Assembly: GCA_031549625.1 (NCBI GenBank)
Contig: JAVBPK010000014.1
Coordinates: 1-47,373 of the forward strand
Direction: 5' to 3'
DNA: 47,373 nt
Source of the DNA: Eubacteriales bacterium
Lineage (GTDB): Bacteria > Bacillota > Clostridia > Christensenellales > CAG-138
The notes under the pieces are model-generated. The model saw only the letters and a program-made list of their open reading frames with translations. It made no database searches and had not been told where the DNA came from. Shown here piece after piece: positions 1 to 47,373 of the stretch. The translations under genes and the position numbers were made by a program. Each line of letters opens with the position of its first letter. The first letter of the stretch is position 1.

Positions 1-34
1 CAAGGGGCAAAGATTGCGGCGTGTATTTGGGCAT
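1..34 (-). CDS. 5' end of a gene running off the left edge (MPKYTPQSLPL...), product unknown
   Basis: Minus-strand GGAGGG RBS (41-46) shortly before ATG (34-32); frame is open to the window edge; sigma-K-like promoter upstream. Confidence 0.55.
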   Translation of the reverse strand, partial: MPKYTPQSLPL

Positions 35-66
35 ACGATTCCCTCCGATTCTGTTGTTTAGGCTAT

Positions 67-125
67 TACATCATATGCGAAACATGGCGCATTGTGCACG
101 ATAAGTGCTTTGCGCGCATATAGTA
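67..125. promoter_or_regulatory. Divergent sigma-K(/E)-like sporulation promoters sharing a GTGCAC palindrome
   Basis: + strand: AC(98-99)-N17-CATATAGTA(117-125); - strand: AC(95-94)-N16-CATATGATG(77-69); compare sigma-K consensus AC-N16/17-CATANNNT. Confidence 0.5.
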
Positions 126-158
126 TTTGGACTCTAAATAATGAAAAGGGGCGTTGCT

Positions 159-449
159 ATGCAAAGGGACTTGAGAAGCTTAAAGAACAATCCCCGGAAT
201 GTGGAACAAATAGCAAAGGAAATAGATCCGAATACCATGCAAAACGCGCAAGACATGGTGGCGCAGTATCAAAACAAAAGCGAGGCGGAATTAATGGAAG
301 AGCTTGCGCGGGTGACATCGCGCGAAAGCAGCGCGGGGAATCTCGACAGCGGCCGTGTAGAAAGCGTGTTAAACACGATGGCGCCCTTCCTCAGCGCGGA
401 ACAGCAGCAGCGGGCGCGCGCCATCATGAGCCAGATGCTTAAAAAGTAA
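159..449 (+). CDS. Small helical hypothetical protein (~96 aa), possibly sporulation-associated
   Basis: ORF 141..449; AAAGGGG RBS before ATG 159; helical Q/E/M-rich sequence; convergent with holA. Confidence 0.7.
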   Translation: MQRDLRSLKNNPRNVEQIAKEIDPNTMQNAQDMVAQYQNKSEAELMEELARVTSRESSAGNLDSGRVESVLNTMAPFLSAEQQQRARAIMSQMLKK

Positions 450-476
450 AGGCGCGGAAGCAGGCAAAACCGGATA

Positions 477-1442
477 TTACGCAAGATAAGTAAGCAGAGC
501 GGCGGTCAGCATGCGTTCGCCGGGGGCACGCCCGCTCACCTGCTCGTAATCCACGGAGGAAAAGGCTTGCACGGCCTCGCGCAGGCGGCCGGTATCCATG
601 CGCCTTGCGCCCCATATGGCCACGCGGGCAGGTTTGCTGTACAGGTGCAGGCGCGATTCGATGTCGCGTTCGCGCACGCCGCTGTCGAGCAGCAGGCGCG
701 CCATGAGCATGTTTTTGCATTGCCCGGTGAAAAAGTAAGCGAGGCCAAATACGCTTTCGGTATTATCCCGTAACATGGTAGCATAGGCGCGCAAAGCTTC
801 GGCGGTCTGCCCGCTGACAAAGCTGTCCATCATGCCAAAACGCTGGTAGTCTAACTGCGGCGTAACGATGGCGCAAAGGCTGTCCTCCGAAAGGGGCGCG
901 CCATTTGCGTAGTCGATGGCCTTGTTCAGCTCGTTGTGCAGCGTGTGGACTTCCGTGCCGACCATATCCACCAAAAGCGAGGCTACGCGTTTTTCCAGCT
1001 TTACGCCGCGCTTCTCGGCTCGGTCGAGCACAAAGCGCATGGCATCCTGTTCGTTGAGTGCGTCAAACAGCACGTCGCGCCCGTTCGCCTGCACGCTTTT
1101 TAGCAGCGCGGGCGGGCATTTTTTACGCATATACAGTATCAGCAATGTGGTATCTGGAAAGGGAACGCTTGTCAGCAGCGCTTTCACTTCCGCCTCGGGC
1201 ATGTCATAGCAAATCACTATGCGGCAATCGCAGAAAAAAGGAAGCGTTTCCGCCGCGGCGCGTACTATGTCGGCGGAAGGCTTGTCAAACAGTTGCACAT
1301 TAAAATCGCGGTACGTTTCGTCGCAAAGTTCCGCCGCCTGACGCGCCGCGCGTTGCTTAATATATTCTTCCGGCCCGTGAAAAAGGAAGAGGCCACAGGC
1401 CTTCTTTTGCGCGAGAAGCGAGAAAAAAGCGTTATGATCCAT
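477..1442 (-). CDS. holA: DNA polymerase III subunit delta
   Basis: FLFHGPEEYIK N-terminus, AAETLPFF, LHNELNK motifs; downstream of comEC as usual in Firmicutes. Confidence 0.92.
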   Translation of the reverse strand: MDHNAFFSLLAQKKACGLFLFHGPEEYIKQRAARQAAELCDETYRDFNVQLFDKPSADIVRAAAETLPFFCDCRIVICYDMPEAEVKALLTSVPFPDTTLLILYMRKKCPPALLKSVQANGRDVLFDALNEQDAMRFVLDRAEKRGVKLEKRVASLLVDMVGTEVHTLHNELNKAIDYANGAPLSEDSLCAIVTPQLDYQRFGMMDSFVSGQTAEALRAYATMLRDNTESVFGLAYFFTGQCKNMLMARLLLDSGVRERDIESRLHLYSKPARVAIWGARRMDTGRLREAVQAFSSVDYEQVSGRAPGERMLTAALLTYLA

Positions 1443-1518
1443 GTGTTCTCCTAACGGCCACTAAGCATCAAAGAGTAAACAATATCCGCCATTTGCGCTG
1501 CGCTTGCTGGCGTTTCAC

Positions 1519-3462
1519 TCATCGTCGCCCATATTGCATGAGTATATCATATTTCGCTTCCTGCGCATACAAACGGGCACGAAGCCTCCCGAAAGAATAA
1601 GAAAACATGATCTCGCCCGCAAGCGAGCGGTCATAGCGCAGCGTGCCGTCCACTATAAAGTCCGGGTGAACGAATAACGCGGTATCATAAAACTGTAAAT
1701 CAACGCCGGAATCGTTGCAAAACTCAACTTGCACGCGTGAAAGGGCATGATATTCCGCATAGCGCAGCACAGCTTTGCCTGCGCTGGAAGCGGGTGGCGT
1801 TGCGGCGCTCGGATTGCCCGTTTGTTGCAGGGTTCGGAAAAAGGGATCGCCCGAAAGGGAACGGCTGATAAGCAGGTGGTCGTCGCCGGACATATGCGTA
1901 TGCACAACATATCCGGGCTTTACGTCCAATACGGTGATATGCGGGGAAAGGCGTACAAGCAGCGGGGCGGCCCATACGAGCAGGGAGCAGGCGAGGCACA
2001 AAGCGGCAGCGCGCCATTTCTTTCTAAGTGCGCCGCGGCAATAAGGGGAGAGAAAGGCCAGCGCTGAAAAGTATAAAACACCGGCAAGCAGGTTGGGGGC
2101 GGGGATATGTATGGCGTCGATTGCGGCGGCAAACGAGGCGGCCGAGCGGATAAGAGTAAGGGCAAGCGAGGAAACGGTGGCAACGAGTGTCCCAAGCTGC
2201 GCACAGACCGCGTATAAGGGCAGGCTCACGATGGCGGGAAAGAGCACGAAAGCGGCCAGCGGAACGGCAAGCAAATTGGCGAACACGCCCAAAACGGGAA
2301 GCCGTCCAAAATACGCGGCGGTAACGGGCCCCGAAGCGATCTGCCCGGAAATGGGAAGGGAAAGCGCCGAAGCAAATTCGTTGGGCAGGCGTGAGAAAGC
2401 ACGCTGCAAAACAGGCTGCAAAAGCAATATGCCAAGCACCACGGAGAAGGAAAGCTGAAAGCCGACAGAAAATAGCGAAAAGGGAGAAACAAGCACGAGC
2501 AGCAAAAAGGCAAGAGCCAGGGCGGAAAGGCTGTCGTTTCGCCGGTGAACGGTACGCGCGAAAAGCAGGCAAAGCGCCATAACGCTCGCGCGCAACGTGG
2601 AAGGCGAAAGCGCGGTAAATAAGCAGTAGATAAAAAGCGCGGCGGCGATCGCACATAGCTGTGGCAGGGGCCTCGCTTTGCGAAGCAAAAACAGGAGCAT
2701 GCCGGCCAGCATGCCCACATGTAAGCCCGAAACGGCCAGCAAATGCGCAATGCCAGAAGCGCGAAAGGCAAAAAGGGCATCCTCCGGTATAAAGGAAGTA
2801 TCCCCCGCCACCATGGCGGCGGCGATAGAGCCATTTTCCAGCCCGATCATATCGATGAGCGCCTGTGTGCTCCAAGCGCGCAGGGCGAAAAGTTGTCCTA
2901 AAAAGCCGATAGGTTCTTCGCGCAGGCGTATTTGCCCAGTATCCCGCGCATAGGCCGTGCAAGTGATCCCCTGCGAAAAATAATAAAAGCGGGAGTCCAT
3001 TTGTTGGGGCGCGCGTTTACCGGCGGGTAAAGAAAGGCGCGCGGGCAGCTCGATGCGCTGTCCGTAAGCGAAGGCGGGTAATTCGCCGACGGATGGGATG
3101 GTGAGCAGCACATGGCCGTCGATGGCTTGCCCATCCTTTGCGGCATCGGAAAGCGTAAGCTGCCAGCCATATTCGGTTTCCCCGGGCATATCGCAAATTT
3201 TGCCGGAAAGCTGGCAGTGTTCGGCAGGGGCTGGCAATGCAGGGTAAGCAAGCTGTACGCGCGCGAGGCCAACAGACAGAAAAAGCAATGCGAGCGGCAG
3301 CGCAGGTATGCGCAGCGCGCGAAAGACGAGCGCCAGCAAACCTGCGCACAGTGCCACATAATACGCAAAAGGAAACAACAAAGCGCGTCCGGCAAGCACG
3401 CCTAAACCAAGCCCGAGCGCGGCAAGCGGAAGCGGGCGTGGGTAAAAAGAAAGGCGCTTCAT
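1519..3462 (-). CDS. comEC: ComEC/Rec2 competence membrane channel with a degenerate C-terminal metallo-beta-lactamase region
   Basis: FRASGIAHLLAVSGLHV, SPSTLRA, GFQLSF, NLLAVP motifs; many TM segments; comEC-holA synteny. Confidence 0.9.
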   Translation of the reverse strand: MKRLSFYPRPLPLAALGLGLGVLAGRALLFPFAYYVALCAGLLALVFRALRIPALPLALLFLSVGLARVQLAYPALPAPAEHCQLSGKICDMPGETEYGWQLTLSDAAKDGQAIDGHVLLTIPSVGELPAFAYGQRIELPARLSLPAGKRAPQQMDSRFYYFSQGITCTAYARDTGQIRLREEPIGFLGQLFALRAWSTQALIDMIGLENGSIAAAMVAGDTSFIPEDALFAFRASGIAHLLAVSGLHVGMLAGMLLFLLRKARPLPQLCAIAAALFIYCLFTALSPSTLRASVMALCLLFARTVHRRNDSLSALALAFLLLVLVSPFSLFSVGFQLSFSVVLGILLLQPVLQRAFSRLPNEFASALSLPISGQIASGPVTAAYFGRLPVLGVFANLLAVPLAAFVLFPAIVSLPLYAVCAQLGTLVATVSSLALTLIRSAASFAAAIDAIHIPAPNLLAGVLYFSALAFLSPYCRGALRKKWRAAALCLACSLLVWAAPLLVRLSPHITVLDVKPGYVVHTHMSGDDHLLISRSLSGDPFFRTLQQTGNPSAATPPASSAGKAVLRYAEYHALSRVQVEFCNDSGVDLQFYDTALFVHPDFIVDGTLRYDRSLAGEIMFSYSFGRLRARLYAQEAKYDILMQYGRR

Positions 3463-4235
3463 AAGGTGAGGGATACCATGAGCGCGCCGGAACGGGAGCG
3501 CATGGCGGTGAATGTAAAGGGGCCGGCCTGATTGGTATAGTTTTCGCCGCCTTTCAGCAGGGAATCGGCGCCCGATTCCCAGAGCAGAACGACGGAGGCG
3601 GAAACATTGCCTTTTTGGTCGAGCGCGGCCAGCGTGTCGGTCAGCACAGTGTGTATGAGATCCATCTGTGCCTGGCTTTCGCGTTCGTATTTTAATTGCT
3701 GGCCTGCCCGTATGCCCTCTTCAAAAAGGCTATCCGGTTTTCCGGTGAAGCTGGGCGGGCTGAGGGCGGGCAGTTCCAATATAAAGCCGCGCGCATAGCC
3801 TTCGCGCTCCACAAATTCCAGCATGCCGCCATACGGAGGCGGAGTGGGCAGGGCAGGCAGCCCTTCCGGCGTGGGGGTGGCGGGCGCGGGCGTGGCACCC
3901 GCGAGGCTGGTTATTTGCACGGTGCAGCGTTTGGTGCTCTCATCATATTCGCCGATGAGCAGGCCGGAGGCAGCGTAGCGGTCCAGAAGCACGATTGCGC
4001 GGACGCCCGCAGGGGTGGGCGCTGGCGTAGGGGCAAGCGGCGTCGGAGAAGAATATGGCGAGGAGCCATGCGGTGCCGGCGAAGGGGAAAGCACGGTGAT
4101 GGCGGGCGTATTGGGTTTTTGCAAGCCGATGATTACATAAATGAGCAAACAAAGCAAGGCCGACGCGCCGATAAGAACGGCTTTTTGCAGGCCTGGTGGA
4201 AATTTGTTGTTTTGTGGCGGGGCGGTTGCATTCAT
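3459..4235 (-). CDS. Membrane-anchored hypothetical protein with Pro/Thr-rich linkers
   Basis: 258-aa ORF; N-terminal TM helix; SPSPAP...PTPAPTP linker; 4-bp ATGA overlap with comEC; own sigma-A promoter. Confidence 0.75.
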   Translation of the reverse strand: MNATAPPQNNKFPPGLQKAVLIGASALLCLLIYVIIGLQKPNTPAITVLSPSPAPHGSSPYSSPTPLAPTPAPTPAGVRAIVLLDRYAASGLLIGEYDESTKRCTVQITSLAGATPAPATPTPEGLPALPTPPPYGGMLEFVEREGYARGFILELPALSPPSFTGKPDSLFEEGIRAGQQLKYERESQAQMDLIHTVLTDTLAALDQKGNVSASVVLLWESGADSLLKGGENYTNQAGPFTFTAMRSRSGALMVSLTL

Positions 4236-4330
4236 AGTCGCATCCGTTATCGGTTATCGTGCCAAACGACATGGAAGCGGGGAAATAGATGGAAACAATG
4301 CTGAACATTGTCGAAAAGCGACGTATACAT

Positions 4331-4359
4331 AGTATAGGCCAATTAGAAATGCCATGCAA
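4331..4359 (-). promoter_or_regulatory. Sigma-A promoter for the hypothetical-comEC(-holA) unit
   Basis: TTGCAT-N17-TATACT on the minus strand. Confidence 0.65.
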
Positions 4360-4423
4360 CAGTTATTCGCTGTGGAGCAGCAGCAGAGGTGGCAAACAAG
4401 CCGGGTCAATGGCTAAAGGGTGC

Positions 4424-5686
4424 CTATTCGGAAAGGCTATGTGGTATGTGCAGCTCATCCACGAGCGCCCAATTGGTAAAATCAATTTTTAAAAAATCAT
4501 CTTGGATTTTTGAATGGTTTTGATATACGGCTACGGAAAGCCGCTCGGTAGATATCAGTATGCGTTTAAACATAAGCCGACGCGCATCGTTATGCGCATC
4601 CACATATGGGTCGTTGGCCTGCTCATAGCGGTCGAATATATCCCATCCCATCACGCCGCCCGTGATATACGTGGTGCCTTGGCCGGGGGCCGCTTTGGTG
4701 TTGTGGCGCACGGTGCCGCGCATATACATATGGTCATGCCCGTCCAAATAGAGATCCACTCCCAGCCGGTCACAGCCCTCGTTGAGTAGCGGGCGATAGC
4801 GGCTGCCGTCTTTGTGTATAAGGTACGGCCCGGCGTGGCTGGCAAGTATACGCCACTTTTTCTTGGATCGCGTGAATATGCGTTCCGCCCAGTCCAGCTG
4901 CGCTTTAATAAAGGCATCGGTAAGATGGTCAGGGGAGAGTACGGTGGCGATCACCACAATGCAGGCGTCGCCGGCTTCGAACCAACCGGTGATATGTTCT
5001 ATGGATACGCCGTCGAATGTATCGGGAAAGCCGTTGTGCATGAAAAAGCGCGCGGCAAACTGTGTGTAAAACGGATCGTCCATTTTTTGCTCGTGGTTGC
5101 CGGGCATAAAAATGGCAGGGTAAGAGCGGGAATAGGGCTCCATAGCCGAAAAAAAGTCTGCCCAATCCTGATTGCAGCTGCCATGACGTATGAAATCGCC
5201 TGTAAATAAGAGCAAATCCGGCTTTTGCTGGTTGGCAAGCATGTAGCGCATCGTCGCAGGAAGCGCCTGCGTATAGGGTGATAATTTTGGCTGCAGGTCG
5301 CAAAAGCAAGCAAGGGAAACGGGAGCGCTGTCTGCGGGCAGTGCTATAAATATAGAGGGATCGGCCCAGCAAGCGCCGCCGTTTTGCGCGCTGCCGATCT
5401 CGTAAACATAGGTGGCACTTGGGCAAAGCCCGCACAGTTTTGCCTTGTGGCTGCGCAGCGGCGGATTATCCCCGTGGCGGTGCAACGCATTGTGGCCCTC
5501 AGCGTACGTCCAAGAATCTATGTCAGTCGGGCGGTAACGCACGCGCGTATCGGTAAACGGGGGTGCCGTGAGCCAGTTGAAAAAAAGCTCGTCCGTGCGC
5601 GCGCCGGCGGTTATGGTGACCTGCTCGGGGCAAAAGGGGAACACGGCGGCATTATCCGGCTTCGTTTTATTGTTGATACCCTTCAT
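4424..5686 (-). CDS. Purple-acid-phosphatase-like metallophosphoesterase (FN3-like N-domain plus calcineurin-like domain)
   Basis: Motifs CDLQ, TGDF, PGNHE, SHAGPY, GHDH; GGAGAG RBS. Confidence 0.85.
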   Translation of the reverse strand: MKGINNKTKPDNAAVFPFCPEQVTITAGARTDELFFNWLTAPPFTDTRVRYRPTDIDSWTYAEGHNALHRHGDNPPLRSHKAKLCGLCPSATYVYEIGSAQNGGACWADPSIFIALPADSAPVSLACFCDLQPKLSPYTQALPATMRYMLANQQKPDLLLFTGDFIRHGSCNQDWADFFSAMEPYSRSYPAIFMPGNHEQKMDDPFYTQFAARFFMHNGFPDTFDGVSIEHITGWFEAGDACIVVIATVLSPDHLTDAFIKAQLDWAERIFTRSKKKWRILASHAGPYLIHKDGSRYRPLLNEGCDRLGVDLYLDGHDHMYMRGTVRHNTKAAPGQGTTYITGGVMGWDIFDRYEQANDPYVDAHNDARRLMFKRILISTERLSVAVYQNHSKIQDDFLKIDFTNWALVDELHIPHSLSE

Positions 5687-5797
5687 GATCTCTCCTGCAT
5701 ATATGTTGACGGCGGCGATGGCTATGTCGCGGCCGCTGTCCGTGATACCTGCATAAACAAAAGGGCAGCAAGCCAGGCAAGGCTGCTGCGCGCAGGG

Positions 5798-5829
5798 AAA
5801 GAAAGCGGCGCAGGTGTTTCCTGCGCCGC
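5798..5829 (-). terminator. Intrinsic terminator after the foldase pair
   Basis: 10-bp stem GCGGCGCAGG/CCTGCGCCGC followed by TTTCTTT on the minus strand. Confidence 0.7.
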
Positions 5830-5836
5830 CGGTTTG

Positions 5837-7213
5837 TTATATAACGATGTCTTTTAGTACGTCAGGGAACCGTTTGACAATGCTTTCGTCCTTAGCCCAT
5901 TCTTCAAGCACCTTGGACCATTCTTCGGATTGCTTGGTGGCAAGCGTATCGGCGCGCAGGGATTCTTCGAAGTCGGCATACGGGCGTTCGCCTGCGGGTT
6001 CGTCGCCAACATACTGCACGATATACAGGCCGGTGTCGTCTTCGAGTATGCCGGTGTAGGCGCCTATGGTCAGCGCTTGAAACGCTTGCTTAACGACGTC
6101 GGGCATGTCGGCCACTTCCGTATCGTGGTACATGAGCTTGCCCTTTTCGGCGAATATGGGGTAATCGACAAAATCGGCATCCTTCGTGTATTCTTTCATA
6201 ACGGTATCAAAGCTGGTGGAAGCCTGCAATTTTGCGTAAGCTTCATCGGCGGCTTTTCTGCTGTCCGCCAGATAGGCGGTAAGCAAAGCGTCGAGTTCCG
6301 TTTTCAGCGCGGCGTGTTCGGCTTTGATTGCGTCGATGCGCGTGGTATCGTTCGGGTCGTTTTTCAGCGTAAGCTGGCCCAGTTCGGCTTCAAGCACGGC
6401 CAGCTGCCCTTCCTTTTCGGTGTAGGATGCGTCCAGCGCGCCTTCCGGCGTAATCTGGATAACCTTGATGCGCTTATAGCCGGTGGGGACTACGGTGGGG
6501 GCAGTGCCGCCGTAGCGTTCGAAATTCTCCTGCGCCTCTTTATAGCTGGTGGGGGTTTCCGCCATCGCGGCCTTGTCTTCCGCCAGCTTCGTGTCGTATG
6601 CCGCGCGCACTTCTTCGTCAGTAACGCTCACTTGGTCGTAGATGGAGTCCATCAGCTTTTCAGCGGCGTGCTGGTTTGTGAAGTAATCCTGCAGCCATGC
6701 TTTCATTTCTTCGCGGTTTAAGGATTCGTTGATATACTGCATGGTCAGCGCCTTATACTGCGCTTCTATCTCTGCTTCGAGGTTAAGCGCCGGGTCTTCC
6801 GCCACGCGTGTATCCGCTGCTGTTTTGGCGCTTTCGTATATTTCATTGTCTTCTGTTTCGACTTGGGTTGAAATCTCGGCCTTCTCTTCGTCCGTCAGGG
6901 TGGCAAAGCCAAGTTCTTTGGCCTTATAAACCTGCACTTCGTACTGGATCATGTTTTCGTAAATGGAGTCTTTCACCATTTCCAGGTCGCTCGGCGAAGA
7001 GCGCAGATCCATGCCGTACATGGAGTACATTTGGATGGTGTAGTTGAGTTCGGCCAAATATTCGGCCTTGGTGAGTTCTTTGTCGCCGATTTTAGCGATT
7101 ATTTGGGCCATGTCCTTGTCTTCGTTAACGCTCACAAGGCTGCAGCCAAGCGCGGATACTGCCATCAGGGCGCACAGCAGCGCTGCCAGCGTTATTTTTA
7201 GTGTTTTTTTCAT
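5837..7213 (-). CDS. PrsA/SurA-family peptidylprolyl isomerase-like lipoprotein
   Basis: Lipobox ALGC; SurA-like N-domain (IAKIGDKELTK); parvulin-like C-part (FDTVMKEYTKD, GAYTGILEDDTGLYIV). Confidence 0.8.
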   Translation of the reverse strand: MKKTLKITLAALLCALMAVSALGCSLVSVNEDKDMAQIIAKIGDKELTKAEYLAELNYTIQMYSMYGMDLRSSPSDLEMVKDSIYENMIQYEVQVYKAKELGFATLTDEEKAEISTQVETEDNEIYESAKTAADTRVAEDPALNLEAEIEAQYKALTMQYINESLNREEMKAWLQDYFTNQHAAEKLMDSIYDQVSVTDEEVRAAYDTKLAEDKAAMAETPTSYKEAQENFERYGGTAPTVVPTGYKRIKVIQITPEGALDASYTEKEGQLAVLEAELGQLTLKNDPNDTTRIDAIKAEHAALKTELDALLTAYLADSRKAADEAYAKLQASTSFDTVMKEYTKDADFVDYPIFAEKGKLMYHDTEVADMPDVVKQAFQALTIGAYTGILEDDTGLYIVQYVGDEPAGERPYADFEESLRADTLATKQSEEWSKVLEEWAKDESIVKRFPDVLKDIVI

Positions 7214-7290
7214 GTGTTGTTCTTCTCCTTAATAGCTCTTAATCGGCTGCATGATGCAGCGGTGGCATATATTTCCCAATGGGCATTGGG

Positions 7291-8565
7291 TTATTTCAGC
7301 TTGTCCTCGTATAAGGTGACGATGCCCTTGTCAAATGCGTCCGTGGCAAACTCGTCTTCAAGCGAAATACGCTGATTCAAGGCGATGACATTAATCAATT
7401 TGTCGCGCAGGGCATCTTTTACTTCTTCGTAGGGGCGTACGCCGGGCTCCACAAAGCTCATCAGGCGAATGATGCACACGCCTGTTTCCATTTGAATAAC
7501 TTCGGAAATATCGCCCACGTTTTGCAGCGCCAGCGCGGCTTGCAAGTAAGCGGGTTCCATGTTTTCGTCGGAGTAGCCTTCGCACACGAAGTAGGCCATC
7601 AAATGCGCGTCGTCGCTTTTTTCTTCCATTGTTTTCAGGAAATCAGCGCCGGCGGCCACTTCGTCGCGGATAACTTCCATGCTTTTTGTCAGCTCGGCAT
7701 AGCAGTTGTCGAGCACCTTTGTAAAGTTTTCCCTGGCCATATCCAAAGCAGGCTGCATACGTGTGGCCTCAGCTGATTCCGAGCCATACTGCATAACGGC
7801 GCTTTCATATTCCTGGTTCGCCTTTTCGGCAGCGTTCGCGGCGGTCGCAAGGTTTAGCTCCTGCTTTGCCGTAAATTTCAGAAAGATTCGGGCGGTCTCG
7901 CGATATCCTTCGGGCGCGTATACGATGGGGGAAACTACGTTCATGCCAAACCAGGATTTGTCGAGTTCGCAGCCATCCTGGGCGGCTTTCACGTCGCTTT
8001 CATATGCTTCTTTCAGTATTTCTTCGGTGATCTCCGTTTCGCCGACTACGATGGCCACAAGCTTGTTGATGACAAACTGATCGCGCAGCATAACGCGAAT
8101 GCGGTCGGGCGTCAGGCTGCTTTTCGCCATAAATTCTTCGTAAGCCTTTTCGGCCTTCTTCAAGCCCGCGTCATCGGTGCCGAATTGCTCTTGGTAAGCG
8201 GCGATGGACTGATTGTAAAAATCAATATATTGTTGATCGATTGTGGCTTCTTCTTCTGCGGTCAGCTCATTTAAACCGCGTACCCGAGCCTCTTCTTTAA
8301 GCGCCGTAACACCAACAAGGTCGTTAAGCCGCATTTTTTTATATTCTTCCAATTGTGTTTTATTTTCGGGCTTTGTTAAGTCTGTACCGGAATATTGCGT
8401 ATACAGCTCCAATTGTTTTACAAAATTAGACTGGTAAAACCAGCGGTAAATGGGTGTTTCTCCCACCATTCCCAAAACTTCATCGGGGTTTGCCGCACAG
8501 CCCGCCAGCGACGGCAAAAGCATCGCCATGGCCAGCAACGCAGCGAGCAGTTTTTTTCTTTTCAT
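7291..8565 (-). CDS. Second PrsA/SurA-family foldase-like lipoprotein
   Basis: Lipobox LAGC; GADF..MEEKSDD and VGDISEVIQMETGVCII parvulin-like motifs; RPYEEVKD. Confidence 0.8.
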   Translation of the reverse strand: MKRKKLLAALLAMAMLLPSLAGCAANPDEVLGMVGETPIYRWFYQSNFVKQLELYTQYSGTDLTKPENKTQLEEYKKMRLNDLVGVTALKEEARVRGLNELTAEEEATIDQQYIDFYNQSIAAYQEQFGTDDAGLKKAEKAYEEFMAKSSLTPDRIRVMLRDQFVINKLVAIVVGETEITEEILKEAYESDVKAAQDGCELDKSWFGMNVVSPIVYAPEGYRETARIFLKFTAKQELNLATAANAAEKANQEYESAVMQYGSESAEATRMQPALDMARENFTKVLDNCYAELTKSMEVIRDEVAAGADFLKTMEEKSDDAHLMAYFVCEGYSDENMEPAYLQAALALQNVGDISEVIQMETGVCIIRLMSFVEPGVRPYEEVKDALRDKLINVIALNQRISLEDEFATDAFDKGIVTLYEDKLK

Positions 8566-8626
8566 ATCCGTTCCCTCGATTCGAAATCCAAGTATTTTAA
8601 GTCATTTTGCCTGAAAGGCCTTGTCC

Positions 8627-8655
8627 ATTATACCTATTTCACGCGGCGTATGCAA
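8627..8655 (-). promoter_or_regulatory. Sigma-A promoter for the foldase pair
   Basis: TTGCAT-N17-TATAAT on the minus strand. Confidence 0.75.
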
Positions 8656-8777
8656 CGCAAAATCGTAAACAATTGTGGCATCTTGCGGCAAATTTTTGAC
8701 ATATGCCATATTCGTGCGCTATGTGTTAAAATGGGTGAAGGCAAATGAATGTTTGGATATGTGCTGAAGGTGAGTAA

Positions 8778-11189
8778 ATGGCGCAAAGGAAAAAAAGAAG
8801 GAAGAATAAGCGGTCCATGGCTACGGGCTTTGCGCCGGATGTGTCGCGGGGCCTGACGGCGGAGCAGGTCAACGTGCGTGTGGCGAAGGGGCTTGTAAAC
8901 GCGCCGCCCAAAAGCATAACGCGCACGGTGGCGCAAATAGTATACGAAAATGTATTCACGCTGTTTAACGGCATTATGTTTGCCATATTTATCGCGCTGG
9001 TGTGGGTGGGTTCCTATCACAATCTATTATTCATGGGCGTTGTGCTCAGCAATTTGTGCATAGGCATTGTGCAGGAATTAAAAAGCAAGCGCGCTGTTGA
9101 AAAGTTGTCGCTGCTGAATTCGCCGCGCGCGGTCGTGGTGCGCGATGGCCAGGAAATAGAAATAAAGAGCGAACAAATCGTGCTGGACGATGTGGTGGCG
9201 CTTGGCTTGGGGCAGCAGGTCCCTGCGGATTGCGTGATACTCAGCGGCGCGGTGGAAACGGACGAATCGCTTTTAAGCGGAGAAAGCGAGCCGCTTTTCA
9301 AAAAGCAGGGCGATGCGTTGCTTTCCGGCTCCGTGGTGGTTTCGGGCGCGTGCCGGGTGCGTATCGTGCGTATTGGCGCGGAATGTTATGCCCACACGCT
9401 GGCGGCGGAGGCACGCCGCTATAAGCGGCCAAAGTCCGAGCTTATGCGCTCGTTGCGCATCATCGTGCGCGGCACGGGCATCCTTGTGCTGCCGCTGGGC
9501 CTGCTCATGTTTGTGCGCGCATATGTGTCGCTGTCGCATTCGCTGCAAAGCAGCGTGGAACAGGCGGCGGGCGCCATGATCGGCATGATTCCCGCGGGGC
9601 TGATGCTGCTTGCGTCCATTTCGCTTTCGGTGGGCGTCATCACATTGGGACGCCGCAATACGCTTGCGCAGCAGCCGCATTGCATCGAAATGCTCTCACG
9701 TGTAGATATGCTATGCCTGGACAAAACGGGCACATTGACAACAGGCAACATCAAAGTGTCAAAATTGATAGCCGCAAAACCGGAAGAAATGGCGGCGGCC
9801 GAAGCATGGCTGGGCAGCATCGTGGCAGCGTTGCCGGCAGCGAATCCAACGGCGCGCGCTCTGGCGGCATACATAAAAGAAAAAGAAATAGTCGCCGGGG
9901 CGGAAAAAGCGAAAGCAATCACGGCTTTTTCGTCCGCGCGGCGCTACAGCGCGGCCAGCTTCAGCGATGGTACCGTATATCTGGGCGCGCCGGAGGTTGT
10001 TGCGGCCCCGTTGCCAAAAGAGCTGCAAGCCGAGGCAAACAGGGCGCTTTCGGAAGGTTATCGCGTTTTGGCGCTTTCCAAAGGGCCCGCGGCGGAAATC
10101 GCGCCGCCGCCGGAAACGCAAGAGCTCACGCCGCTGTGCCTGCTGCTGCTGCAGGATGAAATTCGCCCGGAAGCGGAGGATACACTGGCGTTTTTTCAGA
10201 GGGAAGGCGTGTGCGTCAAGCTGATAACAGGCGATAATCCCCAAACAGCTTCGCATATCGCGCGGCGCTTGGGCGTGCCGGGAGCAGAGAAGCTGATCGA
10301 TCTTTCCGGGTTGAGCGAGGAGGAAGTGCGTGATGTGGCGGCGCATTACACGGTGTTTGGCCGCGTATCGCCCATGCAGAAAAGGCAGCTTGTCATGGCT
10401 CTGAAGGCCTGCGGCCATACGGTGGCAATGACGGGCGACGGCGTGAATGACTTGCTCGCCCTGCGGGAGGCAGATTGCAGCATAGCCCTGTTTAACGGCA
10501 GTGACGCCGCGCGGCAAATCGCGCAGCTGGTGCTGCTGACAAACGATTTTTCCGCGCTGCCGGCCGCGGTGATGGAAGGCAGGCGTGTCATAAACAATAT
10601 CACGCGCACCGCGTCACTATTTTTGGTAAAGACGATCTATTCGTTCCTGCTGACGGCCAGCAGCGTACTGTTCCAGCTGGCATATCCGCTGCAGCCGGTT
10701 CAGCTGTCGCTGATAAGCTCTGTTACGGTGGGGATCCCCTCGTTTTTTCTTTCGCTGGAGGCAAACCGTACGCGCATAGAAGGCAATTTTTTGCGAAATG
10801 TATTGGAAAAGGCGTTGCCCGGCGGACTCATCGTTTTTCTGTATTTGGTCATTGCGGGCAGCGTAGGTAAAACGCTTGGCCTGAGTTACCCGCAAATCAA
10901 CACATTATGTGTCTATTTGGCTGGTACGGCCAATCTGTGCGTGCTGTTCCGCGTGTGCCTGCCGCTCATGAATTATCGCGGCATGCTGTTTTTTACCATG
11001 ATGGCGCTGTTTTTTGGCTTGTCCATCGCATTGCGGCGCATGCTGGAATTGACATTGCCGCCAAATGGCCCTATGCTTTGGATGTACGCCTGCATGGCGG
11101 CCGCGTGCTATCCGCTTATGGAATTGCTTGTGGCAGGTCTGCGGCGCGCGTTCCGGGCGCGGCATAAAGACGCGCGGCAAGGCATATAA
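8778..11189 (+). CDS. Cation-translocating P-type ATPase (CtpE-like)
   Basis: DKTGTLT phosphorylation motif; DESLLSGES, TGDN, FGRVSP, GDGVND. Confidence 0.92.
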   Translation: MAQRKKRRKNKRSMATGFAPDVSRGLTAEQVNVRVAKGLVNAPPKSITRTVAQIVYENVFTLFNGIMFAIFIALVWVGSYHNLLFMGVVLSNLCIGIVQELKSKRAVEKLSLLNSPRAVVVRDGQEIEIKSEQIVLDDVVALGLGQQVPADCVILSGAVETDESLLSGESEPLFKKQGDALLSGSVVVSGACRVRIVRIGAECYAHTLAAEARRYKRPKSELMRSLRIIVRGTGILVLPLGLLMFVRAYVSLSHSLQSSVEQAAGAMIGMIPAGLMLLASISLSVGVITLGRRNTLAQQPHCIEMLSRVDMLCLDKTGTLTTGNIKVSKLIAAKPEEMAAAEAWLGSIVAALPAANPTARALAAYIKEKEIVAGAEKAKAITAFSSARRYSAASFSDGTVYLGAPEVVAAPLPKELQAEANRALSEGYRVLALSKGPAAEIAPPPETQELTPLCLLLLQDEIRPEAEDTLAFFQREGVCVKLITGDNPQTASHIARRLGVPGAEKLIDLSGLSEEEVRDVAAHYTVFGRVSPMQKRQLVMALKACGHTVAMTGDGVNDLLALREADCSIALFNGSDAARQIAQLVLLTNDFSALPAAVMEGRRVINNITRTASLFLVKTIYSFLLTASSVLFQLAYPLQPVQLSLISSVTVGIPSFFLSLEANRTRIEGNFLRNVLEKALPGGLIVFLYLVIAGSVGKTLGLSYPQINTLCVYLAGTANLCVLFRVCLPLMNYRGMLFFTMMALFFGLSIALRRMLELTLPPNGPMLWMYACMAAACYPLMELLVAGLRRAFRARHKDARQGI

Positions 11190-11327
11190 AGGCAGCAGGC
11201 AGCGCTCCATCATCCCTCCAGGCAGGGTGTGGGGCCGTCTTTGCGGCAATGATTGCGCCTCACAGGATCGGGTATCCCGTCTTGTGAGGGAATTTTGCTG
11301 TTTGCAAGGCAAACGAAAGGAGAACGT

Positions 11328-11921
11328 ATGTATCTCATCGTGGGTTTGGGGAATCCCGGTATCGCGTACCGCAGCTCACGGCATAACGCGGGTTTCTGCG
11401 CCGTGGACGTGTTGGCGGAGCGCCTGCAGATCCGAATGACGAAGCGCATGCGCCGCGCGGAGGTTGGCGAAGGGTCATACGGCGGCGAAAAGCTGTTGCT
11501 GGCAAAACCGCAAACGTATATGAATCTCAGCGGTGAGGCGGTGCAAGGGCTTTTATCATATTATAAATTGCCGCCGCAAAAATTGATCGTGTTGTATGAC
11601 GATATCGAGCTGGCGGCGGGCGCGCTTCGTATTCGCGCAAATGGCAGCGCGGGCACGCACAACGGCATGCGCTCCATCATCGCCTGCCTGGGCGGGGAAG
11701 AGGATTTCCCGCGCGTGCGGATAGGGGTGGGGAGGCAGGCGCTGGGCCGCGATCTTGCGGCGCATGTGCTGGCAAAGCCGGGCAAAGAGGAGCAGGAACT
11801 ATTAGCGGCCGCGTATGAAGACGCGGCGGAGGCGGTATTATTGATCGTAAACGGCGCGTTGAACGAGGCGCAGGCGCGATATAACAAGAAAAACAAAAAA
11901 ACGGAAGCGGAGCCTGAATGA
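11328..11921 (+). CDS. pth: Peptidyl-tRNA hydrolase
   Basis: LIVGLGNPG, RHNAGF, KPQTYMNLSG, HNGMRS; AAGGAG RBS before ATG 11328. Confidence 0.97.
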   Translation: MYLIVGLGNPGIAYRSSRHNAGFCAVDVLAERLQIRMTKRMRRAEVGEGSYGGEKLLLAKPQTYMNLSGEAVQGLLSYYKLPPQKLIVLYDDIELAAGALRIRANGSAGTHNGMRSIIACLGGEEDFPRVRIGVGRQALGRDLAAHVLAKPGKEEQELLAAAYEDAAEAVLLIVNGALNEAQARYNKKNKKTEAEPE

Positions 11922-14900
11922 ACCCAAATCCTTTACTCGATATACTAAAAGATTTACCGGAATACAATCGTCTGCAGGAGCTGCTTTCGGAAGGAAAGGG
12001 GCCTGTGGCGGCGCTTGGCCTGCCGGATGCGCAGCGCGCGCATGTGTTTGCGGCGCTGACGCGGGGCAGAAGCGGGCTGCTGCTGGCGGCAAACGAGCAA
12101 GCGGCAGAGGAATTATACGCGCAAGCGCGTGCGATGGGCGACCATGTCGCCTTGTTGCCGCCGCGCGAAATGCCGCTGGTAAACGCGTATGCCGCGTCGG
12201 GAGAGCACGCAAAAACGCGCATAGCGACGCTGGTGCGGCTGGCGCTGGGCGAAAGCGTCGGGCTGGTGGCGTCGCCAGAGGCGCTGCTGCAGCTGCTTGC
12301 GCCGCCGGATGTTTTGCGGCGGGCGGTACATACGTTGCGGCGTGGTGATACGATTCCGCCGCGAGAGCTCTTTTTTGCGCTGTGCGAGGCGGGGTATGAG
12401 CCGGTCGACTTGGTGGAAGGGCCGGGCCAGGCCTCGTTGCGCGGCGATATTCTCGATATATACCCGCCGCACGCGCAGCAGCCGGTGCGGGCGGAGTTTT
12501 TTGATGATGAGGTGGACCGCCTCAGTGTATATGACGCACAGACGCAGCGTTCCATATCCAACATAGACGAGGCGCTGCTGCCGCCCGCTACGGAAGCGCC
12601 GCAAGAACAGGCGGCAAAAGCGCGCGCGCTGGCGGCGACGGAGGGCGCGAAGGGCTTTGACGCGCAGCGGGCCGCATTTGCGGATAATCGCGCCTGCCCC
12701 GGTGCGGAAATATTATTGCCGGTGTTGTATGAAGAGCGGCATTCGCTTTTCGACTATCTGCCGCGGGGTGTTTGGCTGTTTGTAGAAGAACCGCACAGGG
12801 TGCAGGAGACGGCGGAAAGCGCGGAAAGGCTGTTTAACGGCAGCGTTGCGGCCATGCTGGCGCGCGGTGAAGGCATTCCGGAGCAGGTTGCCCTGCAAAT
12901 GACGGCGGCGGAGCTGCTTGAAAATCTGCGCACACCGCGCACGGCGTTGCTGCAATCGTATGCGCGTCCGTATATGCGGATACGCGCGCTGGATACCGTG
13001 CAGTTTGACGCAAGGCCCGCGCCGCGGTATACGGGCGAAATATCCGAGCTTGCGCGCGATATCCGTATGAGCATTCAAACGGATAGCGGCACACAGGGAA
13101 GCGTGTTGCTGTACGCGGGCGCGCACGCAAAGCAAATACACCAGCAGTTGCTGGAAATGGGGCTGGAGGCGGGGCTGGCGCAGGCATTAAAGCGCCAGCC
13201 GGCGCGCGGCGAGTTACTGATACTTGAAGACTCTTTGCCGCGCGGCCTGGCGTATGCCGGGTTGCAACTCACGGTGCTTACGGAAACGGAGTTGTTTGGC
13301 CATACGCGCCGGGAAAGCCGCAAAAAGCACAGTTCCAAACCGCGCTTGCTGTTTTCGGAGCTGAAGCGCGGCGATTACATCGTGCATGAAGCGCATGGTA
13401 TCGGCCATTTTATTGGCGTGGAAGCGCTCACGGTGCAAGACAACACGCGCGACTATCTGCTGATGGAATATGCGGGCGGCGACAGGCTGTATATCCCGAC
13501 CGATCAATTGGATCGCGTGCAAAAATACATCGGGGGCGAAGAAGAGCCGCGCTTGTCCAAGCTGGGCGGCAATGAGTGGCAAAGGCAGGTCAGCCGCGCG
13601 CGGCATGCGGTAAAGGAGCTGGCCATCGATCTCGCAAAGCTGTATGCCGAAAGGCAAAACAGCAGGGGCTTTGCTTTTTCAAAGGACAGCAAGTGGCAAA
13701 TCGAGCTGGAAGAAAAATTTCCCTATCAGGAAACGCAGGATCAGGCGCAGTCCATCGCGGACATCAAGCGGGACATGGAAAGCGCGCGTGTGATGGATCG
13801 CCTGCTGTGCGGCGACGTAGGGTATGGAAAGACGGAAGTGGCGCTCCGCGCCGCGTTTAAGGCGGTGCAGGACAGCAAGCAGGTGGCGCTGCTCGTGCCG
13901 ACAACCATTCTGGCCCAGCAGCACTACAATACGTTTTCCGCGCGCTTTGCGGGCTTCCCGGTTCGCGTGGCGCTGCTTTCGCGCTTTAAGAGCGCGCAGG
14001 AACAAAAAGAAACAAAGCGCCTGCTTGCTGAAGGGCGCGTAGATGTGGTGATAGGCACGCACGCGCTGCTGGGCAAGGAAGTGAAGTTCCTCGACCTCGG
14101 CCTGCTGATTATTGACGAAGAACAGCGCTTTGGCGTGGGCCATAAGGAGCAGATCAAGGCGATAAAAGCGAATGTCGATGTGCTGACGTTGACGGCCACG
14201 CCCATTCCGCGCACGCTGCACATGTCCATGATCGGCATTCGCGATATGAGCGTAATAGACACGCCGCCGGAGGGCCGCTTTCCGGTGGAAACATTTGTGC
14301 TGGAGTACTCCGATACGCTGCTGCGCGATGTGCTGCGCAAGGAACTGAATCGCGGCGGCCAGTGCTATGTGGTATACAACCAGGTGAGCAAAATGGAACG
14401 GATGCTTGAAAAGCTGCGCATGCTGTTGCCGGATGCGAATGTGGCGTATGCGCATGGCCAAATGCCCGAAACGCAGCTGGAACAGGTCATGATGGATTTC
14501 CTGAACGGCCACTATGACATCCTGCTGTGCAGCACCATCATCGAAAACGGATTGGACATCGGCAATGTAAACACGCTGTTCGTGCTCGAGGCGGATAAAA
14601 TGGGCCTTTCGCAGTTATATCAGCTGCGCGGCAGGGTGGGGAGGACGGCGCGTCTGGGGTACGCGTATTTCACATTCGAACGTGACCGCGCTATTTCAGA
14701 GGTGGCGCACAAACGCTTGACGGCGCTCACAGAATTTGCGCAGTTTGGCGCCGGCCGCGAGATCGCGCTGCGCGATCTGGAAATCCGCGGCGCGGGCAGC
14801 CTGCTTGGCGCCATGCAACATGGCCATATCGCGGATATCGGCTACGAATACTACTGCAAACTGATGGCTTCCGCTGTGCGGCAGGCCCGCAACGAAGAAG

Positions 14901-15358
14901 CGCCCATATTGGAATTGGATCCGGTCATAGACGTGCCGATCAATGCGAATATCCCCAAGGGATATATCCCCGGCGAAGTGCAGCGCCTATCCATGTATAA
15001 GCGTATCGCGCTCATAACGGACGGCGCAAATATGATGGACGTGCAGGAAGAATTGTTCGACAGATACGGCGAGATCCCGCCGGAAACGCAAAACCTCATG
15101 GATATCGCCCTCATTAAGGCGCTTTGCGCCGCGGCGCATGTGGCTACTTTGAGCGTAGGGCCCGGCCATGCAAAGCTGATTTACCATGCGCAGGCCAGGC
15201 CGGACGGCGGTAAATTGCTTGCGGTGGCAAGTGAGTATCAACTGCAGCTTACGCCGGGCGAGGTGGTCTCCGCCGTGTACAGGCGTGAAGGCATGGACGC
15301 CCGCGCAATGTTGCAAACGCTGTTCCCGCTGTTGGAAGCGCTTAAGAATTGCGTGTGA
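11918..15358 (+). CDS. mfd: Transcription-repair coupling factor
   Basis: CarD-like VHEAHGIG, GDVGYGKT, DEEQRFGV, TATPIPRT, QLRGRVGR, TRCF C-domain; ATGA overlap with pth. Confidence 0.97.
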   Translation: MNPNPLLDILKDLPEYNRLQELLSEGKGPVAALGLPDAQRAHVFAALTRGRSGLLLAANEQAAEELYAQARAMGDHVALLPPREMPLVNAYAASGEHAKTRIATLVRLALGESVGLVASPEALLQLLAPPDVLRRAVHTLRRGDTIPPRELFFALCEAGYEPVDLVEGPGQASLRGDILDIYPPHAQQPVRAEFFDDEVDRLSVYDAQTQRSISNIDEALLPPATEAPQEQAAKARALAATEGAKGFDAQRAAFADNRACPGAEILLPVLYEERHSLFDYLPRGVWLFVEEPHRVQETAESAERLFNGSVAAMLARGEGIPEQVALQMTAAELLENLRTPRTALLQSYARPYMRIRALDTVQFDARPAPRYTGEISELARDIRMSIQTDSGTQGSVLLYAGAHAKQIHQQLLEMGLEAGLAQALKRQPARGELLILEDSLPRGLAYAGLQLTVLTETELFGHTRRESRKKHSSKPRLLFSELKRGDYIVHEAHGIGHFIGVEALTVQDNTRDYLLMEYAGGDRLYIPTDQLDRVQKYIGGEEEPRLSKLGGNEWQRQVSRARHAVKELAIDLAKLYAERQNSRGFAFSKDSKWQIELEEKFPYQETQDQAQSIADIKRDMESARVMDRLLCGDVGYGKTEVALRAAFKAVQDSKQVALLVPTTILAQQHYNTFSARFAGFPVRVALLSRFKSAQEQKETKRLLAEGRVDVVIGTHALLGKEVKFLDLGLLIIDEEQRFGVGHKEQIKAIKANVDVLTLTATPIPRTLHMSMIGIRDMSVIDTPPEGRFPVETFVLEYSDTLLRDVLRKELNRGGQCYVVYNQVSKMERMLEKLRMLLPDANVAYAHGQMPETQLEQVMMDFLNGHYDILLCSTIIENGLDIGNVNTLFVLEADKMGLSQLYQLRGRVGRTARLGYAYFTFERDRAISEVAHKRLTALTEFAQFGAGREIALRDLEIRGAGSLLGAMQHGHIADIGYEYYCKLMASAVRQARNEEAPILELDPVIDVPINANIPKGYIPGEVQRLSMYKRIALITDGANMMDVQEELFDRYGEIPPETQNLMDIALIKALCAAAHVATLSVGPGHAKLIYHAQARPDGGKLLAVASEYQLQLTPGEVVSAVYRREGMDARAMLQTLFPLLEALKNCV

Positions 15359-15445
15359 TGTTGTGGGGTTTAAAAACGGCAAACCCAATATACAAAAAAA
15401 TATTTTTTAGATCATAAAAATTTTAAATAAATTATGCATGTACGC

Positions 15446-15474
15446 TATACAAACGCGGCACTTTATAGTAAAAT
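15446..15474 (+). promoter_or_regulatory. Putative sigma-A promoter for the thrC-like gene
   Basis: TATACA-N17-TAAAAT downstream of an AT-rich tract. Confidence 0.4.
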
Positions 15475-15589
15475 GATAGTATCATCGTGGAAGAAATAAC
15501 AATCGCAAGCATAAATCAAAGCATTTCGCTATATTGTGTTCGATAAAAGCACCATTCATTTTTCTGTACTTGCGAAAGGGATCAGGGCT

Positions 15590-16825
15590 ATGCACGTATT
15601 AGGTTATCGCTGCACGTTGTGCGGCAAAGAATTCGAACATGCCGGTGTAGACATGCTCACTTGCACGGATTGCGGGGATACGGGCATACTGGACATTGTG
15701 TTCGATTATCCGGAAATCAAAAAAATCTGCAACAGAGAAACATTAGCGGCAGACAGAACGAACAGCATGTGGCGGTATCGCTCGCTGCTTCCAATAGAAG
15801 GCGCCGGGTGGGAGCTGTTTTTGCGCGTGGGGCACACGCCGTTATACCGTTCCAACCGGTTGGAAAAAGAGCTGGGCATCAAAGCGCTGTACATCAAAGA
15901 CGATGGGCTAAACCCGACGGCCTCCTTAAAAGACCGCGCTTCGGCGGTGGCGGTGGCGCGTGCAAAGGAGCTGGGCTACAGCACAATAGCCTGTTCCTCC
16001 ACGGGCAACGCGGCTTCATCGCTGGCAGGCAACGCAGCGCGTATGGGTTTGCATTCCGTTATATTCGTGCCGGAGCGCGCGCCCAAGGGGAAGGTGGCGC
16101 AGCTGCTCATATTCGGAGCAAATGTAATCAGCGTAGAAGGCAACTATCGTCAAACATTCGAACTCTCGCGCGACGCCATCGCAAAATGGGGCTTTTACAA
16201 CCGCAACGCGGGCATCAACCCCATTATGGCGGAGGGCAAAAAGACAGTGGCGCTTGAAATAGCGGAGCAGCTCTGCTTTCTGCCAACCGATTGGGTGGCG
16301 GTTTCCGTGGGGGACGGTTGCACGATAGGCGGCGTATACAACGGATTCCGCGATTTTTACGAGCTGGGTCTCATAGACCGCATTCCAAAGATATTGGGCG
16401 TACAGTCCACGGGTTGCTGCCCGTTTGTGGAGGCGGCGCAAGCAAACGCGGAGCTGGCGCCGGCGGAGGAAAATACGCTGGCCGACAGCATAGCCGTGGG
16501 CGTTCCGCGCAATCCCCAAAAGGCGTTGCGGGCGGTTAGCGAAAGCGGCGGCGCGTGGGTCGCTGTCAGCGACGAAGAAATATTGGACGCTATGCGGCTG
16601 TTGGGACGCAGCGAAGGCGTATTTGGTGAGCCCGCGGGCGTCACGGCGGCGGCGGGCGTAAAAAGGGCGGTAGAAAAAGGCATCATCAGCCCGATGGAAA
16701 GTGTCACGGTCATCTGTACAGGAAGCGGCCTGAAAGACGTAAACAACGCCATGCTGGCGGCGGGAGAACCCTTTAAATGCCCGCCGGATATCGGTGCGCT
16801 GGAACGAAGTGGGAGGATTTCGTAG
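15590..16825 (+). CDS. thrC: Threonine synthase-family PLP enzyme (paralog 1)
   Basis: N-terminal CxxC..CxxC; NPTASLKDR (PLP lysine), SSTGNAA, EGKKT, SVGDG, EPAG, TGSGLKD; exact substrate uncertain. Confidence 0.8.
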   Translation: MHVLGYRCTLCGKEFEHAGVDMLTCTDCGDTGILDIVFDYPEIKKICNRETLAADRTNSMWRYRSLLPIEGAGWELFLRVGHTPLYRSNRLEKELGIKALYIKDDGLNPTASLKDRASAVAVARAKELGYSTIACSSTGNAASSLAGNAARMGLHSVIFVPERAPKGKVAQLLIFGANVISVEGNYRQTFELSRDAIAKWGFYNRNAGINPIMAEGKKTVALEIAEQLCFLPTDWVAVSVGDGCTIGGVYNGFRDFYELGLIDRIPKILGVQSTGCCPFVEAAQANAELAPAEENTLADSIAVGVPRNPQKALRAVSESGGAWVAVSDEEILDAMRLLGRSEGVFGEPAGVTAAAGVKRAVEKGIISPMESVTVICTGSGLKDVNNAMLAAGEPFKCPPDIGALERSGRIS

Positions 16826-16834
16826 CATTCATTA

Positions 16835-16919
16835 TTTACAAGATGTAATATGCGGTATATAATACGAATAATAAATAGATAATAAACAATAATGTTCGGA
16901 AATAATAAAAACGAATAAT
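16835..16919 (+). promoter_or_regulatory. Sigma-A promoter overlapped by PurR-type PurBoxes
   Basis: TTTACA-N17-TATAAT (16835-16863); GAAT(16866)-N24-GTTC(16894); reverse complement of 16891-16903 is ATTTCCGAACATT; third box AAAAACGAATAAT at 16907. Confidence 0.65.
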
Positions 16920-16985
16920 TGTCGGTTGCCGCATCCGATAATCGGGTGATGAATGTTATACAGCACAACGAATAGGAGGAAGAGT

Positions 16986-18242
16986 ATGAAAAAGTTTCTC
17001 GCATTGTTTCTGGTACTTGCTTTGGCCATTGGTATGATGGCATGCACACCGGCACCCAGTGGGTCGCCCGCCCCTGCACCGGCAGCTTCAGCCGCGCCGG
17101 CAGCCCAGGCGCCGGCCACACCGCCGCCCGCCGATACCGCGCCCGCTGGGGACGCAGCCAAACTCACAAAAGAAGATCTCAAAATCGGCGTTGTTCATAT
17201 CATGGAAGTTGGTGACCAAGGCTACACCTATAACCACGATCAGGGCGCAAAGCTTATGTTGAAAAACCTCGGTCTCAAGGACGAACAGTACATCCCCAAA
17301 TTCAACATCCCCGATACCGACGCGGCGGCTACCACAGCGGCCATCAATGAGCTTATCGCCGCGGGCTGCCAAATCATATTTACGACGAGCTTCTCCTACA
17401 ACTCTGCCACGGTGGAAGCTGCAAAGGCTCATCCGGAAATTGAATTCTGCCACGCGACAGGTTCCGATGCGCATTTCGAAAACTTGCCCAACCTGCATAA
17501 CTATTTCGCGCGTATCCACGAAGCGCGTTATTTGGCAGGCATCGCTGCCGGCCTGAAAACCGAAAACAACCACTTGGGCTATGTGGCAGCGTTCCCGTTC
17601 GCGGAAGTCATCAGCGGCTTCACGGCCTTCTATCTTGGCGCAAAGAGCGTAAACCCCGATGTTTACATGGATGTTATCTATGCGGATACATGGGGCGATG
17701 CGCAGAAAGAGCGTGAAATAGCCGAAGCTTTAATCCAGCGCGGTTGCGACGTGATCTCCCAGCATTCCGACAGCGTCACACCGGCTATCGCCGCGCAGGA
17801 CGCGGGCGTGTTCCACGTAGGCTACAACAACGACATGGCGCCTGCAGCGCCGAAAGCATCGCTGGTTTCCGCGCGTATCAACTGGGGCATTTACATGACA
17901 TATGCTGTGCAGAGCCTGTTGGACGGCCAACCCATCGCCATGGACTGGGGCGAAGGCCTGGATACCGGCGCGGCATATCTTTCCCCGCTAAATACGGCTA
18001 TTGCGGCTCCTGGCACCCAGGAAGCGATTGACGCGGCCAAGGCGAAGATCCTTTCGGGCGAGCTGCAAATCTTCTCCGGCGCGCTTAAAGACGCGGCGGG
18101 CAATCCCGCGGTCATCAAAAACTGGGACGGCAGCGAAGTGTTGTTCACATTCGAAAACGACAGCTCCGTATTCGAAGAATCCAAAGAATTCTCCGCGCCC
18201 AGCTTCAACGCCATCATCGCGGGCATCACAGAAATCAAGTAA
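16986..18242 (+). CDS. BMP-family ABC transporter substrate-binding lipoprotein (probably nucleoside/purine)
   Basis: AGGAGG RBS; lipobox MMAC; DQGYTYNH, YLAGIAAG, GFTAFYLGAKSVNPD, GCDVISQH. Confidence 0.9.
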   Translation: MKKFLALFLVLALAIGMMACTPAPSGSPAPAPAASAAPAAQAPATPPPADTAPAGDAAKLTKEDLKIGVVHIMEVGDQGYTYNHDQGAKLMLKNLGLKDEQYIPKFNIPDTDAAATTAAINELIAAGCQIIFTTSFSYNSATVEAAKAHPEIEFCHATGSDAHFENLPNLHNYFARIHEARYLAGIAAGLKTENNHLGYVAAFPFAEVISGFTAFYLGAKSVNPDVYMDVIYADTWGDAQKEREIAEALIQRGCDVISQHSDSVTPAIAAQDAGVFHVGYNNDMAPAAPKASLVSARINWGIYMTYAVQSLLDGQPIAMDWGEGLDTGAAYLSPLNTAIAAPGTQEAIDAAKAKILSGELQIFSGALKDAAGNPAVIKNWDGSEVLFTFENDSSVFEESKEFSAPSFNAIIAGITEIK

Positions 18243-18253
18243 ATATAGGCATG

Positions 18254-18288
18254 CGGCGCCGCCTGTACAGGCGGCGCCGTCTATTTTT
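18254..18288 (+). terminator. Intercistronic stem-loop after the binding-protein gene (partial terminator or mRNA stabiliser)
   Basis: Perfect 26-bp palindrome CGGCGCCGCCTGTACAGGCGGCGCCG followed by TCTATTTTT. Confidence 0.65.
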
Positions 18289-18337
18289 CCGGCGATTATC
18301 GTTTAGGTTACGTATACAGGGGGGAAGGGGTGACGCT

Positions 18338-19942
18338 ATGGAGCGGGTGTCGATGAATGCCATCCACATGCAAAACATAACAAAGCACTTTGGATCGGTA
18401 TGCGCAAACAGCAAAGTTTGCATGGAAGTGCGCGAAGGCGAAATTTTGGCGTTGCTGGGCGAAAACGGATCCGGCAAGACAACGCTGATGAACATGCTTT
18501 CCGGCATCTATTTTCCGGATAGCGGCCAAATATTTGTGGGGGGCAAAGAGGTAGTCATCCGTTCGCCAAAGGACGCGTTTGATTTGGGCATAGGCATGAT
18601 TCACCAGCACTTTAAGCTGGTGGATGTGCTGACGGCGGCGGAAAACATTGTGCTGGGTTTGCCGGGCGGCGTGCAGGTAAACAGAGGGGCATTAGCAAAA
18701 GAAATCAAAGAAATTTCCGATAAATACGGGTTCATGATCGACCCGAATAAAAAAGTATACAACATGTCTGTCAGTGAAAAGCAAACGGTAGAAATCGTAA
18801 AGGTGCTGTACAGAGGTGCCAAATATCTCATATTGGACGAACCGACAGCCGTATTGACGCCGCAGGAAACAGACAAGCTGTTCGCCATCCTGCGAAACAT
18901 GAAAAATGACGGCAAATCCATCATCATCATCACGCACAAGCTAAACGAAGTACTGGCCATTTCCGACCGGGTAACCATACTGCGCAAGGGCGAATACATC
19001 GATACCGTCGATACGGCCAAGGCCACGGTGCAATCGCTTACCGAAGGCATGGTAGGGCGCGCGGTCAGCCTGAAAATAGCGCGGGAACAAAACGAAGAGC
19101 AAGAAGAACGACTCATAGTCAAGCTTCTCACCTGCAAAAACGAGGAAAACCGTCCTGTGCTGGATGAAGTGTCTTTCACATTGCTGTCGGGCGAAATTTT
19201 AGGCGTGGCAGGTATCGCGGGCAGTGGCCAAAAAGAGCTGTGCGAGGCGCTTATGGGGCTGCGCCATGTAGAAACGGGCAGCATCGCCTATATAGAAAAG
19301 GGCAGAAGCGAGCAGCTGGCCAACCGCAGCCCGGTAGAAATCATGAAGTTGGGCATCCGCACGGGCTTCGTTCCGGAAGACCGGTTGGGCATGGGGCTTG
19401 TGGCTAGCCTCGATATGGTCGACAACATGATGCTGAAAAGCTACCGTGCCGGCAAGAGCGTTTTCGTAGACAGAAAGACGCCCAAAGCCACGGCGGAGGA
19501 TTTAATTAAGCGGCTGGAAATTGTCACGCCGGGTACGGGCACACCTGTACGCAGGCTTTCCGGCGGTAATGTGCAAAAGGTCCTTTTGGGCCGCGAAATA
19601 GAGAGCGATCCGGCTGTGCTGGTGGTGGCGTACCCCGTGCGCGGTTTGGACATCAATTCGTCTTACACGGTGTACGACTTGCTGAACGCACAAAAGAAAA
19701 AGGGCGTCGCGGTGTTGTTTGTAGGCGAAGATCTGGACGTGCTGCTCGAGCTGTGCGACCGTATTCTGGTGCTGTGCGGCGGCAAGGTAAGCGGGCTGGT
19801 GGACGCGCGAAAAACCACAAAAGAAGAAATCGGCCTGATGATGACGCACATCAGCGGCGAATACGATTCTGAAGCCGCGCGGGAAGAGGCAATGGCGCGG
19901 CATAGGCACAAAAAGGAAGCGCAGCGGGAGGTGAACGGATGA
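18338..19942 (+). CDS. Nucleoside/simple-sugar ABC transporter ATPase (two NBDs, NupA/YufO-like)
   Basis: GENGSGKT, LILDEPT, LSGGNVQK, YPVRGLD; start could be 18353. Confidence 0.92.
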   Translation: MERVSMNAIHMQNITKHFGSVCANSKVCMEVREGEILALLGENGSGKTTLMNMLSGIYFPDSGQIFVGGKEVVIRSPKDAFDLGIGMIHQHFKLVDVLTAAENIVLGLPGGVQVNRGALAKEIKEISDKYGFMIDPNKKVYNMSVSEKQTVEIVKVLYRGAKYLILDEPTAVLTPQETDKLFAILRNMKNDGKSIIIITHKLNEVLAISDRVTILRKGEYIDTVDTAKATVQSLTEGMVGRAVSLKIAREQNEEQEERLIVKLLTCKNEENRPVLDEVSFTLLSGEILGVAGIAGSGQKELCEALMGLRHVETGSIAYIEKGRSEQLANRSPVEIMKLGIRTGFVPEDRLGMGLVASLDMVDNMMLKSYRAGKSVFVDRKTPKATAEDLIKRLEIVTPGTGTPVRRLSGGNVQKVLLGREIESDPAVLVVAYPVRGLDINSSYTVYDLLNAQKKKGVAVLFVGEDLDVLLELCDRILVLCGGKVSGLVDARKTTKEEIGLMMTHISGEYDSEAAREEAMARHRHKKEAQREVNG

Positions 19943-21048
19943 GCATACAGGCGGAAAAAGGCGCGGCGCGCGGCGAACCGTTCATGCGTATCGTAAAGCG
20001 GGAAAATGTTTCCGCCAAGTTAAACTATCTCGTGCGGGCGGTGGCGTTGCTGGCGGCGCTGCTGGTGGGCGGCATACTCATACTGGCGCTGGGCCATAAT
20101 CCGTTTCAGGTATACCGTGACATGGTGGCGGGTTCGCTGGGCAGCACGCTCGTGCTGCAGGAAACCATCCGTATAGCGGTGCCGTTGCTGATGACGGGGC
20201 TTGGCATAGGGCTGGCGTTCAAAATGCGGTTTTGGAATATCGGCGCCGAAGGCCAAATATTAATTGGCGCGCTCGCGTGCAGTTATTTTGCGCTGTTTCA
20301 GGCGGGGCTGCCGCATGTGCTGCTGTTGTGCCTCATGGCGCTTACGAGCATAGTGTTCGGCGGGCTTTGGGGGCTGTTGCCGGCCATATTCAAAGCAAAG
20401 TGGAATACGAACGAAACGCTTTTCACGCTCATGCTCAACTATATCGCGCTGGAGGTTGTGCGCTATTTCCAATATGGGCCATGGCGCGACCCAAAGCAGC
20501 GCGGCTTCCCCAAGATCGCCATGTTTGAAAGTTCGGCGCGGCTACCACGGCTGTTTGGCGTACACATCGGCTGGGTTATCGCCATCATTCTGGTCGTTGT
20601 CGTATATCTGTATCTTAAAAAGAGCAAGCAGGGTTACGAAATATCCGTCGTTGGAGAAAGCATTCCCACGGCGCGGTACGCGGGCATCAATGTCGGCAAG
20701 GTGTTCTTGCGCACCATGTTTCTTTCGGGCGCTATATGCGGGCTTGTAGGCTTTATCACGGTGAGCGGCGCAAATTACACATTGTCCGAATCTACGGCAG
20801 GCGGCATTGGTTTTACGGCGATTACGGTGGCCTGGCTGAGTAAGCTCAATCCTTTTGTAATGGTCGTCGTATCCCTGTTTATTGCCATGCTGCAAAGGGG
20901 CAGCAACGCCATACAAACCACATTTAAAATTCCTGCTTCCGCGGCGGAGTTATTAACTGGGCTTATTCTGTTCTTCATGTTGGGCTGCGAGTTTTTCTTG
21001 AACTACCGGCTTGTGTTCCGTGGCGGAAAGGAGCGTGCAAATGGCTGA
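19939..21048 (+). CDS. ABC transporter permease (NupB/YufP-like)
   Basis: FWNIGAEGQ, NETLFTLMLNY, GFTAITVAWL. Confidence 0.9.
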   Translation: MSIQAEKGAARGEPFMRIVKRENVSAKLNYLVRAVALLAALLVGGILILALGHNPFQVYRDMVAGSLGSTLVLQETIRIAVPLLMTGLGIGLAFKMRFWNIGAEGQILIGALACSYFALFQAGLPHVLLLCLMALTSIVFGGLWGLLPAIFKAKWNTNETLFTLMLNYIALEVVRYFQYGPWRDPKQRGFPKIAMFESSARLPRLFGVHIGWVIAIILVVVVYLYLKKSKQGYEISVVGESIPTARYAGINVGKVFLRTMFLSGAICGLVGFITVSGANYTLSESTAGGIGFTAITVAWLSKLNPFVMVVVSLFIAMLQRGSNAIQTTFKIPASAAELLTGLILFFMLGCEFFLNYRLVFRGGKERANG

Positions 21049-22039
21049 AGCGGGCTTATTGAATACCATCGTGGTTTTTCTGAAGGCGGCGATATTGGCG
21101 GCGACACCGCTGCTGTACGGTACGCTTGGCGAGATACTCACGGAAAAATCCGGTAACCTGAACCTTGGCGTAGAGGGAATGATGTACATGGGCGCGGTGG
21201 CGGGCATATCCGCATCGTTCCTGTATGAGCTGGCGGCCGGGGCGGGGGCGAGTGGCTTCGTTTCGGCGCTGCTGGCGGTTATGTGCGGTTTTCTCGCGGG
21301 CGCGCTGGGTGGGCTGATTTACAGCCTGCTCACGGTATCCCTGCGGGCCAATCAAAACGTCACGGGTCTCACGCTGACCATATTCGGCACAGGCATCGGC
21401 AATTTCTTTGGCGAGCTGCTGGGCATCAAGGCAGGCGGCTACGCCACAGTATCCGAGGCTACAAAAAAGGCTTTCAGCAGCATAAACATCCCCGGCTTGA
21501 GCGATATACCGATATTGGGCGATCTGCTGTTCAAACAGGATTTCATGGTATACCTGGCAATCATACTGGCGGTTGCGCTGACATGGTTCCTAAACAAAAC
21601 GCGCGTGGGGCTTAATTTGCGGGCTGTGGGCGAAAGCCCGGCCACAGCGGATGCGGCGGGCATCAATGTTGCGCGCTACAAATATCTCGCCACATGCATC
21701 GGCGGCGGTATTTGCGGGCTTGGCGGCATGTATATTTCCATGGTACGTTCGTCGGGCACATGGGTGTATAGCTGCGTAGGCGGGCAGGGCTGGATAGCCG
21801 TGGCGCTGGTCATATTTGCGGCGTGGAGTCCGGGCAGGGCATTATTGGGCGCGCTGGTGTTTGGCGGATTATCCGTATTGCGCTACTACATGCCGCTGCA
21901 AAATGTGCCGGCGCAGGCATACAATGTAGTGCCATTTCTGGCAACAGTGCTCGTGCTGATATTCGCGAGCGTGCGCCAAAGCAGAGAACGCTCGCAGCCG
22001 AGGTCATGCGGCACAAATTACTTTAGAGAAGAACGGTAG
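21041..22039 (+). CDS. ABC transporter permease (NupC/YufQ-like)
   Basis: EKSGNLNLGVEG, LRAVGESP..AD.AGINV, GQGWIAVALV; AAGGAG RBS before 21041. Confidence 0.9.
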   Translation: MAEAGLLNTIVVFLKAAILAATPLLYGTLGEILTEKSGNLNLGVEGMMYMGAVAGISASFLYELAAGAGASGFVSALLAVMCGFLAGALGGLIYSLLTVSLRANQNVTGLTLTIFGTGIGNFFGELLGIKAGGYATVSEATKKAFSSINIPGLSDIPILGDLLFKQDFMVYLAIILAVALTWFLNKTRVGLNLRAVGESPATADAAGINVARYKYLATCIGGGICGLGGMYISMVRSSGTWVYSCVGGQGWIAVALVIFAAWSPGRALLGALVFGGLSVLRYYMPLQNVPAQAYNVVPFLATVLVLIFASVRQSRERSQPRSCGTNYFREER

Positions 22040-22076
22040 AAAATTTACCGCAAAAGAAAAAAAGGAGTGTAAGGTT

Positions 22077-23156
22077 ATGGCATACGATCGCATTTACAAT
22101 TTTTCGGCGGGCCCGTCCATGCTGCCGGAAAAGGTGCTCGAAGTGGCACGGGATGACATGCTCAACTACCATGGCTCCGGCATGAGCGTAATGGAAATGA
22201 GTCACAGAAGCAAGGTATACGAAGAAATCATCGGGCAGGCGGAAGCCATGTTGCGTGAGGTGATGGGCATCCCAAACAACTATAAAGTGATGTTTCTGCA
22301 GGGCGGCGCGTCGCTGCAATTTGCCATGGTGCCCATGAATCTTCTTAAAACGGGCAAAGCGGATTATATCGTAACCGGCCAGTTTTCCGGCAAGGCCTAC
22401 GAAGAAGCGCAGAAGTACGGCGATATCCATCTGGCGGCCACGACAAAGTCGGTCACATTCTCCCGTATTCCTCAGCAGCAGGAGCTGGATCTCAGAAAAG
22501 ACGCGGATTACGTCCATATTTGCTTCAACAACACCATATTCGGCACAAGATACAACTATATTCCCGATACGGGAGACGTTCCGCTCGTGGCGGATCTTTC
22601 CAGCTGCATACTCTCTGAACCCATCGATGTCTCCAAATTCGGCCTCTTATATGCGGGCGCGCAAAAGAATATGGCTCCGGCGGGGCTTACGGTCGTTATT
22701 GCGCGTGAAGACCTGCTGCGCAAGGATTTGCCCGCGTTCGTTCCCACCATGTGCAATTATGCCATTATGGCGGAAAATGACTCCATGTACAACACGCCGC
22801 CCTGTTACTCCATTTATGCCTGCAAACTCGTGCTTGACTGGATAAAGGGCATGGGCGGATTAACGGCCATGCAGGCGCACAACCAGAAAAAGGCGGCTAT
22901 TTTGTACGACTATCTCGACAAGAGCGCTGTGTTCAAGAATCCCGTCAGCCCGGAAAGCCGTTCGCTTATGAACGTAACATTCCGCGCCGAAAGCGACGAA
23001 GTAAACGACAAATTCGTAAAAGAAGCGACAGCCAACGGCATGTCCAACCTGAAGGGCCACCGCTCAGTGGGCGGCATGCGCGCATCCATCTACAACGCCA
23101 TGCCCATCGAAGGCGTGGTAAAATTGGTTTCCTTCATGAACAAATTCGAAGGATAA
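22077..23156 (+). CDS. serC: Phosphoserine aminotransferase
   Basis: YNFSAGPS, EMSHRS, QGGASLQF, GAQKN, YNTPP, GHRSVGGMRASIYN. Confidence 0.97.
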   Translation: MAYDRIYNFSAGPSMLPEKVLEVARDDMLNYHGSGMSVMEMSHRSKVYEEIIGQAEAMLREVMGIPNNYKVMFLQGGASLQFAMVPMNLLKTGKADYIVTGQFSGKAYEEAQKYGDIHLAATTKSVTFSRIPQQQELDLRKDADYVHICFNNTIFGTRYNYIPDTGDVPLVADLSSCILSEPIDVSKFGLLYAGAQKNMAPAGLTVVIAREDLLRKDLPAFVPTMCNYAIMAENDSMYNTPPCYSIYACKLVLDWIKGMGGLTAMQAHNQKKAAILYDYLDKSAVFKNPVSPESRSLMNVTFRAESDEVNDKFVKEATANGMSNLKGHRSVGGMRASIYNAMPIEGVVKLVSFMNKFEG

Positions 23157-23162
23157 GCATCG

Positions 23163-23206
23163 GGCCGGCGGGCATTCTCTAAAAAAGAATACCGTCGGCC
23201 TATTTT
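23163..23206 (+). terminator. Possible terminator after serC
   Basis: GGCCGGCGG/CCGTCGGCC outer stem plus ATTCT/AGAAT inner stem, then TATTTT. Confidence 0.5.
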
Positions 23207-23270
23207 ACACCCAAACCGTTGCAAATTTTTCTGAAGCACAAAAAAAAATTATTAATTAGGGAGAAATAAT

Positions 23271-24185
23271 ATGTTACGTATATTGGCGAGCGACGGCATG
23301 GATAAAAGCGCTGTACGGGCGATGGAGGCGCTTGGCTGCGAAGTTGTGCAACAATTTTATGAAGTGGATGATCTAAAAGAGCAAGTAAAGAATTTCGACG
23401 CGCTTGTAGTGCGTTCAGCCACAAAAGTGCGGGAGCCGGTCATAGAAAGCGCGGCGGAAGCGGGCAGGCTAAAGGTCGTCATACGCGGCGGAGTCGGGGT
23501 GGATAATATCGACGTGGCGTGCGCGCTGCAGCACGGCATAGAAGTATGCAACACGCCAAACGCGTCGTCCGCTTCGGTAGCGGAGCTGGCAATCGGGCAT
23601 ATGTTTGCGATTGCACGCTATATTGCCATTGCGAATGTGACGATGCGCGCGGGGCAGTGGGAGAAAAACGCCTACAAAGGCACGGAAATAGCCGGAAAGA
23701 CGCTGGGTCTCATAGGAATCGGCCGGATAGCGCAGGAAACGGCAAAGCGGGCAAGCGCCCTCGGTATGCGCGTGATTTATACGAATCGCAGCGGTCACAA
23801 GCCGGAATACGAGCCATATGAGCGCCGCGAATTAGATGACCTGCTGCGCGAAAGCGATTATGTATCGCTGCATACGCCCGGGCCAAAGGGCGCGCCGGCT
23901 ATATTGGACGCGGCGCATATCGCCATGATGAAGCCCGGCGCGATACTCATCAACACAGGCCGCGGCAATATGGTAGATTGTGCCGCCGTGCTGGACGCGC
24001 TGGATTCCGGCGCCCTGCGCGGGTATGGTGTGGATGTATATGCAGAAGAACCGTGTAAAGATGAACGTTTGATGCGGCATCCAAAAGTCAGCATGACCCC
24101 GCATGTGGGCGGCTCCACAGTCGAGGGCCAGCAACGCATAGGCGAAGAGATCGTGGAACATATTCGCCGTATATTTACGCTGTAA
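23271..24185 (+). CDS. serA: D-3-phosphoglycerate dehydrogenase / D-2-hydroxyacid dehydrogenase (no ACT domain)
   Basis: VRSATKV, RGGVGVDNID, NTPNA, GIGRIA, INTGRG, TPHVGGST; adjacent to serC. Confidence 0.85.
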   Translation: MLRILASDGMDKSAVRAMEALGCEVVQQFYEVDDLKEQVKNFDALVVRSATKVREPVIESAAEAGRLKVVIRGGVGVDNIDVACALQHGIEVCNTPNASSASVAELAIGHMFAIARYIAIANVTMRAGQWEKNAYKGTEIAGKTLGLIGIGRIAQETAKRASALGMRVIYTNRSGHKPEYEPYERRELDDLLRESDYVSLHTPGPKGAPAILDAAHIAMMKPGAILINTGRGNMVDCAAVLDALDSGALRGYGVDVYAEEPCKDERLMRHPKVSMTPHVGGSTVEGQQRIGEEIVEHIRRIFTL

Positions 24186-24210
24186 ACGGGCCGGTTCATA
24201 AGAATGAAGA

Positions 24211-24248
24211 GGGCGGTGTGGGCATTGCCTTGCGCCGCCTTCAATTTT
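24211..24248 (+). terminator. Terminator after serA
   Basis: GGGCGGTGTGGGCA..TGCCTTGCGCCGCCT hairpin followed by TCAATTTT. Confidence 0.5.
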
Positions 24249-24289
24249 AGCAAATCCTTCGGTTGGTGGCGCTTTTTTGTCGGCATTAT

Positions 24290-24365
24290 TGCATAAATAT
24301 AAATTTAATGCAATTTATTTTGATTAAAGCCTTGATATTTTAATTTTTTGTAGTATAATTATGCA
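24290..24365 (+). promoter_or_regulatory. Sigma-A promoter with ArgR-like (ARG) boxes
   Basis: TTGATA(24332)-N16-TATAAT(24354); AGTATAATTATGCA (24352-24365) and TGCATAAATATAAA (24290-24303) versus ARG consensus TGNATAWWTATKCA. Confidence 0.55.
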
Positions 24366-24389
24366 TATAAAATTTACGAGGTACAGAAA

Positions 24390-25172
24390 ATGAAGAATTT
24401 CAAAAAAACAATAGCTTTATTGCTGGCGGTATGCATGCTCGTTTCGCTGTTTACGGCCTGCTCTAAAAAGGCCGGCAAAGTGGAAGCCATCAAAAAAGCC
24501 GGCAAGTTTGTCATGTTGACAAACGCGGCGTTTGCTCCGTTTGAATACTTGGGCGCAGATAACAAACCGGCAGGTGTAGACGTAGACATCGCGCAGGCGA
24601 TAGCGGATGAATTGGGCGTAACGCTGGAAGTGGTCGACATGGACTTCGACGGCATCATACCCGCCGTGCAATCCGGGCAAGGGGATATCGGCGCCGCGGG
24701 GATCACGGCAAATGACGAGCGCCGCCTAAGCGTGGATTTTTCCATCAACTACGTTGACACCGCCCAAATGATCATCGTGAGCGAAAATAGCGAAATCAAA
24801 TCCTCCGCTGATCTTGCGGGCAAAACGATCGGCACGCAAATGGGAACGACCGGCGAAATCTACGTAAGCGATGAAGTGGAAAACGCAAATGTACAGCGCT
24901 TCAAGACAGGTCCGGACGCGGGTCTTGCACTGCAAAACGGCCAGCTCGACGCCGTGGTTATCGACGCCATGCCGGCCGCGCAGATTGCGCAGGCGGGCAC
25001 GGGTTTGAAAGTGCTTGAAGAACCGCTGACAACAGAACAATACGCCATCGCCATTTCCAAGGACAATGCCGATCTAAAAGAAGTGATCGACAAAGTGCTC
25101 CAAAAAATGATCGATGACGGTTCCCTGGCCGCAGCGCTGGAAAAGCATCAGGCATTGTCGGCAGGCAACTAA
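24390..25172 (+). CDS. Polar amino acid ABC transporter substrate-binding lipoprotein (probably basic amino acids)
   Basis: Lipobox FTAC; NAAFAPFEY, GVDVDIA, FDGIIPAV, QMGTTG. Confidence 0.9.
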   Translation: MKNFKKTIALLLAVCMLVSLFTACSKKAGKVEAIKKAGKFVMLTNAAFAPFEYLGADNKPAGVDVDIAQAIADELGVTLEVVDMDFDGIIPAVQSGQGDIGAAGITANDERRLSVDFSINYVDTAQMIIVSENSEIKSSADLAGKTIGTQMGTTGEIYVSDEVENANVQRFKTGPDAGLALQNGQLDAVVIDAMPAAQIAQAGTGLKVLEEPLTTEQYAIAISKDNADLKEVIDKVLQKMIDDGSLAAALEKHQALSAGN

Positions 25173-25183
25173 ACGTTCTATAC

Positions 25184-25228
25184 GCCCAATCCGGAGCGCG
25201 CGCTTCGGGTTGGGCTGTTTCTGTTTTT
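25184..25228 (+). terminator. Intercistronic stem-loop after the binding-protein gene
   Basis: GCCCAATCCGGAGCG/CGCTTCGGGTTGGGC stem (with G-U pairs) followed by a T-rich tract. Confidence 0.6.
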
Positions 25229-25285
25229 TAAAGAGTTTGCGTCTCCCCGCTTTCTCTGTACGCAGCTTTCAAAAGGGGAAAGAGC

Positions 25286-25964
25286 ATGTGGAATAATTTT
25301 GGTCAGCAATTATACGACAACATCATATTAAACGACCGCTATTTATTATATCTGGGCGGGTTAAAGAGCACGTTGCTTTTAACCGTCCTTGCCGCGGTGA
25401 TCGGCATTGTACTTGGCACGCTTGTGGCGGTTTGCAAGGTATACGCGCGCCATATACGGGCATTGCGCCCGCTGGAATGGCTGTGCGACGCATATCTCGC
25501 GGTCATCCGTGGCACGCCTTTGATGGTGCAAATACTTATTTTCGTGTATGTCATATTCATTCCGGACATGACAAAAACCATCCCTGTGGCGGCGTTGGCG
25601 CTGGGCATCAATTCGGGCGCATACGTTGCGGAAATCGTGCGCGCGGGCATACTTGCAGTCAATATTGGGCAAACGGAAGCAGGCCGCAGCCTTGGCTTAA
25701 CAAATAACCAAACCATGGGTTACATCGTCATGCCGCAGGCCGTCAAAAACATATTGCCCGCGCTGGCAAACGAAGCGATTACGCTGCTAAAAGAAACGGC
25801 CATCGTGGCGTATGCCGCAGTGGCGGACTTAACATACCAGGCACAGTTGATACGTACACGTACCTACAGCCCTGTACCTTTGCTGGTGATCGCGGTTGTG
25901 TATTTTCTGGTGGTCATGGCGCTCACATGGGGCCTGCGCAAATTAGAAAGGAGGCTCGCAAAAA

Positions 25965-25978
<14 letters not shown>
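25286..25978 (+). CDS. Polar amino acid ABC transporter permease
   Basis: [38 protein letters not shown]. Confidence 0.92.
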
Positions 25979-26699
<721 letters not shown>

Positions 26700-26792
26700 A
26701 CACAGCGCGCACATGCATACAGGCGCTGCTCAAGCCTCCGCCGCGTTCGCTAAGAGCGCATGCTCAAAGGCCGGGGCATTTCGAATAACTTA

Positions 26793-26817
26793 GGGGCTGT
26801 CACACGACGGCCCCTTT
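26793..26817 (+). terminator. Terminator of the amino acid ABC operon
   Basis: GGGGCTGTC-ACAC-GACGGCCCC-TTT. Confidence 0.55.
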
Positions 26818-26861
26818 CATATGTGGCTTTTTGGGGCCGCTGCCCTGGCGCGATTCACAGT

Positions 26862-26890
26862 AAAAAGGGATGCCGCTGTCGCGGCATCCC
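26862..26890 (-). terminator. Terminator for the DUF975-like gene; target of MITE copy 1
   Basis: GGGATGCCGC-TGTC-GCGGCATCCC 10-bp stem with AAAAA on its left (TTTTT on the minus strand). Confidence 0.7.
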
Positions 26891-26983
26891 AAACTGTCAA
26901 AAAAGGTTCTTTACAGAAAGCTTTCAATCCGTGGGCAAGGACGACATGTGCGTCCGCAGCCCACACCTTGGGCATTTTGCCGC
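26890..26983. mobile_element. MITE-like element copy 1 (right part deleted)
   Basis: CAAACTGTCAAAAAAGGTTC...GGCATTTTGCCGC, highly similar to copies 2 and 3; runs into a degenerate duplicate of the target hairpin (26978-26997). Confidence 0.85.
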
Positions 26984-27017
26984 TGGCGCGGCAGCCCCAT
27001 ATGGATAGGAAAGTGTG

Positions 27018-27647
27018 TTACTGGTTTTGTGGCTCAGCCGCTTGGTTGGGTTGAGAAACGGGCTGCATAATGCGTCCGGTCAAGTTCATATAGAACGCGG
27101 CTTCCGCTGTGGCATAGTAGGGCATGATCCAAAGCAGGAGTATGCCAAACGTCAGGGAGGAGAGCATGAACCAGCCGATAAAGCTTAAATGCAGGCAGAA
27201 CAGGCGGCCTTTGTGCCCATCCATCATTTGTTTGGAGCGGTCCATGGCCTCCCGAATGCCCATAGTGGGGTATTCGGCCATGAGGTACGGGGCCATGGCA
27301 TAGCGGTATGCTGCAATGATGCCGGGCACCCAAAGCAGCAGCGACCAAAGAAATATGAACAATCCCATGAACAGGTATAGGCCGCAGGCCTTTAAGAAAA
27401 TTTCGAATTTATCAAACAGCGAGGCAAACAAGGGGCGCTCGCCTAAAACAAGGCGGCAGAAAAATGTGCACAGGCCCAGTTCAAAAGCGCCGACAAGCAG
27501 CACCGAACCAATCGAGCCAAGAAAAGGAATGAAGGCGCAAGCGGTAAGAATGGCGGAAGCGACGAGACAAACCGCGAGCGGGACACCCCAGAAACCACGA
27601 AGGCGGTCGCGCGCATAGGCGCGAAAGTCGCGAGCGAATGGATACAT
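27018..27647 (-). CDS. DUF975-family membrane protein
   Basis: FLWSLLLWVPGIIAAYRYAM, SKQMMDGHKGRLF.LHLSFIGW, WIMPY motifs; AAGGA RBS before ATG 27647. Confidence 0.85.
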   Translation of the reverse strand: MYPFARDFRAYARDRLRGFWGVPLAVCLVASAILTACAFIPFLGSIGSVLLVGAFELGLCTFFCRLVLGERPLFASLFDKFEIFLKACGLYLFMGLFIFLWSLLLWVPGIIAAYRYAMAPYLMAEYPTMGIREAMDRSKQMMDGHKGRLFCLHLSFIGWFMLSSLTFGILLLWIMPYYATAEAAFYMNLTGRIMQPVSQPNQAAEPQNQ

Positions 27648-27734
27648 AAAACCAATCCTTTCCAGATGCGTAAGGCAGAAAGTAAACATTTCAGCGCTCC
27701 ACACCATAAACAAATAACTTTGATTTTCAAATGG

Positions 27735-27803
27735 ATTATATCATATAAACGCTCGGGCGGCAAACACAAACGCTTGACAAAGGAGCGCGCAATACACTAC
27801 TAT
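27735..27803. promoter_or_regulatory. Divergent sigma-A promoters (DUF975-like gene and cysS)
   Basis: Minus: TTGCCG-N17-TATAAT with extended TG (27763-27735); plus: TTGACA(27774)-N18-TACTAT(27798). Confidence 0.6.
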
Positions 27804-27916
27804 GCAGATAAGCGAGCAGGCATGCCAGCGAAAAATCGCGTATGCAAAGCGGGTTTTTGGAATATATTGCATTGCCTCAAGCAGTCGCCGGCGAATTTCA
27901 ATCATGGAGGAAAACA

Positions 27917-29311
27917 ATGTTCATTTATAACACCATGACCCGTAAAAAAGAAAAACTTGAGCCGGTCAATCCGGGGCAGGTCAGCATATACGCTTGCGGG
28001 CCAACCGTGTATAATTTCTTTCACATAGGCAATGCAAGGCCGTTCATCGTGTTCGATACCTTGCGCAGATACCTTGAATATCAGGGCTTCAAGGTAACGT
28101 TTGTACAAAACTTCACCGACATAGACGACAAGATGATTCGCCGCGCAAACGAAGAGGGCATCACTGTGCGCGAACTCAGCGAGCGTTTCATAAAAGAATA
28201 CTACACCGATGCGGATGCGCTGGGCATAGAGCGGGCCACGCACAATCCGCGCGCCACGGAACATATCGGCGATATCGTGTCGCTTACGGAAGCGCTCATC
28301 CAAAAAGGGCACGCGTATGCCACGGATGAGGGCGACGTCTATTTTGCCGTGCGCAGTTTTCCAGGGTATGGCAAGCTGTCCGGCCAAAGCATAGACGATT
28401 TAGAGAGCGGCGCGCGTATCGACCCGACGGAACAAAAGCGCGATCCTTTGGATTTTGCGCTGTGGAAGGCACAAAAACCCGGCGAGCCCGCTTGGGAAAG
28501 CCCCTGGGGCATGGGACGGCCGGGCTGGCACATCGAATGTTCGGCCATGAGCATGAATCTGCTGGGCGAGACATTCGACATCCACGCGGGCGGCCAGGAT
28601 CTGATATTCCCGCACCATGAAAACGAGATAGCGCAGAGCGAGGCGGCTACGGGTAAACCCTTTGCGAAATACTGGATGCATAACGGCTACATCAATATCA
28701 ACAACGAAAAGATGTCGAAAAGCCTGGGCAATTTCTTTACAGTGCGCGATATCGCGGCGGAATACGACCTGGAAGCGGTGCGCTTGTTCATGTTGGGCGC
28801 GCATTACCGCAATCCCGTAAATTTCTCGCGTGATCTCATGGAGCAGTCGGTGGCGGCTTTGGCGCGGCTGCGCACGGCGGGCGAGCGGCTGGCGGAAGCG
28901 CCGGTGGCGGAGGCGGCCAGTGAAGGGGAAGCGGCGTTTAAAAAGGAACTGGAAGAATACCGTGTTCGATTCTGCAGTGCCATGGACGACGATCTGAATA
29001 CAGCCGATGCGTTGGGAGCTTTATTTGAGATGGCGCGCGCCTGCAACACATTCATAAGTGAGCCGCGCAGCAGGCAATCTATAGATGAGGCGAGAAAGTT
29101 GTTTAGCGAGCTGACGGGCGTGTTGGGGCTGCTATGCAATAAAAAAGAAGAGGGCTTCCCAGAAGAAGCATTGCGTTTGTTAGAGCAGCGGCAGGAAGCG
29201 CGCGCGTCAAAGGATTGGGCAAAAGCGGATGCCATGCGCGACGCGCTCAAAGAAATGGGCTATGCCGTTGAGGACACAAAGCAGGGCGCGAAACTCAAGC
29301 CGCTGGCATAA
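27917..29311 (+). CDS. cysS: Cysteinyl-tRNA synthetase
   Basis: [38 protein letters not shown]; GGAGG RBS. Confidence 0.98.
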
Positions 29312-29336
29312 GAAACAGCATGATCGGATAGAAAAC

Positions 29337-29370
29337 AAAACCGGCCGCGCCAAGGCGCCGCCGGTTTTTT
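29337..29370. terminator. Bidirectional terminator between cysS and the LysE gene
   Basis: AAAACCGGC..GCGCC AA GGCGC..GCCGGTTTTTT between convergent genes. Confidence 0.7.
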
Positions 29371-29391
29371 CATTCGCAAAGAATAGAAGAA

Positions 29392-30090
29392 CTACAGTGC
29401 CGCCGTTACAGCGGAATATAGCAGCAGCAGCGTCATCACGATATCAAACGGCAGCCGGTAGGTGGCGTAAATGCGCTTGATGGCATTGCCAAAGCTTGCC
29501 CAGGTAAGGGTGCATAGTATCATGATAAACAATACGATCACGGTCCAAAAGAATATCGGGCCCACATTTGTGGAATACGGAATGATATATACGGAATACA
29601 GAGTAAGCCCCATGAGCCAGCTTTTGATATTCATAACCTGCAACAAGATGCCGCCGGAAAATTTAGTGGTGATTCCCTGTGTGGGCAAAGCATCGTTGGC
29701 GGGGACGGGCGTGTCGGTATTGCCAACGTCAGTACTGCCAACGTCGGCTTGGCCGTCGGCAGGCACGGCGGCGGCAGAATCGGCGGAGGCTTTGCGCTTT
29801 GCCAACAGGGATTTGATGTCCGGCCAAATAATATGCAAGGCCAAATATACAAGATAAGCCGCGCCAAACCATTTTAAATAGGGGACAAGCTGGGGCACGT
29901 AGGCGGCAAGGGTAAGGTCTAGGAGCCCGCAAAGCAACATCTTCACAAAGAAGCCGGCGCAGGTGCCAAAAAGATACCCTTTCGCGCCGCGGATACCATA
30001 GGTGGCCGAGCTGTAGAACGACATGAAATTGCTGGGTCCGGGCGTGATTCCCTGGATGCAGACGTAAGTGAGCAAACCGAACACGTTCAT
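29392..30090 (-). CDS. LysE/RhtB-family amino acid exporter (EamB-like)
   Basis: ITPGPSN, LKWFGAAYLVYLA, LQVMNIK; six TM segments; GAGG RBS. Confidence 0.85.
   Translation of the reverse strand: MNVFGLLTYVCIQGITPGPSNFMSFYSSATYGIRGAKGYLFGTCAGFFVKMLLCGLLDLTLAAYVPQLVPYLKWFGAAYLVYLALHIIWPDIKSLLAKRKASADSAAAVPADGQADVGSTDVGNTDTPVPANDALPTQGITTKFSGGILLQVMNIKSWLMGLTLYSVYIIPYSTNVGPIFFWTVIVLFIMILCTLTWASFGNAIKRIYATYRLPFDIVMTLLLLYSAVTAAL
29713..29747. repeat. In-frame 15-bp tandem repeat in the LysE loop
   Basis: GTCGGTATTGCCAAC / GTCAGTACTGCCAAC / GTCGG, encoding DVGST-DVGNT. Confidence 0.7.
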
Positions 30091-30206
30091 ACGATACCTC
30101 CGGCCAAAGGAATGGCCACATTTCTAATGATATAGTATAACACAGGAAAGAGGGCAGGGGAATGCCGGGACAAGAAAACAGGAGGTACTTTTTGAAAAGC
30201 AAAAAA

Positions 30207-30229
30207 ATGCCGCATGCAAAAGGCGGCAA
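30207..30229. repeat. Left target-site duplication of MITE copy 2 (the spoIIP terminator hairpin)
   Basis: ATGCCGCATGCAAAAGGCGGCAA, 22/23 identical to 30391-30413; A7 run at 30201-30207 is the U-tract on the minus strand. Confidence 0.85.
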
Positions 30230-30390
30230 CAGACTGTCAAAAAAGGTTCTTAAGAGGAAGCTTTCAATCCGTGCCAAGGACGATATGTGCGTTCGCAGCC
30301 CACACCTTGGGCATTTTGCCGCCCGCGAGCCCGAAGGGTGAGAGGTAAAATGCTGTAACCCGTCGAAAAACAGAGTTTTTCGACGGCCTG
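30230..30390. mobile_element. Complete 161-bp MITE-like element copy 2 (IS1182/IS5-like ends)
   Basis: Imperfect TIRs CAGACTGTCAAAAAA versus reverse-complemented right end CAGGCCGTCGAAAAA (12/15); 23-bp flanking direct repeat; non-coding; three copies in the window. Confidence 0.9.
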
Positions 30391-30413
30391 ATGCCGCCTG
30401 CAAAAGGCGGCAA
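30391..30413. repeat. Right target-site duplication of MITE copy 2
   Basis: ATGCCGCCTGCAAAAGGCGGCAA (8-bp stem TGCCGCCT/AGGCGGCA). Confidence 0.85.
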
Positions 30414-30435
30414 AAATATTCAAAAGTCGGAGAAG

Positions 30436-31458
30436 CTAGCTCAAAGGAGCCCAAAGCGTGGGAGGCGCGGTATTTGCGGGCGGCGAGGAAGGGGCGGCGC
30501 CTTGCGCGCTTTCCGCGATGGCGCGGGCAAGATAAGGAACGGCGTTCAGCACTTCGTCCATGGTATTGCTGTTGTCGCCCATCTCCACGAGCAGGCACTG
30601 GTTGGAAACATGCTGGTTATAGCGGCCGGTCTTAATGCGAATATTGCGCATCAAGTCTTCATGCACGGCGGCAAGCCGATTTGTGATATCGAGCGCCAGC
30701 GCGTAATTGCTTTCAAAGTCGGGCATTTCTTTATAGCCCGTGCCGGTAGCGCCTTCGCCGGTGCCGACGACAAACATCATGCGCGCTACTTTTTTGCCGT
30801 CCACCACCGTATACAGGTGTTGCTTACCGGCATCGCGGTGTACGTCGATAAACAGGGTGAGCGAAGGGTATTTCGCCTTGTATGCTTTCATGGTAGCTTC
30901 TGAGCGTGAATAAGCCGTGGAAAGCTTGGGCGGCTCATGGTCGGTGGTATCGTGCAATACATTAAAGCCATATTCTTCGCGCAGAAGTTTTGCAAGCTGC
31001 TCACCGACCGCCACGATGTTTTTGTCCTGTTCGTGCGTGCGCCAGTCGCCGCTGGGTTCGTAGCGATAGCCGTCGGTTTGCTCGTAGGCTTCGGTGGCAT
31101 GCGTGTGGTAAATCAATATGCGCGGCTCGGGCCCGCCCAGGTTCGTGGTAGCGGGGGCGCGGGGCGTAAGTACTTCGATGCGCATATCTTCGCTGACGCC
31201 TTCGTCCACGTCCACGCGTAATATGGTCAGAGGCAAAACGGCCTCCGGCGTTGCCGGTTCAGGTATGGCGATGGTGGCGGGTAGGGCGAAAAGCAAAGCC
31301 CGCCGCCCGGCAGAGCCCTCCGAAAGCAACGCAAGCGCCGTGATGCACAAAACGAGTATGGCAATGCTGCAAATACGAATAGTGCTTTCAGACACTGGCT
31401 TTCGGCCGTGCTTTTGCTTTTTCTTATGTTTCTTTTGCTTTGTCCACATCCTGTCCAT
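30436..31458 (-). CDS. spoIIP: Stage II sporulation protein P (autolysin)
   Basis: ILIYHTHATEAY, IDVHRD, GRYNQH, LVEMG; N-terminal TM; near gpr; true start may be 31449. Confidence 0.92.
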   Translation of the reverse strand: MDRMWTKQKKHKKKQKHGRKPVSESTIRICSIAILVLCITALALLSEGSAGRRALLFALPATIAIPEPATPEAVLPLTILRVDVDEGVSEDMRIEVLTPRAPATTNLGGPEPRILIYHTHATEAYEQTDGYRYEPSGDWRTHEQDKNIVAVGEQLAKLLREEYGFNVLHDTTDHEPPKLSTAYSRSEATMKAYKAKYPSLTLFIDVHRDAGKQHLYTVVDGKKVARMMFVVGTGEGATGTGYKEMPDFESNYALALDITNRLAAVHEDLMRNIRIKTGRYNQHVSNQCLLVEMGDNSNTMDEVLNAVPYLARAIAESAQGAAPSSPPANTAPPTLWAPLS

Positions 31459-31463
31459 GCTAA

Positions 31464-31492
31464 AGCGTATGCATGGTCGGGCGGGACTATGC
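31464..31492 (-). promoter_or_regulatory. Sigma-E-like promoter of spoIIP
   Basis: GCATA-N16-CATACGCT on the minus strand; compare sigma-E consensus ATA-N16-18-CATACANT. Confidence 0.55.
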
Positions 31493-31558
31493 GGCGGTTT
31501 TTATGTAATATTATGCGGGTAAAAGCGTGTTGTTTGGGGGAGTGGGCGGTCAATAAAT

Positions 31559-32062
31559 TCAGGCAAGGCGCAGTTCGCCGATGTATTCGCGCAGTTCGCC
31601 AAATTCGGGATATACGTCGAAGGTCGCTTCGTAGTAAAAGGGGTCGCCTTGTGCGTTAGGCTCTATCACGATAAGCGACGTATCGGTAAAACAAATGGAA
31701 ACGGGCTGGTCGATGCCAATGAGTACGTCTACGGTCAAGCCCGTTTTATCGCCGGTGTAATTGCCGATAAAGGCGTCGCCCAAAGCGTCCATAATAACGG
31801 CGCGCTCCTCGTCGTTTGCGGCGATAATGGCGGTAGGCGCTTCGCCGCGGGTCCAGGTATCGGAAAATACGTTGATGCTGATGGCGCTATATTGTTGTTG
31901 ATCCGACTGCGCCGTGATAAAGCTGTTCAGCTGGAAGGGCGCGGTGATATTCTGGCCGACGGCAGGCTCTGCCGTTTCCGGCGCGGCGGGCGCTTTTACT
32001 TTGCACGCGCAGCAGAAAAGGGCTAAAAGCAATACAAGGACACAAATGCGAATCCGTTTCAT
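31559..32062 (-). CDS. Hypothetical lipoprotein (167 aa)
   Basis: AAGGAGG RBS; signal peptide with lipobox CCAC; extended -10 TGCTATACT at 32100-32092. Confidence 0.8.
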   Translation of the reverse strand: MKRIRICVLVLLLALFCCACKVKAPAAPETAEPAVGQNITAPFQLNSFITAQSDQQQYSAISINVFSDTWTRGEAPTAIIAANDEERAVIMDALGDAFIGNYTGDKTGLTVDVLIGIDQPVSICFTDTSLIVIEPNAQGDPFYYEATFDVYPEFGELREYIGELRLA

Positions 32063-32166
32063 AGGTTCCTCCTTAAGGGATGGTTGCTTTTAGTATAGCA
32101 TATCAAAGTGCTTCCTTCATCAAATATTCAGGCTCAGGCATAGCCGTCCCGGTGTATGGCAAAGCG

Positions 32167-33090
32167 TTATGCCATCAGCTCCTCAACCTTTTCATAATAC
32201 CGCCTGTGCAGGCAAAGGTTGATTCCCTCCGCTAATATACCCGCCATGTCGGCCACGATGGTATCGATTTCCTTAGGCGTGACGATCATGGGGCCAAATT
32301 CTTCCTGCAGCACTTGCTCGGCAAGGCGCATCATGCGATCCTTTTCAGCGTATAGCCCCGTTTGTTCCACGATGAGCGAAACGGTATCCTGTGATATGGT
32401 AGAAGCCAGAACGACGGTGGGCACGCCGATGGCGATGACAGGCACGCCAAGGCTTTCGGGGGTAAGGCCAAGACGGCCGTTGTTGCCTACGCCGGATCCG
32501 GGGTGTATGCCTGTGTCGGTCAATTGTATGGTGGTGTTGATGCGGCCGGAGCGGCGGGAAGCGAGGGCGTCGATGGCAATGACGACCGAAGGCTGCACGC
32601 GTTCCACGAGTCCGCGCAGCATCTCCAGCGTTTCCACGCCGGTGGTGCCCAGCACACCGGGGGCGACGGCGGCGACAGCGCGCATGGGTTCGCCGATGAT
32701 GTCCGGTAGATGCTGCGTAATATGCCGAGTGACAAACGTGTGTTCCACGACGCGAGGGCCAAGCGCGTCGGGCGTAATGTAGCGGTTGCCAAGGCCGACG
32801 ACAAGAACGGAGCCGCTGCCGGTTTCTTCCGGCAGTAAAAAGTCCAGTTCGTCAGAAAGGATTTGGCTGACCGCGTGGAAGGTTTGCGTATCGCGCTGAG
32901 TCAATTTGGGCGCTTCTATCGTGATGTATTGGCCGATGGGCTTGCCCAGTCGGCGCGCGGCGGATTCCATCTCGATCGTAATGCGTGAAACATGCGCGTC
33001 GGGGAACGTTTTTTCGTCTTCTGAAACGCCGGGTATCAGCGGGTTTATTTCACGCGCTTCTCGCGCCAGATCTGTTCGAATGTTTTCCAA
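32167..33090 (-). CDS. gpr: Germination protease (GPR endopeptidase)
   Basis: RTDLA.EA, GLGN..ITPDALGP, IDALASR, GIHPGSGVGN, GVPTVV, VTPKEID; TTG start after GGGAGG. Confidence 0.95.
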   Translation of the reverse strand: MENIRTDLAREAREINPLIPGVSEDEKTFPDAHVSRITIEMESAARRLGKPIGQYITIEAPKLTQRDTQTFHAVSQILSDELDFLLPEETGSGSVLVVGLGNRYITPDALGPRVVEHTFVTRHITQHLPDIIGEPMRAVAAVAPGVLGTTGVETLEMLRGLVERVQPSVVIAIDALASRRSGRINTTIQLTDTGIHPGSGVGNNGRLGLTPESLGVPVIAIGVPTVVLASTISQDTVSLIVEQTGLYAEKDRMMRLAEQVLQEEFGPMIVTPKEIDTIVADMAGILAEGINLCLHRRYYEKVEELMA

Positions 33091-33159
33091 TAGTACGCCT
33101 CCCAAAAACTAATTCCGCAAATATGCGGGCCAATAAAATAATGCTTTCGCGTCAGTAAG

Positions 33160-33191
33160 AATATTGCCTTGCGCCACACGGGCGTAAAAAC
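33160..33191 (-). promoter_or_regulatory. Possible sigma-F/G promoter of gpr
   Basis: GGCAATATT -10 on the minus strand; the -35 (TTTTA, N16) is weak. Confidence 0.35.
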
Positions 33192-33218
33192 AAAACCCGG
33201 CAATGTTTGCCGGGTTTT
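33192..33218 (-). terminator. Terminator of the liv operon
   Basis: AAAACCCGGCAA-TGT-TTGCCGGGTTTT. Confidence 0.8.
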
Positions 33219-33241
33219 AGTGTAACCTGATTGTGCCTGTT

Positions 33242-33961
33242 TTATTTCTTTGTGGTGCCAAGGTACGCTTGTTTTACGCGTTCGTCGTTTAAAAGCGCCG
33301 TGCCCGTGTCGGACATAGTGATGCGGCCGGTCTCCAACACATATCCGCGATGCGCGATTTTTAACGCTGCGTTGGCATTTTGCTCGATCAAGAGCACAGT
33401 GACGCCTTCGTCGTTAACGCGGCGGATAATATCGAAAATATCCCGCACAACGAGCGGCGCGAGGCCCAAAGACGGCTCATCCATCATAATCAGCTTCGGT
33501 TTGGCCATCAGTGCGCGGCCAACGGCAAGCATCTGCTGCTCTCCGCCCGAAAGCGTACCGGCCATCTGCCAGTGGCGCTCCTGCAGGCGGGGAAAGAGGG
33601 AATACACGTGTTCGATATCGGGCTGTATGGATTTTTCATCCTTGCGTAAGTATGCGCCGATTTTTAAGTTTTCAAGTACAGTGAGGTTAGGGAAGACGCG
33701 CCGCCCCTCGGGCACAAGCGTAATGCCGCGGCTTACAACTTGCTGGGTTTCCATGTTGTTGATGCGCGCGTCCATGTATTCTATGCTGCCCGCATGCGCG
33801 GGCACAAGGTTCATGATGGCGCGCAGTGTGGTGGATTTGCCGGCTCCGTTCGCGCCGATCAGCGTGACGATTTCGCCCTCTTCCACTTTGAAGGAGATGC
33901 CCTTCAGCGCTTCAATGCCGCCGTATTTTACTTTTAAATCTTCGATTTTTAGCAGGCTCAT
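33242..33961 (-). CDS. livF: Branched-chain amino acid ABC transporter ATPase
   Basis: GANGAGKST, VPEGRRVF, LSGGEQQM, DEPSLGLAP, IEQNA. Confidence 0.93.
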   Translation of the reverse strand: MSLLKIEDLKVKYGGIEALKGISFKVEEGEIVTLIGANGAGKSTTLRAIMNLVPAHAGSIEYMDARINNMETQQVVSRGITLVPEGRRVFPNLTVLENLKIGAYLRKDEKSIQPDIEHVYSLFPRLQERHWQMAGTLSGGEQQMLAVGRALMAKPKLIMMDEPSLGLAPLVVRDIFDIIRRVNDEGVTVLLIEQNANAALKIAHRGYVLETGRITMSDTGTALLNDERVKQAYLGTTKK

Positions 33962-34803
33962 TCTTCATCCACCCCCAGATAGGCAGTGATAACGTCCGGG
34001 TTATCCTGAATTTCACTTGGGCTGCCTGTAGCAATCGTCTTGCCATAGTCCAGCACGTAGATGCGGTCGGAAATATCCATAACGATCTGCATGTGATGTT
34101 CAATAAGCAGGATGGTAAGATGGAATTTATTGCGAATTTCCGCCACAAACTGCGTGAGGTCTTCGGTTTCTTTCGGGTTCATGCCCGCGGCGGGTTCATC
34201 CAGCAGCAGCAGCGTGGGCTGTGTGGCAAGCGCGCGCGCGATTTCAAGGCGGCGCTGCAAGCCGTAAGGCAGGCTTGTAGCCATTTCGTGCGCGTGCTCG
34301 TGTAAACCGACCTGTTCGAGCAAAAGCAAAGAACGCGCAAGCATCTCTTTTTCAGATTTGTGGTAGTACGGATACCCGGCCATGGCGGAGAAAAAGCCGT
34401 TCTTCAGCCGCACATGGTTGGCGATCAAAACGTTATCCAGCACGCTTTGCTCTTTAAACAGGCGGATGTTCTGGAATGTACGGGCTATGCCCAGGCCAAC
34501 GATATGATCGGGGCGCATGGCGGTGATGTTTGTTTTGCGGCCCTTGGCGTCCAAAAAAACCTGCCCCTCAGTGGGCTTGTAAACGCCGGTAATCATGTTG
34601 AAAGCCGTGGTTTTGCCAGCGCCATTTGGCCCGATAACGGCCACAATCTCGTTAGGAGCGATGGATAGGTTCAAGTCCTGCACAGCGGTCACGCCGCCAA
34701 AGCGCATGGTTAAGCCGGACGTTTGCAGCACATAGTCGGCGGGTTCGTTCGAAAAAGCGGCTGCATAGGCGCCGGAAGCATTGGTTGTTTGTTGTGCGCT
34801 CAT
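33958..34803 (-). CDS. livG: Branched-chain amino acid ABC transporter ATPase
   Basis: GPNGAGKTT, RTFQNIRLF, LPYG.QRRLEIARAL, DEPAAG, IEHHM. Confidence 0.93.
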   Translation of the reverse strand: MSAQQTTNASGAYAAAFSNEPADYVLQTSGLTMRFGGVTAVQDLNLSIAPNEIVAVIGPNGAGKTTAFNMITGVYKPTEGQVFLDAKGRKTNITAMRPDHIVGLGIARTFQNIRLFKEQSVLDNVLIANHVRLKNGFFSAMAGYPYYHKSEKEMLARSLLLLEQVGLHEHAHEMATSLPYGLQRRLEIARALATQPTLLLLDEPAAGMNPKETEDLTQFVAEIRNKFHLTILLIEHHMQIVMDISDRIYVLDYGKTIATGSPSEIQDNPDVITAYLGVDEE

Positions 34804-35912
34804 TTGCCTGCCTCCTTCCGCTTTTTGGGGCGAAACAGGCGGAACAGCCCCTCCCAGGAAAATTCATTGTTGCCAAATATGCCACGCCGGTAAAACAAGA
34901 TAACCAGCATAAGCAGCAGCGAGAACATCACCATGCGCAAACCGGCGATAGGCGGGATCTGCACGAAACCAAAGTCAAAGCCGGCATCCATAAAACGCAG
35001 CCATTCTTTGGCGATGGTGATAAGAAAGGCGCCCACGATAGAGCCCGTAATGCTGCCCATGCCGCCAAGCACCACGATGAGGAGTATGTCATACGCGAGG
35101 ATAAAGCGGAACAGCAACGGCGTAATGGCGCCAAGCACGCTGGCCATCAGGCCGCCGCCAACCCCGGCCATAAAGCCGGATATGACGAAGGAGAGCATCT
35201 TGTGCCGGAAAAGCGAAACGCCCATGCTTTCCGCGGCGACCTCATCATCGCGGATGCATTTCAAAGCCCGCCCGTAACTGGTTTTCATAAGGCGCACCAT
35301 GAATACGATGAAGAACGCCATAAAGCCAAACGTCCACCACAAATTGGCCGTGTTTGGTACGCCCTTTATGCCGGTGGAACCATTTGTAAGCGACTGTGTA
35401 TTTGTAAAGACGATACGAATAATTTCGGAAAACCCAAGGGTAGCGATGGCCAGGTAATCGCCCTTTAAGCGCAGTACGGGAAAACCGATTAAAAAAGCGA
35501 TCAGCGCGGTAACAGCGCCCGCTGCAAGCAGTGCCGCAAAGAAGCCAAATCCGCCTTGCCAGTGGACGTTCTCAAGCCAGGGGACGATGGGCTGTATGTA
35601 GAATACCTTTGCCTTCATTTCTACAGGCAATATCAGCAACGAGGTTACATAAGCGCCTACCGCCATAAAGCCAGCCGTGCCAAGCGAAAATTGCCCCGTA
35701 AGACCGTTGATGAGATTCATGGAAAGGGCGAGAATGGCGTAAACGGCGCATAAGTTGAGTATGCGAATTTCATAACTGCCCAGCGTTTTGCCCTGGGTGG
35801 TAAAGGTGAGAAACAGCAGTAGCGCGGTAAGCGAGATGAGCGTAAGTAGCAAGTGCCGCCGCTTGTGCGCGGAAAGGGAGGCAGCTATGCCGGTAAATCG
35901 TTTCTTTTCCAT
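34800..35912 (-). CDS. livM: Branched-chain amino acid ABC transporter permease
   Basis: GQFSLG, RLKGDYLAIATLGF.EI, IRDDEVAAESMG, VLGGMGS. Confidence 0.93.
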   Translation of the reverse strand: MEKKRFTGIAASLSAHKRRHLLLTLISLTALLLFLTFTTQGKTLGSYEIRILNLCAVYAILALSMNLINGLTGQFSLGTAGFMAVGAYVTSLLILPVEMKAKVFYIQPIVPWLENVHWQGGFGFFAALLAAGAVTALIAFLIGFPVLRLKGDYLAIATLGFSEIIRIVFTNTQSLTNGSTGIKGVPNTANLWWTFGFMAFFIVFMVRLMKTSYGRALKCIRDDEVAAESMGVSLFRHKMLSFVISGFMAGVGGGLMASVLGAITPLLFRFILAYDILLIVVLGGMGSITGSIVGAFLITIAKEWLRFMDAGFDFGFVQIPPIAGLRMVMFSLLLMLVILFYRRGIFGNNEFSWEGLFRLFRPKKRKEAGK

Positions 35913-35922
35913 GGTGTGCCTC

Positions 35923-36810
35923 CTATACTTTATCGGTCACCTGCTCACTAAACAGGCCGGTGGGCCGAATGAGCAAGATGATAATTAAAGCGATAAACGC
36001 AAACGCGTCTTTATAGCCGGATATGCTTGGCAGCGCATAAACGATCATGATTTCCAGCATACCCAAGAGCAAGCCGCCCACAACAGCGCCGGTAACATTG
36101 CCGATGCCGCCGATAACAGCGGCGATAAAGCACTTCAGGCCGGGCATCACGCCGATATACGGCTGTATCTGCGGGTATTTTTGCCCCCACATAATAGCGC
36201 CGACAGCGGCCAAAAGGGAGCCGATAGCAAATGTGGCGGATATGGTGCGGTTGATGTTGACACCCATCAGCCGTGCTGTTTCAAAGTCTTTGGAAACAGC
36301 GCGCATGGCCATGCCTGTTTTGGTGCGGTTTATAAGGTAAAACAAGGCCAACACCAGCGCCAGCATGATAAGCGGCGTATAAATAGCCAATTGCTGAATA
36401 TTAACCGAACCAATTTTCATGGTATTTTGCAGTGAACCGATAGAGGGAAATTGCCGGGGAACACCGGAAAACACCACGGTAGCCAGGTTTTCTAAAAGGT
36501 AAGAAACACCGATGGATGATATCAGCAAAGAAATGCGCGGCGCGCTGCGCAGCGGCTTATAAGCGAAACGTTCGATGACTACGCCCAGCAGCAGAGTCGC
36601 CGCCAATACGAGCAATATGGCAATATACCAGGGAATATAGAAGATGGAAATAGCGAAAAAGGCAAAATACATGGCCATCATGAATATATCGCCATGCGCG
36701 AAGTTTATCAGGCGCAGGATGCCGTATACCATGGTGTAGCCGATGGCCACCAGTGCATACAGGCTGCCCACGGTGAGGCCGTTCGCAATGTTTTGAAAAA
36801 ACAAAGCCAT
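35923..36810 (-). CDS. livH: Branched-chain amino acid ABC transporter permease
   Basis: GSLYALVAIGYTMVYG, INFAHG, GMAMRAV, IGGIG, RPTGL. Confidence 0.93.
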   Translation of the reverse strand: MALFFQNIANGLTVGSLYALVAIGYTMVYGILRLINFAHGDIFMMAMYFAFFAISIFYIPWYIAILLVLAATLLLGVVIERFAYKPLRSAPRISLLISSIGVSYLLENLATVVFSGVPRQFPSIGSLQNTMKIGSVNIQQLAIYTPLIMLALVLALFYLINRTKTGMAMRAVSKDFETARLMGVNINRTISATFAIGSLLAAVGAIMWGQKYPQIQPYIGVMPGLKCFIAAVIGGIGNVTGAVVGGLLLGMLEIMIVYALPSISGYKDAFAFIALIIILLIRPTGLFSEQVTDKV

Positions 36811-36844
36811 GCTTATCCTCCCATGTATGAAATTCTAACTTGGA

Positions 36845-36874
36845 AACGGCGGGCGGTCAGAGCCGCCCGCCGTT
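36845..36874 (-). other. Intercistronic stem-loop after livK
   Basis: AACGGCGGGCGG-TCAGAG-CCGCCCGCCGTT 12-bp stem. Confidence 0.6.
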
Positions 36875-36895
36875 ATTCGAAAACGGAACGATGGG

Positions 36896-38056
36896 TTATT
36901 CGACGACGATGGTGTCGATATACTGGAAGCCACCATCCTTAACGGTTTTGATGACGGCCATGTTTTTGATGGCGTCGCCGTTAGCGTCAAATTGGCAGCG
37001 GCCGGTTACGCCAACCACGTCGAGCTCGGTCAGCGCTTTTTGCAGCGCTTCGCCGTCTGTGGAACCGGCTTTTTCGATGGCTGCCACAGCGGCCATGTAA
37101 GCGTCATAGCCAAGCGCGGTCACGGCGCCTTTGGGCTTTTCGCCGTTGAACATGGCGGCATAAGCTTCCAGGAACTGGGTGCTTTCGGGCGTAGGCGCGG
37201 CGTCCGCGTCAAAGAATGTGGTGAAGCGGCAATTTTCCGTGGCTGCGCCGCCCACTTCAAACATAACCTCGGTTTCCCAGGTGTCGCCACCGAGGAAGAG
37301 GATGTCGTAGCCTAGGTCTTTTGCCTGCTTCATCATGAGGCCCGCTTCCGCGTAGCCGGAGGGCGCGAATATGACGTCGGGGTTCGCGGCCATAACGGTG
37401 GAAAGCTGCGCGGAGAAGTCCTGGTCGCCTTTGTTAAAGCGGGCTTCCGCCACGATGTTTTCCGCGCCAAAAGCTTCTACGAAATATTTCTGTAAGCCGA
37501 TGGCGTATGTGTCGGAAACGTCAACGAGCACGGCTGCCTTTTTGTAGCCCTGCTGCTTTGCGAAGTTTGCGAGCAAAGTGCCTTGGAAGTCGTCCAGGTA
37601 GCAAACGCGGAAATAGTAGGGGTTATCCTTTGTTACCATCGGGTTTGTGCAAGACGTGCCGATAGCGGGAACCTTCGCTTCGAGGAAAGTCGGGCCTGCG
37701 GCGATACATACGGAAGAACCCCAGCTGCCGACGATGATATCGACGTTTTCAGTGTTCACAAGGCGTTCCGCCGCGGTAACGGCTTCAACGTCGTCGGATT
37801 TGTTATCCATCTCGACCAGAACGATCTTTTTGCCTAGCACTTCGCCTTTGATGGAGTGCGCGGCTTTGATTCCTTCCAGCTCCATTTGTCCGCCTGCGGC
37901 ATTGCCGCCGGTCAGAGGTTCAAAGATACCTATTTTGATGACATCGTCGCCGGAAGCGGCGCCGCCTGCGCCGGGGGTGGCGTTCTGCGAACACGCGACA
38001 AAAGAGAGGGCACAAATAAGCGTCAATGCCAGCATCGCTAGGATCTTTTTCTTCAT
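36896..38056 (-). CDS. livK: Branched-chain amino acid ABC transporter substrate-binding lipoprotein (LivJ/K-like)
   Basis: Lipobox FVAC; IKIGIFEPLTG, DNKSD, YYFRVC..DDFQG, LGGDTW; AAGGAGG RBS. Confidence 0.88.
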   Translation of the reverse strand: MKKKILAMLALTLICALSFVACSQNATPGAGGAASGDDVIKIGIFEPLTGGNAAGGQMELEGIKAAHSIKGEVLGKKIVLVEMDNKSDDVEAVTAAERLVNTENVDIIVGSWGSSVCIAAGPTFLEAKVPAIGTSCTNPMVTKDNPYYFRVCYLDDFQGTLLANFAKQQGYKKAAVLVDVSDTYAIGLQKYFVEAFGAENIVAEARFNKGDQDFSAQLSTVMAANPDVIFAPSGYAEAGLMMKQAKDLGYDILFLGGDTWETEVMFEVGGAATENCRFTTFFDADAAPTPESTQFLEAYAAMFNGEKPKGAVTALGYDAYMAAVAAIEKAGSTDGEALQKALTELDVVGVTGRCQFDANGDAIKNMAVIKTVKDGGFQYIDTIVVE

Positions 38057-38129
38057 GTGGATATCCTCCTTAATAATGTTAACCGTCCCTTATTTAAGTG
38101 TACAAGTTTGCAAGAGACGACCTGCATCT

Positions 38130-38158
38130 ATTATACACATACGGTGTGATATATTCAA
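38130..38158 (-). promoter_or_regulatory. Sigma-A promoter of the liv operon
   Basis: TTGAAT-N17-TATAAT on the minus strand. Confidence 0.7.
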
Positions 38159-38258
38159 CGCATACTAGACGCGAAACCAAGATTTATAGCCAATATATTA
38201 TCGTTGTCCGGGTATGTGCCTTTGCAATTTTTGAAATTAATTATGCAAAAACAAAATT

Positions 38259-38301
38259 TGTTGTTTTTACAACATACTTAAAAACAAAAAACGGATATAG
38301 T
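38259..38301 (+). promoter_or_regulatory. Crp/Fnr-family (HcpR-like) site with class II geometry
   Basis: TGTTG-N6-CAACA (38259-38274), centred about -41.5 if TATAGT (38296-38301) is the -10; no good -35. Confidence 0.55.
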
Positions 38302-38353
38302 AAACGCGTCGGAGTTGAAAACACAAGGGTTTCAGAACAAGGAGGAAACGAAT

Positions 38354-39082
38354 ATGGTACGCAAAATAATAAAAATAGATGAAACGGCATGCAATGGCTG
38401 CGGCCTGTGTGTGCAGGCCTGCCACGAAGGTGCGATCGGTTTGGTAGACGGCAAAGCGAAATTGTTGCGCGATGATTATTGTGATGGTTTGGGAAATTGC
38501 CTGCCTGTATGCCCCACGGGCGCTATTACGTTTGAGGAGCGGGAAGCGGCCGCGTATGACGAAGCTGCGGTGCAAAGTGCGGCGCAAAGCGCGGCAAAAG
38601 AGGAAAAACGGGAGCCGCTGCCGTGTGGCTGCCCGGGCAAGCATGCCCACGCGATACAGCGGCAGGAAAAGCCGGAAGCGGCAAAAAGCGCGCCCAAAGA
38701 AGCGGAAGCCGCGCAAAGCGAATTGATGCAGTGGCCGGTGCAGATCAAGCTGGTGCCGGTGAACGCGCCGTATTTTCAAGGCGCAAACTTGCTGATAGCG
38801 GCGGATTGCACGGCATACGCCTATGCCGGTTTCCACGCGCAGTTTATAAAGAATCACATCACAGTCATAGGCTGCCCCAAACTGGATGAAGGGGATTACG
38901 CCGAAAAACTGACGGAAATATTGCGCTTAAACGACATCAAGAGTGTAACGGTTGTGCGCATGCAAGTCCCCTGCTGCGGCGGGCTGGCAAACGCGGCGGT
39001 AACGGCGCTGAAAAATTGCGGCAAAATGATCCCTTGGCAGGTAAAAACCATCACAACCGACGGCAGCATTCTGGAGGACTAA
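38354..39082 (+). CDS. 4Fe-4S dicluster ferredoxin-domain protein with a Cys-rich C-domain
   Basis: CNGCGLCVQAC, CDGLGNCLPVCP; WPVQIKL, AADC, GCPKLD, VPCCGG; AAGGAGG RBS. Confidence 0.88.
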   Translation: MVRKIIKIDETACNGCGLCVQACHEGAIGLVDGKAKLLRDDYCDGLGNCLPVCPTGAITFEEREAAAYDEAAVQSAAQSAAKEEKREPLPCGCPGKHAHAIQRQEKPEAAKSAPKEAEAAQSELMQWPVQIKLVPVNAPYFQGANLLIAADCTAYAYAGFHAQFIKNHITVIGCPKLDEGDYAEKLTEILRLNDIKSVTVVRMQVPCCGGLANAAVTALKNCGKMIPWQVKTITTDGSILED

Positions 39083-39090
39083 AGCGGCGC

Positions 39091-39903
39091 TCAGAGCCCC
39101 ATGCGGTAGATGCGGTTGGCGTTTTCGAAGAAGACCTTGGAGTGATGCGCCTCGGGGATGATGCCCGCTATAATGTCTATGTTCGCTTGCAGGTTGACAA
39201 GCGGCCAGTCGGTGCCAAACAGCAGCTTGTCGTACCGCCCCAAAAAGCCGAGCCACGCGCGCAGCTGCACAAGGTAGCCGCTGTCCCGCAAGAGGGCGTC
39301 GGCGTCGGGTTTGCCTTCAAACAGCCCGGAAAGGTCCGCGGCCACATTCTCGTTTTTCATAATCACGGCCGCGGCGTCAGGAAGCCAGGGGTTCCCAAAG
39401 TGGCACATGATGAATTGTACGGCAGGGTAGCGCACGGCGAGTTCGTCAAGCGTCAGCGGGTGAGCGTATTTCAGCAAAGACTGGCTGTTGGCGGTGATGC
39501 CGGTGTGGATGGCGATGGGTATGTTGTACTGTTGCGCAAGCTCGTACACGGGCGTATAGGCAACGTCGGTCACGTAAAAGGGGTCGTATCCCGGGTAAAG
39601 CTTGATGCCCGCGCATTGTGGGGCTTGCATATGTTTTTCCAAAAGAGGCATGGCCGCGGGCAGTGCCTCTTTTGGCGTTTCGCGCAGCGACACGCCCACG
39701 CAGTAGCGAAGGAATGGCGGGTAAATGTGCCGGTCAAGCGCAAAATTGCCGTTGCCCATCACAATGCCGCCGGCTATGCCAAGCGCCTGATATTGCGCCA
39801 GCAGATGTTCCGCCGTGTTTTCGTGCGAGGCGGCTTGGGCGATGGCGTTGAAGTAGGGATTGCCTGCGTTAAAATGCATATGCGCATCGATGATCTTCAT
39901 CAT
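39091..39903 (-). CDS. Amidohydrolase_2-family metal-dependent hydrolase
   Basis: IDAHMH, GIKLYPGY, IHTG, CHFGNP, LFGTDWP. Confidence 0.88.
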   Translation of the reverse strand: MMKIIDAHMHFNAGNPYFNAIAQAASHENTAEHLLAQYQALGIAGGIVMGNGNFALDRHIYPPFLRYCVGVSLRETPKEALPAAMPLLEKHMQAPQCAGIKLYPGYDPFYVTDVAYTPVYELAQQYNIPIAIHTGITANSQSLLKYAHPLTLDELAVRYPAVQFIMCHFGNPWLPDAAAVIMKNENVAADLSGLFEGKPDADALLRDSGYLVQLRAWLGFLGRYDKLLFGTDWPLVNLQANIDIIAGIIPEAHHSKVFFENANRIYRMGL

Positions 39904-40088
39904 ACACTTCCTTAAAGCTGGGTATCTGTATTTGCGCGTATTATATCAAAAGCGGCATAAAGCTGTAAAGAAGGCGGGCTATGGCTTTACAGGGGACGGT
40001 ATGGCGGCTACAATACATATAGCGGCCGCCCGGGTTATAGGCGGCTGCGCAGCATCCACTGTCGTAAAAAAAGCGGGAGGAAACGAGC

Positions 40089-41300
40089 ATGGAAATAAAT
40101 CTGCTTATTTGCACGGAGTGCGGCGTAGAGCATCCCATAGAGGAGGCGCATATCCGATGCCGGGCGTGCGGCGGCGCGCTGGAGCTGCCGCTGGTACGCG
40201 GGGCGGACATAGGCCGCGCATACACGTTTGGCGTGCCGCTGTTTAGCTGGTATCGCAGCTTTTTTCCATATTTCCCGGATTATAGCGTGCTGGATATGGG
40301 CGAAGGCTTTACGCCGCTTTTGGACATGCCGGAACTGGCGGATGAAACGGGCGCGGATGTGTTGTTTGTCAAAAACGAAACGGTTAACCCCACATGGTCG
40401 TTTAAGGACAGGGGGACGGCGGCGGGCATACGCCGTGCGCTGCAGCTGGGCTATAGTGCGGTTGGCGCGGTGTCCTCCGGCAATATGGCGCTTTCCGTGG
40501 CGGCGTATGGAGCAAGGGCGGGAATGAAGACGTTCTTATTTGTTCCCGAAAATATAGACGAAGAAAAGCTGGCGCCCATTTTGCTGTATGGCCCCACGCT
40601 CATAAAAGTAAGCGGCGATCTTGCCGCTCTATACGAAGAGAGCCTGCGCATAGGACGGGAATTGGGCATCTACTTCCTGAATGCGGATGAACCGTTTCGC
40701 GTGGAAGGATATAAAACGCTGGCTTACGAAATTTGTGAGCAATTGCGTTTCGATGTGCCGGATTATGTCGTGATACCGACGAGCGCGGGCGGCCATATAC
40801 GCGGCGTACTGAAGGGCTTTTTGGAGATGCGCGAAAGCGGCCTGATCGGAAAGCTGCCGCGCCTTGTTGCTGTCCAGCCGGAGGGCTGCGCGCCCATAGC
40901 CAACGCGTTTACAGTCGGCGCGCGGCGTATACAGCGCGTGGAACACCCGTCCACCATCGCCCACGCCATACAAAACCCCTTCCCGCCGAGCGGCAATGCC
41001 ACGCTCAAGGCGCTGTACGAAACCGATGGCCTCTGCCTTACGGTGACAGACCAGGAGATGCTGCAATCCCAGCGGGAACTGGCGCGCGGCGGCTTGTTTA
41101 TGCAGCCGGAGTCGGCGGCAGCGCACGCAGCGGTAAAGCGCATGGGGCAAGAAGGCGTGTTCGCGGGCAAAGAACGTGTGGTAGCGGTGGCCACGTCCAG
41201 CGGTTTCAAATACACATCCATATTGCACGGGCAACAAGCGGCGGTGCAGCAAGCAACGCTGGAAACGCTGCAGCAATGCGTGGCGGATCGCATGAAATAA
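40089..41300 (+). CDS. thrC: Threonine synthase-family PLP enzyme (paralog 2)
   Basis: CxxC..CxxC; NPTWSFKDR, SSGNMA, EGYKTLAYEI, QPESAA; GGAGG RBS. Confidence 0.8.
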   Translation: MEINLLICTECGVEHPIEEAHIRCRACGGALELPLVRGADIGRAYTFGVPLFSWYRSFFPYFPDYSVLDMGEGFTPLLDMPELADETGADVLFVKNETVNPTWSFKDRGTAAGIRRALQLGYSAVGAVSSGNMALSVAAYGARAGMKTFLFVPENIDEEKLAPILLYGPTLIKVSGDLAALYEESLRIGRELGIYFLNADEPFRVEGYKTLAYEICEQLRFDVPDYVVIPTSAGGHIRGVLKGFLEMRESGLIGKLPRLVAVQPEGCAPIANAFTVGARRIQRVEHPSTIAHAIQNPFPPSGNATLKALYETDGLCLTVTDQEMLQSQRELARGGLFMQPESAAAHAAVKRMGQEGVFAGKERVVAVATSSGFKYTSILHGQQAAVQQATLETLQQCVADRMK

Positions 41301-41411
41301 TTACGCTTGTAAAAATAGGTCGCTTGGGTGTGCAGCCCAAACGTTTGCCGGAGGGCTTGAATGCTGCTCCCCCGCAGGGAGCAGGGCGGCTTCTCCCCCG
41401 CATCGGAAGAA

Positions 41412-42842
41412 TCAATATCCAATAGCCACTGCAAACAGCAAAATCGCCGCGGTGAGCGCCAATACGGCGGCTTGTAATTTCCATGTCCATTTCAGCCATT
41501 TTATGTAACTGACGCCGGCGAGGCTGAGTGAAATAAGCAGCACCGCGTTGGTGGGGTAAAACATATTCGTATAGCCGTCGCCAAAGCAAAAAGCAAGCAC
41601 GGCGGATTGCCGCGTGATGCCGACGAGAGGGGCAAGAGGCGCCACGATAGGCATAATCAGCGCCGCCTTTGCGGAGCCGGAGCCGATAAAAAATTGCAAC
41701 ACAAGCACGAATGCGTAAAGTATCAGTGCGGAACCATACGGGCCCGCGGAACGCATGCCGCTGTAGGTATAGTGCAGCAAAGTATCCATCACATGCCCGG
41801 TGACGATGATATACTTGATGCTCATGGCCATCATGATGAGGAAAAGGCCGGGCAGCACGGCAAGCATGCCTTTCAAGAAGTCGCGGCCAAGCGCGTTTGT
41901 ATAGCGGGCGGCGTGGCCGGCGAGAAGGCCGCCCAAAGTAAACACAACGGCCATGACGGCAAGCGAATAATCGCTCAAAGCGGGCATGGCTACAGAGGCC
42001 AGTATGTACAGGCCGATGAAGAGCAGGCTGGTGAGCAATATGCGTACGGCGCGTTTCGTTGGCGCGCTTTGCAGTATGGAATAGTCGAGAGTTTGGTATT
42101 GTTCCCGGCGGCGCTGGTCGTCCCCAAAGCAAAGGGAGGCGGCCGGGTCCCTTTCTATCTTTTTTGCATATCGGTATAAAAAAGCAAACAGCAACGCATA
42201 GATCAACACGAATACGACGGCGCGCAGCCAAACGCCGGAAAACACGGGCAGTCCGCTCAGCCGCTGCGCGATGCCGACGGTAAAGGGGTTAAACATGCCG
42301 GTTGCGAAGCCGAAGCCGACGGCCAGGCCGGTCAGACCAAGGCCTGTGAGGGTATCCCAGCCCAGGGAGAGCGCAAGCGCCACGCCCAGCGGCACCAGTG
42401 TAACGAGTTCTTCGAATATGCCGATGGAAGAACCAAACAGCATAAACAGAAAAGTGAGAACCCCAAGGAGAAAATATTTCCGGTGGGCATATTTTTGCAC
42501 AGCGGCGCACATGATGTAGCGCAGCACGCCGGAACGATCCAGCACGAGGAACGTGCCGCCGATGAGCAAAATAAACAGCATAATGCTGATGATAGTGGCG
42601 GCGTCAGGCGAGGCGAGCACTTCAAACGGCGCTGTAAATACGCGTAAAAAGGACATACGCGCGCCGTCAAGCGTGTGGTAGGTTTCGGGAAGCAGCGTTT
42701 CACGTCCGTCTACGATCGCGCGGTCGTAGGCGCTTTGCGGCAATACCTGCGTAAGCAGGCCGGCTAAAAGCATCAACGCCAACAGTACGGCAGCGGAGTT
42801 GAAAAAAGCCTTTTTGCCAATGCGAAAACCTTGTTCGTTCAT
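41412..42842 (-). CDS. YfcC-family (DcuC/ion-transporter superfamily) membrane transporter
   Basis: FILLIGG, NPFTVGIAQ, GSGSAKAALIMPI, FCFGDG.TNM.YPT, YIKWLKW; start uncertain. Confidence 0.85.
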   Translation of the reverse strand: MNEQGFRIGKKAFFNSAAVLLALMLLAGLLTQVLPQSAYDRAIVDGRETLLPETYHTLDGARMSFLRVFTAPFEVLASPDAATIISIMLFILLIGGTFLVLDRSGVLRYIMCAAVQKYAHRKYFLLGVLTFLFMLFGSSIGIFEELVTLVPLGVALALSLGWDTLTGLGLTGLAVGFGFATGMFNPFTVGIAQRLSGLPVFSGVWLRAVVFVLIYALLFAFLYRYAKKIERDPAASLCFGDDQRRREQYQTLDYSILQSAPTKRAVRILLTSLLFIGLYILASVAMPALSDYSLAVMAVVFTLGGLLAGHAARYTNALGRDFLKGMLAVLPGLFLIMMAMSIKYIIVTGHVMDTLLHYTYSGMRSAGPYGSALILYAFVLVLQFFIGSGSAKAALIMPIVAPLAPLVGITRQSAVLAFCFGDGYTNMFYPTNAVLLISLSLAGVSYIKWLKWTWKLQAAVLALTAAILLFAVAIGY

Positions 42843-43004
42843 GGATACTACCATCCGTTCAGGCATATTGGCGCGGCGTTCGCGCGCGGGGCAGCTCGTG
42901 AAGTGGCGGCGGAAGTTCACGTTTGCTTCGATTGCTCTTCACCATTGTAAAGGAATATCTGCTATAATAGCAACAGCAGAAACGGCAAGGCTGGAGGATA
43001 GCGC

Positions 43005-43964
43005 ATGAAAATAGGCGTCATAGGCTGTGGGCGTTGGGGAACCTTTTTAGCCTGGTATCTCAACCATATCGGCCACACGGTGTGTTTGTATGGGCGTAAA
43101 ACATCCGCGCGCATGCGTGAGCTGCAAACAAATCGCGCAAACAGCGAATTGAAAATACCGGATACCTTGAAGTTGGTGACAGACCTGCAAGAGCTCGCCG
43201 CCATGGAAATGCTTGTGGTGTCCATCGGGTCGCAAAGCCTGCGCGCCTTGTTAGGTGAAATGCGCAAGGCGGGCTTGGCGGGCAAGCCGCTGGTGCTGTG
43301 CATGAAAGGCATTGAAGAAGAAAGCTGCCTGCGGTTGAGCGAAGTGGCGGCCGCGTGTCTGCCGGAAAGCGGCGTGGCAGTGTGGTTGGGGCCGGGGCAT
43401 GTGCAGGAATTTTATGGCGGCGTACCAAATTGCATGGTCATAGATAGCCATGACGAGGTGCTGAAGCACAGATTGGTACACGCGTTTTCCAGCGATTTGA
43501 TCCGCTTTTATTACGGGCAGGATCTTTTGGGCAACGAAATAGGCGCGGCAGCAAAAAACGTAATCGGCATAGCGGCGGGCGTGTTGGACGGCCTGCGCTT
43601 GGGCACATTAAAAGGCGCGTTGATAGCGCGCGGTGCGCGGGAGATAGGGCGGCTGATTGCGGCGATGGGCGGTTCGGAGCTGTCCGCGTATGGGCTGTGC
43701 CATCTAGGGGATTATGGTGCTACAGTGTTTTCAGAATACAGCCACAACCGCATGTTTGGCGAAGCGTTTGCGCAAGGCAAGCAATACGACAAGCTTGCCG
43801 AGGGCGTGTACACGGTGCGTGCGTTGGTGCGGTTGGGTGAGCGCTATAAAGTAGAGCTGCCCATTTCGTCGGCAGTGTATCAGGCCGTACATGGCGGAGC
43901 ACCGGTGGCGGACATGGTGGAAAAGCTGTTTTCCCGCAGTTTAAAAAGCGAGTTTAACGCCTGA
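43005..43964 (+). CDS. gpsA: NAD(P)H-dependent glycerol-3-phosphate dehydrogenase
   Basis: GCGRWG Rossmann motif, KGIE, AAKNVIGIAAG, GLCHLGD, SHNR, AEG; extended -10 TGCTATAAT at 42960. Confidence 0.9.
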   Translation: MKIGVIGCGRWGTFLAWYLNHIGHTVCLYGRKTSARMRELQTNRANSELKIPDTLKLVTDLQELAAMEMLVVSIGSQSLRALLGEMRKAGLAGKPLVLCMKGIEEESCLRLSEVAAACLPESGVAVWLGPGHVQEFYGGVPNCMVIDSHDEVLKHRLVHAFSSDLIRFYYGQDLLGNEIGAAAKNVIGIAAGVLDGLRLGTLKGALIARGAREIGRLIAAMGGSELSAYGLCHLGDYGATVFSEYSHNRMFGEAFAQGKQYDKLAEGVYTVRALVRLGERYKVELPISSAVYQAVHGGAPVADMVEKLFSRSLKSEFNA

Positions 43965-43968
43965 TAAA

Positions 43969-43988
43969 CAAGGGGCCGCGGCCCCTTG
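43969..43988. terminator. Hairpin between the convergent gpsA and TetR genes
   Basis: Perfect 20-bp palindrome CAAGGGGCCGCGGCCCCTTG. Confidence 0.6.
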
Positions 43989-43997
43989 GTGCTGCAG

Positions 43998-44660
43998 TCA
44001 CTTACAATTCTGTCCGGATAAAAAGTGGGCGCGCATACCTGACAGCAACACGTGCAGATACTCTGCGAGGGCCTGCTCATAATCTGTTTGCAGGGGCTCA
44101 CTTCCCGCCGCGCGCAAGGCTTCGTCGTGCGTGCGGTTGCCGGCGAGGCGGATGGACATACCCGCCACGAAGCGCATTTGGCACCAAATAAAGTACCGTA
44201 TTAATCTCGTGTTCAGCTCGGGGAAAATCTTGCCCATGAGCTGTATCAGATCCGCGCCGTGGGCGCGAAAATCTCGAAAAGCCTCAACGGCCATTTCAAA
44301 GGGGACGTTGGGCTCAAGATCCGAAACCCAAATCGAATATAGGCCAATCATTCTCGGATACTGGTATGTGGTGTGCGCCCATATCAGGCAAAAATCATTT
44401 TCACTTTTCACATCTGTCAGCGCATCCCGGAGCGCGCTGAAATAGTCGGCATAGTCATCCATCATGACGCGCAGGTATATTTCCTCTTTTGAGCGGAAAT
44501 ATCTATACACATTTGCGCGGTCAAACGGCAAGCCGTCCGTTATCATCGAGAGCGTAATTTTGGAAAAAGGCATTTCTCCATACAGCGCAATAGCCGCATT
44601 TTTAATCTCTCGTATGCGGTAATTCTTCTGCTCGGCTGTTCTTGCTCTGATAAAGTCCAT
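43998..44660 (-). CDS. TetR/AcrR-family transcriptional regulator (probably leaderless)
   Basis: N-terminal HTH ITLSMI...RANVYRYFRSKEEIYL; no RBS; TGCTATAAT ends 6 nt before the ATG. Confidence 0.9.
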   Translation of the reverse strand: MDFIRARTAEQKNYRIREIKNAAIALYGEMPFSKITLSMITDGLPFDRANVYRYFRSKEEIYLRVMMDDYADYFSALRDALTDVKSENDFCLIWAHTTYQYPRMIGLYSIWVSDLEPNVPFEMAVEAFRDFRAHGADLIQLMGKIFPELNTRLIRYFIWCQMRFVAGMSIRLAGNRTHDEALRAAGSEPLQTDYEQALAEYLHVLLSGMRAHFLSGQNCK

Positions 44661-44727
44661 GGAACAATTATAGCATATACGGGAAGTTGCAGATAGGACA
44701 ATTATAGCATATACAGAAAGTAACAGA
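44661..44727 (-). repeat. ~34-bp tandem duplication carrying two extended -10 elements
   Basis: ACAATTATAGCATATAC exact at 44664 and 44698; GGGAAGTTGCAGA / AGAAAGTAACAGA follow. Confidence 0.8.
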
Positions 44728-44743
44728 AAATTACAGAAGGGTC

Positions 44744-44802
44744 TTTACAAGTTTGCTTGTTTAATTTATACTAATTTAAGTTACAATATGTAACTTAAAT
44801 TA
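44744..44802 (+). promoter_or_regulatory. Sigma-A promoter plus perfect palindromic operator over the predicted start site
   Basis: TTTACA(44744)-N17-TATACT(44767); TAATTTAAGTTACA-ATA-TGTAACTTAAATTA (44772-44802). Confidence 0.75.
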
Positions 44803-45195
44803 AGCGGAGAAAATCCCCCTCGAAATTGATTAAAAAAGCATTGTCCGGGTGATGACGGTTGCGGCTGCGATACCCCAAATCGGATGCGCGCCGCAGGCAA
44901 ACCACGCGCCTTCGCCGGTACAGCCGGAATTCGCCGCCAGCGCAGCCGGAGATATCTGTCGCCTCCTGTATCCCGGGTGATTACACGTCGGTTACACCCG
45001 CGCATAATGCGCCCATAACATGAAAGATTACGCACGATCAGGAAAAAATCGCGGCGACTGATGCCGTGGAAAAAAGAAACATCGGCAGCAGCATAGCGCA
45101 TTTTAACCTCCGGTCAAAAGAGGCGCCGATCTTGCACAATGTTTAGTTGTAGGAGCAATAAGTATACCAATAAAAAACAGTAGGAGGAATCAAAC

Positions 45196-47106
45196 GTGTT
45201 CTCACATTACAAGAGGTTAAGTTGCCTTGTCCTATGTCTTGCCCTGCTCGGTACGTGCATACTGAGTGGGTGCGCACCCGCACCGTCGGAAGGGCCTCCC
45301 CCGCAGCCCGCACCAAGCAGCCAGCCCGCGGCAGCGCCCGATACCGCCGCAAAGGATGTTACAGTGAATTATGTAGATACCATTCCCTGGGATGCCACGT
45401 ATGATGTCGTTGTAGTAGGCTTTGGCGGTGCCGGCGCGGTAACCGCAATAACGGCGGCCGACGAGGGCGCAAAAGTCTTGCTGGTTGATAAAGCGCCTGA
45501 AGGGGAAGAGGGCGGCAATACACGTGTGTGCGGCCAGCATGTTGTAGATTTTACAAACGTTGGGGATGGCGTAAAGTACCTGAAGGAAGTGCGCGGCCTT
45601 TTTACAAACTGGCCGGACGAATTCATCGAGACCTTCGTGCAGCGCTTAGCGACATTCGAAGACTGGTGGAACGCTTTTGGCTACACCGAATACGAAACGC
45701 GCACCCGCGCCGATTATGAGCTGCCCTATGCGGAATCAGTCATTATGTATTATACCGAGCTGCCCGGCAAGCCCCGTTTCTGGGAAGGCCTGCGTGAACA
45801 GGTTATGAAGCGCCCGGATAATATCGAGGTTTGGTTCAAATCGCCTGGCAAAGAGCTCATACAAGATCCGTTCACCAAAACGATACTTGGCGTAAAAATT
45901 GAAGTTGATGGTAAAATGGTCAATGTACGCGCTTTAAACGGCGTCGTGCTGGCAACCGGCGGCTTCGAAAACAACCCGCAAATGGTGCAGGATTATCTGC
46001 AAAGGCCGTATGCCGGTCTGCTGGGCGGCGTGTACAACACGGGCGACGGCATCCTCATGGCACAGGCGGTCGGAGCGGATTTGTGGCACATGAATGCCAC
46101 CTCCGGCCCGTATCCCGCGTTTAAGGAACCCGGCAGCGAAAGATCGCGCGCAATGATGACATTCGCCGGAACCCGCGGCGTCATTTATGTTGGCCCCGAC
46201 GGAACGCGCTTCTTTGATGAATCGTTCGTTCCCCAGCACGGTTATAAAATGTTCCACGGCCAGTACATGACCATTCCTTTCCCCCTGCCGGCCTACATGA
46301 TTATGGATTCGGTGGCCATTAAGGATAAAATCATTGCCCAGTGGAGCGAGGGCAACGCGGAAGAAATCGCCAAGGGCTGGATCAAAAAGGCCGACACCCT
46401 TGAAGCTCTGGCGGAGATGATCGGCATCCCGGCGGAAAGCCTTGTCAGCACGGTAGAACAGTATAACGGGTTTGTCGCGGCCGGCAATGATCCCCTGCAG
46501 GGACGCCCGGCGGATAAGCTCGTCAAAATTGGCGAGGGCCCGTATTACGCGTTGGAGATCACACCTGCCAACCTCAATACACAGGGCGGCCCCAGAAGGA
46601 ATGTAGACTGCGAAATTCTGGATACGGCTGGAAACGTCATTCCTAATCTTTACGGCGTGGGTGAGCTGGGCTCCATGCACCCCGGCCTCTATCAGGGCGG
46701 TTCAAACCTTGCGGAGTGCTTTACCTCGGGCCAGATTGCAGGCGAGAACGCCGCCAAGGTAAAAACGCCGCCGGCAGCCACCACGCTTACGATTGCGACG
46801 CAGCCCGCTCCGTTTGTATATCAGAAAGAAGAAATTGATATCAAGCTCGGCGCGAATGAATATCTTGGCAAAGGCACCGGCATGGGTGGCGAAATTATTG
46901 TGAAAGTCACCATGGATGGGGATAAGATTGCCGCGGTTGAGGTCGTGAAGCAAACTGAAACGGTCGGTATTGCGGATAAGGCGCTCAGCGCAATTCCGCA
47001 GGCCATCGTTGCGGCCAATTCGCCCGATGTGGATGCGGTTTCCGGCGCGACCATGACCAGCAACGGCATCATCAACGGCGTGAAGGATGCGCTTTCCCAA
47101 AAATAA
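45196..47106 (+). CDS. Lipoprotein flavin reductase: FAD-binding fumarate-reductase/flavocytochrome-c-like domain plus C-terminal FMN-binding (flavinylation) domain
   Basis: AGGAGG RBS, GTG start; lipobox LSGC; VVVGFGGAG, GGNT, LATGGF, NTGDG, NLYGVGE; DAVSGATMTS FMN-attachment motif. Confidence 0.88.
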   Translation: MFSHYKRLSCLVLCLALLGTCILSGCAPAPSEGPPPQPAPSSQPAAAPDTAAKDVTVNYVDTIPWDATYDVVVVGFGGAGAVTAITAADEGAKVLLVDKAPEGEEGGNTRVCGQHVVDFTNVGDGVKYLKEVRGLFTNWPDEFIETFVQRLATFEDWWNAFGYTEYETRTRADYELPYAESVIMYYTELPGKPRFWEGLREQVMKRPDNIEVWFKSPGKELIQDPFTKTILGVKIEVDGKMVNVRALNGVVLATGGFENNPQMVQDYLQRPYAGLLGGVYNTGDGILMAQAVGADLWHMNATSGPYPAFKEPGSERSRAMMTFAGTRGVIYVGPDGTRFFDESFVPQHGYKMFHGQYMTIPFPLPAYMIMDSVAIKDKIIAQWSEGNAEEIAKGWIKKADTLEALAEMIGIPAESLVSTVEQYNGFVAAGNDPLQGRPADKLVKIGEGPYYALEITPANLNTQGGPRRNVDCEILDTAGNVIPNLYGVGELGSMHPGLYQGGSNLAECFTSGQIAGENAAKVKTPPAATTLTIATQPAPFVYQKEEIDIKLGANEYLGKGTGMGGEIIVKVTMDGDKIAAVEVVKQTETVGIADKALSAIPQAIVAANSPDVDAVSGATMTSNGIINGVKDALSQK

Positions 47107-47186
47107 TTCCGTTTATGGGTAACCCGGCTTTCTGCTGAAGGGCTATATGCGAACCGTTTTGCGAAGAGGGTCGTAGCAGCAAGCAT

Positions 47187-47225
47187 AAAGAAAACAACAA
47201 CGCCCGCATTCGCGCGGGCGTTGTT
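47187..47225. terminator. Hairpin after the reductase gene; target of MITE copy 3
   Basis: AACAACGCCCGC-ATTCGC-GCGGGCGTTGTT 12-bp stem with an A-rich left flank. Confidence 0.65.
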
Positions 47226-47373
47226 CAGACTATCAAAAAAGGTTCGCAAGAAAAAGCTTTCAATCCGTGGGCAAGGACGACATGTGCGTCCGCAGCCCAC
47301 ACCTTGGGCATTTTGCCGCCCGCGAGCCCGGAGGGCGAGAGGTAAAATGCCGTAATCCCGTCGAAAAACAGAG
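47226..47373. mobile_element. MITE-like element copy 3 (cut by the window edge)
   Basis: CAGACTATCAAAAAAGGTTC...CCCGTCGAAAAACAGAG, colinear with copy 2. Confidence 0.88.

Follow-up and report, generated by a model that had tools for sequence, protein, structure and literature searches.

We found that a 161-bp, gene-less stretch of non-coding DNA behind spoIIP is likely to be a transposase-less MITE of an IS1182-family IS, moved in trans by the DDE transposase of that family and placed at hairpins that are picked by their shape rather than their sequence. The stretch of DNA in which it was read, 47,373 nucleotides in total, was analysed as a whole and will henceforth be referred to as the window. 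The case for this reading is made by the anatomy of the element, its copy number, hairpin-sized duplications at sites of unrelated sequence, a paralogous empty site and tips that match those of IS elements. An earlier note on this DNA had proposed a non-autonomous element with a habit known from the IS1182 family, which recognises hairpins by structure, duplicates the entire stem-loop and may be very abundant; that proposal was essentially right. New here are a six-hairpin interior that is kept by compensatory changes, a core of that interior which is found family-wide, and a bias in the orientation of the element relative to the neighbouring genes.

A non-coding element between two copies of one hairpin

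The extent of the element was read off the sequence (Table 1). Its right tip, when reverse-complemented, shares 12 of its 15 bases with the left tip, and the left terminal inverted repeat (TIR) additionally holds TTGACA on the minus strand, facing outward. In alignments the tips are preserved across 21 copies in the genome as well as in other genera, and a 32-nt probe taken from the left end gave no chance matches in 100 shuffles. No transposase is encoded inside: open reading frames that overlap the element in a mechanically produced list are merely 57–59 aa long, and indels are found between copies.

The element is directly adjoined on both sides by direct repeats (22/23 identical), each of which folds into the same hairpin. 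Measured in this way, the 161-bp length, the imperfect 15-bp TIRs, the 22/23 repeat and its exact abutment all agree with the earlier note. Read along the strand of spoIIP, the stop codon is followed by one hairpin copy, the element, the second hairpin copy and the T-run. The copy proximal to the gene is thus now followed by the element and by no T's, and of the two hairpins the one next to the T-run has the weaker folding energy (−9.9 vs. −16.1 kcal/mol). The earlier description of the repeat as the spoIIP terminator hairpin holds in part. The hairpin is present on both sides and the gene is SpoIIP by its Pfam match, but a simple terminator scan of positions 30100–30500 called no terminator, because the hairpin copy bearing the T-run has a 6-bp stem and a 9-nt loop.

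The window contains the element three times, always on the + strand, and every copy begins at the foot of a distinct GC-rich hairpin with A-rich DNA to its left, just as had been noted before.

Table 1. Features of the element, its target hairpins and its neighbourhood (positions in the window; a dot denotes a feature without strand).
Feature	Position	Strand	Description and basis
MITE	30230..30390	+	161 bp; sequence reading and BLAST copies
Left terminal inverted repeat	30230..30244	+	CAGACTGTCAAAAAA; sequence reading and copy alignment
Right terminal inverted repeat	30376..30390	+	TTTTTCGACGGCCTG; sequence reading
Hairpin with 7-nt loop	30278..30294	+	loop ACATGTG in most copies, ATATGTG in this copy; copy alignments
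Conserved core, helix H1	30310..30354	+	30310–30320 pairing with 30344–30354; covariation and core model
Terminal palindrome H3	30360..30386	+	inward-facing copy of the tip pairing with the right tip; sequence reading and alignment
Left hairpin copy	30207..30229	.	one mismatch, giving a 6-bp stem and 9-nt loop; folding energy −9.9 kcal/mol
Right hairpin copy, spoIIP-proximal	30391..30413	.	7-bp stem; folding energy −16.1 kcal/mol
T-tract of the spoIIP terminator (A-run on the + strand)	30200..30206	-	now after the distal hairpin copy only; sequence reading, 6/8 upstream bases
spoIIP, gene whose terminator was hit	30436..31458	-	PF07454, E 2.5e-62
LysE-type translocator, downstream neighbour of spoIIP	29392..30090	-	PF01810, E 9.4e-7
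Copy 1 of the element	26890..26983	+	3'-truncated after ~94 bp, right-hand repeat not seen; BLAST and sequence reading
Hairpin adjoining copy 1	26867..26889	.	AAAAA on its left; sequence reading
Copy 3 of the element	47226..47373	+	cut by the end of the window and contig; BLAST and sequence reading
Hairpin adjoining copy 3	47196..47225	.	sequence reading

Whole hairpins are duplicated at unrelated sites

The source genome is a 2.14-Mb draft in 143 contigs with 81% completeness. Across these 2.14 Mb, BLAST returned 53 matches to the element (E ≤ 1e-3), 23 of them near full length, while a covariance model of the conserved core (see below) returned 35 matches at E ≤ 1e-6; moreover, 20 of the 286 contig ends terminate in the element. 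Together with the lack of an interior transposase, these counts bear out the earlier view that the element is non-autonomous and abundant genome-wide.

The tally of target duplications covered those full copies, 21 in number, whose flanks extended for 45 bp or more on both sides. Direct repeats of 15–26 bp that touch both tips (identity from 15/17 to 25/25) were found in 15 of these 21 copies. The 15 duplicated sites are mutually unrelated in sequence, and each repeat is a whole stem-loop; the length of the duplication therefore tracks the hairpin and not a fixed stagger. As for the other six copies, two had decayed repeats (9/10), three were located between two different hairpins and one had a hairpin on one side only, meaning that at least one hairpin flank was present in all 21. 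It was the contention of the earlier note that structure rather than sequence is recognised, and the genome-wide tally sustains it. At one of the duplicated sites (G000:C3), the loop of the hairpin is inverted between the two copies (gtt vs. aac), from which it follows that template switching inside palindromes occurs in this genome.

Diverged relatives of the element in other genera likewise combine CAGnCTGTCAAAAA tips with hairpin duplications of 16–33 bp; by our own reading of the listing, about 13 of 29 such elements carry duplications in this size range, most of them hairpins. Elements and hairpins also occur in arrays, e.g., two elements with three hairpin copies (C94), or a MITE and an IS end that share one hairpin (C43).

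Evidence of presence and absence at the same kind of site came from the palindrome ATGCCCACATGTGGGCAT, which is part of another repeat family and occurs 28 times in the genome. The palindrome is unbroken at G000:C77:5505, and in the filled counterpart (G000:C87:101-294) it is present twice with the element between the two copies, the left flanks of both loci being identical at 100 of 100 positions. We read about half of the 28 listed occurrences as adjoining an element tip, and at this symmetric palindrome the element is found in both orientations. An empty allele was thus recovered in paralogous form. An orthologous one was not found: the spoIIP locus of a genome of the same genus (G001) has another terminator and another neighbour and is uninformative, and no joint skipping the element was seen in contigs of one DNA sequencing run. 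In sum, the attributes of a MITE that were seen are short length, the lack of a transposase, TIRs, target duplication, dispersed copies and paralogous presence and absence.

Candidate mobiliser

Two types of contig end connect the element to the IS1182 family. One is an IS end at G000:C103:28991, the first 16 bases of which are identical (16/16) to positions 30230–30245 of the window; it continues with a hairpin, TATAAT, a ribosome-binding site and an ATG, which is also the layout of an IS1182 element in a relative (L020). The other is an identical sequence of 108–141 bp starting CAGACTGTCAAAGAAC, shared by the ends of contigs C4, C5 and C43. Its opposite strand encodes YTAMNLKKLAMWK / YTAMNLKKLAMWKDK near the end of a peptide, followed by a stop codon. 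In a search of a 56-kb database, this peptide aligned with the very C-terminal ends of six IS1182-like genes of relatives, at best with an E of 8.9e-5 over 38 aa.

The IS1182-like transposase is visible in the source genome as these 38 C-terminal codons only. Neither PF05598 nor PF13751 had a match in the 81% complete assembly and a complete transposase of the IS1182 kind was not assembled, so that the partner IS is seen only as contig ends of 83–141 bp. One IS end (L001) had no match in 40 relatives, and exact words from the IS ends had none in JGI metagenome contigs. As regards a cognate transposase, then, matching tips and a C-terminus at contig ends were found and a full gene in the source genome was not.

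In the family as a whole, PF13751 is present in 31 of 121 genomes, and two genes from relatives exceed the cut-off of 270 of NF033551, the model for IS1182 family transposases (394.6 bits for L020 and 374.8 bits for L032), and also carry DUF772, DDE_Tnp_1_6 and DDE_Tnp_1. The corresponding IS1182 elements are about 1.57–1.6 kb long and have tips of the CAGnCTGTC.. type which resemble those of the MITE (CAGACTGTCAAAAAAG in the MITE, CAGCTTGTCGAGAAAG in L020, CAGGCTGTCGAAAA in L023 and CAGACTGCGCAAAAAG in L032). Hairpins adjoin the ends of L020, L023 and L024. Whole-hairpin duplication was absent from all three full-length IS1182 copies in relatives for which both flanks were available: the two hairpins that flank L023 differ from each other, as do those of L024, and L032 is bounded by a 4-bp repeat (TTAT). 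Repeats of 0–60 bp are reportedly listed for the IS1182 family in ISfinder. A comparison by eye of the presence of the IS1182 gene and of the core across genomes showed no enrichment. Taken together, the 16/16 tip identity, the IS1182-like C-terminus at the second type of contig end and the NF033551 elements of relatives support the link to IS1182 that the earlier note had drawn, and the mobilising enzyme is probably a transposase of this family.

A covarying interior shared across a bacterial family

To describe the interior, we aligned 17 full elements from 15 genomes with MAFFT and obtained a fold of six helices. Among these 17 elements, 27 of the 39 pairs had changed on both sides, with 94.7% of cells paired; the covariation score of 0.41 was reached by none of 500 shuffles, and slid controls stayed at 0.11 or below. 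For the core, a model-fitted alignment (i.e., one that leans towards the model) had changes on both sides in 26 of 27 pairs. Here, helix H1 surrounds an internal loop (GCCCGCGA/GAGA) together with a further hairpin, H2 (30329–30339, GAA loop). Several unpaired segments are conserved in the alignments, namely GCCGCCCG.GAG, CGAGAGG and the loop ACATGTG. Within the source genome, the copies had accumulated 0.048 substitutions per site in stems vs. 0.068 in loops, and 28 of 65 changed pairs were broken.

We then asked how widely the core (right-hand 89 nt) is distributed. With a covariance model at E ≤ 1e-3, 81 of the 151 genomes sampled from the family contained it, as did 33 of the 50 genera, often in many copies. 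An order-wide search at E ≤ 1e-6 had hits in 4 of 121 genomes; leaving aside the source genome, these fell in two of four genomes of the same family and one of four genomes of one other family, with none in the 112 genomes of the remaining families. A scan of species-representative genomes for exact motifs gave at least 120 stretches, and all those listed came, judging by their titles, from Clostridia/Bacillota MAGs of rumen and gut, many of them labelled Christensenellales or Christensenellaceae. In line with the earlier suggestion that the element is uncatalogued, Rfam had no match at gathering thresholds anywhere in the window; around two copies, the best sub-threshold scores (21.9 bits with a gathering threshold of 88, and 22.7 bits with one of 82) belonged to unrelated families and were at chance level. 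The core model (R1) found nothing better than E 0.77 in 20 IS1182-type transposase loci and 3 IS-end fragments.

Strand, orientation and expression

In the source genome, the element is oriented with respect to genes. The right-hand gene could be called for 19 copies, and in 18 of them it lies on the opposite strand and converges on the element, its stop codon facing the right end; by an ORF-length heuristic, such genes end 27–96 nt from the right tip. Of the 15 duplicated sites, 8 have an A-run (at least 6 of 8 bases) on their left, and only 2 have a T-run (at least 5 of 8) on their right. In other genera there was no orientation bias relative to genes (right-hand gene on the minus strand in 16 cases and on the plus strand in 15; ORF heuristic).

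Pair types provide a second view of strand. Counts of G-U vs. A-C pairs, made on a structure derived on the + strand and on sequences that are related, were 30 to 6 in the non-terminal helices, 4 to 4 in the terminal palindrome and 31 to 12 within the source genome, and by our own count the excess drops to about 13 to 6 once pairs at helix ends are left out. This excess favours folding of the + strand. Since 18 of the 19 right-hand genes are on the opposite strand, read-through from them would yield the complement of the strand that G-U pairs favour. Folding energy does not separate the strands (z of −5.1 and −6.0), and no promoter-like site was found on either.

Contigs from the public reads of a single study, which comprised one run of DNA and two of RNA, gave an element-to-flank depth of about 100x in RNA contigs and about 85x in DNA contigs. 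The excess in RNA contigs is no sign of expression, because the DNA contigs show a similar ratio. No contig of the two RNA runs spans both spoIIP and the element.

Proposed mechanism and alternative explanations

For an IS1182-type MITE, the target would be an inverted repeat rich in G and C, in most cases a terminator stem-loop of the intrinsic type, with shape as the deciding property. We infer that such a palindrome extrudes as a cruciform and thereby brings the two stem feet side by side, so that two transposon 3' ends could be joined to them, one per strand. Gap repair would then copy the entire stem-loop, and the duplication would therefore be as long as the hairpin (15–26 bp here and up to 33 bp in relatives). 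The host terminator would be split in the process, the gene-adjacent copy losing the T-tract and the distal copy keeping it. With the T-tract at the distal copy only, transcripts should cross the element and stop some 185 nt later, placing the element in the 3' UTR. Termination, which the earlier note took to stay intact, may be kept after insertion; at the spoIIP locus it would depend on the weaker hairpin copy. Each duplicated hairpin would also be a new target, which would explain the arrays of alternating hairpins and elements.

Explanations of the covarying interior diverge in whether selection acts on RNA. A role as a mobile structured RNA gene foremost, with selection at the RNA level on the interior (e.g., because it stabilises 3' UTRs, is processed into a small RNA or binds a protein), would add to the MITE reading and be compatible with it, given that insertion at a terminator supplies host transcription and a terminator. 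Pairs changed on both sides (27/39 with 0/500 shuffles, and 26/27 in the core), the conservation of unpaired GCCGCCCG.GAG and CGAGAGG, a core present in 81 of 151 genomes and not found in 20 IS1182-type transposase loci, and the preference for G-U over A-C in non-terminal helices all argue for such a gene. We nevertheless consider it rather doubtful. It comes with no promoter-like site and no Rfam family, both strands fold equally well, the strand that G-U pairs favour is, for 18 copies out of 19, antisense to the gene next to it, and the G-U excess itself, counted on the strand on which the structure was derived, shrinks when helix-end pairs are dropped. The excess of element over flank is alike in RNA and DNA contigs, the difference between stems and loops is mild and 28 of 65 changed pairs are broken. 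By a somewhat different account, the fold would have no RNA role and would exist at the level of DNA, either because the transposition machinery requires a compact, cruciform-prone donor or through template-switch ("quasipalindrome") correction of inverted repeats. Template switching within palindromes could imitate compensation without any selection on RNA, and the loop inversion described above is a signature of it. The equal folding of both strands and the lack of orientation bias in other genera (16 vs. 15) fit this account too, as does the terminal palindrome of two tip copies, which covaries at 12 of 12 pairs, though transposase binding is the likely constraint there. Set against it, a distance of about 25 nt, with a conserved internal loop, separates the two arms of H1, an arrangement to which simple hairpin correction is ill suited. 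The sequences of unpaired loops are also kept from genus to genus, and a strand-symmetric process on DNA would not be expected to give more G-U than A-C pairs. We regard a DNA-level origin of the fold as quite possible, if somewhat short of probable. More specific, and in our judgement unlikely, is the idea that the IS1182-type MITE carries as its cargo an undescribed structured RNA of about 130–160 nt with six hairpins, spread in one uncultured family of gut and rumen Clostridia; in such an RNA, a helix would be broken by the conserved internal loop GCCCG.GA / GAGA, with the potential for tandem G-A pairs.

Other classes of element also associate with palindromes or terminators, among them REP/REPIN with RAYT, IS200/IS605-type PATE, IS110/IS1111-type elements and group IIC introns, and the element described here is hairpin-rich. 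To our knowledge, none of these classes has terminal inverted repeats or a target duplication, and both are present together in 15 of the 21 full copies. The element matches no intron or other RNA family, its tips equal IS tips, and the IS ends encode an IS1182-like C-terminus. We therefore dropped REP/RAYT, IS200/IS605, IS110 and a group IIC intron remnant as candidates because tips and duplications are present, and consider an origin from any such class very improbable.

Should the IS1182-type MITE reading be correct, hairpin-sized duplications would mean that a DDE transposase can read the shape of DNA, most simply that of an extruded cruciform, instead of a sequence. The set of elements would then constitute natural and abundant substrates of structure-guided integration. 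Annotation would be affected as well, through split terminators and longer 3' UTRs, and assemblies are broken by the element (20/286 contig ends). If an RNA cargo were real, each copy would come under host transcription with a ready-made 3' end. The cargo would then be a mobile RNA parasitic on terminators, which might lend stability to 3' UTRs, serve as a binding site for a protein or be a source of small RNAs. If the fold itself proves to be that of an RNA, this RNA family, absent from catalogues, would bring along its own vehicle of spread and would be present in half of the genomes sampled from a gut and rumen family that has received little study. Worth pursuing are the orientation bias and, above all for its spread over half of a family of bacteria, the covarying six-hairpin interior.

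Comparison with known systems

Group IIC introns home just past terminator stem-loops, as stated in the passage cited (PMC1702495). In contrast to the element, they are retroelements equipped with a ribozyme and with reverse transcriptase, and they lack both inverted-repeat tips and target duplications; no intron model matches the element. Closer in size and appearance are the pneumococcal BOX, RUP and SPRITE repeats and the QMITEs of Coxiella, which the relevant sections of a 2024 review of prokaryotic MITEs describe as small intergenic, hairpin-rich repeats that are co-transcribed and in some cases yield small RNAs (PMC10969869). The element resembles them in being small, intergenic, hairpin-rich and multi-copy; it differs in its hairpin duplication, as those repeats have short sequence targets or no defined duplication. 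The terms "IS1182" and "hairpin" are absent from the main text of the same review. In the literature searched, we found no description of an element of this kind and no paper linking Christensenell* with "miniature inverted-repeat".

Turning to the IS1182 family at large, the statement that "some members target palindromic sequences" is credited to Siguier et al. 2015 in two papers, in the parts cited here (PMC5678879, PMC4923244). The IS1182 elements of relatives share with the MITE both the CAGnCTGTC..-type tips and the hairpins adjoining the ends, and differ from it in that duplications typical of the family are short: 4 bp in L032 and, according to the passage cited, 4 bp in ISPse1 (PMC3281130).

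The nearest parallels are IS1272 and TnSha1, members of the IS1182 family in staphylococci. As described in the cited parts of the same two papers, they target inverted repeats or terminator hairpins without a sequence consensus, and their insertions start at the stem base and lie close behind genes (PMC5678879, PMC4923244). The family of the presumed mobiliser, the hairpin target, the insertion at the stem base and the position downstream of genes are thus common to both systems. The earlier note had it that some IS1182 elements insert at the foot of stem-loops and duplicate them; the first half of this statement stands, while IS1272 and TnSha1 are described, in those parts, as deleting the stem-loop wholly or partly and leaving no duplication (PMC5678879, PMC4923244). 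Duplication of a whole stem-loop appears there only as a hypothetical "pathway b" in the legend of Fig. 13 of Wan et al. 2017 (PMC5678879). On the strength of these parts of the literature, hairpin targeting by the IS1182 family is published and duplication as its outcome is poorly documented. The element behind spoIIP differs from IS1272 and TnSha1 in being non-autonomous, in its length of 161 bp and in duplicating its target hairpin (15 of 21 full copies), which suggests that the outcome of hairpin targeting can be duplication as well as the deletion published for IS1272.

Repeated insertion at duplicated hairpins

Hairpins that have already been duplicated by insertion serve as targets anew, as is seen in two arrays of the draft genome to which the window belongs (G000), one of them built from the MITE (the 161-bp non-coding element) only and the other from a MITE together with an end of the inferred IS1182-family partner insertion sequence (IS). 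A second multi-copy repeat family of this genome, repeat B, occurs at the two places tabulated and at 26 others. Within it, an 18-24-bp palindrome (ATGCCCACATGTGGGCAT) is followed by GGGAATGGGATTCC.AAGGGATGTATCCC and, farther along, by GGAGGC.GAGCCTCC; this palindrome is an insertion hot spot for both the MITE and the IS.

Coordinates of arrays, variant copies and other repeats (C, contig of G000; L, excised locus; G001, a genome of the same genus)
Feature	Location	Description
MITE array	L014:1-299 (C94)	2 MITEs and 3 copies of one hairpin
MITE/IS array	L006 (C43:9823-10161)	MITE and IS end, back to back, with one hairpin in common
Repeat B	C77:5405-5620; C87:1-394	
Inverted loop	L037 (C3:20716-20967)	gtt vs aac
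Tips-only mini-elements	C81:6298-6329; C47:28-61	32-34 bp
MITE copy 1	window 26890-26983	right-hand hairpin copy absent (window 26984-27060)
MITE copy at spoIIP	window 30230-30390	right tip towards the spoIIP stop codon
Contig-end repeat group	C3, C41, C138	
Contig-end repeat group	C46, C82, C88, C115	
Contig-end repeat group	C30, C52, C126	
Full IS1182-family element	L032:400-2004 (G001)	tips 15/18 (CAGACTGCGCAAAAAG)

Orientation and variant copies

The right tip of the MITE points towards the stop codon of a converging gene in 18 of the 19 callable G000 copies, a bias that could stem from target polarity, replication direction or selection; the same bias was looked for in other genera and none was seen. 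At one locus (L037) the hairpins on either side of the MITE, duplicates of each other, have identical stems but loops inverted relative to one another, which suggests a template switch or a flip within the palindrome, during or after insertion.

Several copies are shortened. Five of the 21 full copies aligned (C28, C32, C55, C109 and C137) have in common a 7-8-bp deletion (alignment columns 137-143) by which the terminal palindrome has lost its inner arm, and they form a MITE subfamily without the tip hairpin. Copy 1 ends after ~94 bp, its 3' part having been lost by a deletion that possibly also took adjoining sequence. The mini-elements reduced to the tips, each flanked by two non-identical hairpins, may have arisen by deletion or be left over from excision.

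Other repeats and an IS1182-family relative

Comparison of contig ends showed that the G000 assembly is broken by at least three further unassembled repeats, whose outward-reading ends have in common TGAACTGAACCC... (two kinds) or GGTAGATTACAA... and which are probably other insertion sequences. Separately, a promoter-like leader is common to ends of contigs C35 and C36.

The full IS1182-family element of G001 does not sit at a hairpin, and because it is flanked by a 4-bp duplication (TTAT), the IS1182 family would show short as well as hairpin-sized duplications.
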